From Pristiophorus japonicus (Eukaryota), in NCBI RefSeq assembly GCF_044704955.1, contig NC_091993.1:16430001-16494000 (forward strand): a DNA stretch of 64,000 nt. The letters run 5' to 3'. Positions 1 through 64,000 of this stretch are shown piece after piece. The notes below the pieces were generated by a model. The model did no database searches. It was given only the letters and a program-made list of their open reading frames with translations, and was not told the origin of the DNA. The translations under genes were made by a program, and so were the position numbers. Numbering within the stretch: the first letter of the stretch is position 1; every line of letters begins with the position of its first letter.

Positions 1-2436
1 TCCAAGTGTCTGTTTTTCGCGCCCAAGGTTGAATTTTTGGGCAGACGGATTGCTGCTGATGAAATCTGCCCAACAGAATCCAAAATCAAAGCAATTCATC
101 TGGCACCCAGGCCCCGGAATGTCTCAGAACTGTGCGCCTTTCTCAGGCTACTCAATTACTTTGGGAACTTTATGCAGAACTTGAGCATGCTGCTGGAGCC
201 TCTACACGTGCTACTCAAAGGGGTGCGATTAGTTTTGGGGGGACGCCCAAGAACGCGCCTTCAATAAGGCACGCAACCTTCTATGTTCCAACAGTGTTTT
301 AGCCTTTTTTGACCCAGGTAAGAAGCTAGTTCTTACATGTGATGCGTCAGCGTACGGGGTCGGGTGCGTTTTACAGCATGTCAATGATGCAGGTAAATTA
401 CAACCCATTGCTTATGCCTCCAGGTCATTTTCGCAGGCGGAGCGCGGGTACGGTATGGTTGAGAAGGAGGTGCTCGCGTGCGTGTACGGTGTCAAAAAGA
501 TGCACCAATACCTTTTCGGGGCCAAGTTCGCGTTAGAAACCGACCACAAACCCCTCGCGTCTCTGCTATCCGAGTGCAAGGCAATAAACGCCAATGCCTC
601 GGCGCGCATTCAGCGGTGGGCACTCATGCTGGCGGCTTACGACTACACAATAAGGCACAGACCAGACACAGACAACTGTGCCGACGCACTTAGCAGGCTA
701 CCCCTGGTGACCACGGAAGGGTCTGACGAACAGGACTGTGAGATGGTCATGACAATCAATGCCTTTGAATCCACAGGTTCGCCCATGATGGCTCGCCAAA
801 TCAGAGCCTGGACGACCACATTATTCTTAGTCAAAATTTGTGTTTTAACTGGTGACTGGGCAGAGGCTCACGATGCCTGCCCCGAGGAGATCAGACCTTT
901 CCATAGGCGCATGCATGAACTATCACTACAGCCAGACTGTGTGGGGCAGCCGAGTAGTTATGCCCTTGCGAGGCAGAGAGGCGTTTGTCCGGGAGCTCCA
1001 CCGTGAGCACCCAGGGATCGTCCTTATGAAGGCCATAGCCAGATCCCACGTCTGGTGGCCTGGCATTGACGCGGATTTGGAGCTCTGCGTCCGTCGGTGC
1101 ACCATTTGTGCCCAACTCAGTAATGCCCCCAGGGAGGCCCCCCTAAGCCCCTGGCCCTGGCCCACCAAACCGTGGTCGCGGATGCATGTAGACTATGCGG
1201 GCCGATTCATGGGCAGAATGTTCCTCGTAGTCGTCGATGCATTTTCAAAGTGGATCGAGTGCACCATTTTAAACTCGAGCACCACCTCCACCACTGTGGA
1301 GAGCCTTAGAACCATGTTTGCAACGCACGGAAATCCTGACATATTGGTCAGTGATAATGGTCCGTGCTTCACCAGCGTAGAATTTCAAGATTTTATAGTT
1401 GACCACGGCATAAATCACGTTATGACGGCACCATTCAAACCGGCCTCCAATGGCCAGGTGGAGCGAGCAGTGCAAACCGTTAAACAAGGCATGCTAAAAA
1501 TCCAAGGTCCCACGCTGCAGAGCCTCCTGTCGTGACTGCTGCTAGCATACAGATCTCATCCGCATTCGTTGACTGGGGTTCCCCCCGCGCAACTATTGAT
1601 GAAACGGACCTTAAAGACTAGGCTCTCGTTAATCCTCCCAGACATGCATGAAATTGTAGAGGCAAAGCGTTGGAAGCTAACTGAGTACCATGACCAAAAT
1701 TCGAGGGGGAGGTGGAATGAGATAGGGGACAAAGTTTTTGTACTAAACTATGGCAGGGGTCCCAAATGGCTTGCAGGGACAGTAACAGGCAAGGAAGGAA
1801 ACAGTCTACTGGTGGTACAAATGGACAATGGCCAAACCTGCCGGAGGCATGTAGACCAAGTAAAAAGTAGATTCACCAACAACACTGCAGAACCAGAGGC
1901 AGACTACAATGTGGAACTCACACCACACCTGGTAGACAGACAGAGGGAACAACCTGAGGAAAGGGCAGTCTCAACAGATAGCCCAGGCGAGATACCAGCA
2001 ACCATACTGAACGAAACGGACAGCCCAAGCGAGATACCAGCAATCACACCGAAAGAAAAACAGGCACCAAGTCAAACAACTGAACCACAACTAAGATGCT
2101 CCACACGAGAGCGTAGACCACCTGAGAGACTGAATCTATAAAGACAATAAGACCTTGGGGGAGGGTGATGTCATGTATCTCACACTACTGTATATAACTG
2201 TATCTTACTATGCTATACATGACTGCAACTAGATATGACCTGTAACCACAAGCATACTTTACCACCAGGGGTGCACTTGCAGGAGACACTGCATACCTGT
2301 TCCACACAGGTATATAAAGGCAGGTCTCAGGCAAGTGTGGCACTCGAGAGCTGTGAAATAAAGGTGCAGGTCCAGAGTGACCTTGACTTCAGCATGTGCC
2401 TCGTGTAAGTCTGTACTGCAGGGTCAGGACTTTACA
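1..2436 (+). mobile_element. Ty3/Gypsy (Mag-like) LTR retrotransposon, 3' part: end of RT, RNase H, integrase, PPT and 3' LTR; frameshifted
   Basis: RNase H motifs EKE.LA..YGV, TDHKPL and ADALSRL; integrase HHCC and D-D-E (HVDYAG, VSDNG, NGQVER); PPT ggggGAGGGTGA at 2157-2168; LTR 2169-2436 TG...CA with TATATAAA (2311) and AATAAA (2357). Confidence 0.93.
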
Positions 2437-2774
2437 GAAATGTTTCAAGGACACCCTCAAAGCCTCCTTGATAAAATGCAACATTCCCACTTACACCTGG
2501 GAGTCCCTGGCCAAATACCGCTCTAAGTGGAGGAAGTGCATCCGGGAGGGCGCTGAGCACCTCGAGTGTCGATGTCGAGAGCATGCAGAAAACAAGCGCA
2601 GGCAGTGGAAGGAGCGTGCAGCAAACCAGTCCCACCCACCCTTTCCTTCAACCACTGTCTGTCCCACCTGTGACAGAGATTGTAATTCCCATATTGGACT
2701 GTTCAGTCACCTAAGAACTCACTTTTAGAGTGGAATCAAGTCTTCCTCAATTTCAAGGGACTGCCTATGATGAT
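2437..2774 (+). mobile_element. RTE-clade LINE 3' end, abutting and probably interrupted by the Gypsy element
   Basis: K.FKDTLKASL...W...A..R..WR motif, C-terminal C2H2 finger CPTCDRDC.SHIGLFSH.RTH, tail gggactgcctatgatgat. Confidence 0.85.
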
Positions 2775-2777
2775 TGA

Positions 2778-3312
2778 TTGATACAGGATGGACTATACAG
2801 AGTGGACTATACTGTGTGGATTATACGGAGTGTACTCTGCAGGATGGACTATACAGGGTGGACTATGTTATGTCTTTAGATGCTCTGATAATGACTCCAC
2901 AAGGCAATGTGTTGTACTTGAACAGGAGTGACCTTAACCCTTTATTGATAACTACAGAGTGAGAATCACACCTGGTGGCCTGCCTTTTATACTAGGCCTG
3001 GCACACCTGTACAGGTAACATACAAGTCGCCCACTGAGGTGCCCCCTGGTGGCACATCTTGTAATAGTATAAGTAGTAACCATGTAGGATACATGACAGG
3101 CTATACAGAGTGGGCTATACAGAGTGGACTATACAGGCTGGACTACACTGTGCGGGCTCTGCAGGATGGACTATACTGTGTGGACTATACAGGATGGAAT
3201 GTACAGGGTGGACAATAAAGAGTGGACTATACAGGGTGGACTATACAAGGTGGAATGTACAGGGTGGACTATACAGGGTGGAATGTACAGGGTGGACTAT
3301 ACAGGGTGGACA
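2778..3312. repeat. 14-bp minisatellite (TGGACTATACAGGG/AG)n, array 1
   Basis: Degenerate tandem units directly visible; source of the spurious GWTIQ/GLYRVDY ORFs. Confidence 0.92.
2866..3098 (-). mobile_element. Solo LTR inserted in the minisatellite
   Basis: TGTTATGT...ACATGACA termini; 5-bp TSD gacta/ggcta; TATAAAA and AATAAA on the - strand; begins tgtcatgtatc like the LTR at 2169. Confidence 0.8.
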
Positions 3313-3955
3313 ATAACAACAACAACTTGTATTAATGTAGTGGCTTTAACAAAGTGAAACATCGCAATCGCTTCACAGGAGTATAACGCGATAAAGATTT
3401 GACACCGAACCGCATCAGTAGAAGTTAACGCAGGTATCCAAAGTTTGGTCAAGGAGGTTTGTTGTAAGGAGCGGCTTGAAGGAGGAATGAGAGGTTTTTG
3501 CAGGGAGTGCCAGAGCTTGGGACCTCTGCAACAGAAGTCACGGCCAGCAATGGTTGTGCGATTATAATTGGGGATGCTGAGGAAGGCAGAATTAGAGGAG
3601 CGCAGACATCTCGGGGAGTTGTGGGGCTGAAAGAGATTACAGAGATAGGGAGAGGTGAGGCCATGGAGCGATTTGAAAATAAGGATGAGAATTTTGAAAT
3701 CGAGTCATTGCTTAACCGGAAGTCATTGTAGGTCAGGACTTGGTGCAAGTTAAGACACGGGCAGGAGACTTTTGGATCATCTCTAGTTTACATAGGGTAG
3801 AATGTGGGAGGCCAGCCAGGAGTGCGTTGGAATAGTCAAATCTAGAGATAACAAAGGCACGGATGAAGCCTTCAGCAGCGGATGAGCTAAGCCAAGAGTG
3901 GAGACAGGGCATTTTACGGAGCTGGAAATAATCCATCTTCGTTATGCCGTGGATA
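3313..3955 (-). mobile_element. L2-clade LINE 3' fragment with (TTG)n tail, copy 1
   Basis: AFV.SR.DYSNALLAGLP motif; second copy at 5527-6197. Confidence 0.8.
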
Positions 3956-5083
3956 TATTTAAGGCGAGATAGATAGGCTTTTGAACTCTAGGGGAGTCAA
4001 GGGATATGGGGATCGGGTGGGAAAGTGGAGTTAAGGTCGATGATCAGCCATGATATTATTGAATGGCGGAGCAGGCTAAGGGGCAGTATGGCCTACTCCT
4101 GCTCCTAATTCTGAAGTTCTCATGTTCTTAACTTCCCTCTCATCTTTATTAAATAGCAGAGTGACATGTGCAGTTTTCCAATGTAAAGGAACGGTTCCTG
4201 TTCGAGGTAACTTTAGAAGATTATAGGTAGGGCATCTGCAATGTTCTCACCTACTTTTATTAAAACCCGAGGGATTTGTCACTCTTTAGTAGCATTAAAG
4301 CAATTATCTGTACATTATAACATTGCTGTCTGTGGGAGCTTGCTGTGCTCAAATTGGCTGTTGCGTTTCCTACATTACCACAATGACAGATCCCTCTCTG
4401 CCTTCCCTCTCCATCTTTCTGTCTCCCCCTCTCTCCCCATCACTCACACCGTTTCTCCCTCTTTTCATCCCCCCTCTCTCTCCCCCTCCCTCTCCCCCCT
4501 CTTTCTCCCCCTCGCTCTCTCCGCCACTCCCCTCTCCCCCCTTTCACTCCCTGTCTCATTCCCTCTCTTTCCTCCCCTTGCCGTGTCCCGATTTCTATCA
4601 CTTGCTCTACCTAGCTCTGTTCCACTCTCTCATCATTTGTGTCCCTTGCTTCCTCCCCCGGATTCTCCATCTTTCTTTCATGCTGTGTCTACGGTCTCTC
4701 TCACACTGCCTTATCCTTCTGCCCAGCTGGTTAAATATTTCTAACTTTAAGCAGTTTGTCGGCCCGTTAAATATTTGCCTCTGAAACAGAATTGGCCCGT
4801 CACCAGTTGCCATTCTATCTGATATCCTTGAAAAAGGTGCGAGAATCTGCCAGTGATGAATTGTCCCTGAACAGGAGCCAACAGCTCACTGCCTGTCTGT
4901 GTGGACAATGCTCAGGCCCTCAACTGCTGAGTGTCCACATATCACCTGATTCAAATAGGGTGACCATACTTTCTAAACCCAACCTGGGGACACACAGGAT
5001 GGGAGGGAGCACAGCAAAGTATCCAGGACGGAAAAGGTAGATTGCGCAGTGTAGCGAGGTGAAATTTATTAGCAGCAAATCAT

Positions 5084-5527
5084 GATGGACAATACAGAGT
5101 CAACAATACAGGGTGGTCTATACAGGGTGGTCTATACAGAGTGTTCTATACAAGATGGACTATATAGTGTGGACTATACAGAGTGGACTGTTCAGGGCAG
5201 TCTATACAGAGTAGTCTATATACAGGGTGGTCTATACAGGGTGGACTATACAGGGTGGACTATACAGAGTGTTCTATACAAGATGGACTATACAGGGTGG
5301 ACTATACAGGGTGGACTATACAGGGTGGTCTATACAGGGTGGACTATACAGAGTGTTTTATACAAGATGGACTACACAGGATGGACTATACAGAGTGGAC
5401 TATACAGAGTGGACTGTTCAGGGCGGTCTATATAGGGTGATCCATACAGGGTGGACTATACAGGGTGGACTATACAGGGTGGACTATACAGGGTGATCTA
5501 TACAGGGTGGGTTATGCTGGATGGACA
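5084..5527. repeat. 14-bp minisatellite (TGGACTATACAGGG)n, array 2
   Basis: Same unit as array 1. Confidence 0.92.
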
Positions 5528-6197
5528 ACAACAACAACAACTTGTATTTATATAGTGGCTTTAACATAGTGAAACATCGCAAGTCGCTTCACAGGAGTAT
5601 AATGCAATAAAAATTTGACACCGAGCCATATAAGTATAAGGTAGCACAGGTATCCAAAGTTTGGTTAAAGAGGTATGTTGTAAGGAACGTCTGAAGGAGG
5701 AAAGCGAGGTTTAGGCAAAGAGTTCCAGAGCTTGGGACCTCGGCAACAGAAGTCACGGCCAGCAATGGTTGAGCGATTATAATCGGGGATGCTGAGGAAG
5801 GCAGAATCAGAGGAGCGCAGACATCTCGGGGGGTTGTGGGGCTGAAAGAGATTACAGAGATAGGGAGGGGTGAGGCTATGGAGGGATTTGAAAATAAGGA
5901 TGAGAATTTTGAAATCGGGCCATTGTTTAATCGGAAGCCAATGTAGATCAGGAAGCAGAGGGGTGATGGGTGAGCAGGACTTGCTGCGAGTTAGGACATG
6001 GGCAGGCGTCTTTTGGATCACCTCTAGTTTACGTAGGGTAGAATGTGGGAGGCCAGGCAGGAGTGCGTTGGAATAGTCAAGTCTAGAGGTAACAAAGGAA
6101 TGGATGAGGGCTTCAGCAGCGGATGAGCTGAGGCAAGGGCGGAGATAGGGGATGTTACGGAGATGGAAATATCCGTCTTCGTTATGCCACGGATGTA
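5527..6197 (-). mobile_element. L2-clade LINE 3' fragment, copy 2 (part of the tandem duplication)
   Basis: ITP.L.DLHWLP and GPKLWNSLP motifs; collinear with 3313-3955. Confidence 0.8.
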
Positions 6198-7375
6198 TTT
6201 AAGGCGAGATAAATAGATTTTTGAACTCTAGGAAAGTCAAGGGATATGGGGATCGAGTGGGAAAGTGGAGTTAAGGTCGATGATCAGCCATGATATTATT
6301 GAATGGCGGAGCAGGCTGAGGGGCAGTATGGCCTACTCCTGCTTCTAATTCTGAAGTTCTCATGTTCTTAACTTCCGTCTCTCATCTTTATTAAATAACA
6401 GAGTGACATGTGCAATTTTCCAATGTAAAGGAACGGTTCCTGTTCGAGGTAACTTTAGAAGATTATAGGTAGGTTCTTACCTACTTTTATTAAAACCCGA
6501 GGGATTTGTCACTCTTTAGTACCATTAAAGCAATTATCTGTACATTATAACATTGCTGCCTGTGGGAGCTTGCTGTGCGCAAATTGGCTGTTGCGTTTCC
6601 TACATTACCACAATGACAGATCCCTCTCTTCCCTCCCTCTCCATCTTTCTGTCTCCCCCTCTCTCCCCATCATTCACACCGTCTCTCCCTCTTTTCATCC
6701 CCCTCTCTCCTCCTCACTCTCTCTCTCCCTCTCACCTCCTCTCTCTCACCTCCACTCTCTCCCCTCCCTCTTCCTCTGGCCCCGCTTTCACCCCCTCATT
6801 CTCTCCGCTACCCTTCCCGCCCCTTTCACTCCCTCTCTCTCCTCCTCCTGTTCATGTCCCAATTTCTATCACTTGCTCTACCTAGCTCTGTTCCACTCTC
6901 TCATCATTTGTGTCCCTTGCTTCCTCTCCCGGATTCTCCATCTTTCTTTCATGTTATGTCTATGTGTCTATCTCACCCTGCCTTATCCTTCTGCCCAGCT
7001 GGTTAAATATTTCTAACTTTAAGCAGTTTGTCGGCCCATTAAATATTTGCCTCTGAAACGGAATTGGCCCGTCACCAGTTGCCGTTCTATCTGATATCCT
7101 TGAACAAGGTGCAAACATCTGCCAGTGATGAATTGTCCCTGAACAGGAGCCAACAGCTCACTGCCTGTCTGTGTGGACAATGCTCAGGCCCTCAACTGCT
7201 GAGTGTCCACATATCACCAGATTAAATTAGGGTGACCATACTTTCTGAACCCAACCTGGGGACACACAGGGTGGGAGGGAGCACAGCAGTGTATCCAGGA
7301 CGGAAAAGGTAGATTGCGCAGCGAGGTGAAATTTATTAGCAGCAAATCATGGGAGTGAGGCACCGAGCGAGATAG

Positions 7376-7892
7376 AGCCAGTTAGTCTGACATCAGTCAT
7401 CGGGTAAATGCTGGAATCCTTTGTTAAAGAAATGGTAACAGGGCACTTAGAAAATCATAACATGATCAGGCACAGCCAATATGGTTTCATGAAAGGGAAA
7501 TCGTGTTTGACAAATTTATTAGTTTTTTGAGGATGTAACTGGCAGGTTAGATAAAGGGGGAAGCAGTGCATATAATATATTTGGATTTCAGAAAGGCATT
7601 CTATAAGGTGCCACATAAAAGGTTATTACACAAGATAAGAGCTCATGGGATTGGAAGTAATGTACGAGCATGGATAGAGGATTGGTTAAGGGACAGAAAA
7701 CAGAGAGTAGGGATAAATAGGTCTTTTTCAGGTTGGCAGGCTGTAACTTGTGGGGTGCCGCAAGGATTAGTGCTTGGGACTCAGCTATTTACTATCTATA
7801 TTAATGACTTCGATGAAGGGACCGAGTGCAATGTATCCAAATTTACTGACGATACAAAGCTAGGTGGAACAGTAAGCTGTGATGAGGACACA
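7376..7892 (+). mobile_element. CR1-clade LINE reverse-transcriptase fragment
   Basis: YLDF.KAF.KVPH, GVPQG.VLG, FTDDTKL motifs. Confidence 0.88.
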
Positions 7893-7998
7893 AAGGGGAC
7901 AAAATTGCCCTTTTTTTTTTAGCCCCATTGTGGGCCATACAGGGGGGAGTATCGAGGGGGGAGTATCGAGGGGGGAGTACCGAGGGGGGAGTATAGAA

Positions 7999-8391
7999 GC
8001 AGGTACAGCAGGAGTGGCGAGGTCAGGGCGCAGGAGTGGCGAGAGATTGTAGAGGGTGTGTAATCGGGGTCCAGAAGAGCCGAGGGCCAGGGGCAGCACG
8101 GGCCAGTCCACACTGCGATATGTGTGCGCACTAGGTCCGTGCAGCAGAGCTGGTCTCCAGTCGTCCTGGTTAACCCTTTCCACTGGACCAAGACCGAGCT
8201 CTGTCAAGCCCGTGTGGTGACTGGTGTGCAACGGCCACCACACGTTAAAAAAATCCCCGCACAGGCATCTTCCACCCTTCAGGATAAAGTTCGGGATCTG
8301 GAATATTAGATCCTTCATTGAAACACCTGTGAACTTCTTGACGTGGAAACAAGTCACCCTCAATTTGAGGGACTGCCTATGATGATGATGA
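7999..8391 (+). mobile_element. Non-autonomous RTE-derived retroposon, copy A (5' truncated)
   Basis: Shares its body with 25212-25827 and 62532-62992, and shares the gggactgcctatgatgatg tail with the RTE LINE at 2437-2774. Confidence 0.75.
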
Positions 8392-8519
8392 TTGTACAAC
8401 AGCTGTATTCTATATTAATGTGTGTTTCCCCAGTGCTGGTGAAGTGTTCTTTAATCAGCAACAGTAACCATTCAATGAGCTTCTCCTCCTTTTTAACAGG
8501 TAGTTTCACTGGGATGGAT

Positions 8520-9085
8520 TGGATATGGTAGTGTAGTGGTTGAGTTACCGGACTAGTAATCCAGATCCCTAGACTAATAATCACAAGTTCACCATGGCAG
8601 TTTGAGAATTTGAATTCAGTTTAAAAAAAAAAAAAAATTTGAAATACTACTTCTTTCGTATGGTAGTAGCAAAGCGAATCAAATGTCAATATCCAAGTTG
8701 GATATCCAGGCCAAAGCTTCCAGTGTAACAGCGTGGATATCTTGTAGGCTGCCTGTGAATTCCCTCTGAGGGCAATGCTAAATGATGTGCTCCAGGGTTT
8801 GATTCGGAGCTCCACAGTCACATGATGGGGATGCTTCAATCTTTTACCGATGGAGAAGGTGACAGCATCGACTGTGACCGATTCTGAGGTGGTTGATGGT
8901 TGGAATAAAAAGTTGCTGTCAATAAAGTAACCATTAAACTGTCAGATTAAACCCAACTCATTCACTAATGTCCTTTTTTTGGGAAGAAATCTGCCGTCCT
9001 TTCCTGGTCTGGCCTATATATATATATATATATATATATGACTCCAGTCCCACACCAATATGGGTTGGCTCTGAAGTGCCCTATA
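8520..9085 (+). mobile_element. tRNA-headed SINE, split by a ~260-bp insert and containing (TA)n
   Basis: Degenerate A-box (gtgtagtggtt) and B-box remnant; body gaaatctgccgtcctt.cctggtctggcctatat. Confidence 0.5.
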
Positions 9086-9649
9086 TCAAACCGTGACATG
9101 GTTCTGCCCATATTTTGAGAATGAATTAAAGAAAAGGATGGTGGCAACTCTGAGCTGTAAAGCTAGACATGCATGATACTCCGCCACCCCTCCCTCACCC
9201 CTCGCCCCCACCCTTCCCCCCGCCACTCCCACCACCCACTGCACTGCACTGCATCACCGGCACTGCATGTGGTAAAATACAAGCCAACTGCAGCCTGAAA
9301 GTACAGCCAATGCTGAACCATCATTTGTATGGGACTCGGCCTCTTATTCCAATACTTGAGTGGGAAAATTTGCATAGCTTTGGGAAAGGACAGGGGAATC
9401 AGACTAATTGGATAGGTCTTTTAAAGAGCTGGCACAGGCATGATGTTCCAAACAACTTGATCATTACAAAATAATTCACTCTGGATATAGGGCCGCCCTT
9501 CCTTTCCAGGTTCTTTGACGCATTAGCTGATGTTCCGACAGTATGTTATCAGTTGCCTTTAAGATCATGTCATTTGTCACATGTTAAAGTGTAATTTGGA
9601 AACTGTCAGATTTGGCACTGGGCTTTTATTCAGTAATAATACAATAAAA

Positions 9650-10165
9650 CATTCCCACTTCTGACCTTATGATGGAGGTTAGCTCATTGATGGTTGGGTC
9701 TAGGACACTGCCCTGAGGAACTCCTGCAGCGATGTCCTGGGGCTGGGATGATTGACCTCCAACAACCACAACCCTTTTCCTTTGTGCTAGGTATGACTCC
9801 AGCTAGTGGAGAGTTTTCCTCCTGATTCCCATTGACTTCAATTTTACTCGGGCTCCTTGATGCCACTTGGTCAAATGCTGTCTTGATGTCACGGGCAGTC
9901 ACTCGCACCTCATCTCTGGAATTCAGTATTTTTATCCATGTTTGGACCAAGGATGTAATGTCTGGAGCTGAGTGCTCCTGGCGGAACCCAAACTGGGCAT
10001 CGCTGAGCAGGTTATTGGTGAGGAACTGCCGCTTGATAGCACTGTTTACGACACTTTCCATCACTTTGCTGATGATTGAGAGTAGACTGATGGGGCGGTA
10101 ATTGGCTGGATTGGATTTGTCCTGCTTTTTGTAGACAGGGCATACCTGGGCAATTATCCACATTT
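9650..10165 (-). mobile_element. CR1-group LINE RT fragment (same family as 45150-46800)
   Basis: KKQDKSNPANYRPISLLSIISKVME and QFGFRQ motifs. Confidence 0.85.
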
Positions 10166-10397
10166 TCTTCAGCACTATTAGTCATAATGCTAAAAATGTA
10201 GACACAATCTTATCTATATAGACAACACATAGTGATGTCAATGGACTGACAATCGGGGCAAGCAATCTGCTCCACTGATTATCAGCCAGCGTGAGAACCA
10301 AAATATATCCCATTCATTTTAAAGAGACAGCGAGGCACCAGAAAGAAAAGGTGAGAGAGAATAGGAGAAAGAAAGGAGAGAGAGAAAGGGAAAAAGA

Positions 10398-10590
10398 AAG
10401 AAAGACTTGCATTTATATGGAATGTTTCATAACCTCAGGACTTGCCAAAGTGAATTACAGCCAATGAAGTACTTTTTTTGGAAGTGTCTCTGTTGTAATG
10501 TAGGAATCGCAGCAGCCAATTTGTGCACAGCAAGGTCCCACAAATAGCTAGGAGATAAATGACCAGTTAATCTGTTTTAGCGATGTTGGC
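10398..10590 (-). mobile_element. Deu-domain SINE 3' fragment
   Basis: Matches the 3' half of the copies at 14868, 17337 and 29602. Confidence 0.7.
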
Positions 10591-10983
10591 ATTTGCAAAA
10601 CAGTGGGAACACTGTTCTATATGTACATGCGTTTACAAATTTGCAATATATACTCAGCAGTAGAATTCTTCCCCCCAAGTTTGTTGTTCTTGATGCATTT
10701 CTGTGGTTTCAGAATACAAAACAAATGTTTCTAGTAGTGAGATAGGGAATAAGATAATCCTTACACATGGAAATATTTGTGGATTTTAGCTTTTCAAAGT
10801 GCAACTTATGTTTTCAGTTATAATGATGGTTCAGACCGGTATTATATGTTCAACAGCAACCGCAAAAATAAAATGCCCTGTAACAAGTTCTCCTGTCAAG
10901 GAACATTGGAATTGAAATCGCAATGTGATATTTTAATCTTCAGATTTTGTAATTTGAATCCGTTGGTTTTATTGCATGAGCAC

Positions 10984-13900
10984 TGTTATGCATGTAAACC
11001 TGTAAATACTATGTCTAGCCACCAGAGGGCTTGTCTCCTGGGGTCCCAGGGGATTCCACGGTCCCTTGGGAGCACCTGAATATAAGGAGGCCTCACAGGC
11101 TGCAGAGGCACTCTGAGATCTGTAATAAAGGACTATGGTCATACCTTACTTTGAGCTTGCAGTACCAGTCTGACTCTTTATTCAAGACGTAACAACTGGC
11201 GACGAGATACAGATGACGAACCCCACCGCAACAATGCAGAGAACTGAGGGCACCCTGGAGAAATTTTCGGAGGGAGACGATTGGGAAACCTTTGTGGAGC
11301 GACTCGACCAATACTTCGTGGCCAACGAGCTGGAAGGAGAAGCGAACGCTGCCAAACGAAGGACGATCCTCCTCACCATTTGCGGGGCATCAACGTATGG
11401 CCTCATGAAAAATCTGCTCACTCCAGCGAAACCCATAGACAAGTCGTACAATGAGTTGTGCACACTGGTCCGGGAGCATCTAAACCTGAAGGAAAGCGTT
11501 CTGATAGCGAGGTATCGGTTCTACACGTACAAGAGATCTGAAGGCCAGGAAGTGGCGAGCTACGTCGCCGAGCTAAGGCGCCTTGCAGGACATTGTGAAT
11601 TTGAAGGACACTTGGAGCACATGCTCAGGAACTTCTTTGTACTTGGCATTGGCCACGAAGTAATACTTCGCAAACTTTTGACTGTAGAGACCCCAAACTC
11701 GAGCAAAGCCATAGCGATAGCCCAGGCGTTTATCGCCACCAGTGACAATACCAAACAAATTTCTCAGCACACTAGTGCTGCTGCAAGTACTGTGAACAAA
11801 GTAACGTTGTTTTCGAATCGAAATGTACATGGCAGGACTTATATGCACATCCACAGATGACTCAGAGTCCACCATCAAGGCTGATGAATACTTGGTTGGT
11901 GCTGCGGGAGTGATCATCGTTTCCATTCATGCAGCTTCAAAAGGATACGTTTGCATTGTGGAACAATGGGACACCTCCAATGCATGTGCAAACCCTGCTA
12001 ATCCTGCAAACCAACATGTTGCAGAGGAGACAGATCCACAGTGGATCACGACGAATCAGAGTCTCAGACTGAGGAGGCAGAAGTATATGGGGTGCACACA
12101 TTTACCACAAAGTGTCCCCTGATAATGCTGAAGATTGAATTAAATGGACTCCCAGTGTCCATGGAGCTGGACACGGGTGCAAGCCAGTCCATAATGAGCA
12201 AAAAGACTTTCAATAAATTGTGGTGCAGCAAGGCTTCAAGGCCAGTCCTGACTCCCATTTGTACCAAACTGTGAATGTACACAAAGAAACTGATTTCTGT
12301 AATTGGCAGTGCTACTGTAAAGGTCTCCTACGATGGGGCGGTGCACGAGTTACCACTCTGGATGGTACCGGGCGATGACCCCAAGCTGTTCAGCAGGAGT
12401 TGGCTGGGACAGATACGCTGGAACTGGGACGACGTCCGAGTGCTTTCGTCCGTCGGCGACACCTCATGTGCCCAGGTCCTAAGCAAGTTCCCCTCGCTAT
12501 TCGAACCAGGCATCGGGAAGTTCCAAGGAGCAAAAGTGCAGATCCATTTGATTCCGGGGGCGCATCCATCACAAGACGAGAGCAGTACCGTACATGATGA
12601 GAGAGAGGGTGGCGATCGAGCTGGACAGGCTGCAACGAGAGGGCATCATTTCGACGATCGAATTCAATGAGTGGGCCAGTCCTATTGTTCCAGTCCTCAA
12701 GGGAGACGGCACCATCAGAATCTGTGGTGATTACAAAGTAGCTACCAATTGTTTCTCACTGCAGGATCAATACCCACTACCAAAAGCAGACGACCTATTT
12801 GTGACGCTGGCGGGAAGGAAAATGTTCACGAAACTTGACTTGACCTTGCCCTACATGATGCAGAAGCTGGAGGAATCATCGAAAGGCCTCACCTGCATCA
12901 ACACGCACAAAGGTGTCTTCGTTTACAACAGATGCCCGTTTGGGATTCGATCGGCTGCGGCGATATTCCAGAGGAACGTGGAAAGCTTGCTGAAGTCAGT
13001 CCTGCGCACCGTGGTCTTCCAGGACCACATCTTGGTTACAGGTCGGGACACCGTCGAGCACCTGCAGAACCTGGAGGAGGTTCTTAGTCGGCTTAATCGT
13101 GTGGGGCTCAGGTTAAAATGCTCGAAGTGCGTTTTCCTGGCACCTGAAGTGGAGTTCCTGGGGAGAAGAATTGCGGCGGATGGTATCAGGCCCACCGATT
13201 CGAAGACGGAGGCAATCTAGAACCCACCGAGACCACAGAACGTGACGGAGTTGCGGTCGTTTCTAGGACGCCTGAACTATTTTGGTAACTTCTTACCGGG
13301 TCTTAGCACATTGTCAGAACCACTCCACACTAATACTGCGTAAAGGAGATGTGGGGTAAAAGCCAAGAAAATGCCTTTGAGAAAGCTAGGAAGCTGTTAT
13401 GTTCAAACAAATTGCTTGTGTTGTACGATCCATGTAAACGTTTGGTACTAACATGTGATGCGTCGTCGTACGGGGTCGTGTGTATTGCAACAAGCTAATG
13501 AATTTGGGAAATTGCAACTGGTTGCTTATGCATCCAGAAGTCTGTCTAAGGCCGAGAGGGCCTACAGTATGATCGATAAAGAAGCGTTAGCATGTGTTTA
13601 TGGGGTAAAGAAAATGCATCAATATCTGTTCGGGCTCAAATTCGAATTGGAAATCGACCATAAGCCACTTATATCCCTCTTTTCTGAAAGTAAGGGGATA
13701 AATACGAATGCATCAGCCCGCATCCAGAGATGGGAGCTCACATTGTCCGCATACAACTATGCCATCCGCCACAGGCCAGGCGCAGAAAACTGTGCCGATG
13801 CTCTCAGTGGGCTGCCATTGCCCACCACAGGGGTGGAGATGGCACAGCCCGCAGATTTAGTCATGGTAATGGAAGCATTCGAAAGTGAGCAATCACCTGT

Positions 13901-14228
13901 TACCGCCCGACAGATTAGAACCTGGATGAGCCAGGACCCTTTACTGTCCTTAGTAAAAAACTGTGTACTCCACGGGAGTTGGTCTAGTGTCCCGTTAGCG
14001 ATGCAGGAAGAAATAAAGCCGTACCAGCGGCGCAAAGATGAAATGTCTATACAGGCAGACTGCCTGCTATGGGGTAATCGGGTAGTGGTGCCAAAAAAGG
14101 GCAGGGAAACCTTCATTAGTGATCTCCACAGCAACCACCCAGGCATTGTAATGATGAAAGCGATAGCCAGATCCCACATGTGGTGGCCCGGTATCGATGC
14201 AGACTTAGAGTCCTGTGTGCACAAATGT
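10984..14228 (+). mobile_element. Ty3/Gypsy (Mag-like) LTR retrotransposon: 5' LTR, PBS, gag, protease, RT, RNase H; truncated in the integrase zinc finger; decayed
   Basis: LTR 10984-11194 TGTTA...TAACA with AATAAA; PBS TGGCGACGAG at 11197 (complementary to the 3' end of tRNA-Ser(GCU)); gag W..F.ERL..YF.AN; protease LDTGA; RT RICGDYK and PFG, catalytic motif mutated to FQDH; several stops and frameshifts. Confidence 0.94.
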
Positions 14229-14542
14229 AGTCCTTCTTTACATATGCATGTTGCAGCTCGATGACATCATTGATACGGTGGGGTGGCTTGACCCATCCAC
14301 GTCCATGGCACGAACCTGGTATTGCAGTACTTCCAGGAACGGTGCAGTGGCTCTCGGCCTTTTGGCTAAGAGCATTGGCGCAGAGTGATCCTTGAATGGG
14401 CCCAAGGTGACCTCTGGCGTTTGTGATTTGACAAAGAATTGGAACGATTGGCTACGAATTTCAAAAAAAAAAAGACATCATTGAGACTGTCATTTTAACA
14501 CAGGCCAGAGTGGAGAATCCACCTGGAGCTAAAATCGGGGCC
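14229..14542. mobile_element. Right-end remnant of a MITE (paralogues at 24850-25100 and 28015-28270) that hosts the U2-derived insertion
   Basis: Shared tccttctttaca.atgcatgttgc...gatgacatcattgag...cctggag.taaaatcggggcc. Confidence 0.7.
14274..14473 (+). mobile_element. U2 snRNA-derived chimeric retroposon (SINEU-like) with A11 tail and 11-bp TSD
   Basis: 14314-14346 matches the U2 3' stem-loop IV region at 32/33; 14352-14374 matches U2 nt 7-29 at 22/23; TSD gacatcattga at 14263-14273 and 14474-14484. Confidence 0.88.
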
Positions 14543-14867
14543 AATATCACTATATGCTGTGACTAAGCTTTGTCAATACAATATAGGTTTGTTTCCAGTA
14601 GTCAATAAGGAGAAATAAAATTAATGCATTAAAAAAACTGGTCCTATTTTGGCTGATTCTGAATAGTAGTTCCACAATTACCTCCACAGGTTCTCCCGAA
14701 TAAACCATTAACAAATGACTGCTATACATCTGAAGAAATTTAAAGACAAGATGATCACATCAAAACACTGAACGTAACTAGAGCTTAGTCCACTGTATTT
14801 TGTAATTGATTTGAATATTGATACCTAAGATCCAAGAAAAAGGAACCATTCAGAAGTGTAATTCTGA

Positions 14868-15329
14868 AAAAAAGAAAAAGACTGAGGAGTTATATAGCCT
14901 TTCGTGACCACCGGATGTCTCAAAGCACTTTATAGCTGATGAAGTACTTTTGGAGTGTAGTCACTGCTGTAATGTGGGAAACACGGCAGCCGACTTGCGC
15001 ACAGCAAACTCCCACAATCAGCAATGTGATAATGACCAGATAATCTGTTTTTGTTATGTTGATTTGAGGATAAATATTGGCCAGGACACCGGGGATAACT
15101 CCCTTGTTGTTCTTCAAATAGTGCCATGGGATCTTTTACATCCACCTGAAAGAGTAGACAGGCCCTCAGTTTTATCGTCTAATCTGAAAGACAGTACCTC
15201 CGACAGTGCAGCGCTCCCTCAGCACTGCACTGGAGTATCAGCCTGGATTTGTGTGCCTGGAGTGGGATTTAACCCACAACCTTCTGAGTCAGAGGTAAGA
15301 GTGCTGCCCACTGAGCCATGGCTGACACT
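14868..15329 (-). mobile_element. Full-length Deu-domain SINE (SacSINE1-like)
   Basis: tRNA-like head with B-box gggttaaatccc, Deu core gatcccatggcactatt...ccccggtgtcctggcc, L2-type tail ggctatataa. Confidence 0.8.
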
Positions 15330-15711
15330 TACAATTTTACAAGTGCAAGTTTAAGCATGTAGTAATCAAGGGCACGTGAGATGGAGCCACAGATACAGTT
15401 ACTGCAGCAGTAACTTTGCTAACATATAGACCTCAATGTTTAAAGTATATTTCTTATCATCATTATGGAATTAATAAGAACTAAATGTTATCAATTTAAA
15501 TATGAAGTGATGTTTTAAATCTTTGTGGCTCGGGTGAATAATATTAAACATCATGTCCAAAATAACCTGATACAGAAATTTATTTATTGCAAAACTAGAC
15601 TGTTGATTTATGACATACGACCAAGGGGTCAAGATGCAAATGTGATCTGCTCCAGAAAGTTTACTAAGATTAAAATACTCTGGACCCAGAGCTTTACTGC
15701 ACATTTGAACT

Positions 15712-16170
15712 TGTCTATTATCTGGAACCTTCTCTAAAGTTTTCAAATCCCTTCATGGCACCACCCCTCCCTCTCTCTGTAAACGACTCCAGCCCACAAC
15801 CCCCCGAGATGTCTGCGCTCTTCTTATTCTGCCCTCTTGAGCATCCCTGATTATAATCACTCAACCATTGGTGGTTGTGCCTTCTGTTGCCTGGGCCCTA
15901 AGCTCTAGAATTCCCTGCCTAAATCTCTCCACCTCTCTTTCCACCTTTACGATACACCTTTGACCAAGCTCCTATCCTACTTATGCGGCTCGGTGTCAAA
16001 TTTCTTTTTTATATTACTCCTGTGAAGAAGCTCACCACCATCTTCTCATGGGCAATTTGGGATGGGCAATAAATGCTGGCCATCCAGCGACACCCACATC
16101 CCGTGAACAAATTTAAAAAAAGGACATTTTACTACATTAAAGGTGCTATATAAATACAATTTGTTGTTGT
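15712..16170 (+). mobile_element. L2 LINE 3' end with a nested LINE-tail fragment at about 16025-16120
   Basis: Same family as 3313-3955; ends ggtgctatataaatacaatttgttgttg; the insert equals the tail at 46705-46800. Confidence 0.7.
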
Positions 16171-17336
16171 AAAGTTCCTTGACATACCAATTTGTGGCTG
16201 TGTGTGCGTGTTATTTTGCTTAATTTTTACATTTACTAGGTTTAACTGTTACATTTTACATGTTACATTTATTATGTTATTACAAGAAGCAAATTCTAAA
16301 TGCCACCAAATTTTAGTTCATCCTGCAACGATAGGTCTTCTATGTCATTAGACAACTGCCCTTAATATCTGTTCAACAGAGTAGCAATATCACTGGAATC
16401 ACCTGATACACAAAATGGTTTCTGCCTCCAAACTACAACCCCACTCCCTCCCTCCGCCCCCCCTCCCCCTCACACAGCTGAAATTATGGTAGGTCACATT
16501 CTTATAATGATGAATTGATTCTGTCTCCGGGTATGTACCTTCCAATGTGGCCTAAAGAATGTGTTGCATGAGTCACCTCCCTCCCAACCATCCATCGCTG
16601 GTCTTATGGAGCTATATGAACTGTGCTTACTTAACCCGAGTGCTGGTGTTTGTGGGGAAGACGGAAAGCACTTCTTTACACAAAAGGGCAGTGGGAATCT
16701 GGAACTCTATCCTCAAAAAGCTTAGGTCATGGAAAATTTCAAAACTGAGACTGGTAGGTTTTTGTTGGGAAAGAGTATTAATGATTACGGAACCAAGGCG
16801 GATAGATGGAGTTAAGATATAGTTCAGTCATCATTAATTGAATTAGAACAGGTTTGAGGGGCTGAATGGCCAACTCCTAGTGCCATGTTCTATTTGCCAT
16901 GTGCATTTTTCCCAATAGTTCCGATGTAAGATGTGATCAGGAGAAATAACCGTTAAATAGTTTTATGAACATCATAGGGAACAAGTGCAATTTGCAAAGA
17001 TATATGTTTAGCAATTAAATAATAGATGGTACTTAGTGTAGAATAATACTATGACGGGATCTACTTTGTCACAAACCAACAAACGTAAGCTGACAGTAGC
17101 CTTCTCATTCTGAAACTAAACAAACGAACAAACTCAGCCTTGCTGGTTATTTTTGTAAATGAATGCCCCTAAATTTCAAAACAAAAGTAAAATATTGAAG
17201 AAACCGACACTGCAATACAGTGGGGCAGGGATGGACATTGGGTCAAGTGAAGATCGAGCCATAAATGCATTGTACATCATTTTGACATTTATCCGTCTGT
17301 CCATATGCTTAACTTGAGTACTATTGTCCCATGCTG

Positions 17337-17795
17337 TGCCTCAGTGGGTAACACTCTCGCCTCTGACTCAGAAGGTTGTGGGTTCAAGTCCCACTCCAGG
17401 GATTTGAGCACAAAAAAATCTAGGGGGCTGACACTCCAGTGTGGTTCTGAGGGAGCGCTGCACTGTCAGAGGTGTCGTCTTTCGGATGAGACGTCAAACC
17501 GAGGCCCCGTCTGCTCTCTCAAGTAGACATAAAAAAATCCTATGGCACTATTTCGAAGAAGAGCAGGGGAGTTATCCCCAGTGTCCTGGCCAATATTTAT
17601 CCCTCAATCAACATAACAAAATATACAGATTATCTGGTCATTGCCCCATTGCTTTTTGTGGGAGCTTGCTGTGCTCAAATTGGCTGCCGCGTTTCCTACA
17701 TTACAACAGTGACTACACTTCAAAAGTACTTCATTGGCTGTAAAGCGCTTTGAGACATCTGATGGTCATGAAAGGTGCTATATAAATCCAAGTTT
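17337..17795 (+). mobile_element. Full-length Deu-domain SINE
   Basis: B-box gggttcaagtccc, Deu core, tail aggtgctatataaat. Confidence 0.82.
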
Positions 17796-18530
17796 TCATT
17801 CTTCTCATGCTCACACTTCTCAATCTCATTAAAAGATCTGATAATATTAAAGAAGTGAAGTTTCCTCTTCCTCATGGTTGGTGTAACAGATTCAGAACCG
17901 TTCGTTACAGAGAGCAAGAGGAACCGCCTGGAAAGTTGCCCACATATGATAGCAACAACGTGCATTTATATAGTGCCTTGCATTTAAAAAAAAAACAACC
18001 AAATCAAAAACGACTTTGCCTGGATGTGAAAGTGGCTGCATTGTTGCACCTTTAATTTTCTGGAATTGTCCACTTTAGTACCTTTCCCAGGAGTTTTGAG
18101 GCGAGAAGGCGGCAATGTCCTTCCCGCTCCCACACTGCACTATTATTCCCACTTCTTTAGGCGGTGTGGTTGCAACTTAACGGGTGTTGAGCCTGACTCA
18201 CCGGGTTAGTGAACGATGCCTCTGGTTGGCCCTTGTGATGAATCACTATAGCCCACTGCTGTAGCTGCTAATATTGTTGAAGCCACCAACTCATTCAATA
18301 AGCATTCTGCTATTACAGCTGCTTAGCACCAAGCTCTGTGCTAAGCTGCCTCATAATGATAGCTTTCATAATAAGAGAAGGTTGTTTTGAAGACTTGTGG
18401 GGGTGGCAATTTGAATCAAAGCCATTTTGATATCTCCAACAAATTTCAGCTGTTAGGACATAAGCAGCTCCAAAAATACATTCATATTTTGTGACATTTT
18501 TATTATAACCATGGTTACATGTTTCTTTAG

Positions 18531-18582
18531 GTTCGAATATTACTGGATTTGTGCAACAGCACGAGGGGAATTTGTTTAACAG
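18531..18582 (+). CDS. GLDN: Gliomedin coding exon (first in window, probable exon 2): VRILLDLCNSTRGICLT-G
   Basis: tttag|GTT...ACAG|gtatg, 52 bp; matches the vertebrate gliomedin segment IRVMVDLCNSTKGICLTG just before the collagen domain; phase 1 links to the next exon. Confidence 0.93.
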
Positions 18583-19082
18583 GTATGTTTCTGAAAAGAT
18601 TCTCACTTTGCATGGAATATCAGAGTGGAAAATTGAAATATATTAAATGTGTTTACGATCTATGAACTGCTCTTCAATGTTCTGAATATAGCATTTTGAT
18701 AATTCTTAGAAAATATGTTGATGGTAAAGTCAGGATTCCTGCGATGTCTTATGGAACTAGACATAAATTGGTTGGTGTTATTACGGGAGTGTTAATGGGA
18801 CAGCTGTGTGGGGGTGTCATAGCAACCTGCAAGATTGCTTGTCTAAATTATCATGACTGGGCTGATGTGAACTTTAATAGCCTGCTAACTGTAAACAGCA
18901 CTGATGCACTACAGCTCTGATAAAATCTATGGTGCATGATAGTATTTGTTTAAATCATTCATTTAATTTCTGTGATATATTAATGATCTTGGAAATATGA
19001 ATGCTTCCATGAATTTCTTGTTTTGAAGATAGTGGTTTCTGCTTTCACGTAAATGGACAGCTTTAGAGATAATGGTGGCAGG

Positions 19083-19286
19083 AGAGAGCTGTGGAGGCTG
19101 GGTCATTGAATATATTTAAGGTGGAGATAGACAGATTTTTGAAGGATAAGGGAGTCAAGGGTTATGGGGAGCGGGCAGGGAAGTGGTGTTGAGGCCAAGA
19201 TCAGATCAGCCATGATCTTATTGAATGGCGGAGCAGGCTCGAGGGGCCAAATGGTCGACTCCTGCTCCTATTTCTTATGTTCTTAT
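19083..19286 (+). mobile_element. CR1 LINE 3' tail
   Basis: gatcagccatgatcttattgaatggcggagcaggctcg...ttcttatgttctta; related tails at about 3956-4130, 6198-6372 and 16670-16890. Confidence 0.75.
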
Positions 19287-19567
19287 CAATGAAAGGTCCA
19301 CTTTTATAATAAGAACATTTGTGGGAAGTTTTACAAATGGATCTTTACAGAAGTGGTTGAATGGGTAAGGTAATCCTTTACAAGGTTCGCACATAAGGAT
19401 GTTTGTTAATGAAGATTTTGTTGAATTTGAAACTGTGCCATCTTTGACGTATTCGGGGTGAAATCCCTCAGAGCTCTTCCTGCTCCGCTGGCCTTACTTC
19501 GCCGGTTGTGTGGTGGGAACCCCCCTACCCGTGTAAACAGGGTTTCTCCTGCACTTCCAGTGATGGA

Positions 19568-21735
19568 ATAGAAACATAGAAAATAGGTGCAGGAGTAGGC
19601 CATTCGGCCCTTCGAGCCTGCACCGCCATTCAATGAGTTCATGGCTGAACTTGCAACTTCAGTACCCCATTCCTGCTTTCTCGCCACACCCCTTGATACC
19701 CCGAGTAGTAAGGACTACATCTAACTCCTTTTTGAATATATTTAGTGAATTGGCCTCAACAACTTTCTGTGGTAGAGAATTCCACAGGTTCACCACTCTC
19801 TGGGTGAAGAAGTTTCTCCTCATCTCGGTCCTAAATGGCTTGCCCCTTATCCTTAGACTGTGACCCCTGGTTCTGGACTTCCCCAACATTGGGAACATTC
19901 TTCCTGCATCTAACCTGTCTAAACCTGTCAGAATTTTAAACGTTTCTATGAGATCCCCTCTCATTCTTCTGAACTCCAGTGAATACAAGCCCAGTTGATC
20001 CAGTCTTTCTTGATATGTCAGTCCCACTATCCTGGGAATCAGTCTGGTGAACCTTGGCTGCACTCCCTCAATAGCAAGAATGTCCTTCCTCAAGTTCGGA
20101 GACCAAAACTGTACATAATACTCCAGGTGTGGCCTCAGCAAGGCCCTGTACAACTATAGCAACACCTCCCTGCCCCTGTACTAAAATCCTCTCGCTATGA
20201 AGGCCAACATGCCATTTGCTTTCTTAACCGCCTGCTGTACCTGCATGCCAACTTTCAATGACTGATGTACCATGACACCCAGGTCTCGTTGCACCTCCCC
20301 TTTTCCTAATCTGTCACCATTCAGATAATAGTCTGTCTCTCTGTTTTTACCACCAAAGTGGATAACCTCTCATTTATCCACATTATACTTCATCTGCCAT
20401 GCATTTGCCCACTCAACTAACCTATCCAAGTCACTCTGCAGCCTCATAGCATCCTCCTCGCAGCTCACACTGCCACCCAACTTAGTGTCATCCGCAAATT
20501 TGGAGATACTACATTAAATCCCCTCGTCCAAATCATTAATGTACGATGTAAACAGCTGGGGCCCCAGCACAGAACCTTGCGGTACCCCACTAGTCACTGC
20601 CTGCCATTCTGAAAAGTACCCATTTACTCCTACTCTTTGCTTCCTGTCTGACAACCAGTTCTCAATCCACGTCAGCACACTACCCCCAATCCCATGTGCT
20701 TTAACTTTGCACATTAATCTCTTGTGTGGGACCTTGTCGAAAGCCTTCTGAAAGTCCAAATATACCACATCAACTGGTTCTCCCTTGTCCACTCTACTGG
20801 AAACATCCTCAACAAATTCCAGAAGATTTGTCAAGCATGATTTCCCTTTCACAAATCCATGCTGACTTGGACCTATCATGTCACCTCTTTCCAAATGCAC
20901 TGCTATGACATCCTTAATAATTGATTCCATCATTTTACCCACTACTGATGTCAGGCTGACCAGTCTATAATTCCCTGTTTTCTCTCTCCATACTTTTTTA
21001 AAAAGTGGGGTTACATTGGCTACCCTCCACTCCATAGGAACTGATCCAGAGTCAATGGAATGTTGGAAAATGACTGTCAATGCATCCTCTATTTCCAAGG
21101 CCACCTCCTTAAGTACTCTGGGCTGCAGTCCATCAGGCCCTGGGGATTTAGCGGCCTTCAATCCCATCAATTTCCCCAACACAATTTCCCAACTAATAAG
21201 GATTTCCCTCAGTTCCTCCTTCTTACTAGACCCTCTGACCCCTTTTATATCCGGAAGGTTGTTTGTGTCCTCCTTAGTGAATACCGAACCAAAGTACTTG
21301 TTCAATTGGTCTGCCATTTCTTTGTTCTCCATTATGACTTCCCCTGATTCTGACTGCAGGGGACCTACGTTTGTCTTTATTAACCTTTTTCTCTTTACAT
21401 ATCTATAGAAACTTTTGCAGTCCATCTTAATGTTCCCTGCAAGCTTCCTCTCGTACTCTATTTTCCCTGCCCTAATCAAACCCTTTGTCCTCCTCTGCTG
21501 AGTTCTAAATTTCTCCTAGTCCCCAGGTTCACTGCTATTTCTGGCCAATTTGTATGCCACTTCCTTGGCTTTAATACTATCCCTGATTTCCCTTGTTAGC
21601 CACGGTTGAGCCACCTTCCTTTTTTTATTTTTACGCCAATTGTTGTAGTTCATCCATGTGGTCTCTAAATATCTGCCATTGCCCATCCACTGTCAACCCC
21701 TTAAGTATCATTCACCAATCTATCCTAGCCAATTC
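19568..21735 (-). mobile_element. CR1-clade (HER1-like) LINE, 5'-truncated ORF2 and tail
   Basis: ORFs 20514..21479 and 19659..20153 with [44 protein letters not shown] motifs; tail ttctatgtttctat. Confidence 0.93.
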
Positions 21736-21844
21736 CTAGCCAATGGCGGCAGAACAGGAGCAGCTCTGAGGAATTTCCTGGCCACTGTCTTAACCTTAGT
21801 CAGTAAGGGCAGTGTAAGAAGGGCAATGAATGGAACAGCTTCAT

Positions 21845-22450
21845 GTACACACATGCTCACATGCACCCACACACACGCACACAGTCCCATCCACCCCCAC
21901 ACACACGCACGCACACACACACAGACCCATCCACCCACACACACGCACACAGTCCCATCCACCCCCACACACACGCACGCACACACACACAGACCCATCC
22001 ACCCACACACAAGCACACAGTCCCATCCACCCCCACACACACGCGCGCGCACACACAAAGACCCATCCACCCACACACACANNNNNNNNNNNNNNNNNNN
22101 NNNNNNNNNNNNNNNNNNNNNNNNNNNNNNNNNNNNNNNNNNNNNNNNNNNNNNNNNNNNNNNNNNNNNNNNNNNNNNNNNNNNNNNNNNNNNNNNNNNN
22201 NNNNNNNNNNNNNNNNNNNNNNNNNNNNNNNNNNNNNNNNNNNNNNNNNNNNNNNNNNNNNNNNNNNNNNNNNNNNNNNNNNNNNNNNNNNNNNNNNNNN
22301 NNNNNNNNNCACAAGCACGCACACAGTCCCATCCACCCCCACACACGCACCCACTCACGCACCCACACACATGCGCGCACACACACACACACCCATCCAC
22401 CACACCTACACGCACACATGCACACCCACTCATACATGCACACACACACC
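21845..22450. repeat. CA-rich minisatellite, 68-bp period, spanning an assembly gap (N 22082-22309)
   Basis: agtcccatccaccccc recurs at 21883, 21951 and 22019, and again after the gap. Confidence 0.9.
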
Positions 22451-22794
22451 TTTGCTTTAATGAGATGCTAATAAAACTGCACAGAAGCACTTATCAGTAA
22501 TGAAGCAGGTAATCTGCTTACTGCACTGTGCCCCTTTTTTACTAATTTACAAAACAATAAATTAATTATTTTTATGTTGAATAAATATTGAAAATAATGA
22601 ATGAAAAGAGAATAAGTTTTTATTTAAACATTTAATTTGATATGCATAATTTATTGTGCTTGTGACAGGAAATAGGTTGTTTTTAGATAGTTTTAGTTAC
22701 TGACTGCCCTTTTAAATCCAGTCAGTACATAAGCAGTTTAAAAATAAACACTGCATTTCAGTGAAGTACCAAACTTATTTTGAAAGGTTGTTGC

Positions 22795-23168
22795 AAGTAT
22801 GTGAGTGTGTAAATGTGAGAGAGAGTTTGTGTGAAAGAGTGAGTGTGAATGTAAGTATGTGTGACAGAGTGAGTGTGAATATGTGAGAGTGTATGAGTGT
22901 GTGAATATGTGAATGTGTGTGTGTGAGGGGATGAGTGTGTGTGTGTGAGAGAGTGAATGTGAATGTGAGTATGTGTGAGAGAGTGTAAATGTGTGAGAGA
23001 GTGAGCATGAATATCTGAGTGTGTCTGTGAGGAAATGAGTGTGAATGTGTGAAGGTGTATGTGAGAGTGTGGATATGAGAGAAAGTGAGTGTGAATGTGT
23101 GTGTGAAAGTGTGTATGTGTGAGAGTGAGAGTGTGTGTGTGAGTGTAAGTGTGAGTGTGAATATGAGA

Positions 23169-23209
<41 letters not shown>

Positions 23210-23260
23210 AGTGAGTGTGAATGTGGGCCCGAGAGAGTGTGTACATATGTGAGAGAAAGT
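22795..23260. repeat. Degenerate (TG/AG)n microsatellite
   Basis: Direct inspection. Confidence 0.92.
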
Positions 23261-23764
23261 GTATTTAAAATTTTTTTGAATTTGAGAGCTCAGATATTCA
23301 AAATTCTGAAAATATTGTTCTATTAAATTATGGCGGGGAGGGAGTCAGAAACCCCACAAGGAGAGAGTCTGAAATCTCAGGGAGGCAGCCAGTCAGTGTC
23401 GGTCAGTATCGGTCAGTGTGATATTCCTGAAAGAAAGGAGAAATGCTGGGGGCATTTTTAAATTCCAGAGTAAATTGAGCTGGGAAGGAGTTGGTGTGGG
23501 TCCTGGCCATTCTCGTGGTCGGGCCTCATTTATATTAATTCGGTAAGATGCCCGACATGGGGCTGATTTTCACTGGCCGAAGTCGGTTCACGCCAACAGT
23601 CTGCTCGCTGATATTCCTCACAGGGGCCGCATCATAGGCTGTCCGAGCACCCACCTGTTTCAGGCAGTGGGCCTCTTTACGGTGCAAATCGAGGACTTAT
23701 GCTGTAGTTAAGGCTCTGTCTGCAACTTTCAAGGAGACATGGGTGGACTGGCAGAGCGCGCCAA

Positions 23765-23938
23765 GTGCCCGCCCGCCCACTCCCGCCCTCTCCTGTCCGC
23801 CCACTCTTGCCCGTCCACTCTTGCCCGTCCACTCCTGTCCGCCCACTCCTGCCCACGCACTCTTGCCCGTCCACTCCTGTCCGCCCACTCCTGCCCACGC
23901 ACTCTTGCCCGCCCAATCTTGCCCACGCATGCCCGCCT
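23765..23938. repeat. ~14-bp tandem repeat (CACTCYTGYCCGYC)n inside a GC-rich MITE-like element
   Basis: Direct inspection. Confidence 0.75.
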
Positions 23939-24128
23939 ACCCCTGCCAATTTGAGGCCCTGGCCTCAGTTCCATGCCACCGACGAGCTGCATGCCCTAAG
24001 GTGTGATTCCTTACATTAAGGGAATACTATGATTTGCTTACATTAAATGCTGGTAATTAATATACACTTTAATCACTTTTTAATTAACTATGTCTAAATT
24101 TGCCTCTTCTCTAAATTGTACAAAACAG

Positions 24129-24155
24129 GCCCACCAGGAACAGCGGGACCTGTGG
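24129..24155 (+). CDS. GLDN: Gliomedin 27-bp collagen micro-exon GPPGTAGPV-G
   Basis: aacag|GC CCA CCA GGA ACA GCG GGA CCT GTG G|gtaag; Gly-X-Y, phase 1/1. Confidence 0.88.
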
Positions 24156-24277
24156 GTAAGAATTATTCATAATTTACAGCAATGTTATTCTTTAAAACAT
24201 CTGAGAAATTTTGACTATATTTTGTCACTATAAAGATTTTAGACAAATGTATACATTTAATTGATATACCTTTGAAG

Positions 24278-24376
24278 GCCCTCCCGGTTTAGATGGATTG
24301 CCTGGATTTAATGGCTCAGAAGGACTTACTGGACTCCCTGGACCACCTGGAAAGGAAGGCAAACGAGCTCGAAAAG
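24278..24376 (+). CDS. GLDN: Gliomedin collagen exon GPPGLDGLPGFNGSEGLTGLPGPPGKEGKRARK
   Basis: gaag|GC CCT...AAA G|gtagt, 99 bp, Gly-X-Y repeat, phase 1/1. Confidence 0.93.
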
Positions 24377-25211
24377 GTAGTGAATCCTTTAAACGTCAGT
24401 AAGCTTCAGTCTTCGCGTTCATTTGAATTGCATTAACTTCGCTGAGAAAAGGGCGAGCAGAGGAATAACATGGAATATTGTTTTAAGCATTTGTCAGCTA
24501 TTATCACAAAGGGTAATTTCCAGCCTCTCCTCTCCTAAATGACCTATTTGCCCATTCGGGGCTTTCTAAATGCTGTTGTATGCGAGTAAGAAATTTGCTG
24601 ATGGGAGATGTCTGCCAAATCACTTGATCAGCAACAATATTCTGACTCATATTGAAATATTTGACCGCTTGGAGACAATGTTCCCTGTAGGCTGCACCAT
24701 TTTCTGTGTGGCCTGTTTCTTTCAATGCGTGGTCCCTTTAAATTTCTGCACGAGTGTTATTTCCAACGTAAAAGCTTGTGAGTGGCCTGTGTGGCACCTT
24801 GCAGTTTACTGTGCAGCCGCACGGAGAACATTGCTTGGGCGATATTAACCCTACCCACTCAGCAGAAACCTGGCGGGTGGCCAGTTAAAATCGCCCTGGC
24901 TCTTACCTGTCCGAAAGCCGCCGATCGCAACATCTGAAATTTTAGCCTGCTCTCCTGAGCAGGCAGCAAGGACACCCGTCCGGAGCTAACAGGGTCCTTC
25001 TTTACACATGCATGTTGCGGCCCGATGACATCATTGAGTCCCGACGGTAATTTTAATTCAGGCCTGAGCGAAGAATCCACCTGGAGTTAAAATCGGGGCC
25101 GAGCTTCTTTTGTTTTACCAATCTAATTTTCCAGGTGAAATATATCATAAGTTGGATGGTTAAGTTTAATAACTGGCAGTAGTCACTAAGGCATCGGTTG
25201 AGGGGTCTTAA

Positions 25212-25827
25212 AAGGAGTGGCAAGCGGCGGCCATGGGCAGTGTGGAGGTGTGCAACTCTAGGGAGCAGCACGAGCTGGTGCAGGGGGACAATGGCTGTGA
25301 AGAATGGCATCATCAAGATCCAGGTCGGTGATTGGAGTGTGGGCAGGTACAGCAGGAGCGGCGAGAGACTGTAGCGGGATGTGATCGGGGCCCAGGGGAG
25401 GCCCGAGTTCGGGGTCAGGGGCCCAGGGGCAGCACGGGCCAGTCCACACTGCGATATGTGTGTGCACACTTTCTAACGAGGCCACCGAATGGCAATCAGC
25501 AGTGGGAAGCCTGGCTGATTTCTCCCTTCACCAGCCCAGGCCTGCAATAGCCAATTATAGCATCCCCTACAGTCAGGGAGGAATGCGCAGAGCTGGTCTC
25601 TAGTCATCTTGGGCAATCCTTGCCACTGGACCAAGACCTAGCTCTGTCAAGCCCGTGTGGTGGCTGGTGTGCAATGGCCACCCCACGTTTAAAAAAAAAA
25701 TCCACGCACAGGCATCTTCCACCCTTCAACATGTAGTTGGGGTCCTTCATTGAAACACCTGTGAACGCGTCCTTTTTTTGGCGTGGAAGCAAGTCATCCT
25801 CGCTTCGCGGGACCACCTATGATGATG
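25212..25827 (+). mobile_element. Non-autonomous RTE-derived retroposon, copy B, with a ~120-bp foreign segment at about 25467-25585
   Basis: Body and tail shared with copies A and C. Confidence 0.72.
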
Positions 25828-25895
25828 AGAGACTCTTGGATCTTGCGAGCATAAAACCTTATATTATTTATACACGAGTGCTAATGTTTTCATAA

Positions 25896-26153
<258 letters not shown>

Positions 26154-28337
26154 TAAATGTGAGATACCCAGCATCTATCTGCTAAAGAGATTTTCCCTTA
26201 AATTTAGCAATAATATTTATGATAATGCCGAATGTATTTGCAGAACTCACTTCGAGTCGGATCGGACCAAGTCAAGGTGTTTCAGAAAAATTATAGTAAA
26301 ATATCACAGACATGATTTTGAACTACTGCACTTCTCGTCTGAAAAACCAGCAGCCAGCAATTGAAAATCGTGGGGGGCTCCTTGGTTGCTTCAATAACAC
26401 CCGAGGCCAGCCTAATAAATGTCATTTTCAGGTGCAAATGGCCTGCTCTGGCCCAGTTGTATCAGGTATTGAGCGGCCTCACCAGAGATCCATAAAGGGA
26501 GAGCTGATGGCCACTCAGAAAATGACCCCGGAAATTTAACAAGTTTTTTTTGGTGGCCAGCATTGGTGGCTCAGTGTGGATGCTGGCCAATACCCAGAAC
26601 TGGCGAGCTCTAGCAGGGCACTTGCATGGCAACTGCAGTTCAGCAGCATCATGTCCATGAGCGCCAGGCTTCAAAGTGGCATGGGCCTCATGTTGGCACC
26701 AATGGGTGGACAGAGCGGCCATTCTACCAAACTTGGCATTCATTTTGGGTACTGCTTGAAAATCGTTCCCCCGCACATCATAGAAAATTACACCAATAGC
26801 TTAGAATTCAAGAATTCGTTACTGGTTAGATTTTATGAATTAATGCTCTTGATGCAGAGCTTTATACAACAGGAGCAAACATTAGGAATTCAGGCATGGA
26901 GAAGCTTTTGCGCTGACGGTCCCAACATTTCCAATAAGTGTTGCATGAAGCTGTGCTCCAGGAGTTCTCATTCGTTAACTTTACCTCTCCGAGACATTAC
27001 TCTGCCTCAACGGTAATAGTATTCTTTCCTCTGTAAACATTGAGAACTTACGAAGCACATCCACAAGTTATGTTATCAGCAGTGTGCAAAACAGGAGTTA
27101 GCCTATAGGACTGACTACAAGGAGAAAATGTGTCAACGCACGAGCGTGAAAGTCCTTGCCATTTTAACAAAGGTAGAAATAAACCAGTTAGTGTCTTTGT
27201 TGAAACTGTGGTCAGAGAAATTTAAAGGAATGCCGAACATATTTGTTACTAATAATGCACAGTGTGATTTATACCCCTGCAAAAGAAAAGAAAGAACGTT
27301 ACATATACATCACACCTTTCACATTCTCAGGTCCCAAAGCGTTTCAGAGCTGATAAATTAATTTTGAAGTGTAGTCACTGTTACTATGTAGGTAAATGCT
27401 TCAGCCAATGTGTGCACCAGAAATTTCTGGTGGGGTTTCTTCAGTGGGATATTGGTGAAACCACTAGCGAGAAGACCTAAATGGCCAAAAGCAGCTAATT
27501 ACTCTGTTTCTCCAGGGTTTCCATCGATGTTCTAACATTGCGGTAGAAGAATAAAAGAACCCCAGAGTAATTCTCCGCTTTTATATTTAAATGTTATATT
27601 TCAAGCTCGTGACTTGTTAGTTTTTGGTATCCATTTAATAGTATATTATTTACTCTCTGCCAATTTTAACTTGGCCAAATTGACGTTAACGAGGTAGTAA
27701 CTACCCCGAAATGGGGTTGGTAATCTTACTGCCCTGTTTATATGCCTCTCTCACCACTTCTTGGCATTTTTAAAAGGAGCCTCTCACTGGGCAGAGATGT
27801 GTCTGTCTGTTTCAGGCAGTAGGCTGTTTTTAATATGCAAATCGGAGTTCTATGACATATATAGGACCCCGATTAGGCCATATTAGGACAGAACGGGCTG
27901 GAGTACGAGCTCCAACAAGGTTTACTGGCACTACAGCCAAAGAGGACCAAGAAAGATAAGTTTAAAACTATTTTTGCGGGATTGCGCCTCTGGGCTCCAG
28001 ATTGGGAGAGATTTTAACCCTACCTGCTCAGCAGAAACTTGGAGGTGTTGATAGTTAAAATCGCCTTGACTCTTACCTGTCCGAAAGCCACCATGATCCC
28101 AACATTTGCAAATTCAACCTGCTCGCCTGAGCAGGCAGCAGGGACACGTGCCCGGAGCCAAAAGGGTCCTTTTATATACGCATGTTGCGGCCTGATGATA
28201 TCATTGAGACCCAACGGTAATTTTAATTCAGGCCTGAGCGGGAAACCCCCCTGGAGTTAAAATTGTGGCCAATGTGCCTGTTGCTGCCCCAGACAGCGAT
28301 CGCCTAATATTGCCCCAGACAGCGATCGCCTAATATT

Positions 28338-29432
28338 GGCCCCAAGTTTCCACATGATTTGCTCCTGATTTTTAGGAGCAACTGGTGGAGAATGGAGTAT
28401 CTTAGAAATCGGAATTCTCCACATTTAAGTTTTCTGCAGTTCTAGTCAGTTAGAACAGTTTCACTTTTGAACAGAATTTTTTTTTCACTGACGCCTGATT
28501 TGAAAGTTTCCACAGTGAAAACGTACTACAAACTAACTTAGAATGGAGCAAGTGAAGATTTTTGTAGGCCTGAGAAAACCTTGTCTATACATTAAAAAAT
28601 CAGGCGCAGGTTACAAACTAGGCGTCCGGAACGAGGTGGGGGGTGGAGGGGGGGAAGGGAAGTCATTACATTCTACAATAAATCCTTAGTTATACTTATG
28701 CAAATATTATACAAATAATTCCAACCTGAATAAAAATTTATAAGCAAAGCAAAGATCAAATAAACCATATTCCCACCTGTGTGAAAGTGCTTCAGGCAGG
28801 GAGAATGCTGCAGGAAACCTCACAAGTTGAGGCAGCCGTTCCCGACGGCATGGGAGGGGGGGGGGGAGAGGGGAGGAGAGAGAGAGGGGAGGGAGAGAGA
28901 GGGGGGGGGAGAGAGAGGCGGGGTGGGGAGAGAGAGGAGGCAGTAAGGGCCCGACCGACCGCAGCGGGGGACAGGCAGGGAGGAGGCAGCTGTCGGTCGG
29001 GCCCATCGGGAAACGGCTGCCTCAACTTCTGAGGCTTCCTGCAGCCTTCTCACTGCTGCAAGAAGCCTCAGTGCTGATCATGGAAGGGCAATGTGGTTTT
29101 ATTAAAACATTTTAAAAATTGAACAGCTACAAAGAACTACAAAAATGGCCGAGTGCCAATGTTTCCTTCACACTGCGCGTGCGTGAACGCTCCAACGCGC
29201 ATGCGCAGGGTTGCCGGCACGAAAAAAACTCATTTAAATGGTACCCGCCCCCTCCTACTTACAAAATCGGCGCGAGTGGTAGGCTCCGCCCCCTGGGCGC
29301 CGCGCCAAGCACACATCGAGCTGCAAAGCGCTCGAGAATAGCGCGTTTTTTTTCAGGCGCCGTTTTCGGCGCGAAAAATGGGCGCCCAGCTCGGAGGGGC
29401 ACCTGTTTTGTCGCGTGTGGAAACTTGGGGCC
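28338..29432. mobile_element. Non-autonomous DNA transposon (PIF/Harbinger-like MITE)
   Basis: TIR ggccccaagtttccaca / tgtggaaacttggggcc; 3-bp TSD att/att; related to 59393-61022. Confidence 0.85.
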
Positions 29433-29601
29433 ATTGTGCTGGACCGAATCGGGCGACTTGCACTGGGATGCCTGTTTGGGTTAGGCAGCTCCCCAGTTCT
29501 ATTTAAATGAAGTTCAGGCCTCCAAATGGCTCTGTCTTCTTTGCTCCCAGCTCAGGCTGGTGAGCGGCTCACTCCACTGGCCGGCTACCCTGAAGATGAG
29601 G

Positions 29602-30050
29602 TGTCAGCCATGACACAGTTGGTAGCACTCTCACCCCGGAGTCAGAAGGTTGTGGGTTCAAGTCCCACTCCAAAGACTTGAGCACAAAAATCTAGGCTGA
29701 CACTCCAGTGCAGTGCTGAGGGAGTGCTGCACTGCAGAGGTGGCACTTTCTGATGAGGCATTAAACCCAGGCCCCGTCTGCGCTCTCAGATCCCTCAGCA
29801 CCATTTCAACGAAGAGCAGGGGAGTTATCCCCGGTGTCCTGGCCAATATTTATCCTTCAACCAACACCACAATAAACAAAATTATCTGCCCATTATCACA
29901 TTGTTGTTTGTGGGACCTTGCTGTAAGCAAATTGGCTGCTGCGTTTCCTACATTACAACAGTGACTACACTTCAAAAAGTACTTCATTGGCTGTAAAGCG
30001 CTTTGGGACATCCTGGGGTCATGAAAGGCGCTATATAAATGCAAGTCTTT
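29602..30050 (+). mobile_element. Deu-domain SINE
   Basis: Collinear with 17337-17795. Confidence 0.82.
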
Positions 30051-30192
30051 TTCTTTTATAGAATATCTGCCCCTATGTTTGAGTGAACCTACTCACAACT
30101 CAGGCTGAAATAAAATATCGCATAGATTCTACAATGCAGTTCCATTAAAAAAACTCTAATGACAGTAAAGACTAATAAATAAATGCACATAT

Positions 30193-30415
30193 ACAAAAGC
30201 AAAGTACTGCGAATGTTGGAAATCTGAAATAAAAACAGAAAATGCTGGAAATACTCAGTGGGTCAGGCAGCATCTGTGGAGAGAGAAAGAGTTAACATTT
30301 CAGGTCGATGACCCAGTTTTGACAAAGGGTCATCAAACTGAAACGTTAACTCTGCTTCTCTCTCCACAAATGCTGCCTGACCTGAGTGTTTCCAGTGTTT
30401 TATGGATTTATTCAT
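30193..30415. mobile_element. Palindromic Penelope-like terminal-repeat remnant with a 17-bp flanking direct repeat
   Basis: ~75-bp inverted arms; taaataaatgcacatat at 30176-30192 and 30416-30432; second copy at 49342-49525. Confidence 0.65.
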
Positions 30416-30558
30416 TAAATAAATGCACATATCCAACAGTTTGTGGTTTTCACTTGGGTAAGTTATCTTTTTATAGTCATTATAGATACCGTGCACATCA
30501 TCAGTGAACCTTTACTGAAAAGATTTGCATGTTTAAATACAATTTTGTTTTCAATCAG

Positions 30559-30675
30559 GTCAGAGAGGTCCTTCAGGTCCACCAGGGTCACCAGGATCTC
30601 CTGGGCCAGCTGGCCCCCCTGGCCCACCAGGTTCCAGAGGAAAGTCCCGACATCAACACAACGCAGTCAATTACG
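30559..30675 (+). CDS. GLDN: Gliomedin second collagen block GQRGPSGPPGSPGSPGPAGPPGPPGSRGKSRHQHNAVNY
   Basis: atcag|GT CAG...TAC G|gtaat, 117 bp, phase 1/1. Confidence 0.94.
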
Positions 30676-30778
30676 GTAATGTATCTTTAAATTCAAACCC
30701 TCAAATAGAGATGTGATTCTTGCTATTGGATAAGGATGTCTTTATCAGACTGAGCCTCACTATTGTGTTTAAATTTAG

Positions 30779-30856
30779 ATGAAGCTCCAAATGATGACAC
30801 TTTAGTTGGAAGAACATCGGCACAAAAAACACTGAGCTCCTTTTCGAAGAAATCTG
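30779..30856 (+). CDS. GLDN: Gliomedin linker exon DEAPNDDTLVGRTSAQKTLSSFSKKS, containing the BMP1/tolloid-type cleavage motif N-DDTLVG
   Basis: tttag|AT GAA...TCT G|gtaca, 78 bp; PNDDTLVG is diagnostic of gliomedin. Confidence 0.94.
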
Positions 30857-30942
30857 GTACAATTTCATCCCACTTCTGTCTTAATTTTGGTATTGAATTG
30901 TGGTATTATTTGCATTAATACTTGAGCAATATTCTTCAATAG

Positions 30943-31068
30943 GACGCATCATAAAATCAGTGGATGGCCCTTACAATGTGACAAAGATAGAAAACACATT
31001 TGGAGCATGGATGAAGGACCCAGCATTGAAGAGTAATGAACAAATTTGGGTTGTTGAACATTTTTCAG
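30943..31068 (+). CDS. GLDN: Gliomedin olfactomedin-domain exon GRIIKSVDGPYNVTKIENTFGAWMKDPALKSNEQIWVVEHFS
   Basis: aatag|GA CGC...TCA G|gtttg, 126 bp; FGAWMKD and IWV.EHFSG olfactomedin motifs. Confidence 0.95.
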
Positions 31069-31898
31069 GTTTGTTATAGATATGCTTTCCTATATTTTAT
31101 TTTGCTGAATGAAACAGAAACGCAAGACTCAGACACCTCTGCGTGCTCTACATTTGCCTCTTACTAAAATATCTGGCAGAATTAAATATGTGCTTCACTG
31201 AGAGGTTGAGCATATGCAGTCAATTCTAGAATAAGACCATCAGATGAATCAATTCTTGATTGGCTCTGCCTAAGTTTCACTCTCAATAAATGTACAAGTC
31301 CATTAATCCTGTCAAATAATAATACATGAAAATAAGGACAAGAAAAGACCAACTGGTCCATTGAGGCTGTCTGTTAGTGCCATAATGCAACTGAGCATCA
31401 TGACCTCGTGTTCCCTTGCGCCAGTAGTCATGTGATTTCATAAAAACTAAATGAACCCCCCGAGCCAATCGAGGGCAATTCCTCTCTGACCTCCAAAGGT
31501 GATCAAAACAAGTTCAGGAGATCACAATGACCATGAGGTATTAACAAGACGTCCCTTTTGCCTTTTGTCTGCAGCAATATTCGCCACAGCGAGGAATATG
31601 TCCAGCTCTTTTTTGAACTGTTGTATTGGTTCAGTAGTACCACTTTAAAACAGTAAAGATATCTTTCATTTTTGTATCCATAATCTTGGAACTCATCTCT
31701 GTTCTGTCTCCATGTCTTGGTGACCAAACTGAACACAAATTCATCTTTCAATTTTAAATTGCCTGTGACTTTTTTTTACAACTTACAAGCATTTTGGTTT
31801 TGTCTGTAGTTCACTTACTTCTGAGCCTTACTGTAACCAAACTGCCTTGCTGATATTCTTAATAAGGTTTGTTATCGATTCTTAAATTTTGTTTACAG

Positions 31899-32052
31899 GA
31901 CTGACAGTTAAAGAATATGAAAATTTAGAAGCACTTAAGGTTGGAAGCATCTTCAAGTCTATAACATTGCCATATTTCTTTCATGGCTGTGGTCATGCAG
32001 TGTATGATGGTTCCATTTATTATCACAAAGGAGGATCTGATAATATTATAAA
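31899..32052 (+). CDS. GLDN: Gliomedin olfactomedin-domain exon GLTVKEYENLEALKVGSIFKSITLPYFFHGCGHAVYDGSIYYHKGGSDNII-K
   Basis: tacag|GA CTG...ATA AA|gtaagt, 154 bp; FHGCGH and YYHKGGS motifs. Confidence 0.96.
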
Positions 32053-32236
32053 GTAAGTATATTATGTTGAGGTTTTATAGAAAAATGATGGGTATAAGCT
32101 GATCAGTCATAATCTTCATTGGTAGAACTGTTATGCTGTTGTGAGGCACTCCTTGCTGCCTGCAGCCAGTGAAATTCCACTAAAGGTGAGGAAATACAGA
32201 TTGTCATCATAGCCTCTATGTTCTGACTAGGTTAAC

Positions 32237-32522
32237 AAAACCGTGGCCCCGTTTGCTCTCAGGAGGACGTAAAAGATCCCATGGCACTATTTTGAAGAGC
32301 AGGGGAGTTATCCCCAGTGTCCTGGCCAATGTTTATCCCTCAAGCAACATCACAAAAAAAAATTATCTGATCATGATCACATCGCTGTGTGTGGGAGCTT
32401 GCTGTGCGCAAATTGGCTGCCGCATTTCCATTACAACAGTGACTACACTTCAAAAGTACTTCATTGGCTGTAAAGTGCTTTGGGATGTCCTGAGGCGCTA
32501 TATAAATGCAAGTCTTTCTTTT
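32237..32522 (+). mobile_element. Deu-domain SINE, 5' truncated
   Basis: Deu core and L2-type tail. Confidence 0.78.
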
Positions 32523-32659
32523 CTTATTGCTGCTTGTTTGAAATTCAAGTTACCATTAAAAGTAGCTTGTAACTGCCAGAAGGAAAATTAAATATATTGA
32601 TGGGACTGGCTTTCTCTCATATTCATCCACTTAAGTAAGTGCATTTCATAGTAATTGTT

Positions 32660-34692
32660 AAGAACATAATAGGAGCAGGAGTAGGTCATTTGACTCCTCG
32701 AGCCTGCTCCGCCATGTAATATCATGGCTGATCTGATCATGGACTCAGCTCCACTTCCCTGCCCGCTCCCCATAACCCCTTATCGCTCAAAAATCTTTCT
32801 ATCTCCGCCTTAAATATATTCAATGACCCAGCCTCCTCAGCTCTCTGGGGCAGAGAATTTCAGAGATTTACAATCCTCAGAGAAGAAATTCCTCCTCATC
32901 TCAGTTTTAAATGGACGGCCCCTTATTCTGAGACTATGCCCCCTAGTTTTAGTTTCCCCTGTGAGTGGAAATATCCTCTCTGCATCCAACTTGTCAAGCC
33001 CCTTCATTATCTTACATGTTTCGATAAGATCACCTCTCATTCTTCTGAATTCCAATGAGTATAGTCCAAACCTACTCAACCCCCACATCTCTGGAATCAA
33101 CCTAGTGAATCTTCATTGCTTTTATTGGCCGAGGCATAGAATATAAGAGCAGGGAGGTTATGCTTAAATTGTATAATACTTTGGTTAGGCCACAGCTGGA
33201 GTATTGCATGCAGTTCTGGTCGCCGTATTATAGGAAGGACATGATTGCACTAGAGAGGGTACAGAGGAGATTTACTAGGATGGTGCCTGGAATGGAGAAT
33301 CTTAGTTACGAGGACAAATTGGAGAGGCTGAGGTTGTTCTCATTGGAACAGAGGAGGTTGAGAGGAGACCTCATTGAGGTGTACAAAATATTGAGGGGCC
33401 TGGACATAGTTGATAGTAAGGGGTCTATTACGAGGGGGCATAGTTTTAAGGTGGTTGGTGGAAGGTTTAGAGGAGATTTGAGGGGGGTCTTCTTTACGCA
33501 GAGGGTTGTGGGGATCTGGAATTCACTGCCTGGAAGAGTGGTGGATGCAGAAACCCTCACCACTTTTAAGAGATGGTTGGATGGGCACTTAAAGTGCCGT
33601 AACCTGCAGGATTACGGACCTAGAGCTGGTAATTGGGATTAGACTAGATAACCTTTTGTTGGCCGTCGCAGATATAATGGTAAGCACTGCAGGAAATTGA
33701 ATACAGCCAGGGTGATCTGCTGGACTAGTTTCGATCGCCTGGATGGGTCGGAGAGGAATTTTCCCAGGTTTTTTTCTCCCTAAATTGGCCTGGGTTTTGC
33801 CTCTCCCAGGAGATCACATGGCTCTGGTTGGGGTGGAGCGTAGAAGGTTTCAGTATAAGGGGTGTCGCAGTTGTGTGAGGCAGAATGGTTGGGCTGGGTG
33901 CTCTTTGCCTTTCCGCCATTGTTCATAGGTTTATATGTAACCTTCAGGGCTGCTGACCGAGGGCCGTGCGGCTCTTTGTCGGCCAGCGTGGACATGATGG
34001 ACTGAAATTGCCTCCTTCTGCGCTGTAAATTTCTGTTTCTGTGAACAGCCTCCAATGCAAGTATATCCTTCCTTAAATACGAAGACCAGATCTGACAGTA
34101 CGCTACGTGTGGCCTCATAAATACCCTGTACAGTTGTAGCAGGACTTCTCTGCTTTTATACTCTATCCCCCTTGCAAGACCAACATTCCATTTGCCTTCC
34201 TGAGTCCTTGCTGTACCTGCATACTAACTTTTTATGTTTCATATATAAGGACCCCTAGGTCCCTCTGTACTGAAGCACTTTGCAATTTTTCTCCATTTAA
34301 ATTATTTGTTTTTCTATTTTTTCTGAAAGTGGATAACCTCACATTTTGCTACATTATACTCCATCTGCCAAATTTTTGCCCACTCACTCAGCCTGTCTAT
34401 AAGCCCTTTGCAGATTTTTTGTGTCTCCTCACAATTTCCTTTCCCACCCATCTTTGGCTACATTACAGTCGGTCCCTACATCCAAGTCTTTAATACAGAT
34501 TGTAAATAATTGAGGCCCCAGTACCAATCCCTGTGACACCCTACTAGTTACTGTTTGCCAATCGGAAAATGACCCATTTATGCCGACTCTCTGTTTGTTA
34601 GCCAATCCTCAATCCATGCTAATATATTGACCCCAACCCCGTGAACTTTTATCTTGTGCGGTAACCGTTTATGTGGCACCTTATCGAATGCA
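32660..34692 (-). mobile_element. CR1 LINE interrupted by a nested, oppositely oriented CR1 LINE
   Basis: LYSLEFRRMRGDLIE motif and ttcttatgttctta-like tail; sequence resumes at about 34040. Confidence 0.85.
33113..34040 (+). mobile_element. Nested CR1 LINE 3' end with a ~400-nt 3' UTR
   Basis: ORF 33160..33642 (LVRPQLEYC, LEQRRLRGDLIE, WNSLP); the UTR recurs inverted at 35878-36320. Confidence 0.85.
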
Positions 34693-34892
34693 TTAAGTAA
34701 AATGATGTGGGATAGTTCCAAGACATGAAGGCTACAAAAAAAAAACTAAAACTGGCTTCCAAATTTCTGTTGAATCAACCTGTAAAAGTTATCCCCCACA
34801 AATGTCATAAGATAGATTGAACTCAGGACATTTCCTGCAGTTAGATGTACATAGGAACTATATTAAGATGGAAAAGTGAATGGGATCTTATC

Positions 34893-35713
34893 GGCCAGGA
34901 AATTGCGGTCGGAGGCTTACCACGGGTAACACCTCTGAACCGCAAGAAAACTCCGCACCTACCTGCTGCCTCCGGAGCTTCGGACTTTTGCGGTGCTGGG
35001 CCTCTATACCTACGCCTGCGCAAAGGCCCACGCATCTCAGGGGCGCGTGTGGTTCGCAAGTGTCCCTAGGACCATATGGATCAGGCCAACCAATGACAAA
35101 GGGAGATTCCCATTATGCTATGGCGATTCCATTTATGTACAGAATCCCCATAAATATAATAGAAATCACCCTAAAAAATACAATTTCACAACAGTGAAAT
35201 AAAAATAATCTCAGGTTCAAAATTAATTAAAATACCATTTAAACATTTAAAAAAGTTTAATTTTAAATTTAAACTGGACAAAACTATCCTAATGAATTTT
35301 AAATGTAAGTGAATGTTTAAATCATTAATATATATTTTAACATTTATTTAAACCCTTATATTTCCCACAACAGTGACTACACTCCAACAGTACTTAATTG
35401 GCTGTTAAGTGTTTGAGACGTCCGATGGTCATGAAAGGCGCTATATAAATCCAAGTGTTTCTTTCGCTGGTAAAAGGCCTTACGTCTGCTTTTACCAGAC
35501 ACAAGGGTATGGTGGCTATTCGCTGGACAGTAGTTGGGCAAATAGCCCAACTCCATGCCAGCGAAAGGCAATTTCCAGTGGATGCATACGATCGGTCAAG
35601 CAGAAATGTGACAGATCGCAAGTTCCGGGATTTCGCACATGCGGAATCCCAGAACTTGCGGGAAGTTACGACAGCCTATGCTGTGCCGTCATAGGCCCTG
35701 TAAAATTGGTGCC
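34893..35713. mobile_element. MITE-like element with a nested SINE tail (about 35360-35465)
   Basis: Starts ggccaggaaattgc; its right arm is the reverse complement of the arms at 61560-61810 and 63079-63310. Confidence 0.6.
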
Positions 35714-35877
35714 ATAATTTCTTTAAAGAAGCAGAAGTAGTTCATCTCATTATGAGGTGGATTATTGGATAGAATTGGCATAGCATCTGCTTTTCTCTAG
35801 CTAAATGAGATGTCGTCCCTAGCATCACTGGCAGCAATATTGGCTTGGTTTTCTCCTGTGTGGATCCTCCTCACATA

Positions 35878-36320
35878 TTGAAGTTTACAGCGCAGAAGGG
35901 GGCCATTTCAGCCCATCGTGTCCGCGCCTGCCGACAAAGAGCCACACGGCCCTCGGTCAACAGCCCTGAAGGTTATACCTAAGCCTATGAATAATAAACG
36001 GCGGACAGGTAAAAAGAGCATCCGGCCCAACCAGTCTGCCCCGCCACAACTGCGATACTCCATGTATCGCAACATTTTACACTCCACCCCATCCAGAGAT
36101 GTACGATCTCCTGGGAGAGGCAAAAAACAGAAACAAACCCAGGCCAATTGGGGAAAATATCTGGGAAAATTCCTCTCCGACCCATCCAGGTGATCGAAAC
36201 TAGTCCAGATCACTCTGGCCATATTAGATTCCCTGAAGTACTTACCATCGTATCTGCACCAGCCAACAAGAGGTTATTCCGTCTAATCCTACTTACCAGC
36301 TCTAGACTTGTAACCCTGCA
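35878..36320 (-). mobile_element. 3' UTR of the CR1 family at 33113-34040
   Basis: Reverse complement aligns by eye to about 33600-34030. Confidence 0.8.
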
Positions 36321-37152
36321 GATAAACAACATTTATCTGACCTGCCACAGAAGTTTAGGGAATGTAACGTTGGCTACAGCCTTGATTACCTGTACATTTT
36401 AAAAGAAATGTAGCCCATAGTTTCCAACTTGTTGTCCCATAATAACTGTGTGGTCAGTGGTTCACAGGCTGCAAATGCATCCATCTTCTATAGTGTTGAG
36501 AAAAAACTCGGTGTCCATTTTTCTGTTGCGGACCATGGTAAAAGGACTCATAACCCTTAACCCATCTTCACATGGCAGCTACACACACACTTCAAAGAGC
36601 AAAGACAGTGATCAGTGGCCTGCTTTTCCTTATCCCATTTAAGGGCTGCTAATGCAAATTATAGCCTAACCTGGCACCTTCCAGGTCTGCATGGCTCAGT
36701 ACCACATCACACTTCACATTTACCATTTGGTCAGAGATATATCTATTTCTGAAATCCAACCATTTTCTTCAAGTTACTGGGGTGGGATGGGATGAGGGGT
36801 CTTTGCTCTGAAGTATCGGCTAGGGCTATCATTATATGATTTTACCTGCAAAAGTTTTAACAGGTTTACAGGAGTCATAACTTTTTGTTCAGATTTGAAC
36901 TCCAAGTACATGGAGATGGGAGGAAGGGGAAAATGAAAGCCAGAACTGAGCATTAATCCTATCGCATCGCATCACATTACAGGAAGCATTCACAATGATC
37001 CTATAAAATGCATGCCCCGTCTAATCTGTTTAGCAGAAGGCTGCGCGGAACATTAGGGTCTGGAGAAGAAGCAATTTACAAATGAGTAGATTTTAGAAAA
37101 AAATTGCAGCACAGCACAAAAATGTACTCCTTTTTCTTGGTGTTTGTTTTAG

Positions 37153-37624
37153 ATTTCCACTTGATGGGAAACAGCTCCAGCGCATGAAAATGGAAAATGC
37201 TTTGCACAACAATCGCAATTATCTCTTCCAAAATGCAAAGACATATTTTGATTTAACTGCAGACAAAAATGGACTTTGGATAATCTATGCTTCTAGTCAT
37301 GATGAAAACATTGTTGTTGGCCAAATTGAAATCAATGAAAAATCATTTTCGATTGTTCAGAATTTTAACACCACATACCCCAAATCAAAGACCGGCAATG
37401 CTTTCATTGCGCGTGGGATTCTCTACCTCACAGATACTAAGGACTCCAAAATAGTTTTTGCTCTTGATTTGTTGAAGGAGAAACAACTTGATGTAAGTTT
37501 CGATTTAAGATCATCAAATGATACGCTTACAATGCTATCCTATAATCCACATGATCGTCATTTATATACATGGGAAAATGGCTACTTAAAGGAATATGGT
37601 CTACATTTCTTACCAGCTGAATAA
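37153..37624 (+). CDS. GLDN: Gliomedin last coding exon (C-terminal olfactomedin domain), stop TAA
   Basis: tttag|A TTT CCA... in frame with ORF 37184..37624; ADKNGLWIIYASS, NTTYPKSK.GNAFIARGILY and LSYNP.DRHLYTWENG motifs. Confidence 0.97.
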
Positions 37625-38662
37625 ATGCAAATGATTTCATAATAGAGAACAATTATTCATGCATGTGTAACTGGTACAGCTACTAATTTTTAATATGTTC
37701 GTAAGGTAAAATGATTTTTTCTCTAATGCAATATTGCCAAATGTTTTTAATTTTTTTGACATTTGCACAGAACATAGCTAACATTTTAAATAGTACATGC
37801 ACCTTCTATAATACATTGCATTGTATTTTAATTAATTGTATAATGTTTTCCTTTCCATTCGGGATTCAAGATCTAGTTGGTGTCAAATTGGTTCATATGT
37901 AAATTTTCTTTTAACAGTAAAATAGATATAAGGTTACATTTATACTGTAGTTTTAGTGTCGCTGTGAAGTAGCTGCCATTTTGCAGTGACACTAAAGCAA
38001 CTGTGAATTCAGGTCTTGTCTGACTCTGGAGAGGAATGGTGACAGACCTCTGCCCCCCCTCCCCACAACCAGTGAAGGCAGTTTCACATCCCATGGAGAA
38101 TAACTCCCGTACAGTGTTGAATCTGATTTAGAAAATGCTCATGGGGTTACTTTGACCACCTTCACACTTTAAAAAATTTCCACAGACCTGAGTGCGGACA
38201 CGCTTGCCCATGCTCTTCGACTGGTGGCTACAGTATAAATGTAGCCATACATAAATACCAAACATTTTACCTACATCTAAAGAAACTCCTTGTACATAAT
38301 CTTTGGAGCAAATGGTAGCTGTGTAATCATACATGCACATTACACAAATGTATATATAAAAGATACACACACATCTATAGTAAACAATCAAATTGTATGC
38401 ACGGTACAAATTTATAGCATATTTAAATCTTTGCTATGAGACGTACTTGCAATAATTTCTCAATATTGCACAATTACATAAAAATTGCCATGCCAGGTTT
38501 AAATATTGAACATTTAAGCAGATAGTATCACAGATGGAATTCAATGATAATGGACATTGTTAAATGCATCGATATACTTTTTGAATAGATGTTCGATATT
38601 AAAGGATATAGGACTACATCAACTGTATGCAGTAGATAGAAATTTACATGACATCAGTAGTT

Positions 38663-38668
38663 AATAAA
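38663..38668 (+). terminator. Candidate GLDN polyadenylation signal
   Basis: AATAAA with GT-rich tgtatggtgtggttt about 50 nt downstream; other AATAAA/ATTAAA hexamers exist, including one overlapping the stop codon at 37620. Confidence 0.35.
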
Positions 38669-39527
38669 ATGGAAAGTTATATTAACTGAATTTTGAACTG
38701 CTTAACATTCTAGCTGTATGGTGTGGTTTATTTAGTAAGGAAGGAGTAAGACAATTTAGTTATTCTATATTTATACAAGAACTTCAATTGCCTTTGAAAT
38801 GGCAATATATCGGTATATGTAAAGTATACATGGTAAAATTGGAAGTTTGAGAGAGATTACAACTGCACCTTTAGCTTTTTGCAACATGGGAAACTGCAAA
38901 GCCAGCATTACGGCACAGTAGATGTGCATGATTACAACTGGACACACAAGACTCCTGCTATGTGCAGAGCAGTTGGGCCAACTGGAATAATAGCATCTTC
39001 ATTTTATAGTTACCCCTGGAGTCTATGAAAGATTTTTTGGGTCCTTTGGCCTGGATTTTGAGTTGTGTAATGTAGGTGTCGTAAGAACAGGGCCTACTTC
39101 TCATGAAATTGACCCTGGTGTTGGACAAGAGCACAAAAGGCCCAGGGAAACTGTACTGAAGTGGCAAATGGCAAGTGCCGAAAATCTCTATAGGCATTTT
39201 TATTTAAAAGCAGTGCCACTAATGACAGACTGTTCTCCCACCCGTTGACAGCATTCAGATACAAAGCTGATTATCCCACAGCTTTGGAGACTTACATTTT
39301 TGTGGGCCCCACAAACTACAGTAGGATTTTCACTAACATCTTCGAATGCTAAGATTTTTTTTTTCCTACAAGTTACAATACTAACAAAAAAGACAGGAGA
39401 CTGTTACAAGAGTGCTACTCTCCTGGAACTGTATACATCAATTTTGAACCCTCATGGGTTAACACTGCTTTCCAACAATACAACAAAGATGATGCAGCAG
39501 ACAATAAGCTACACACATTAAAAATAA

Positions 39528-39533
39528 TTTATT
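39528..39533 (-). terminator. Probable DMXL2 polyadenylation signal (implies a 3' UTR of about 1.3 kb)
   Basis: AATAAA on the - strand followed by a GT-rich tract (tgtgtgtagcttattgtctg...ctttgttgtattgttgg) at about 39515-39470. Confidence 0.55.
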
Positions 39534-40846
39534 TGACTTACAAAGGTAAGATTGTGATGCACAACTATTCTTTTAGATTAAGTTTCAAGCGCAGGATGTA
39601 AAATCCATATCTTGCTCAGTCCACAAGGAAATGCAATGAATTTGTTACAGAACACAGACATTATATATGAGCAGAAGACAACTTCACAGACAACATGTCA
39701 AAATACTGACAATGTTCTCAGACTTTACTTACCATAGCAACATGTACATACAGGAAACATAAAAATACAATAAATTAAACAGTATATTACAGGCAAAATA
39801 GCAGACAATACTCAGCTCTTGAATATAAGTTATGTTAATTCACAGATCAAAATAACTTAATTGGTCATAATCCTACATAAAGTGTTGGGCCAATTAAGCC
39901 AGACATTCATCTAAGGAAATGCAACTTTTTACACATCAATAGAATTCTTTTTTTTAATACCAACGTTTTCATAGCTTCCTTTTAATTAGAGTGCAATGGA
40001 TAAACCATCAATAATGCTAATTCAGAATGAACAAAAATAAACAAAAAAATCTCATCTGGTTCCTTTGACTTTCAAGTAGAGATATACAATGCCATCATCA
40101 CACTGTGCTACACTTCATAATGTAAAGGCAAATCGTTTGTAATAGAAGTACAACAGTCTTAGAAGTTTTAAGAACACTGTGCAAAAAAGACATAAAACAG
40201 TTAAGTTTCAATAGCTTTAACTTGTTGAGTGATCAAATTAAAAGTTCAGAAATATCTAAATTAAACTGTACATCTTAATGACTGTGGTTCCCATTTTTGC
40301 AAACACTTTTTTTTTGCATTGCCGCTTTCGGATAAGACCATCAACACTGAAAAGTCCCTCCGAGAAGAAAAAATAACAATGAAATCAAATTCTATAAATC
40401 AATTCACGCCATCATTACATACGGGATTTCCCATTACAGTGCTGATGGATTTTAGCCAGGGGCACCTATTTTAAATGCCCATACACTTACAGTACACCAA
40501 AATATTCTGCATTGTGTTCACAGAGCATTACCAACAACCTGCAACTGCATTGCTTTTTAAAGTAATAATACAGTACATGCACGTCTGTCCTATGGGTTTT
40601 TAATATATGGAATTCTTCAAGTCTTTATACCACAAAGCCACACTATACTTCTTCAAATGACTTTCTTATGCTTTATATATATTTCAAATCTGCCCAGATC
40701 CACTGCTAATAGAAAACTTCTGCAAAAAGCTGAACCTTGGTCCCTTCTCATTCAAACACAAAGTGCTCTCTAGCAGCTTATGTATCCCCACAGCGTTTGT
40801 GAGACACCCTTGTTTTATAATAACCAGAACAAGCAAGCCCAGTAAA

Positions 40847-41056
40847 CTACAATATGTCGAATATTCCAGCAGGGGTATTAAAATAGTCTGGCAAAACTCG
40901 TGTCTTCAAAGTTCCATCTGCTCCACAGGAAAAGATGCGGTTGGCTGGCCGGATGTCCAGCTGCACAACTCCTGCACCAATGTTTCGAAAGATCGACTGT
41001 TTGGCATGTTCATTTGTAAATGAATGAATTAATCCATGACCAGTTAACCGAAACAC
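40847..41056 (-). CDS. DMXL2: DMXL2 (Rabconnectin-3 alpha) last coding exon VFRLTGHGLIHSF...FSCGADGTLKTRVLP...FDIL-stop
   Basis: gcag|GTG acceptor; C-terminus matches DMXL2 (EHAKQSIFRNIGAGV, TLKTRVLP, DIL); known synteny with GLDN. Confidence 0.96.
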   Translation of the reverse strand: MFRLTGHGLIHSFTNEHAKQSIFRNIGAGVVQLDIRPANRIFSCGADGTLKTRVLPDYFNTPAGIFDIL

Positions 41057-41419
41057 CTGCAAAGCAAAGAGATGTCATGTCAGGAAAAAGACTTGATAAA
41101 AACATTAACAATACTCCAAAGTTCATGAGAATTATTGTTAGTTCAAAATCATTTAAAATGTCCATTTATTCAAGATAATCAGTTTTATAGTTATTTAAAA
41201 GTTGGCAAAATGAGTTAGGATACTGTTCTTACACTGGACATGTCACATAATGAGGAGAAAGACTGCTACCTGGAGTTGAACTTTTAGGTTTACTGATTTA
41301 AAAAAAAACAGGCATTTAATACACTTTACACAAACTGCTCAATGGCATGCACAGTGTTTTGAGACATTATCAGATGTACCCACAAGTGCTTTGGGGGCAA
41401 GGGGTGGGGAGGAGATAGA

Positions 41420-41455
<36 letters not shown>

Positions 41456-42099
41456 TTGCTCAAGATCTGGACAGTGAAGGAGGAGAGAGAAGACTATGCA
41501 GTGTGATAACTGGAAGGAACAGAGAACAATGCCAATTGCCAAGTCCACAATTGGGATACAAGAAAGATAGAGAACAGGCAGGATTGTGGGAAAGAGACAG
41601 GAGAAAAAAGTGGTGCAACAAGGTTCACTGTTGAGTCCAAAATTGGGTGGTATCATTGGGAGACAAGATGTCAGCATTTTATTTTCCTTCACAATCATTC
41701 TGTGCCCGCACTCTCCAAGCTCCAAGCTTAGGCAATCCTCGGACCAAAACAAAGTGTCACATCGCATCACATAGCATCAATCTTACAACTTTGCATCTAG
41801 AATGATAACCTATGCCAAAAAGTAGCTAACTATTAAAACACTGATGGTATACACTACATTGCACTGTCAATTATTTTTTTATACAATACTGGTACCTGTA
41901 GTTTATGAAAAATAAACTACTCTTACCACAGTCAGTCTAATTTTAGGAGGTGCAAATCCAGAGCACAAGCTGCTCAACATTTGCTCACGAACCTGGAATT
42001 TAAAAAAAAATCGAATTCAATGGTCCCTAAAAATGGTCAGTGTGTGACGCTGAACTAGACAGTGCTGCAGTAAAATGCTGCGATTCCAATTTTGACTTA

Positions 42100-42782
42100 T
42101 AAGAACATAAGAAATAGGAGCAGGTGTAGGCCATTTGGCCCCTTGAGCCTGTTCCGCCATTCAATAAGATCATGGCTGATCTGATCATGGACTGAGTTCC
42201 ACTTCCCTGCCTGCTCCCCATAACCCTTTACTCCCTTATCGCTCAAAAATCTGTCTATCTCCGCCTTAAATATATTCAATCACCCAGCCTCCACAGCTCT
42301 CTGGGACAGAGAATTCCATAGATTTACAACCCTGAGAGAGAAGAAATTTCTCATCTTAGAATAAGGGGCTGCCCATTTAAAACTATGTCCCCTAGTTTTA
42401 GTTTCCCCTATGAGTGGAAATATCCTCTCTGCATCCACCTTGTTGAGCCCCCTCATTATCTTGTAAGTTTCAATAAGATCACCTCTCATTCTGAACTCCA
42501 CTGTGTATAGGCCCAATCTACTCAACCTATCCTCATAAGTCATCTCCAGAACCAACTTAGTGAACCTTCTATGAACAGCCTCCAATGCAAGTATATCCTT
42601 CCTTAAATACGGAGACCAAAACTGTACACAGTATTCCAGGTGTGGCCTCACCAACACCCTGTACAGTTGTAGCAGGACTTCTCTGTATTTATACTCTATC
42701 GCCCTTGCAATAAAGGCCAACATTCCATTTGCCTTCCTGATTACTTGTTGTACCTGCATACTAACTTTGTGTGTTCATGCCA
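42100..42782 (-). mobile_element. CR1 LINE 3' fragment
   Basis: ORF 42280..42759 with KANGMLAFIAR and LVRPHLEYCVQFWSP; tail ttcttatgttctta. Confidence 0.9.
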
Positions 42783-43289
42783 TTTAAATTATAATTCGCT
42801 TTTCTATTATTTCTACCATAAACATTACTGGGGCAAGTAGAGCAGCTTTGCCAATTATGTGGACACACTATAACTGACCAGGAAACAACTGATGCAGACA
42901 ATTGATAAGTCACAGGGTGGGCATTATGGGACTAACACAGTCCTATATTTTTAGAATTTTATAGCTACAACTTTCAAATAGTCTGCAGCTCAAATACAAA
43001 ACACAGCAGTCCCGAAAATCTAGAGGCTGCAATCTCAGTGGTATAACACTAATGTCGCACCCACTGGTGCCCTCCAGTGCTGAACTCATCAGGCGTACAG
43101 GCAAATTCTGTACTTGTATAATTTACTAGCAGTGGCCCCCATGTTTTTCTATAGGGTGAGCTGAGAAATAAAATGTATGTAAATTATTTTAGTAATCTAG
43201 TTCATAAAAAATACGGCTGATGGCAGATTTCAGTGGGAAATATCTTTGCTGAGGCAGCCTCGCATAGAATTTTTTGCCTGAAGTCTTAC

Positions 43290-43507
43290 CTTCATGTTCC
43301 CCTCTGCTGAACCTGTAATGAAATAATCTTCTGTGGAGTCCAAAGCAAGGGCCTTAATAGCAGAATCGTGTGCCTGAAATGTGTGTAGCAGCTGCCTCTG
43401 CCTTATGTCAAAAATGCAGACAAAGCCTTTCCTGCCTCCAGAGATCAGAAGTTGCTGCTTTGGTGCGTACTGAAGCACTGTGGCACCATTGTCATGGCAG
43501 ACGAAAC
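43290..43507 (-). CDS. DMXL2: DMXL2 WD40 exon GFVCHDNGATVLQYAPKQQLLISGGRKG...FITGSAEGNMK
   Basis: ttag|GT TTC...AAG|gtaag, 218 bp, phase 1/0. Confidence 0.96.
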
Positions 43508-44732
43508 CTAAGGAGATTAAAAGGGGGAAAAGAAAACCCTTCAGTCTCAAAATTTATGGTTAGCAAAACAAAGTACCTGCATGCAAACATAATTGTGAAA
43601 AAAACTGGAGCAAGTTTTATTTTAGATTATACCACCCATAAGTGATCTGCGCTTTGGTATTTACCAATTTTCTGTTAAACATCCTGCTAGAAATTACACA
43701 ACAGCAGGCAAACAGCGTAGCAGATATCAGGAATTCAGCAAAGTGGGGAAGGGGTGAGAAAATCAAACCAGTGTCCTATAATTCCATGGTATTTTGCATC
43801 CAGAAATTAAACTGATACGAGACACTTTTTATATATGACGACTTCTACCAATCAGTCTCAGCATTCAATCATTTCAACGGTGAACATATTTTTTTTTAAA
43901 GAATCCAGGTCTGTACAAGATGGGTTTTCGATCTCTTCTCCAGCTTTCTCCTGGCTTCTTTGCTGCTACCCCTTCCTCCTCCTGCCCTAAAGGCTGCCCT
44001 GCCAAACCACACGACTGCAGTAAAACTGGTTTGAAAGCAGCCAAAAACAGTCCGGGATCAGCAAAAATCTCTTCTTAGAAGTAAGTTTTGTCAGAAAACA
44101 GGCCGGAGAAGTTAATCAGAGGCCTAAAAAGGCAAACCAGCAACTAACCTTGATGTGAATGAGCCTTTTAAATTGCGTTGCTGAAGGATCCTTGCTGCCT
44201 GTTATCATGCCTGTTACAAAGTTTATCATGCGGCTAGTCAGGCACTGGGGCTGATCAATATCGTGAGCGTAGGACCTTTATTTAAATATTTAATTCACCG
44301 TTTTACATATTTCTGCCACATGCCCTTGATGCCAACAGAGCAGTATGCTCCAATATGGCAGGGGGGGGCCTTTTGATACAGAATGAGTGCGTGCGGTGCC
44401 CACCATATTGGATGCTTAGGCTCATGTTATGCATATGAAATATTAGCGTTGCCCCAACGAATTTCTAAATGATCAAGTAGAAATAGCACAGAATTTTTTG
44501 GTACAAGCTTGTTTGCATAATTATAGCAGCATAGGTGCAGACAGTCAGATCTTGCCAGAAAATTTGCATGGAAATCAAATTTAAAGGGATGGAGGCAACA
44601 AAAGTGGGGGAGGGGGGTGTGGGTTTATCATAATTGGGGGCAAAAATTCAGAAAGCTTTTTGAGATTCTAAAAAGGTACCACAACTCATCAACGAACCTA
44701 GCTAAAGCTGAAGGGCAGAGTATTAAGAAGTG

Positions 44733-45140
44733 TCAGGCAAAAGTGAAGGGAAAGTGCAGACAGAAGTCTGCAGACAAGTGAGAGAGCAGTCCAGCAATGA
44801 CCCCATCTAGGCTGATGCTGCACAAGTTGTTTCTGAGATGGCTGTCTTTGCACCACTTCAAGGTACCGTTCCCATACGTCAGCATTGCAGCATGCCCGTG
44901 TTCATTAGTGGTTAAGTGTGCCAGTGCCGTTTTGGTGGGTGTGACCAAGTAACAGTGGCTTCTGATCACCCTGGCATGCCTTATTTCCTCCAGTACCAGA
45001 CAAAGCTTTGATTGGACTGCATCCACAGAGCTATCCAGCATAATGGTTAGTGAAGCATTCACATATTATAGTGATGTCATCCGGACTCTGCTAGTGAAAC
45101 GAGAGCAGACTCCAACAGCATGAGGTAATTTCACCTCTAT
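44733..45140 (-). mobile_element. Possible decayed hAT-superfamily transposase fragment
   Basis: SLTIMLDSSVD...HLRNNLCSISLDG resembles the two catalytic-Asp regions of hAT transposases (S...DESTD and L.gf..DG); recognised by eye only. Confidence 0.4.
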
Positions 45141-45149
45141 TTGCAGATG

Positions 45150-46800
45150 CTGGTAGGAGGGCATGGACCAGCTCTCTGGAAACCCAGCTACAACACTCTC
45201 ATCTATCCGACAATGTGGAAAATTGCACAAAAAGCAGGACAAATTCAATCCAGCCAATTACCACCCCATCAGTCTACTTCCAATCAGCAGCAAAGTGATG
45301 GAAGGCATCGCCGGCAGTTTTATCAAGCGGCACTTACTCACCGATGCTCAGATTGGGTTCCGCCAGGACCACTCGGCTCCAGACCTCTTTATAGCCTTGG
45401 TCCAAACATGGACAAAAGAGCTGAATTCCAGAGTTCAGGTGAGAGTGATTGCCCTGGACATGAAGGCAGCATTTGACCGAGTGTGGCATCAAGGAGCCCT
45501 AGTAAAACTGAAGTCAATGGGAATAAAAATTCTCCAGTGGCTGGAGCCATATCTAGTACGAAGGAAGATGGTTGAGGTTTTTGGAGGTCAATCATCACAG
45601 CCCCAGGACATCACTGCAGGAGTTCCTCAGGGCGGTGTCCTACGCCCAACCATCTTCAGCTACTTCATCAATGACCTTCCCTCCATCATAAGGTCAGAAG
45701 GGGGGATGTTTTCTGATGATTGCACAGTGTTCAGTTTCATTCGCAACTCCTCAGATAATGGTGCAGTCCATGTCCGTATGCAGCAAGACCTGGATAAAAT
45801 CCAGGCTTACGCTGATAAGTAGCAAGTAACATTCGTGCCACACAAGTGCCAGGTAATGACCATCTCTAAAAGCGAGAGTCTAACCACCGCCCCTTGACAT
45901 TCAAAACCATTACCATTGCTGAATCCTCCACCATCAAGATCCTGGGGGACACCATTGACCACATAAATACCGTGGCAACAAGAGCCAGTCAGAGGCTGGG
46001 TATTCTGTGGTGAATGTCTCATCTCCTGATTCCCCAAGGCCTTTCCACCATCTACAAGGCACAAGTCAGGAGTGTGATGGAATACTCTCCACTTGCCTGG
46101 ATGAGTGCAGCTCCAACAACACTTAAGAAGCTTGACACCATCCAGGACAAAGCAGCCCACTTGACTGGCACCCCATCCACCACCTTCAACAACATTCACT
46201 CCCTCCATCACCGGTGCACCGTGGCTGCAGTGTGTACCATCTACAAGATGCACTGCAGCAACTCGCCGAGGCTTCTTCGGCAGCACCTCCCAAATACGCG
46301 ACCTCTACAACAAGGGCCGCAGGTGCATGGGAGCATCATCACTTATATTGTGTTCCTAACACAGATGAGACTGCACACGGAGGTTAAAGTAACAGCGACC
46401 TCAGTCTTTAATAAGACACTCCAGAGTGAGGAACAGGCCTTAGGGGCCGGCTTATATACAGTGCTCCCAAGGGATGCTGGGATCCCTTGGGACTTCAGGG
46501 GATGAGCTCCCTGGTGGCGGAACATGGGAGTGCATGCTTTACAGATACACAATAACTTGCAAGTTCCCTTCCAAGTTACACACCATCCTGACTTGGAAAT
46601 ATATCGCCGTTCCTTCATCGTTGCTGGGTCAAAATCCTGGAACTCCCTCCTTAACAGCACTAAAGAAGTTCCTTCACCACAAGGACTACAGCAGTTCAAG
46701 GCAGCAGCTCACCATCACCTTCTCAAGGGCAATTAGGGATGGGCAATAAATGCTGGCTTTGCCAGCGACGCCCATATCCCGGAACAAACAATAAAAAAAA
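45150..46800 (+). mobile_element. CR1-group LINE (RT plus tail and poly A) interrupted by a solo LTR
   Basis: ALDMKAAFDRVWH, GVPQG, FSDD, YKAQVRSVMEYSPLAW; tail gggcaattagggatgggcaataaatgctgg...aaaaaaaa. Confidence 0.9.
46346..46554 (-). mobile_element. Solo LTR related to the LTR at 10984-11194
   Basis: 5-bp TSD actta/acttg; on the - strand shares ccaccag...gtccca.ggga...cccttgggagcac...tataag; terminal IR tattgtgt/acacaata. Confidence 0.8.
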
Positions 46801-47067
46801 CAAACTTGACCTGCCTGGCATTGCTCTTCTGGTTGTAGAATTCCTATGAGGAAACCCTTCAACACCATTAAAGGAAGCTGGAGACAATAAATAATTAGCT
46901 CAAAGGGTTATGAAAGCCAAATTTCCAGCAAGGAAAATGACAAACGTAAGTTCCAGAATAGGTTAAAAAACACATTTTGAAATTTGTACCCTATAAATGG
47001 CATCTCGCTGAACGGTTCATCCCCAGCAATTCTGGATAATAGTGCCTTGAATTTCTTTCAGGATATT

Positions 47068-47830
47068 GGGCCCAAAATTCCACATGGACTTTTTTTGGGG
47101 CCGTTGTAGAGGTACGTCCAATTTTTTAGTGGCCCAACTGCGCCAAAAAAAAAGTTCCAAGTTTCGCCGGCATAACCTCTCATTTTGGAGCCGCGCAGAT
47201 GTCCTTAAGCTCTGTGGGTGGACCAAAAAACTGAGGTTGCCAGGATAACGAGGGATGTTCTGAAGGGCCGGGGCACAAATAAAGCATTTCCCCTTTGTAA
47301 AATAGATCACTAAGTGAGACTGAAATCTCAATATATGAAACAGTATGAAATTCCTTTATTCCTTTTTAGCATTTATAGATTTTTTTCACCTCCAGTGTGT
47401 CAGTGCCACTGCAATCCTGGGCCAAAAGGCTCCCCCGCCACATCGGCCCGCCTTTATCCCGGGCCGAAAGGACCCCGCACCAGCCCTGCCCCGTGCCTTC
47501 AGCTCTGCTGAAACAATGATGTCTTCTCTCTGCCAATTTTCACTTTGCGACGATTTTCTTAAGTGTAGGTAAGGTTTTTCAGAATGGTGCAGTGCGCAGT
47601 TTTTGAAAAAATCCTACTTGGCCAAACTCGCTTAAATGGCCAGAAATGGCGCACCTGGCAGGTTCCGCCCCCAGTGACGTCAAAAAATTGTGAACTAAAA
47701 GAAAAAAAATCGGACGTACCTACTTTAGAATGGCGCAGAAACTTTGGCGTAACTTGCAGATTTTAGTCTGCTCCAAAAATAACAGCATAGGCCAAAAAAA
47801 TGGTGCAGAATGGTGGTGAAAATTCAGCCC
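47068..47830. mobile_element. Harbinger-like MITE
   Basis: gggcccaaaatt... / ...aaaattcagccc termini flanked by att/ata. Confidence 0.65.
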
Positions 47831-48233
47831 ATAGGACCTTCCTACCAGCAGATGGAGGAGACTTTTATCCCATCCAGTCTGGGTGGAATCTAAACCCTGG
47901 CTCCAGAGGCGAGAGGCCAAAGATTAAACTATTGCATCACGTAAGTCCTTAAAAGTTTAGAACATACCAAAGAATACCAGACTAGCCATGTCTTGTGGCT
48001 GTCGGCCAATGACAATTTTTGAATACATAGAATAAATTTATAATTATTGACAGAAATCAAATAAAAGTAACCATTTAAAAGAAAATACTTTGCACTATTT
48101 CTGAAAAGTGGAATACAGTTAATTTCATAGGAAATTAGTATTTCAGGTACAATGTTAAAAAAATGCAAAATCATCAAATATTTTTTTTATCACCAACAAG
48201 AATTCTATTAAGAGGTACAAACACTGATCTTAC

Positions 48234-48286
48234 CATGCACAAGACTGTTGTGTGGTGAAATTAGTGTATCCCATAGACAAACATTT
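48234..48286 (-). CDS. DMXL2: DMXL2 exon (R)NVCLWDTLISPHNSLVH(G)
   Basis: ccag|A AAT...CAT G|gtaag, 53 bp, phase 2/1; WD dipeptide. Confidence 0.94.
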
Positions 48287-48809
48287 CTGGAAAGAAAAGC
48301 AGAAAATGCCAGTTAGTATACAATCTAACATTCTCAAAATCATGTTAAAATTTAGTAGTTCCACCATTATAGGGAAGATGTAGGTAAACAATTGCCCAAA
48401 GATTTCCAGTCAATATAGGGGCACATTATTCATTTATTGGTCATGGGCAGTGAAGTCTTCTGCTCTCCCACCACCCCCACCAAGCTATAGCACCGGGCTG
48501 TGAACTCCATGCCAGACCCGCTCTATTCTTGCTGCTGAAAGTTCCTTGTATCATAAACTCCCCTGTTGTTTCTGTCATGGTTTAGAGAATGAGAGGGGGC
48601 AGGGGAAGGCATATCTCCTACACTGTGCAAGAAAAACGTTCACATGGCAGCAGGAAGGATTCAACAAAACAGAGTGGAACAGGAACAAGATCTGGATTAG
48701 AGCTCAACCCTAGCTATGCACTACAGAATTAGTTAATAAATAACAATCTAGAAAAATTAGATACAGGAAGAGTTAATAAATTGGAATTTATGAAGAAAAT
48801 GTGTTAATA

Positions 48810-48941
48810 CAGGTTGGGCCTCCCTTATCCGGGACTCCCTTATCCTCCCCCCCCGGGCCACTGACCTCCCATCATCTGGCAAAATCCCTTATCCAGCACA
48901 GGCCAGGTCCCGAGGGTGCTGGATAAGGGAAGTTCAACCTG
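48810..48941. mobile_element. Tc1/mariner-pogo (Tigger-like) MITE
   Basis: TA TSD; TIR caggttgggcctcccttatcc / ggataagggaagttcaacctg; internal repeats of cccttatcc. Confidence 0.82.
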
Positions 48942-49043
48942 TACTTAAATAGATTGAGAAAACAATCTTTAACATGACAATATCCCCCTTTTGCATCTGG
49001 CACAAATTTTCTCATGTCAATATCTCATTACAGTTCACTGTAC

Positions 49044-49135
49044 CTGTTATCGTTAGATTGTCCTGCTGTGGTTATGAGGCTTGAGGAGGTAACAAATGCA
49101 AAGTCACCAGCAGCTTTACTGTGACACTGCCAGCT
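49044..49135 (-). CDS. DMXL2: DMXL2 exon SWQCHSKAAGDFAFVTSSSLITTAGQSNDN(R)
   Basis: gcag|AGC TGG...AAC AG|gtaca, 92 bp, phase 0/2. Confidence 0.94.
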
Positions 49136-49341
49136 CTGCAATTAAACAATAAAAACTTCTTATACTAATACAACATTGCAAAAGAAATTCTATAGCAGCA
49201 TTTCCTTTGGCAAACTTTACTTTGCTTCCTGAGGTGATGGTTCATATTGTTACAAATTACTGGAAGAACTTGGTCCCTGAAATGCTACATTCTCAACACA
49301 TTTGGCTGAAGTCTGACAATAAACTCATCTATCGAAGGACA

Positions 49342-49525
49342 ACAGCAAAATACTGCAGATGCTGAAATCCAAAACAAAAACAGAAAATGCTGGAAGCTCA
49401 GGAGACCAGACAGCATCTGTAGTGCGAGAAACAGTTAATGTTACAGATCTGACAAAGGGCCTCAGAGACCTGAAACGTTAACTTTTTCTCTCACTACGGA
49501 TGCTGCCTGGCCTGCTGAGTGTTTT
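49342..49525. mobile_element. Second palindromic Penelope-like remnant
   Basis: Collinear with 30197-30400. Confidence 0.6.
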
Positions 49526-49658
49526 CACCTCTTGAAGACACTTGTTGGAAATACTGAACATGTGTTTGGCACGTCTGCAATATCTTCAAAGAAATTATTT
49601 CAACAAAGGCAAGGACAGTCATGTGTTCTTAAATTACAACATTGCTTATATAACTTAC

Positions 49659-49736
49659 AAGGTATGGTTTAGGATTAGATCCAGTTTGGTTGACTTGCCA
49701 AAGGCTCAGAAAACCTTCGCCATCTGCCACCCCCAA
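49659..49736 (-). CDS. DMXL2: DMXL2 exon LGVADGEGFLSLWQVNQTGSNPKPYL
   Basis: acag|TTG...CTT|gtaag, 78 bp, phase 0/0. Confidence 0.94.
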
Positions 49737-49911
49737 CTGTAAGGGGGAAAAAAAATCACTTTAATAAGACATTCATGAAAGAAACAATTTTACTGAAACC
49801 TGTTTTTTTCTGGCTACAGCTTTCTTTATAGAAAAAAAAAATATTGAATGGCGTATCCAGCAGTGTAGTAAAATGGTGCGTGTTTTAACCATCAAAGAAC
49901 AGAAACACAAT

Positions 49912-50607
49912 GGCCCTGATTTTGCAGTCAGTGGCTATGTAATCGCGCTTGCTGCTGACATCGAAGAAAGCTGCACACAAAGATCTAGTGATCTCTGTAG
50001 CATCGATTTCACCTCTCCTGACGTTAATTTGAATCTGATGCCAAGTCTAAGGGATCTCCAGTGTCCAGCAACAGTGATGTCATCAAGCTAATTAAGCAGT
50101 CAATTACACTTAAGAATTCTCAGACAGCAAATCACACTTTTTAAATCATTTTACAGAGAGCGAAATAAAGATTGGGACATACACGAGATTAAGGTAGAAG
50201 CTGAAGTATCAAACAAACTTAAAAAAAATATATATATTAAAAATCATGGAATTTTTATCTTAATGGAAAAATTTTATATTCCACAAATAAAATTAGTTTT
50301 TCAGGGCCAGAACGGTTGTTCAGCAGTAATTATGACTGAGTATGCCATTAAAAACTCAATTATACCTCATTCAACAAGGTTTAACATTTTCAGGAATTTT
50401 TAACAGCGATATTCCAGCATAAAAGGGGAAGTCTTCATCGATTGATTGCCGGCTCCGGTGGAGGAGCAAGGAATGACTGACAGCAACTTCTGGATTTCCG
50501 TGTTTAACTGCGTACGTGCGTACTCCAGAAGCTGTTATCAGATTCAAAGTTATAATGATGGCGAACGCTGACAGTTTCGCCGTCAATACAACCGCAAATT
50601 CCGGGCC
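49912..50607. mobile_element. Harbinger-like MITE
   Basis: ggccctgattttgcagt / accgcaaattccgggcc termini with extended subterminal inverted similarity. Confidence 0.65.
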
Positions 50608-51848
50608 ATAATCTAATAGTTTGGTCATGTTAACAGAATAAATGCTATATTCTTTAAGAGATCTTTTACATTTCTTAAACTTGCTGGTATTGATTTACAT
50701 TCAACATTTATTAGAAGTTAGAAGAGTTCTGTTGAAATTCATGCTGCTGTGAAGTAAAAGAATAGCAAAGTCAAAGTGGCTGAATGGAGAATAAAGAAAA
50801 GCAAAAATGAGCTGATCCTGAATACTTCTGTACACCACAGTCTCAATCTAAACTTCTCTAACTACAATGTGGGCAAAACATGCAACAATTGCACCAATAT
50901 TTAAACCAATGCTAAATTCTGGTGAAAACAATTCAAGTATTAGGAATCAGTGAAGATTAGTTTGAATACATCAGGATGGACATCCTGAAGCTTGATGAGC
51001 ATTGAGTGTCATCTGCTGCCTGAACAGCTGTCCGTGTTAAACAATGGCGCTCTCAATGCGTTCGCAAGAGGCCCAGCGAAGGACTCAATCAGCTTTGTGC
51101 TTATCTAGGTTTCTCAGTTTTAAAATTTCTCCGCAGTGTTCCAACATCTCATTTAGTACATCCAAAGAATTGTTTGCAAATAGCTACTGGAAAACATTTC
51201 TTCCTCTTTTCATTCTTCACTTTCCTTTTTGTTCTTTTATATGGTTTCAAGAAAAAAAAGTTAGCTCTCCATGTCATAATGTACCAATACCATTGTTTAT
51301 TTGCATAGTTGACCATTAAAAAACCGACATGAATAGCCTGGCATACTATATGAGGATAACATTTGGGTAGTACAAAGAATCTGGATGTCAACCTTCAGAA
51401 ACAGAACCTGGCTGAAGTGGCTAATAAAGATGACAAAGCACAACCTGCATTCACAGTAGAATCTCCAAGAAAGGCAAATGCTAAATCATTCAAATGTACA
51501 GTATCCCACATAAACTCAAATTTCACCACTCAGAGAAATGGAGGAGGACCTGCAGTTAGAACACACTTAATCATGCTCCAAATCCAACCATTCTGAGCAA
51601 CAACCTGGGAAGACACAAAGACCACAATTAACTTTGTCTATCTCTAGACATGTCACCTTGCCTGGCCAGTAATAGGGCACCCTTCTCCTCAATGGCATAC
51701 TGATTTATGTACCTAGGAGCTAGCAACAAGGTGCACACCCGAGACACTAGATTGGACCAGCAAGCTTAAAAAAAAAAACTGGTCCTTCACCTCTGGGACC
51801 TGGGTCCAAATGGAATTAAAGTCTTTATCAGCTGGCTGTAAAGATAAT

Positions 51849-52454
51849 GGGATGGATTTTCTGGTCCTTTGCACTCCGGGTTTCGCCCCAGAGTGGTGTG
51901 AAAGGCGGCATTCAGGTCTCCTGCGCCCCGTCACGATCCTCCGATCCGCTTTTGCGGTGGCGTTAAGCAACACCGCCGGGAAGAGCTGCGCTGGGTGTGC
52001 AACGCCTCTCATTGCAACACCGGCAGTACTTTGGACTTTTGCCCGATCCGTCACTCGGATGTGCACCCGCAATGACCGCCGGCGGCGGTGAGGAAGGTCA
52101 AGTACTCCGAAGGCAAGTGCGAGTGTTTGTTCTTTTAATTTAAAAAAAAAAACTGTTTTGTGTTGTGTTGGCGTGGGCAATGTTCTGGGAATGTTTTTGT
52201 GGGGTGTTTTTAAGGTTTACCCCCCTCCCCCACCCACCCAGGCCTCGGAGCACATACGGCCTAGCACTTTAGTTCGCGAGTTTCCCATTTTTGCGCCACG
52301 AAAAGTGTACAATGCCTCCCTTCGCGCTGCACCCTCTGACGCAGGGTCCAGATGCCGAAACTTCCTTACCAAAGTACAAACTATTCCCAACCTGTAACTT
52401 TCCCGACCCGCCTCCGATTTCGCCTCGAAAACAGAAAAGCCTAAAATCCAGCCC
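51849..52454. mobile_element. Harbinger-like MITE
   Basis: gggatggatttt / aaaatccagccc TIRs; flanks aat/aac; CpG-rich body. Confidence 0.7.
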
Positions 52455-53246
52455 AACGACTGAAGTGGTCTCAAATCAGTTTCTAGTGGAAATGAGCCCA
52501 GCACAAAGCTATAGACTAATTTGGCACTGAATTGGTAATCAAAAGCCATAGGATGGTTGGTGAGAGAAATGTGAAAAGATCCCAACAGGAATTGGAACTT
52601 GATTACTAAAAGAGTGGACAGTGCATAGAACAGATTAGCGGCGGGTGTGGTGGAACAAGCAACTTTAATGGGTTTCAAGAAGGAATTAAACAGATTCTTG
52701 TCAACAAATGGATTCAGAATTATTGAAAATGCACGAAGGGAATACTGTAGACAGGTGGGCTAGTTAGACAAAAGGTCTTCTCCTGCTTAAAACTTTTACT
52801 GTGTTACTTTTGAGTCTGGAGTTGAGGCTCATTGTTAGAAAACAGTAGAGTGAACTTTATTCATCTAAACGCATTATAGTTATCCTGGGAATGCTGACAC
52901 TGGGTGCCCAGAATGTAAGCATCAACATCCCACACACACAAACGGACCACACAGTGATGTTGAGGAACAGCAATAAGAAAAGGACTAATGGATTACATAC
53001 TTCCTGTTCTCTTAAGTATGTTACAGTGCCATATTGTGTTCAGAACAAGGTACTGCAACAGGCAAGGCTGGAAATTAGCATTTTGTTTGGTGTAAAGAAC
53101 TGAACAGAGAGCACAAAAATGAAAAAAAAAGCTTTAAAATAGACAAAAGAAACCTGAATAGGTTGCTTTTGGACTTGAAAAACTAATTTTAATTAAACCT
53201 GTGGGGTGGGAAAAACATTTTACACTGAAAATAATCCCTCACCCTC

Positions 53247-54660
53247 AACAATTTGCATTTATATAGCACCTTTAACATAGTAAAACGTTCCAGGGCGCTT
53301 CATGGGAGCGTTAACAAACAAAATTTTATACCGAGCCACCCAAGGAGAGATTAGGATAGATGACCAAAAGCTTGGACAAAGAGGTAGGTTTTAAGAAGTG
53401 TCTTAAAGGAAGAGAGTAAGGTAGAGGCGGAGGGGTTTAGGGAGGGAATTCCAGAGCTTAGGGCTTAGGCAGCTGAAGGCACAGCCGCCAATAGTGGAGC
53501 GATTAAAATCAGGGATGTACAAGAGGCCAGAATTGGAGGATCGGAGAGATCCCGAAGGCTGGCGGCAAATACAGAGATAGGGAGTGGCAAGGTCATGGAG
53601 GGAGTTGAAAACAAGGATGAGAAATGTAAAATTGGGACATTGCCAGACCGGGAACGAATGTAGGTCAGTGAGCATGGTGGTGATAGTTGAACGGGACTGG
53701 GTGCAAGTTAGCAGAGTTTTGGATGAGCTCAAGCTTATGTAGGATAGAAGATGGGAGGCCGCTCAGGAGAACATTTGAACAGTATAGTCTAGAGGTAACA
53801 AAGGAATAGATGAGGGTTTCAGCAGAAGATGAGCTAAGGTGGGGCAGAGTCGGGCGATGTTACGGAGGTGGAAGTAGGCAGTCTTGGTGATGGCGTGGAT
53901 AAATGGTCGAAAGCTCATATCGGTGTCAAACAAAACGATACCAAGGTTACAAATGGTCTGGTTCAGCCTCAGATAGTTGCCAGGGAGAGGGATGGAGTCA
54001 GTGGCTAGGGAACGGAGTTTGCGGTCAGCGGGGACCAAAGATAATGGCTTCGGTCTTCCCAATATTTAGTTGCAGAATATTTCTGCTCATACACTACTGG
54101 ATGTTGGACCATCTGCGTGACAAATCAGAGACAGTGGAGGGGTTGAAGAGGTGGTGGTGGTGAGGTACAGCTGGGTGTCGTTGGCATATATGTGGAACCT
54201 GACGCATTTACGGATGATGTCGCCACGGGGCAGCATGGAAATGAGAAATAGGAGGGGCCAAGGATTGATCCCTGGGGGGCTACAAAGGCAAAGGTGTGGG
54301 AGCAGGAAGAGAAGCCATTGCAGGTGATTATCTTGGTACAACTAGATAGATAAGAATGGACCCAGGCGAGGGCAGTCCCAGCCAGCTGGATGACGGAGGA
54401 GAGACGTTGGAGGAGGATGGTGTGATCAACCGTGTCAAAGGTTGCAGACTAGTCAAGGAGGATGAGGAGTGATAGTTTACAGTTACATAGAATGCCATTT
54501 GTGACCTTGATAAGGACTGTAAACTTGATTGGAGCGATTCAAACATGGTGTTGCAGAAGAGATGAGCATGGATTTTGGGAGTTCCAACAGCTCAAGGACT
54601 TTGGAGAAGAAGGTTGGAGATGGGGTGGTAGTTTTCAAGGAGAGAGTGGGTTTTTTGAGG
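53247..54660 (-). mobile_element. L2-clade LINE fragment (RT plus 3' end)
   Basis: FH.YA.DTQLY, TKTAYFHLRNIARL and PKLWNSLP motifs; tail ggtgctatataaatgcaaattgttg. Confidence 0.87.
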
Positions 54661-56454
54661 AGAGAAGTAGTGTTTCCTTTAAGTTATCTTAGTTACAGAT
54701 ACTGGCCTAGAAATTGGAACCTTTTGCATCGGCCGTTAAGGCCAGTTTTGAAGAAAAAAATAGCAGCTGCCTCGCTTCCACCCTCTTCCGGCGCAGAACG
54801 CGGCAACTGCCATATTGGGTCGTTCCGCCGCGCTGCCTGCGCTCGTCTCAAATATTTTAACGATCAAAAGCGTGACGTCAATCGGCGTGCAATTTTGGAC
54901 ACTGATGCTCCTTTTACTGCCCTCTCCAAAGCAGCCCGTGCGTGCAGCCGTTACCAGAGTGTAGACTCAGGAGAAAGCGGCGGAGTCGTCAATAACTATG
55001 CAGAGTATGTCCAGTCCAGTGAGATGGCTCATGGTCATTACTGCAGGAAGACATCAGCAGATTGAATGCCTGTTCTATATACATTACATGCCAGCACTCA
55101 ATTGGAGCAGGTCAGTGGGTTCTGGCACGTAATGTGTACAGAACAGCATATGGTTACAAATAGTCTGGGGAACTTGTACTGTATTCTAAAGGCCTGATCC
55201 ATTACTGTCGGTCAGTTGTGTAACACAAGACATACATTTATACTCTAGATTTTCAAATCTTTCTAATAAGCGCATGCAGTTGTGTCAGTAAACTGTAAAT
55301 GAAACGATATTTGGGCTTTATAACTGTTTATTATTGTTCCATACATCGGTATTGAATATGCATCCTGGTCCTCAGAAGTAACAGGTGTGTGCTTATTACA
55401 ATGAAAGGAGACTGAACGACTTTTTCTTGTTTCTGAAGGAATTTGTAAATCTGCATTTACTCGTATCGATACTCAGGTATGCAGGGTAGCCAGTAAACCT
55501 TTCACATCTCTTGGTCTATTCAGGGAGGAATCATGGATCACCTATGCCGGCTCTGACATCCAGTATTGCAAACAAATCTTCCAATTCCAGTACACCATTG
55601 TCCTTGCAAAATGCTCATCTGGATTGCTTTCTAGTGAGATATACTCCTAAAATGACTTATAGTGAAAAGCCTCTGTAATAACAAAGATTATTCACTATGT
55701 CTATTAAAAGAATAGATTGCTTTTATTTGTATTCAAGGGCGTAGAATCGGAAATATTGTTTGCATTCTTCTAAATTGCAGAGATTAGTGTATTTGTAGGC
55801 TTTGATTTATCTCTCTGTCAACCTACAAAACACGAGAAACATAACCGGAAACGTTGCAGTTCACTTCAATAAATTGCGATTTCCTGTAACGCTGCACAGA
55901 TCTTTGACCTCCTGTTGATCGTACCGCCTGAAAGAGCGCAATGCACGCAAGGTTCTGCGCTGCGCTCATTTAAAGCAGCAGGCAGCACCAAAACAACAGT
56001 GCGGGCGAGTGTTAACCTTGGCCCACGGTGGCACCGCACGTTTTCGGGCTTTATCGAATTTCTGGGCTAATATCTTTGGGGTGAAGGACAATTGCGATTG
56101 CCCTTTAGATTGTACATTGATATGCTGTAACATTTTCAACCATTCTTGTCCCTTCAGCCACTGAAAATCATTACCATTGTGGCAGCAATTTAAAAATAAT
56201 CAACTGGCCAGGAAGCTGAATCCCCTGGGTACAGCAAATACAGGATCTTCAACTGGGTTGGAATGCATACACATAAAGGAGACCAAATGATTTTCTGTCC
56301 ATTAATTTGAATAGATGAATAATTGGCTGGGCCTATATGGGTGTGCGCTCCGCCCTGCCTGATTTTTCTGTATTTGCTGCGTCCAGGTTCACAACCAGAA
56401 AATTGTACCCTCTAAAATGTGAAAGTTTTCCAACAACTAGAACTTTAAGCAAAA

Positions 56455-56760
56455 CATGGCTCAATGGTAGCACTCTCGCCTCAGTCAGAAGGTTGGGTGT
56501 TCAAGTCCCATTCCAGAAACATGAGCACATAATCCAGGCTCATACACCAGTGCAGTACTGAGGGAGTGCTGCACTGTTGGAGGTGCCGGTTTTTAGATGA
56601 GACATTTAACTGAGGCCGTACTTGCCCTCTTAGACGCACGTAAAAGATCCTATGCCACAATTTGAAGAGCGTGGGACCTTGCTGTACATAAATTGGCTGC
56701 TGTTTTTCCTACATTCCAACTGTGACTACAACGCTTTGTGATGTCCTGAGATTATGAAAG
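56455..56760 (+). mobile_element. Deu-domain SINE, internally deleted
   Basis: Head gttcaagtccc and cagtgcagtactgagggagtgctgcactg core. Confidence 0.75.
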
Positions 56761-57850
56761 AATTATAGAATCATACAGCATTCAAGGAGGCCATTCGGCC
56801 CATCGTGCCAGGTTTGAAAGAGTTATCTAATTAGTGTCACCCCCTGCTCTTCTTCCTTAACCCTGCAAAAGTGCTATTTAAATCCAATGTTGCTCTTTTT
56901 TTCTTTGAAAAAATGTTCCTTATAGTGTTTAAGTGGATCAAACTTCTAGCAAAAGCTAATTCTATATTGACTAATCCCTTTATAAAATAACTAGATAAAT
57001 ATCCGAGTAGGATTTGGACTGAAGTTTATAAAGATGCATATATACTGAGATGATCAAATACTTATAGGAAATAATATCCAGAACGGGAGGGGCCGGGTGG
57101 GTAGACCGCGGGAAACCCAGATTGACAGGCTGGCTTCCAGTTGGGTGGGAAACGCTGGACAGGAGGCCGCAGACACAAGTAGGTGCGAGCCCCACGCCAG
57201 CAGGGGGAGGGGGTTCCGATCCCCGGGGGAGGGGGGATTGTTTCTATGGGGCGGGCTAATGGTGGGGAAGCTTGGGACGCTGAGAGTAAAAATTCCTACT
57301 TGTCCTGGCACACAAGGATTGCTCCCCGAGGCTGTCCTCGCCTCGCTGCAGCTAGGAGGCCAGGATCCACAGCCAGCCAGTTAAACCTGAGGCTTCGGAG
57401 CCTCATTATCATATTTAAAATGCCAATCCACCTCCTGGCAGTGGGATGGCTGCCCGCCCCATCCCGCCCCCATTAAACCCGGAAGTGGACAGGATTTAGA
57501 TTTTTAATACTTTAACTTCCCCCATGCTCCCAACTCATCGTTTCTTTTCAGCTTAAATTCTCCCCATTGGCTCTTCTGCTGCAAGGACTGTGGAAAGTAC
57601 ACCTTGGTGCAGTAACTGGCCAAAGCTGAATAATGTGTACTTGAATATTCTGCACTTTCACTTCAGTATCTTTGGAAAACCCTGGAAAAGATGTGCAGAA
57701 CCTTTTGCAAAAATTAAATAAATTGGGTAGAATGGTAGAGCAAATTTAACCAGGTCTGTGGAGGGAAAGGGCTGAAAGCTATATTTATTCCTTCATGCTT
57801 TATATTATTAAGTTAAATTATATTTTAGAAATGTTGCATGACATACTAAC

Positions 57851-57978
57851 CTTATTGCCTTGGGAATTGAAATAAAGTCGAGTAACCCTGGCATTGCCAG
57901 CTTGACGGAAACATATAACCTGCTGTGGCCGATTCCATTCAAACATTCGGACACTTCCATCTTGTGCACCTGTAAGAT
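57851..57978 (-). CDS. DMXL2: DMXL2 exon (Y)LTGAQDGSVRMFEWNRPQQVICFRQAGNARVTRLYFNSQGNK
   Basis: tcag|AT CTT...AAG|gttag, 128 bp, phase 1/0. Confidence 0.95.
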
Positions 57979-58719
57979 CTGATTGACATAATTGCAAAGA
58001 GTAGAATCTTAGTTCACGGGCTAATCAATACAAATATATAAAAATAAATTATTTTGGTGCTCAATAATTGATTATACGGCAAATTTTGAGAAGGCGCTAT
58101 ATAAATTCAAGTTCTTTCTTTCTCATCCAAGTTCTTTCTTTCTTTCTCAGCTGCCACATGTTCTATACGTTTACTTGGATAACAATAAAACGGGGCTTTG
58201 TAAATGAATAACATGTATATATTTTTTTAATGAATAGTCTCTCTCATGACCTTGCAGTGGGGAGCTGGGTTGCACACTGGTGTTTATCTGCAATGCAGGC
58301 AGATGAACTGGGAGGTGCAAAACTGAAGTGCTACAGTGGCAGGAAATTGCAATCACATTGTGACAGGTTCATGTACATAGTTTCCATTGTAAATGAAGGC
58401 ATAGGGATTTATAATGGGAAACAGTTGTCAGGTTTCTAGGTCAGAAAGACCTGCATGAAGTTACATATACATCGTTTTTTTATGACATAACAAATGATTG
58501 TAATCAGCTGGTTAAACATTTTTTTCACGTTAGTTTGTACTTGTTTTTTTCTCTTTTTATCCTTCTCTGCTGAAGATAGTAAATCAGCAGGAGTTTGACT
58601 CTTTTGGCGTTAGCAATACTGATACTTCGCCCAAGGATGGAGTATTATAGTTAGATCTAGAAGATGTCAATACATTACATAAACCTAGAACTTTAGTATT
58701 TTAATTCATGGCTAATATA

Positions 58720-59339
58720 GAGGCCGAAATTGCCCTCCACACAATTCAAATTAAATGATTATTCACCGCCTCAATCCATGGCGGAAGGTGGGTGGTGTCG
58801 TCAGCGCTGCGAGCTCTGCAGCCACTTTAGTGGCACACACTGGGCCACCTGGGAGGGCTTTGGCCGGGCCAGCGGTCCAGTACCCAAGGGGGGGGTGGGG
58901 AGAGCCAGGCTGCCTATTAGCAGCCCGGCCAAACCCATGATTGCCATTGTCGGGCGACTTCAGAGTCGGCCGACAATTAAAATAAAATGGCAGCCGCAGT
59001 GGTGCGCCCTCCCCTTTAAGGGCAGACGTGCCGCCCAGACACTGGCGGCTTTCCGCGGAAAAAGCTGTTGGGGGCACTGAGCAGTGGCGGCTCTGCTCCC
59101 ACGGGGGAATTTTCCTCGTGGGGCGGAAAGGGGTCACTGCCGGGTGGCAAGGGATTGGCGCATGCCCGATGCGGCGGGAACATGGGCGGAGCAGAAACTC
59201 GTTTCTGCCGTCCCCGGCCTGGGGGCAATTTCGGATGGGACAGCCCATCCGCCTGCCCCCCGGTCGGAAAAGCCTTACCGCCTCATTACCGGTTCTTAGA
59301 CAGTAATGGATCTTAAAGTGGGGGGCAATTTTGGTCCTC
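58720..59339. mobile_element. GC-rich MITE
   Basis: gaggccgaaattgccc / gggcaattttggtcctc termini. Confidence 0.65.
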
Positions 59340-59392
59340 TAGTATTCTCTGTTTTTATGCAGTGGTTGGCTCTAGTCTTTAGCAGAGATATT

Positions 59393-61022
59393 GGGCTCAA
59401 GTTTCCGCCTCAGTTGCTCCTGATTTTTTGGAGCAACTGGTGTAGAACGGAGTATCTTAGAAATTCAAATTCTCGGCATTTAGTTTGCTCCAGTTCTAGT
59501 CAGTTAGGACAGTTTCACTTTGGAACACCCACTTACGCCTGTTTTCAAAGTTTCGGCAGTGAAAACTTACTCCAAACTTAGAATGGAGTAAGTGAAGATT
59601 TTTGTACGCTCGAAAAAACCTTGTCTACACTTTAGAAAATCAGGCGTAGGTTACAAATCAGGCGTAGGGAATGGGGGGGGGGGGTTTAAAGGGAAGTTTA
59701 CAAACATTAAACACTTCAGTTTTACAAATAAAGAGCCATCATCAATAATAAATGATAAAAACATCAATAAATCAACTAACAAATCAATCAAAAAAAATTA
59801 AGAAATAATTTTTTTTTTTTAAATCAATAAAAACATTTTCTACTTACCGGCTGCAGCACCAGGAGCCCTCCAACAGCATGCTGGGATGCCCCCCCCCCAC
59901 TCCCAGTGTGTCTCTGTCAGTGTCTCTATCTCTCTGTCTGTGTGTGTCTCTCACTCTCTGTCTGTCAGTGTCTGTGTTTCTGACAGCGAGGGGAGGGGGA
60001 GGAGGTGGGTAGAGGGAGGGAGGCAGAGGGGGAGGGTGGGATGGGGGAGAAGGGGGAGGGAAGGGGGAGGAGAAGGGGAAAGGGGGGGAGGAGAGAAGAG
60101 GAAAGGGGGGGGAAGAGGAGAAGGGGAAGGGGGGGTAAGAGGAGAAGGGGAAGGGGGGGAAGAGGTGAAGAGGAATGGGGGGGAGAGGAGAAGGGGAAAG
60201 GGGGGGAAGAGAAGGGGAAGGGGGGGGAAGAGGAGAAGGGGAAAGGGGGAGAGAGGAGAAGAGGAAAGGGGGGGGAAGAGAAGAAGGGGAAAGGGGGGGG
60301 GAAGAGGAGAAGGGGAAAGGGGGGGGAGAGGAGAAAGGGAAAGAGAAGGGGGGGGAAGAGGAGAAGGGGAAAAGGGGGGGGAAGAGGAGAAAGGGAAAGA
60401 GAAGGGGGGGGAAGAGGAGAAGGGGAAAGAGAAGGGTGGGGAGAAGGGGTAGGAGGGGGAGGGGGGGAAGGAAAGGAGAAGGGGGGGGAAAGGAGAAGGG
60501 GTGGGGGTCGGGTCCGGGGTCCAGGGGGGCGGAGGAGGGAGGGAGCGCGGGTCGGGGGGGCCGGAGGGAGGTCGGGTCGGGGGAGGAGGGAGGGAGCGCG
60601 GGTCGGGTCGGGTCGGGTCAGTTCGGGTCGGGGGGTGATGGGGGGGGAAATGGAAGTCGAGTCGGGTCGGGAGGAAGCAGGAGCTGGGCGTGGGAGGCAG
60701 CCTTATGCACGCAGCCCCAGTGAGGCCATTCGGCCAGGGCTAGGGGCTGCGTGCTTCTGGTCCCTCCCACACAGTTTTGGGCGCCTGGAGCTACTGCATA
60801 TGCGCGCCCACTGTAGCGCGCGTGTGCAGAGGTCCCGGCACTGTTTTCAGCGCAGGGACCTAGCTCCGTCCCCCACAGCTCGTGCTGCGCCACGCCCAGC
60901 TCCAGAGGACCTGCAGGGAGCCGGAGAATCTGTAAGTTTTTTTTAGGCGCACTTTGTGGCGCGAAAAACGGGCATCCAGGTCGGGGCTGCGCCGTTCTAG
61001 GCGCGGCCCGAAACTTGGGCCC
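59393..61022. mobile_element. Non-autonomous Harbinger-like DNA transposon with an expanded GA-rich centre (about 59990-60500)
   Basis: TIR gggctcaagtttc / gaaacttgggccc; TSD att/att; left arm homologous to 28338-28700. Confidence 0.85.
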
Positions 61023-61108
61023 ATTGGGTTAGAAATAAGTTAAAAACGACTCAAAAGAAAAACAAACAATGAGAAACAGAATCAGTTTAATCTCATTTCA
61101 GTACTCAC

Positions 61109-61169
61109 AATACCGGTGAGCCGGATGGGAAGTCATCCTTTTCACATTGTTCAAGTTCCTCTTTATGAG
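61109..61169 (-). CDS. DMXL2: DMXL2 exon LIKRNLNNVKRMTSHPAHRY(Y), the most upstream DMXL2 exon found in the window
   Basis: ttag|CTC ATA...TAT T|gtgag, 61 bp, phase 0/1. Confidence 0.93.
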
Positions 61170-61559
61170 CTAAAATGAGGAAAAATACATTAGCCATTTA
61201 TAAAAGTAGCATCAGATTCAATTTTTAAAATGTCAATGTAGCATACAGAAAACAAATGCAATTGTGCACTTCATTGTCTTTGCATCAATATTTCTTCCAA
61301 ATAACCTCATGCTTATTTTAAAGGGAGAATTACAGCCATTTGTGTGGGTAAATACCATGTGCTTTTCATTCTACTGAGCAAAGCAGCTTATATTGGAAAT
61401 GATAAAGCTCATTTTGAAAATTTAAAAATGTATTGATTATTGTATTGATTTTATTAACGAGGAGAAATTGTTCTAGTACATTATCAAACACAAGGTACAA
61501 TTACCAAAATAACTTACAGTTGAGACATTGAAAGAAGCAAATATTCACATAATTATATT

Positions 61560-62300
61560 GGCCCTGAAATCGCGGCCTCAGCGGGTCCGCATGGAGTGCA
61601 CACGGACCAGAGGAGGCATCGCAAAAGCTGGTTTTCGGCACGCAATGTGCATGCGCCAAAAACCTGCTTTTCCGATCTGTCAAGTTCTGGCTTGACTGAT
61701 CCTCCGTATCGTCGGGAGAAGGACATTCGCATGGGCAAGATTGCGCTATTTGCCCATTTCTTGCCCAGCGAATGCCCTTCAAACACTTGCGCCTGGTAAA
61801 AGCAGGTGAATAGCCTACTTTTACCAGTGTAAGAGTTTTAAAACATATAAAAAACATAAAAAAATAAAATTAAAAAACACTGTTAAAAACCCTGTCCACT
61901 AGGGTAAGTTTATTTTAAACTTTAATTAAAACACTTAAAAAAAAATATATATTTTTTTCTAAAACATTTCATTAACTTTAATTTCAATGAATGTGATGTG
62001 TTTTTTTTATTTTTTATGTTGTGTTTGGGTGTTTGGGACAGGGGTGATGTTCTCATTGATAGTAATAGGAACTCGAAGTTACGGAGCTCCTATTACTATG
62101 AATGAGAATACTTCACCTTGATTGGGTGTCCAGGCCCACGTGACTCCAGCTCCTGTTACGTACCTACAAGACGTGAATGCGCATGAAGAAGAGACCTAAA
62201 ACCGGAATCGCTGATGGTTGCCTGAGCAAAAGGTAGGTGCGCATAACTTTTCTTCTTTTCAGGCGACCGCGCGTGGGAGGCCAAGAAATGGAATTTCAGG
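61560..62300. mobile_element. Harbinger-like MITE
   Basis: ggccctgaaat / atttcaggcc termini; arm shared with the elements at 34893 and 63079. Confidence 0.65.
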
Positions 62301-62531
62301 CCCAAAAAGAAAGGAGGTTAAGAGGGGGTCAACAGCAAAGAGGGGGTATGCAGAGCAAAGCTCAAAATATATTAAAAACAGTATACTTCAAATATATCAG
62401 TAAAAAAGAGCATTGTTAAATATGAAGTGGGTTCCCTGAGAGGAGAGGCTAGTGAGTTAGTAGGGGATAAATGAAAATATTTAACAAATCCTTTACATTT
62501 TTCTTTTAACTGATTCTGGATTTACCAAATA

Positions 62532-62992
62532 TCATCATCATAGGCAGTCCCTCGAGGCGAGGATGCCTTGCTTCTACGACAAAAAGGGATGAGTTCACAG
62601 GTGTTTCAATGAAGGACCTAATATTCCAGATCCCGAACTACATGTTGAAGGGTGGAAGATGCCTGTGCGTGGATTAAAAAAAAACGTGTGGTGGCCATTG
62701 CACACCAGCCACCACACGAGCTTGACAGAGCTAGGTCCAGTGGCAAGGATTACCCAAGACTAACTGGAGACCAGCTCTGCTGCACAGACCTAGTGCGCAC
62801 ACATATCGCAGTGTGGGCTGGCCCGTGCTGCCCATGGGCCCCTCGCCTCTTCTGGGCCCCAGATTCATGCCTCTCCTGGGCCCCGGTCACTTCCCTATAT
62901 GGACCCTCGCCGCTCCTTCGCCCTCCTGCAGAGGCACGCGGTGCTCCCTGTAGTGGTATGCCGCCACACACTGCTCCTGCCAATGGCCCCGG
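62532..62992 (-). mobile_element. Non-autonomous RTE-derived retroposon, copy C
   Basis: Reverse complement collinear with copy A; tail gagggactgcctatgatgatga. Confidence 0.78.
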
Positions 62993-63310
62993 TATACCAT
63001 ACCAAATATACTTCTCTTTTGTAAACAATTGGGGAGGAAGTAAATCCTAAATTGGTTAAAAACAAGATGGGAGATCATGGGCCATAATTTGCGGCCCCTA
63101 CGGGCACGTACGAGGTGCGCAAGCGCTTGTAGGGACCACGCAAGTTCCGGGGCTCGGCATGCATGCGCCAAAACCCGGTACTTGCCATCTGTCAAGAACC
63201 TTCTTGACAGATCACACGCATTGTCAGGAAAAGGGCCTCCACGGGTAGAGAGTTGGGCTATTTGCTCAACTTCTGCCCAGCTAATGCCTGTGACATTCTT
63301 ACGCCTGGTA

Positions 63311-64000
63311 AAACATAGAAAATAGGTGTAGGAGTAGGCCCTTCGAGCCTGCACCACTATTCAATGAGATCATGGCTGATCATTCCTTCAGTACCCCTTT
63401 CCTGCTTTCTCTCCATACCTTTTGATCCCTTTAGCTGTAAGGGCCATATCTAACTCTCGCTTGAATATATCCAATGAACTGGCATCAACAACTCTCTGCA
63501 GTAGAGAAATCCACAGGTTAACAACTCTCTGAGTGAAGAAGTTTCTCCTCATCTCAGTCCTAATTGGCCTGCCCCTTATCCAAAGACTGTGTCCCCTGGT
63601 TCTGGACTTCCCTAACATCGGGAACATTCTTCCCGCATCTAACCTGTCCAGTCCCGTCAGAATCTTATATGTTTCTATGAGATCCCCGCTCATCCTTCTA
63701 AACTCCAGTGTATAAAGGCCCAGTTGATCCAGTCTCTCCTCATATATAAGGCCAGCCATCCCTGGAATCAGTCTGGTGAACCTTCACTGCACTCCCTCAA
63801 TAGCAAGAACATCCGTCCTCAGATTAGGAGACCAAAACTGAACACAATATTCCAGGTGAGGCCTCACCAAGGCCCTGTACAACTGCATTAAGACCTCCCT
63901 GCTCCTATACTCAAATCCCCTTGCTATGGAGGCCAACATGCCATTTGCCTTCTTCACCGCCTGTTGTACCTGCATGCCAACTTTCAATGACTGATGAACC
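63311..64000 (-). mobile_element. CR1 (HER1-like) LINE 3' end inserted in a MITE arm that starts at 63079
   Basis: Same family as 19568-21735; LVRPHLEYCVQFWSP motif. Confidence 0.9.

Follow-up and report, generated by a model that had tools for sequence, protein, structure and literature searches.

A young U2/U1-derived SINE family with copies seated at the first base of U2 genes and probable transcription from captured U2 promoters

Introduction

SINEs multiply through an internal promoter carried in the head, and U1 and U2 genes have no internal promoter. The closest described counterparts of the element reported here, SINEU-1 through SINEU-3, have been reported only from crocodilians, and their transcription was left open (Kojima 2015, PMC4494074). 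It is still undemonstrated in the available portion of a later account (Kojima 2018, PMC5786205), and the available portions of PMC5381603 and PMC5753468 give no further SINEU host. In the literature searched, we found no U2/U1-headed SINE outside crocodilians, nor promoter capture by one; Repbase or Dfam may hold such an element. A second relevant system is that of Keno and Utopia, whose insertion site, according to the accessible part of PMC4640811, lies at U2 nt 37/38.

The present SINE belongs to the SINEU structural class, a placement made by comparing structural features. As in SINEU, the heads derive from U1 and U2, pieces of U1 or U2 have been added repeatedly, and the element is shorter than 500 bp (full copies here are 313 to 349 nt), with poly(A) and target duplications. 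Also shared are tandem insertions around one duplication, internal oligo-T without a Pol III head, Tx1 LINEs with snRNA heads as (here probable) partners, and a target held in common with the Tx1 LINE. The fusion of U1 onto U2 recalls SINEU-2, and the joining of a short U2 piece to a tail without known source recalls SINEU-1J. Crocodilian SINEU prefers Mariner-N4_AMi, whereas the hot spot of the present SINE is the U2 gene itself, and, unlike SINEU, the present SINE has copies joined at +1 to U2 upstream regions.

Results

The insert in the window

The window, that is, the whole 64,000-nucleotide stretch of Pristiophorus japonicus DNA analyzed here, contains at 14274 to 14473 a 200-bp insert that ends in A11 and is bordered by a perfect 11-bp duplication (Table 1), as the initial annotation had described. 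Both of the empty sites that it had named in paralogous host repeats are present, with the identical, unduplicated 11-mer at 25027 and an 11-mer with one mismatch near 28197. The region matching U2 stem-loop IV is where it had been placed, but the claimed count of 32 of 33 falls to 31 of 33 against the host type-1 U2 gene; the 22 of 23 given for U2 nt 7 to 29 is the same against that gene. The upstream hairpin that had been likened to stem-loop III is predicted to fold at 14278 to 14302, and the roughly 90 nt of non-U2 sequence proved to be an 88-nt family tail. An Rfam search of the insert returned the short 5' piece as the sole U2 signal (E 0.58).

TABLE 1 Features of the insert and of the host repeats around it, in window coordinates
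Feature	Position	Strand	Basis
Host short repeat, interrupted by inserted SINE	14230..14542	+	Paralogue comparison
Left target-site duplication, 11 bp	14263..14273	+	Same word unduplicated at 25027
3 nt at 5' truncation junction, no family match	14274..14276	+	Family match begins at 14277 (element nt 128)
Remodelled U2 stem-loop III, 5'-truncated	14277..14313	+	U2 124-153 of host type-1 U2 gene from 14283 (14283-14313), 24/31
U2 153-185, stem-loop IV	14314..14346	+	31/33 to host type-1 U2 gene
Linker at dimer junction	14347..14351	+	Exact-junction counts and full-copy comparison
Second U2 5' piece, nt 7-29, stem-loop I	14352..14374	+	22/23 to host type-1 U2 gene
88-nt non-U2 family tail	14375..14462	+	Tail searches
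A11 tail	14463..14473	+	Read in sequence
Right target-site duplication	14474..14484	+	Read in sequence
Paralogous host repeat with empty site	24994..25100	+	Sequence comparison
Paralogous host repeat with empty site, 1 mismatch in 11-mer	28166..28273	+	Sequence comparison

It is certain that the insert belongs to a young, dispersed U2/U1-derived SINE family, of which it represents a copy truncated at the 5' end. The suggestion of a 5'-truncated copy of a dimeric U2-headed SINE was sound, as longer full copies show the same composite. Of the permutation that had been proposed, the 3'-then-5' order is real; the pieces look permuted because the 5' part, including the U1 piece, is missing, and the window copy is a truncated composite rather than a true permutation.

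Immediately upstream, a broken Gypsy-like LTR retrotransposon gag-pol occupies 11174 to 14229 and ends where the host repeat starts; it has motifs that we take, by eye, to be protease, RT, RNase H, and the start of an integrase. A second, diverged copy (68%) of the same Gypsy-like pol region lies at 906 to 1090.

A transposing family of composite elements

An 18-nt motif across the junction between the U2 3' and U2 5' pieces has 4,857 exact copies in the genome, and its reversed control has none, which bears out the earlier idea of an snRNA-derived SINE family. A search of the host's own 5.9-Gb genome gave 1,772 candidates, of which 40 were scored at 98 to 100% identity; all 40 tail matches scored were 100% identical. 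With 733 genome-wide copies of the window's tail type, neither the junction nor the tail is single copy; single-copy status would, according to the initial annotation, have counted against its reading. Sampled tails sit within the SINE in 30 of 30 cases for family A and likewise in 30 of 30 for its sister families B and C. Target duplications accompany 61 of 104 clusters (6 to 23 bp, median 15), and the flanks of dispersed copies are diverse. The unit is a transposing family rather than a collection of chimeras that arose separately.

Ordinary processed pseudogenes of U2, like snRNA-LINE chimeras, are also retroposed snRNAs with poly(A) and duplications, but, as summarized in PMC4494074, each is an independent one-off event. 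In the present family, by contrast, thousands of copies have the same fixed junctions. An ordinary U2 pseudogene, collinear and with each copy independent, was rejected on the composite order and the fixed junctions. The odd order of pieces in the window is all that recommends a one-off chimeric U2 pseudogene, a circular-RNA retrocopy, or an assembly artifact, and these are refuted by the exact junction counts, the 100%-identical tails, and the flanks and duplications, which differ among the 61 of 104 clusters with duplications, so that their probability is practically nil. The option of a circularized U2-like RNA, raised earlier, is unsupported with a junction fixed across thousands of copies; that of read-through may account only for the origin of the ancestral dimer (family C). 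A figure of 224,200 U2 "candidates" was discarded as a measure of copy number: in 38 loci of 10 kb that were sampled, the flanks contained no unrelated U2 copies.

Longer copies, which the initial annotation had proposed seeking, were found with a U2 head and with varied flanks and duplications. They consist, in order, of U2 1-28, a U1 5' piece, the U2 3' half (an Sm-like T-run with stem-loops III and IV), a linker, U2 7-29, the 88-nt tail, and an A-run. The U2 1-28 head is exact against the host's own genes, the U1 piece corresponds to U1 7-57 (79%, E 3e-8), and Rfam U2 matches are found. The head junction has 2,443 exact copies in its A1/A2 form and 405 in its A3 form. U1 pieces vary between subfamilies, and recurrent addition of U1/U2 pieces is seen in families C, B, and A1 to A4 and in extra U2 1-46 extensions on some copies (L002/L003). 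Copies differ from their column majority by a median of 0.6 to 0.7% within subfamilies (39, 14, and 4 copies) and by 3.8% in a mixed group of 20 copies, in a sample biased toward query-like copies.

One rival holds that source copies are transcribed when host genes or other elements happen to be read through into them, with template switching onto U2 snRNA restoring the U2 head each time. In its favor are the extensions and the varying U1 pieces, and Kojima 2015 (PMC4494074) proposed both template switching and upstream promoters. Repeated switching would not yield a head junction that is invariant in 2,443 plus 405 copies, however, and the copies have no upstream tags in common, which makes such an origin of the transcripts improbable.

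Full copies fold with a z of about -5. Predicted stability is -27.9 kcal/mol for stem III of the SINE versus -14.8 for that of U2, and -20.8 kcal/mol for the U1 stem of the SINE versus -15.9 for that of U1. The loop word of stem IV is retained in 77 of 77 headed copies, and the branch-point recognition sequence is retained in just 5 of them and dropped in the other 72. The SINE RNA would keep stem-loops I, III, and IV and an Sm-like site yet drop branch-point recognition, and, by analogy with known snRNP biology, the retained snRNP-like parts may bind Sm or U2B'' proteins. Subfamilies A1 to A4 and family B have internal T runs of 4, 5 to 6, and 4, and Pol III transcription is disfavored because of the runs of 5 to 6 T. 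Stacks of copies around one shared duplication are common. At one locus (L157, about 660 to 1000, minus strand), U2 nt 13-52 occurs four times in tandem before a stacked SINE insertion.

Target site preference

The nick context is RY/AW in 37 of 61 duplications, versus 9.6% expected (p about 1e-22), in agreement with the earlier statement that the target is not of the L1 type (TT/AAAA). U2 37/38 fits the RY/AW motif and is an insertion hot spot: among 943 sites, 14 dispersed family-A tails end there, with 0.011 expected, and among the loci listed those 14 tails sit in SINE stacks, not in genes. The 3' ends of Keno pile up at the same U2 37/38 site.

Copies at the first base of U2 genes

The host has two types of U2 gene. 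Type 1 (L034, G000:C1003) forms 765-bp tandem units with microsatellite spacers and no octamer within 260 bp upstream. Type 2 (L123, G000:C9:111 Mb) forms units of 18 to 21 kb with a PSE-like word. Across five contigs, the 271 type-1 units surveyed comprise 239 U2 genes, of which 6 have indels, together with 17 units occupied by the SINE and 15 by Keno; the two elements between them fill 32 units, or about 12%. In all 17 SINE units, 100 of 100 upstream bases are identical to those of the gene. Five units of the C19 array read, in order, upstream region, A3 SINE from +1, A-run, U2 38-191, and 3' flank, and array A-runs span 14 to 110 nt. The 17 array copies reflect few insertions, because they represent just 2 distinct sequences. 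The type-1 start motif has 292 matches in the whole genome, and A3 is attached to 17 of them. The same A3 variant is found at +1 of one type-2 U2 gene on C9, behind an unrelated upstream region, with 372 upstream bases exact and 214 of 214 downstream. Since the type-1 array and an unrelated type-2 gene both carry A3, seating in register happened at least twice.

The tail motif of the array variant has 207 exact copies genome-wide. Six dispersed copies of this variant were read, of which three have no mismatches to an array variant (334 nt; 341 nt with one gap; 178 nt) and three have 1 to 3. Among 77 dispersed heads, 16 begin at U2 +1 and 48 within nt 1 to 7; they stop at or within U2 +1 and carry no common upstream tag. 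Genome pattern searches gave no matches for A1/A2 and extended heads behind either known U2 upstream region and none for B/C behind U2 upstream regions; the promoter-fusion patterns required letters absent from the array variant, and A3 was found by reading the array instead. For the most numerous head type (2,443 junctions, including the window's tail type), no promoter-borne full-length copy was found, and we attribute the absent A1/A2 source, without proof, to array turnover or incomplete assembly. We also searched, allowing gaps of up to 32 nt, for dispersed copies with transduced U2 38-191 at the 3' end; the 5 matches all lie in U2 genes.

We propose, at a probability of about 0.7, that the SINE at U2 +1 is transcribed by the U2 promoter and that its RNA is copied elsewhere by a Keno-type LINE, with U2 promoter capture as the probable route of SINE transcription. 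Counting against it are the lack of an octamer in the 260 bp upstream of type-1 genes, the few insertions that the array copies represent, and the blank searches for promoter-borne A1/A2, B, and C copies. The main rival is a Pol II promoter of the SINE's own, in which CCAAT-like boxes of the tail would drive the element's own +1 or the next stacked copy, and the copies in U2 genes would be passengers. Such head-to-tail drive of the next copy is HeT-A-like. Three reverse CCAAT words occur in the tail of family A, the most numerous family, versus one in the B and C copies scanned; stacks sharing one duplication are common, the Keno 5' UTR has CCAAT and octamer words after the U2 head, and A1/A2 have no promoter-borne source among the copies found. 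These motifs are short and predicted from sequence, however, dispersed copies have no common 5' tags upstream of +1, and a tail-borne promoter leaves the exact +1 seating in two unrelated U2 gene types unexplained. We therefore consider it unlikely and retain promoter capture as the preferred reading.

Several loci combine the two elements with U2 sequence. Orphan type-1 U2 upstream regions head Keno outside the array at L330 (G000:C13:72547792) and L331 (G000:C14:76772668). At L331, a truncated family-A copy with the window's mid-tail motif is inserted into the Keno U2 head behind the orphan upstream region, an arrangement that can be taken to show how a new head and promoter are gained. In the type-2 gene region (L123 5688-6362), family-B copies are stacked at the nt-38 site of the U2 gene, behind a Keno 3' end.

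A Keno-type Tx1 LINE as partner

The genome carries a Tx1 family with intact full-length copies in U2 arrays. Its ORF1 (577 aa) has zf-CCHC, and its ORF2 (1,145 aa) has Exo_endo_phos (APE endonuclease), RVT_1, and zf-RVT; we call this LINE Keno-type from its domain content, organization, and U2 insertion site. The APE endonuclease is a likeness to Keno as presented in the available part of PMC4640811. An ORF of at least 1,140 aa is present in 19 of 21 array copies, and the Keno copies in the 15 surveyed type-1 units are mostly seated like the SINE. At 14 junctions in arrays, U2 resumes at nt 38/39 behind the Keno 3' end; PMC4640811 places the start of this flank at nt 39, and the reading differs because U2 nt 38 is an A. 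The inserts ahead of U2 nt 38 in arrays comprise these 14 Keno junctions, 19 of the SINE, and one U2 with an indel, making Keno the sole autonomous insert seen there. Keno and Utopia, in the portion of PMC4640811 available, are autonomous LINEs, whereas here a non-coding SINE shares their site; and, unlike Keno and Utopia as described there, the SINE and the Keno-type LINE each have a U2 head and are seated at the gene's +1.

Exact Keno 5' ends number 146 genome-wide, and 33 of 40 that were read have a U2 head. SINE and Keno copies stack inside each other's heads. The U2 37/38 site is shared by both in arrays and dispersed stacks, and sharing of the motif at ordinary sites is weakly shown, with RY/AW in 2 of 6 calls at dispersed Keno nick sites and A at +1 in 4 of 10 (one call false).

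Keno is probably the LINE partner of the SINE. The same family, with the same promoter capture, could instead be mobilized by L1, another Tx1, or Utopia: the SINE tail is unlike the Keno 3' UTR, the dispersed Keno nick calls are as given above, and Utopia uses the same U2 site (PMC4640811, available part). Against this stand the youth and intactness of Keno, the mutual stacking of the two elements in each other's heads, and the presence before U2 nt 38 in arrays of just Keno and the SINE, apart from the one U2 with an indel; mobilization by another LINE is very improbable.

Directly behind the U2 head, the Keno 5' UTR has a CCAAT word and a perfect octamer (L181 8200-8380, minus strand; L178 6080-6231), which resemble an snRNA enhancer moved inside and are possibly a candidate internal promoter. 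Dispersed Keno copies at L254, L256, L262, L268, L279, L281, L283, L288, and L290 share a 5' extension upstream of U2 +1 that ends in a word like the U2 type-1 flank, which points either to starts lying upstream or to the carriage of an older U2 flank. The unit of a 7.5-kb tandem U5 gene array (L014 1011-1124; L179 4053-4166; G000:C9, 203-224 Mb) holds a truncated family-A copy as well as Keno pieces, which were amplified along with the array.

Sister families and the history of the tail

Families B and C, with 621 exact tail motifs genome-wide, join a near-whole U2 to another U2 5' piece and then to a related tail of shorter length, a form shown by 30 of 30 copies sampled. In family C, the second U2 piece extends to U2 nt 38, the Keno site, and in 10 of 12 copies the first piece has 92 to 99% identity with the type-1 U2 gene of the host, the other two being confounded by neighboring sequence. 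Both families are nearer to the host U2 gene than family A. Of 30 unbiased copies, 5 show family A directly upstream of B/C, and none shows it downstream. We infer that the families appeared in the order C, B, A, within the host lineage. By comparison of the tails, the 88-nt tail of family A appears to be grown from the ~50-nt tail of families B and C, and the second U2 5' piece appears to be a relic of an ancestral unit of U2 5' piece plus tail. The close resemblance between family C and the host type-1 U2 gene favors a recent, independent origin, separate from that of crocodilian SINEU.

The comparison of the tail with LINE 3' UTRs that had been suggested gave no match to that of Tx1/Keno, nor was there homology to the Keno 5' UTR, and an Rfam search of the tail matched no family. 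U6-like words in the tail reach p 0.003 to 0.007 among 48 comparisons and are nonsignificant after correction; the same holds for a 12-nt word at window 14436 to 14461 that is common with U6 and partly complementary to the U6 3' end. The tail gave p 0.12 to 0.88 for alignment and p 0.03 for duplex formation with U4, and p 0.12 for a duplex with U6.

Discussion

We envisage a cycle in which Pol II would start at U2 +1 and read through the SINE and its long A-run, after which Keno ORF2 would nick DNA and prime on that A-run. We infer priming on the internal A-run because no dispersed copy trails U2 38-191 (gaps up to 32 nt). Ordinary sites would receive a promoterless, often truncated copy like that of the window. 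At a U2 gene, the U2 head of the cDNA would anneal to the gene's own first bases, and the SINE would then replace U2 1-37 and so turn into another source gene, along the lines suggested for R2 in 28S. Array turnover would spread and remove source genes, giving the successive subfamilies C, B, and then A, and the array would be a source rather than a sink of copies.

R2 is transcribed as Pol I cotranscripts, and the present SINE would use a Pol II snRNA promoter. The annealing step is drawn by analogy from R2, for which target-derived 5' sequence is proposed to anneal and to give uniform 5' junctions (PMC3774820, available part). Dependence on a host tandem array for transcription, as proposed here, is a further likeness to R2 and its SIDEs, although R2 uses a ribozyme and the present SINE is built from snRNAs (PMC3774820 and PMC3414825, available parts). 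R2 SIDEs are also non-autonomous riders, but they are internal deletions that stay in the array, whereas the present SINE is at thousands of outside sites (PMC3414825, available part).

At the named loci, a SINE is joined base for base to the upstream regions of two unrelated types of U2 gene, with an intact LINE, its probable partner, alongside, and such promoter-borne copies offer a testable answer to the question of how promoterless snRNA-headed elements are transcribed. Parasites occupy about 12% of the units surveyed in an array that encodes an essential snRNA. The family is young, with a median divergence below 1% within subfamilies, and may serve as a source of population markers. We hold it to be somewhat better than an even chance that the whole picture applies, in which the SINE lives by host snRNA promoter capture, the U2 head acts as a homing tag, the U2 array is the master locus for both LINE and SINE, and the RNA is a disarmed snRNA mimic. 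If true, SINEU would have arisen a second time, independently, among vertebrates, and the scheme could be a general rule for snRNA-headed elements.
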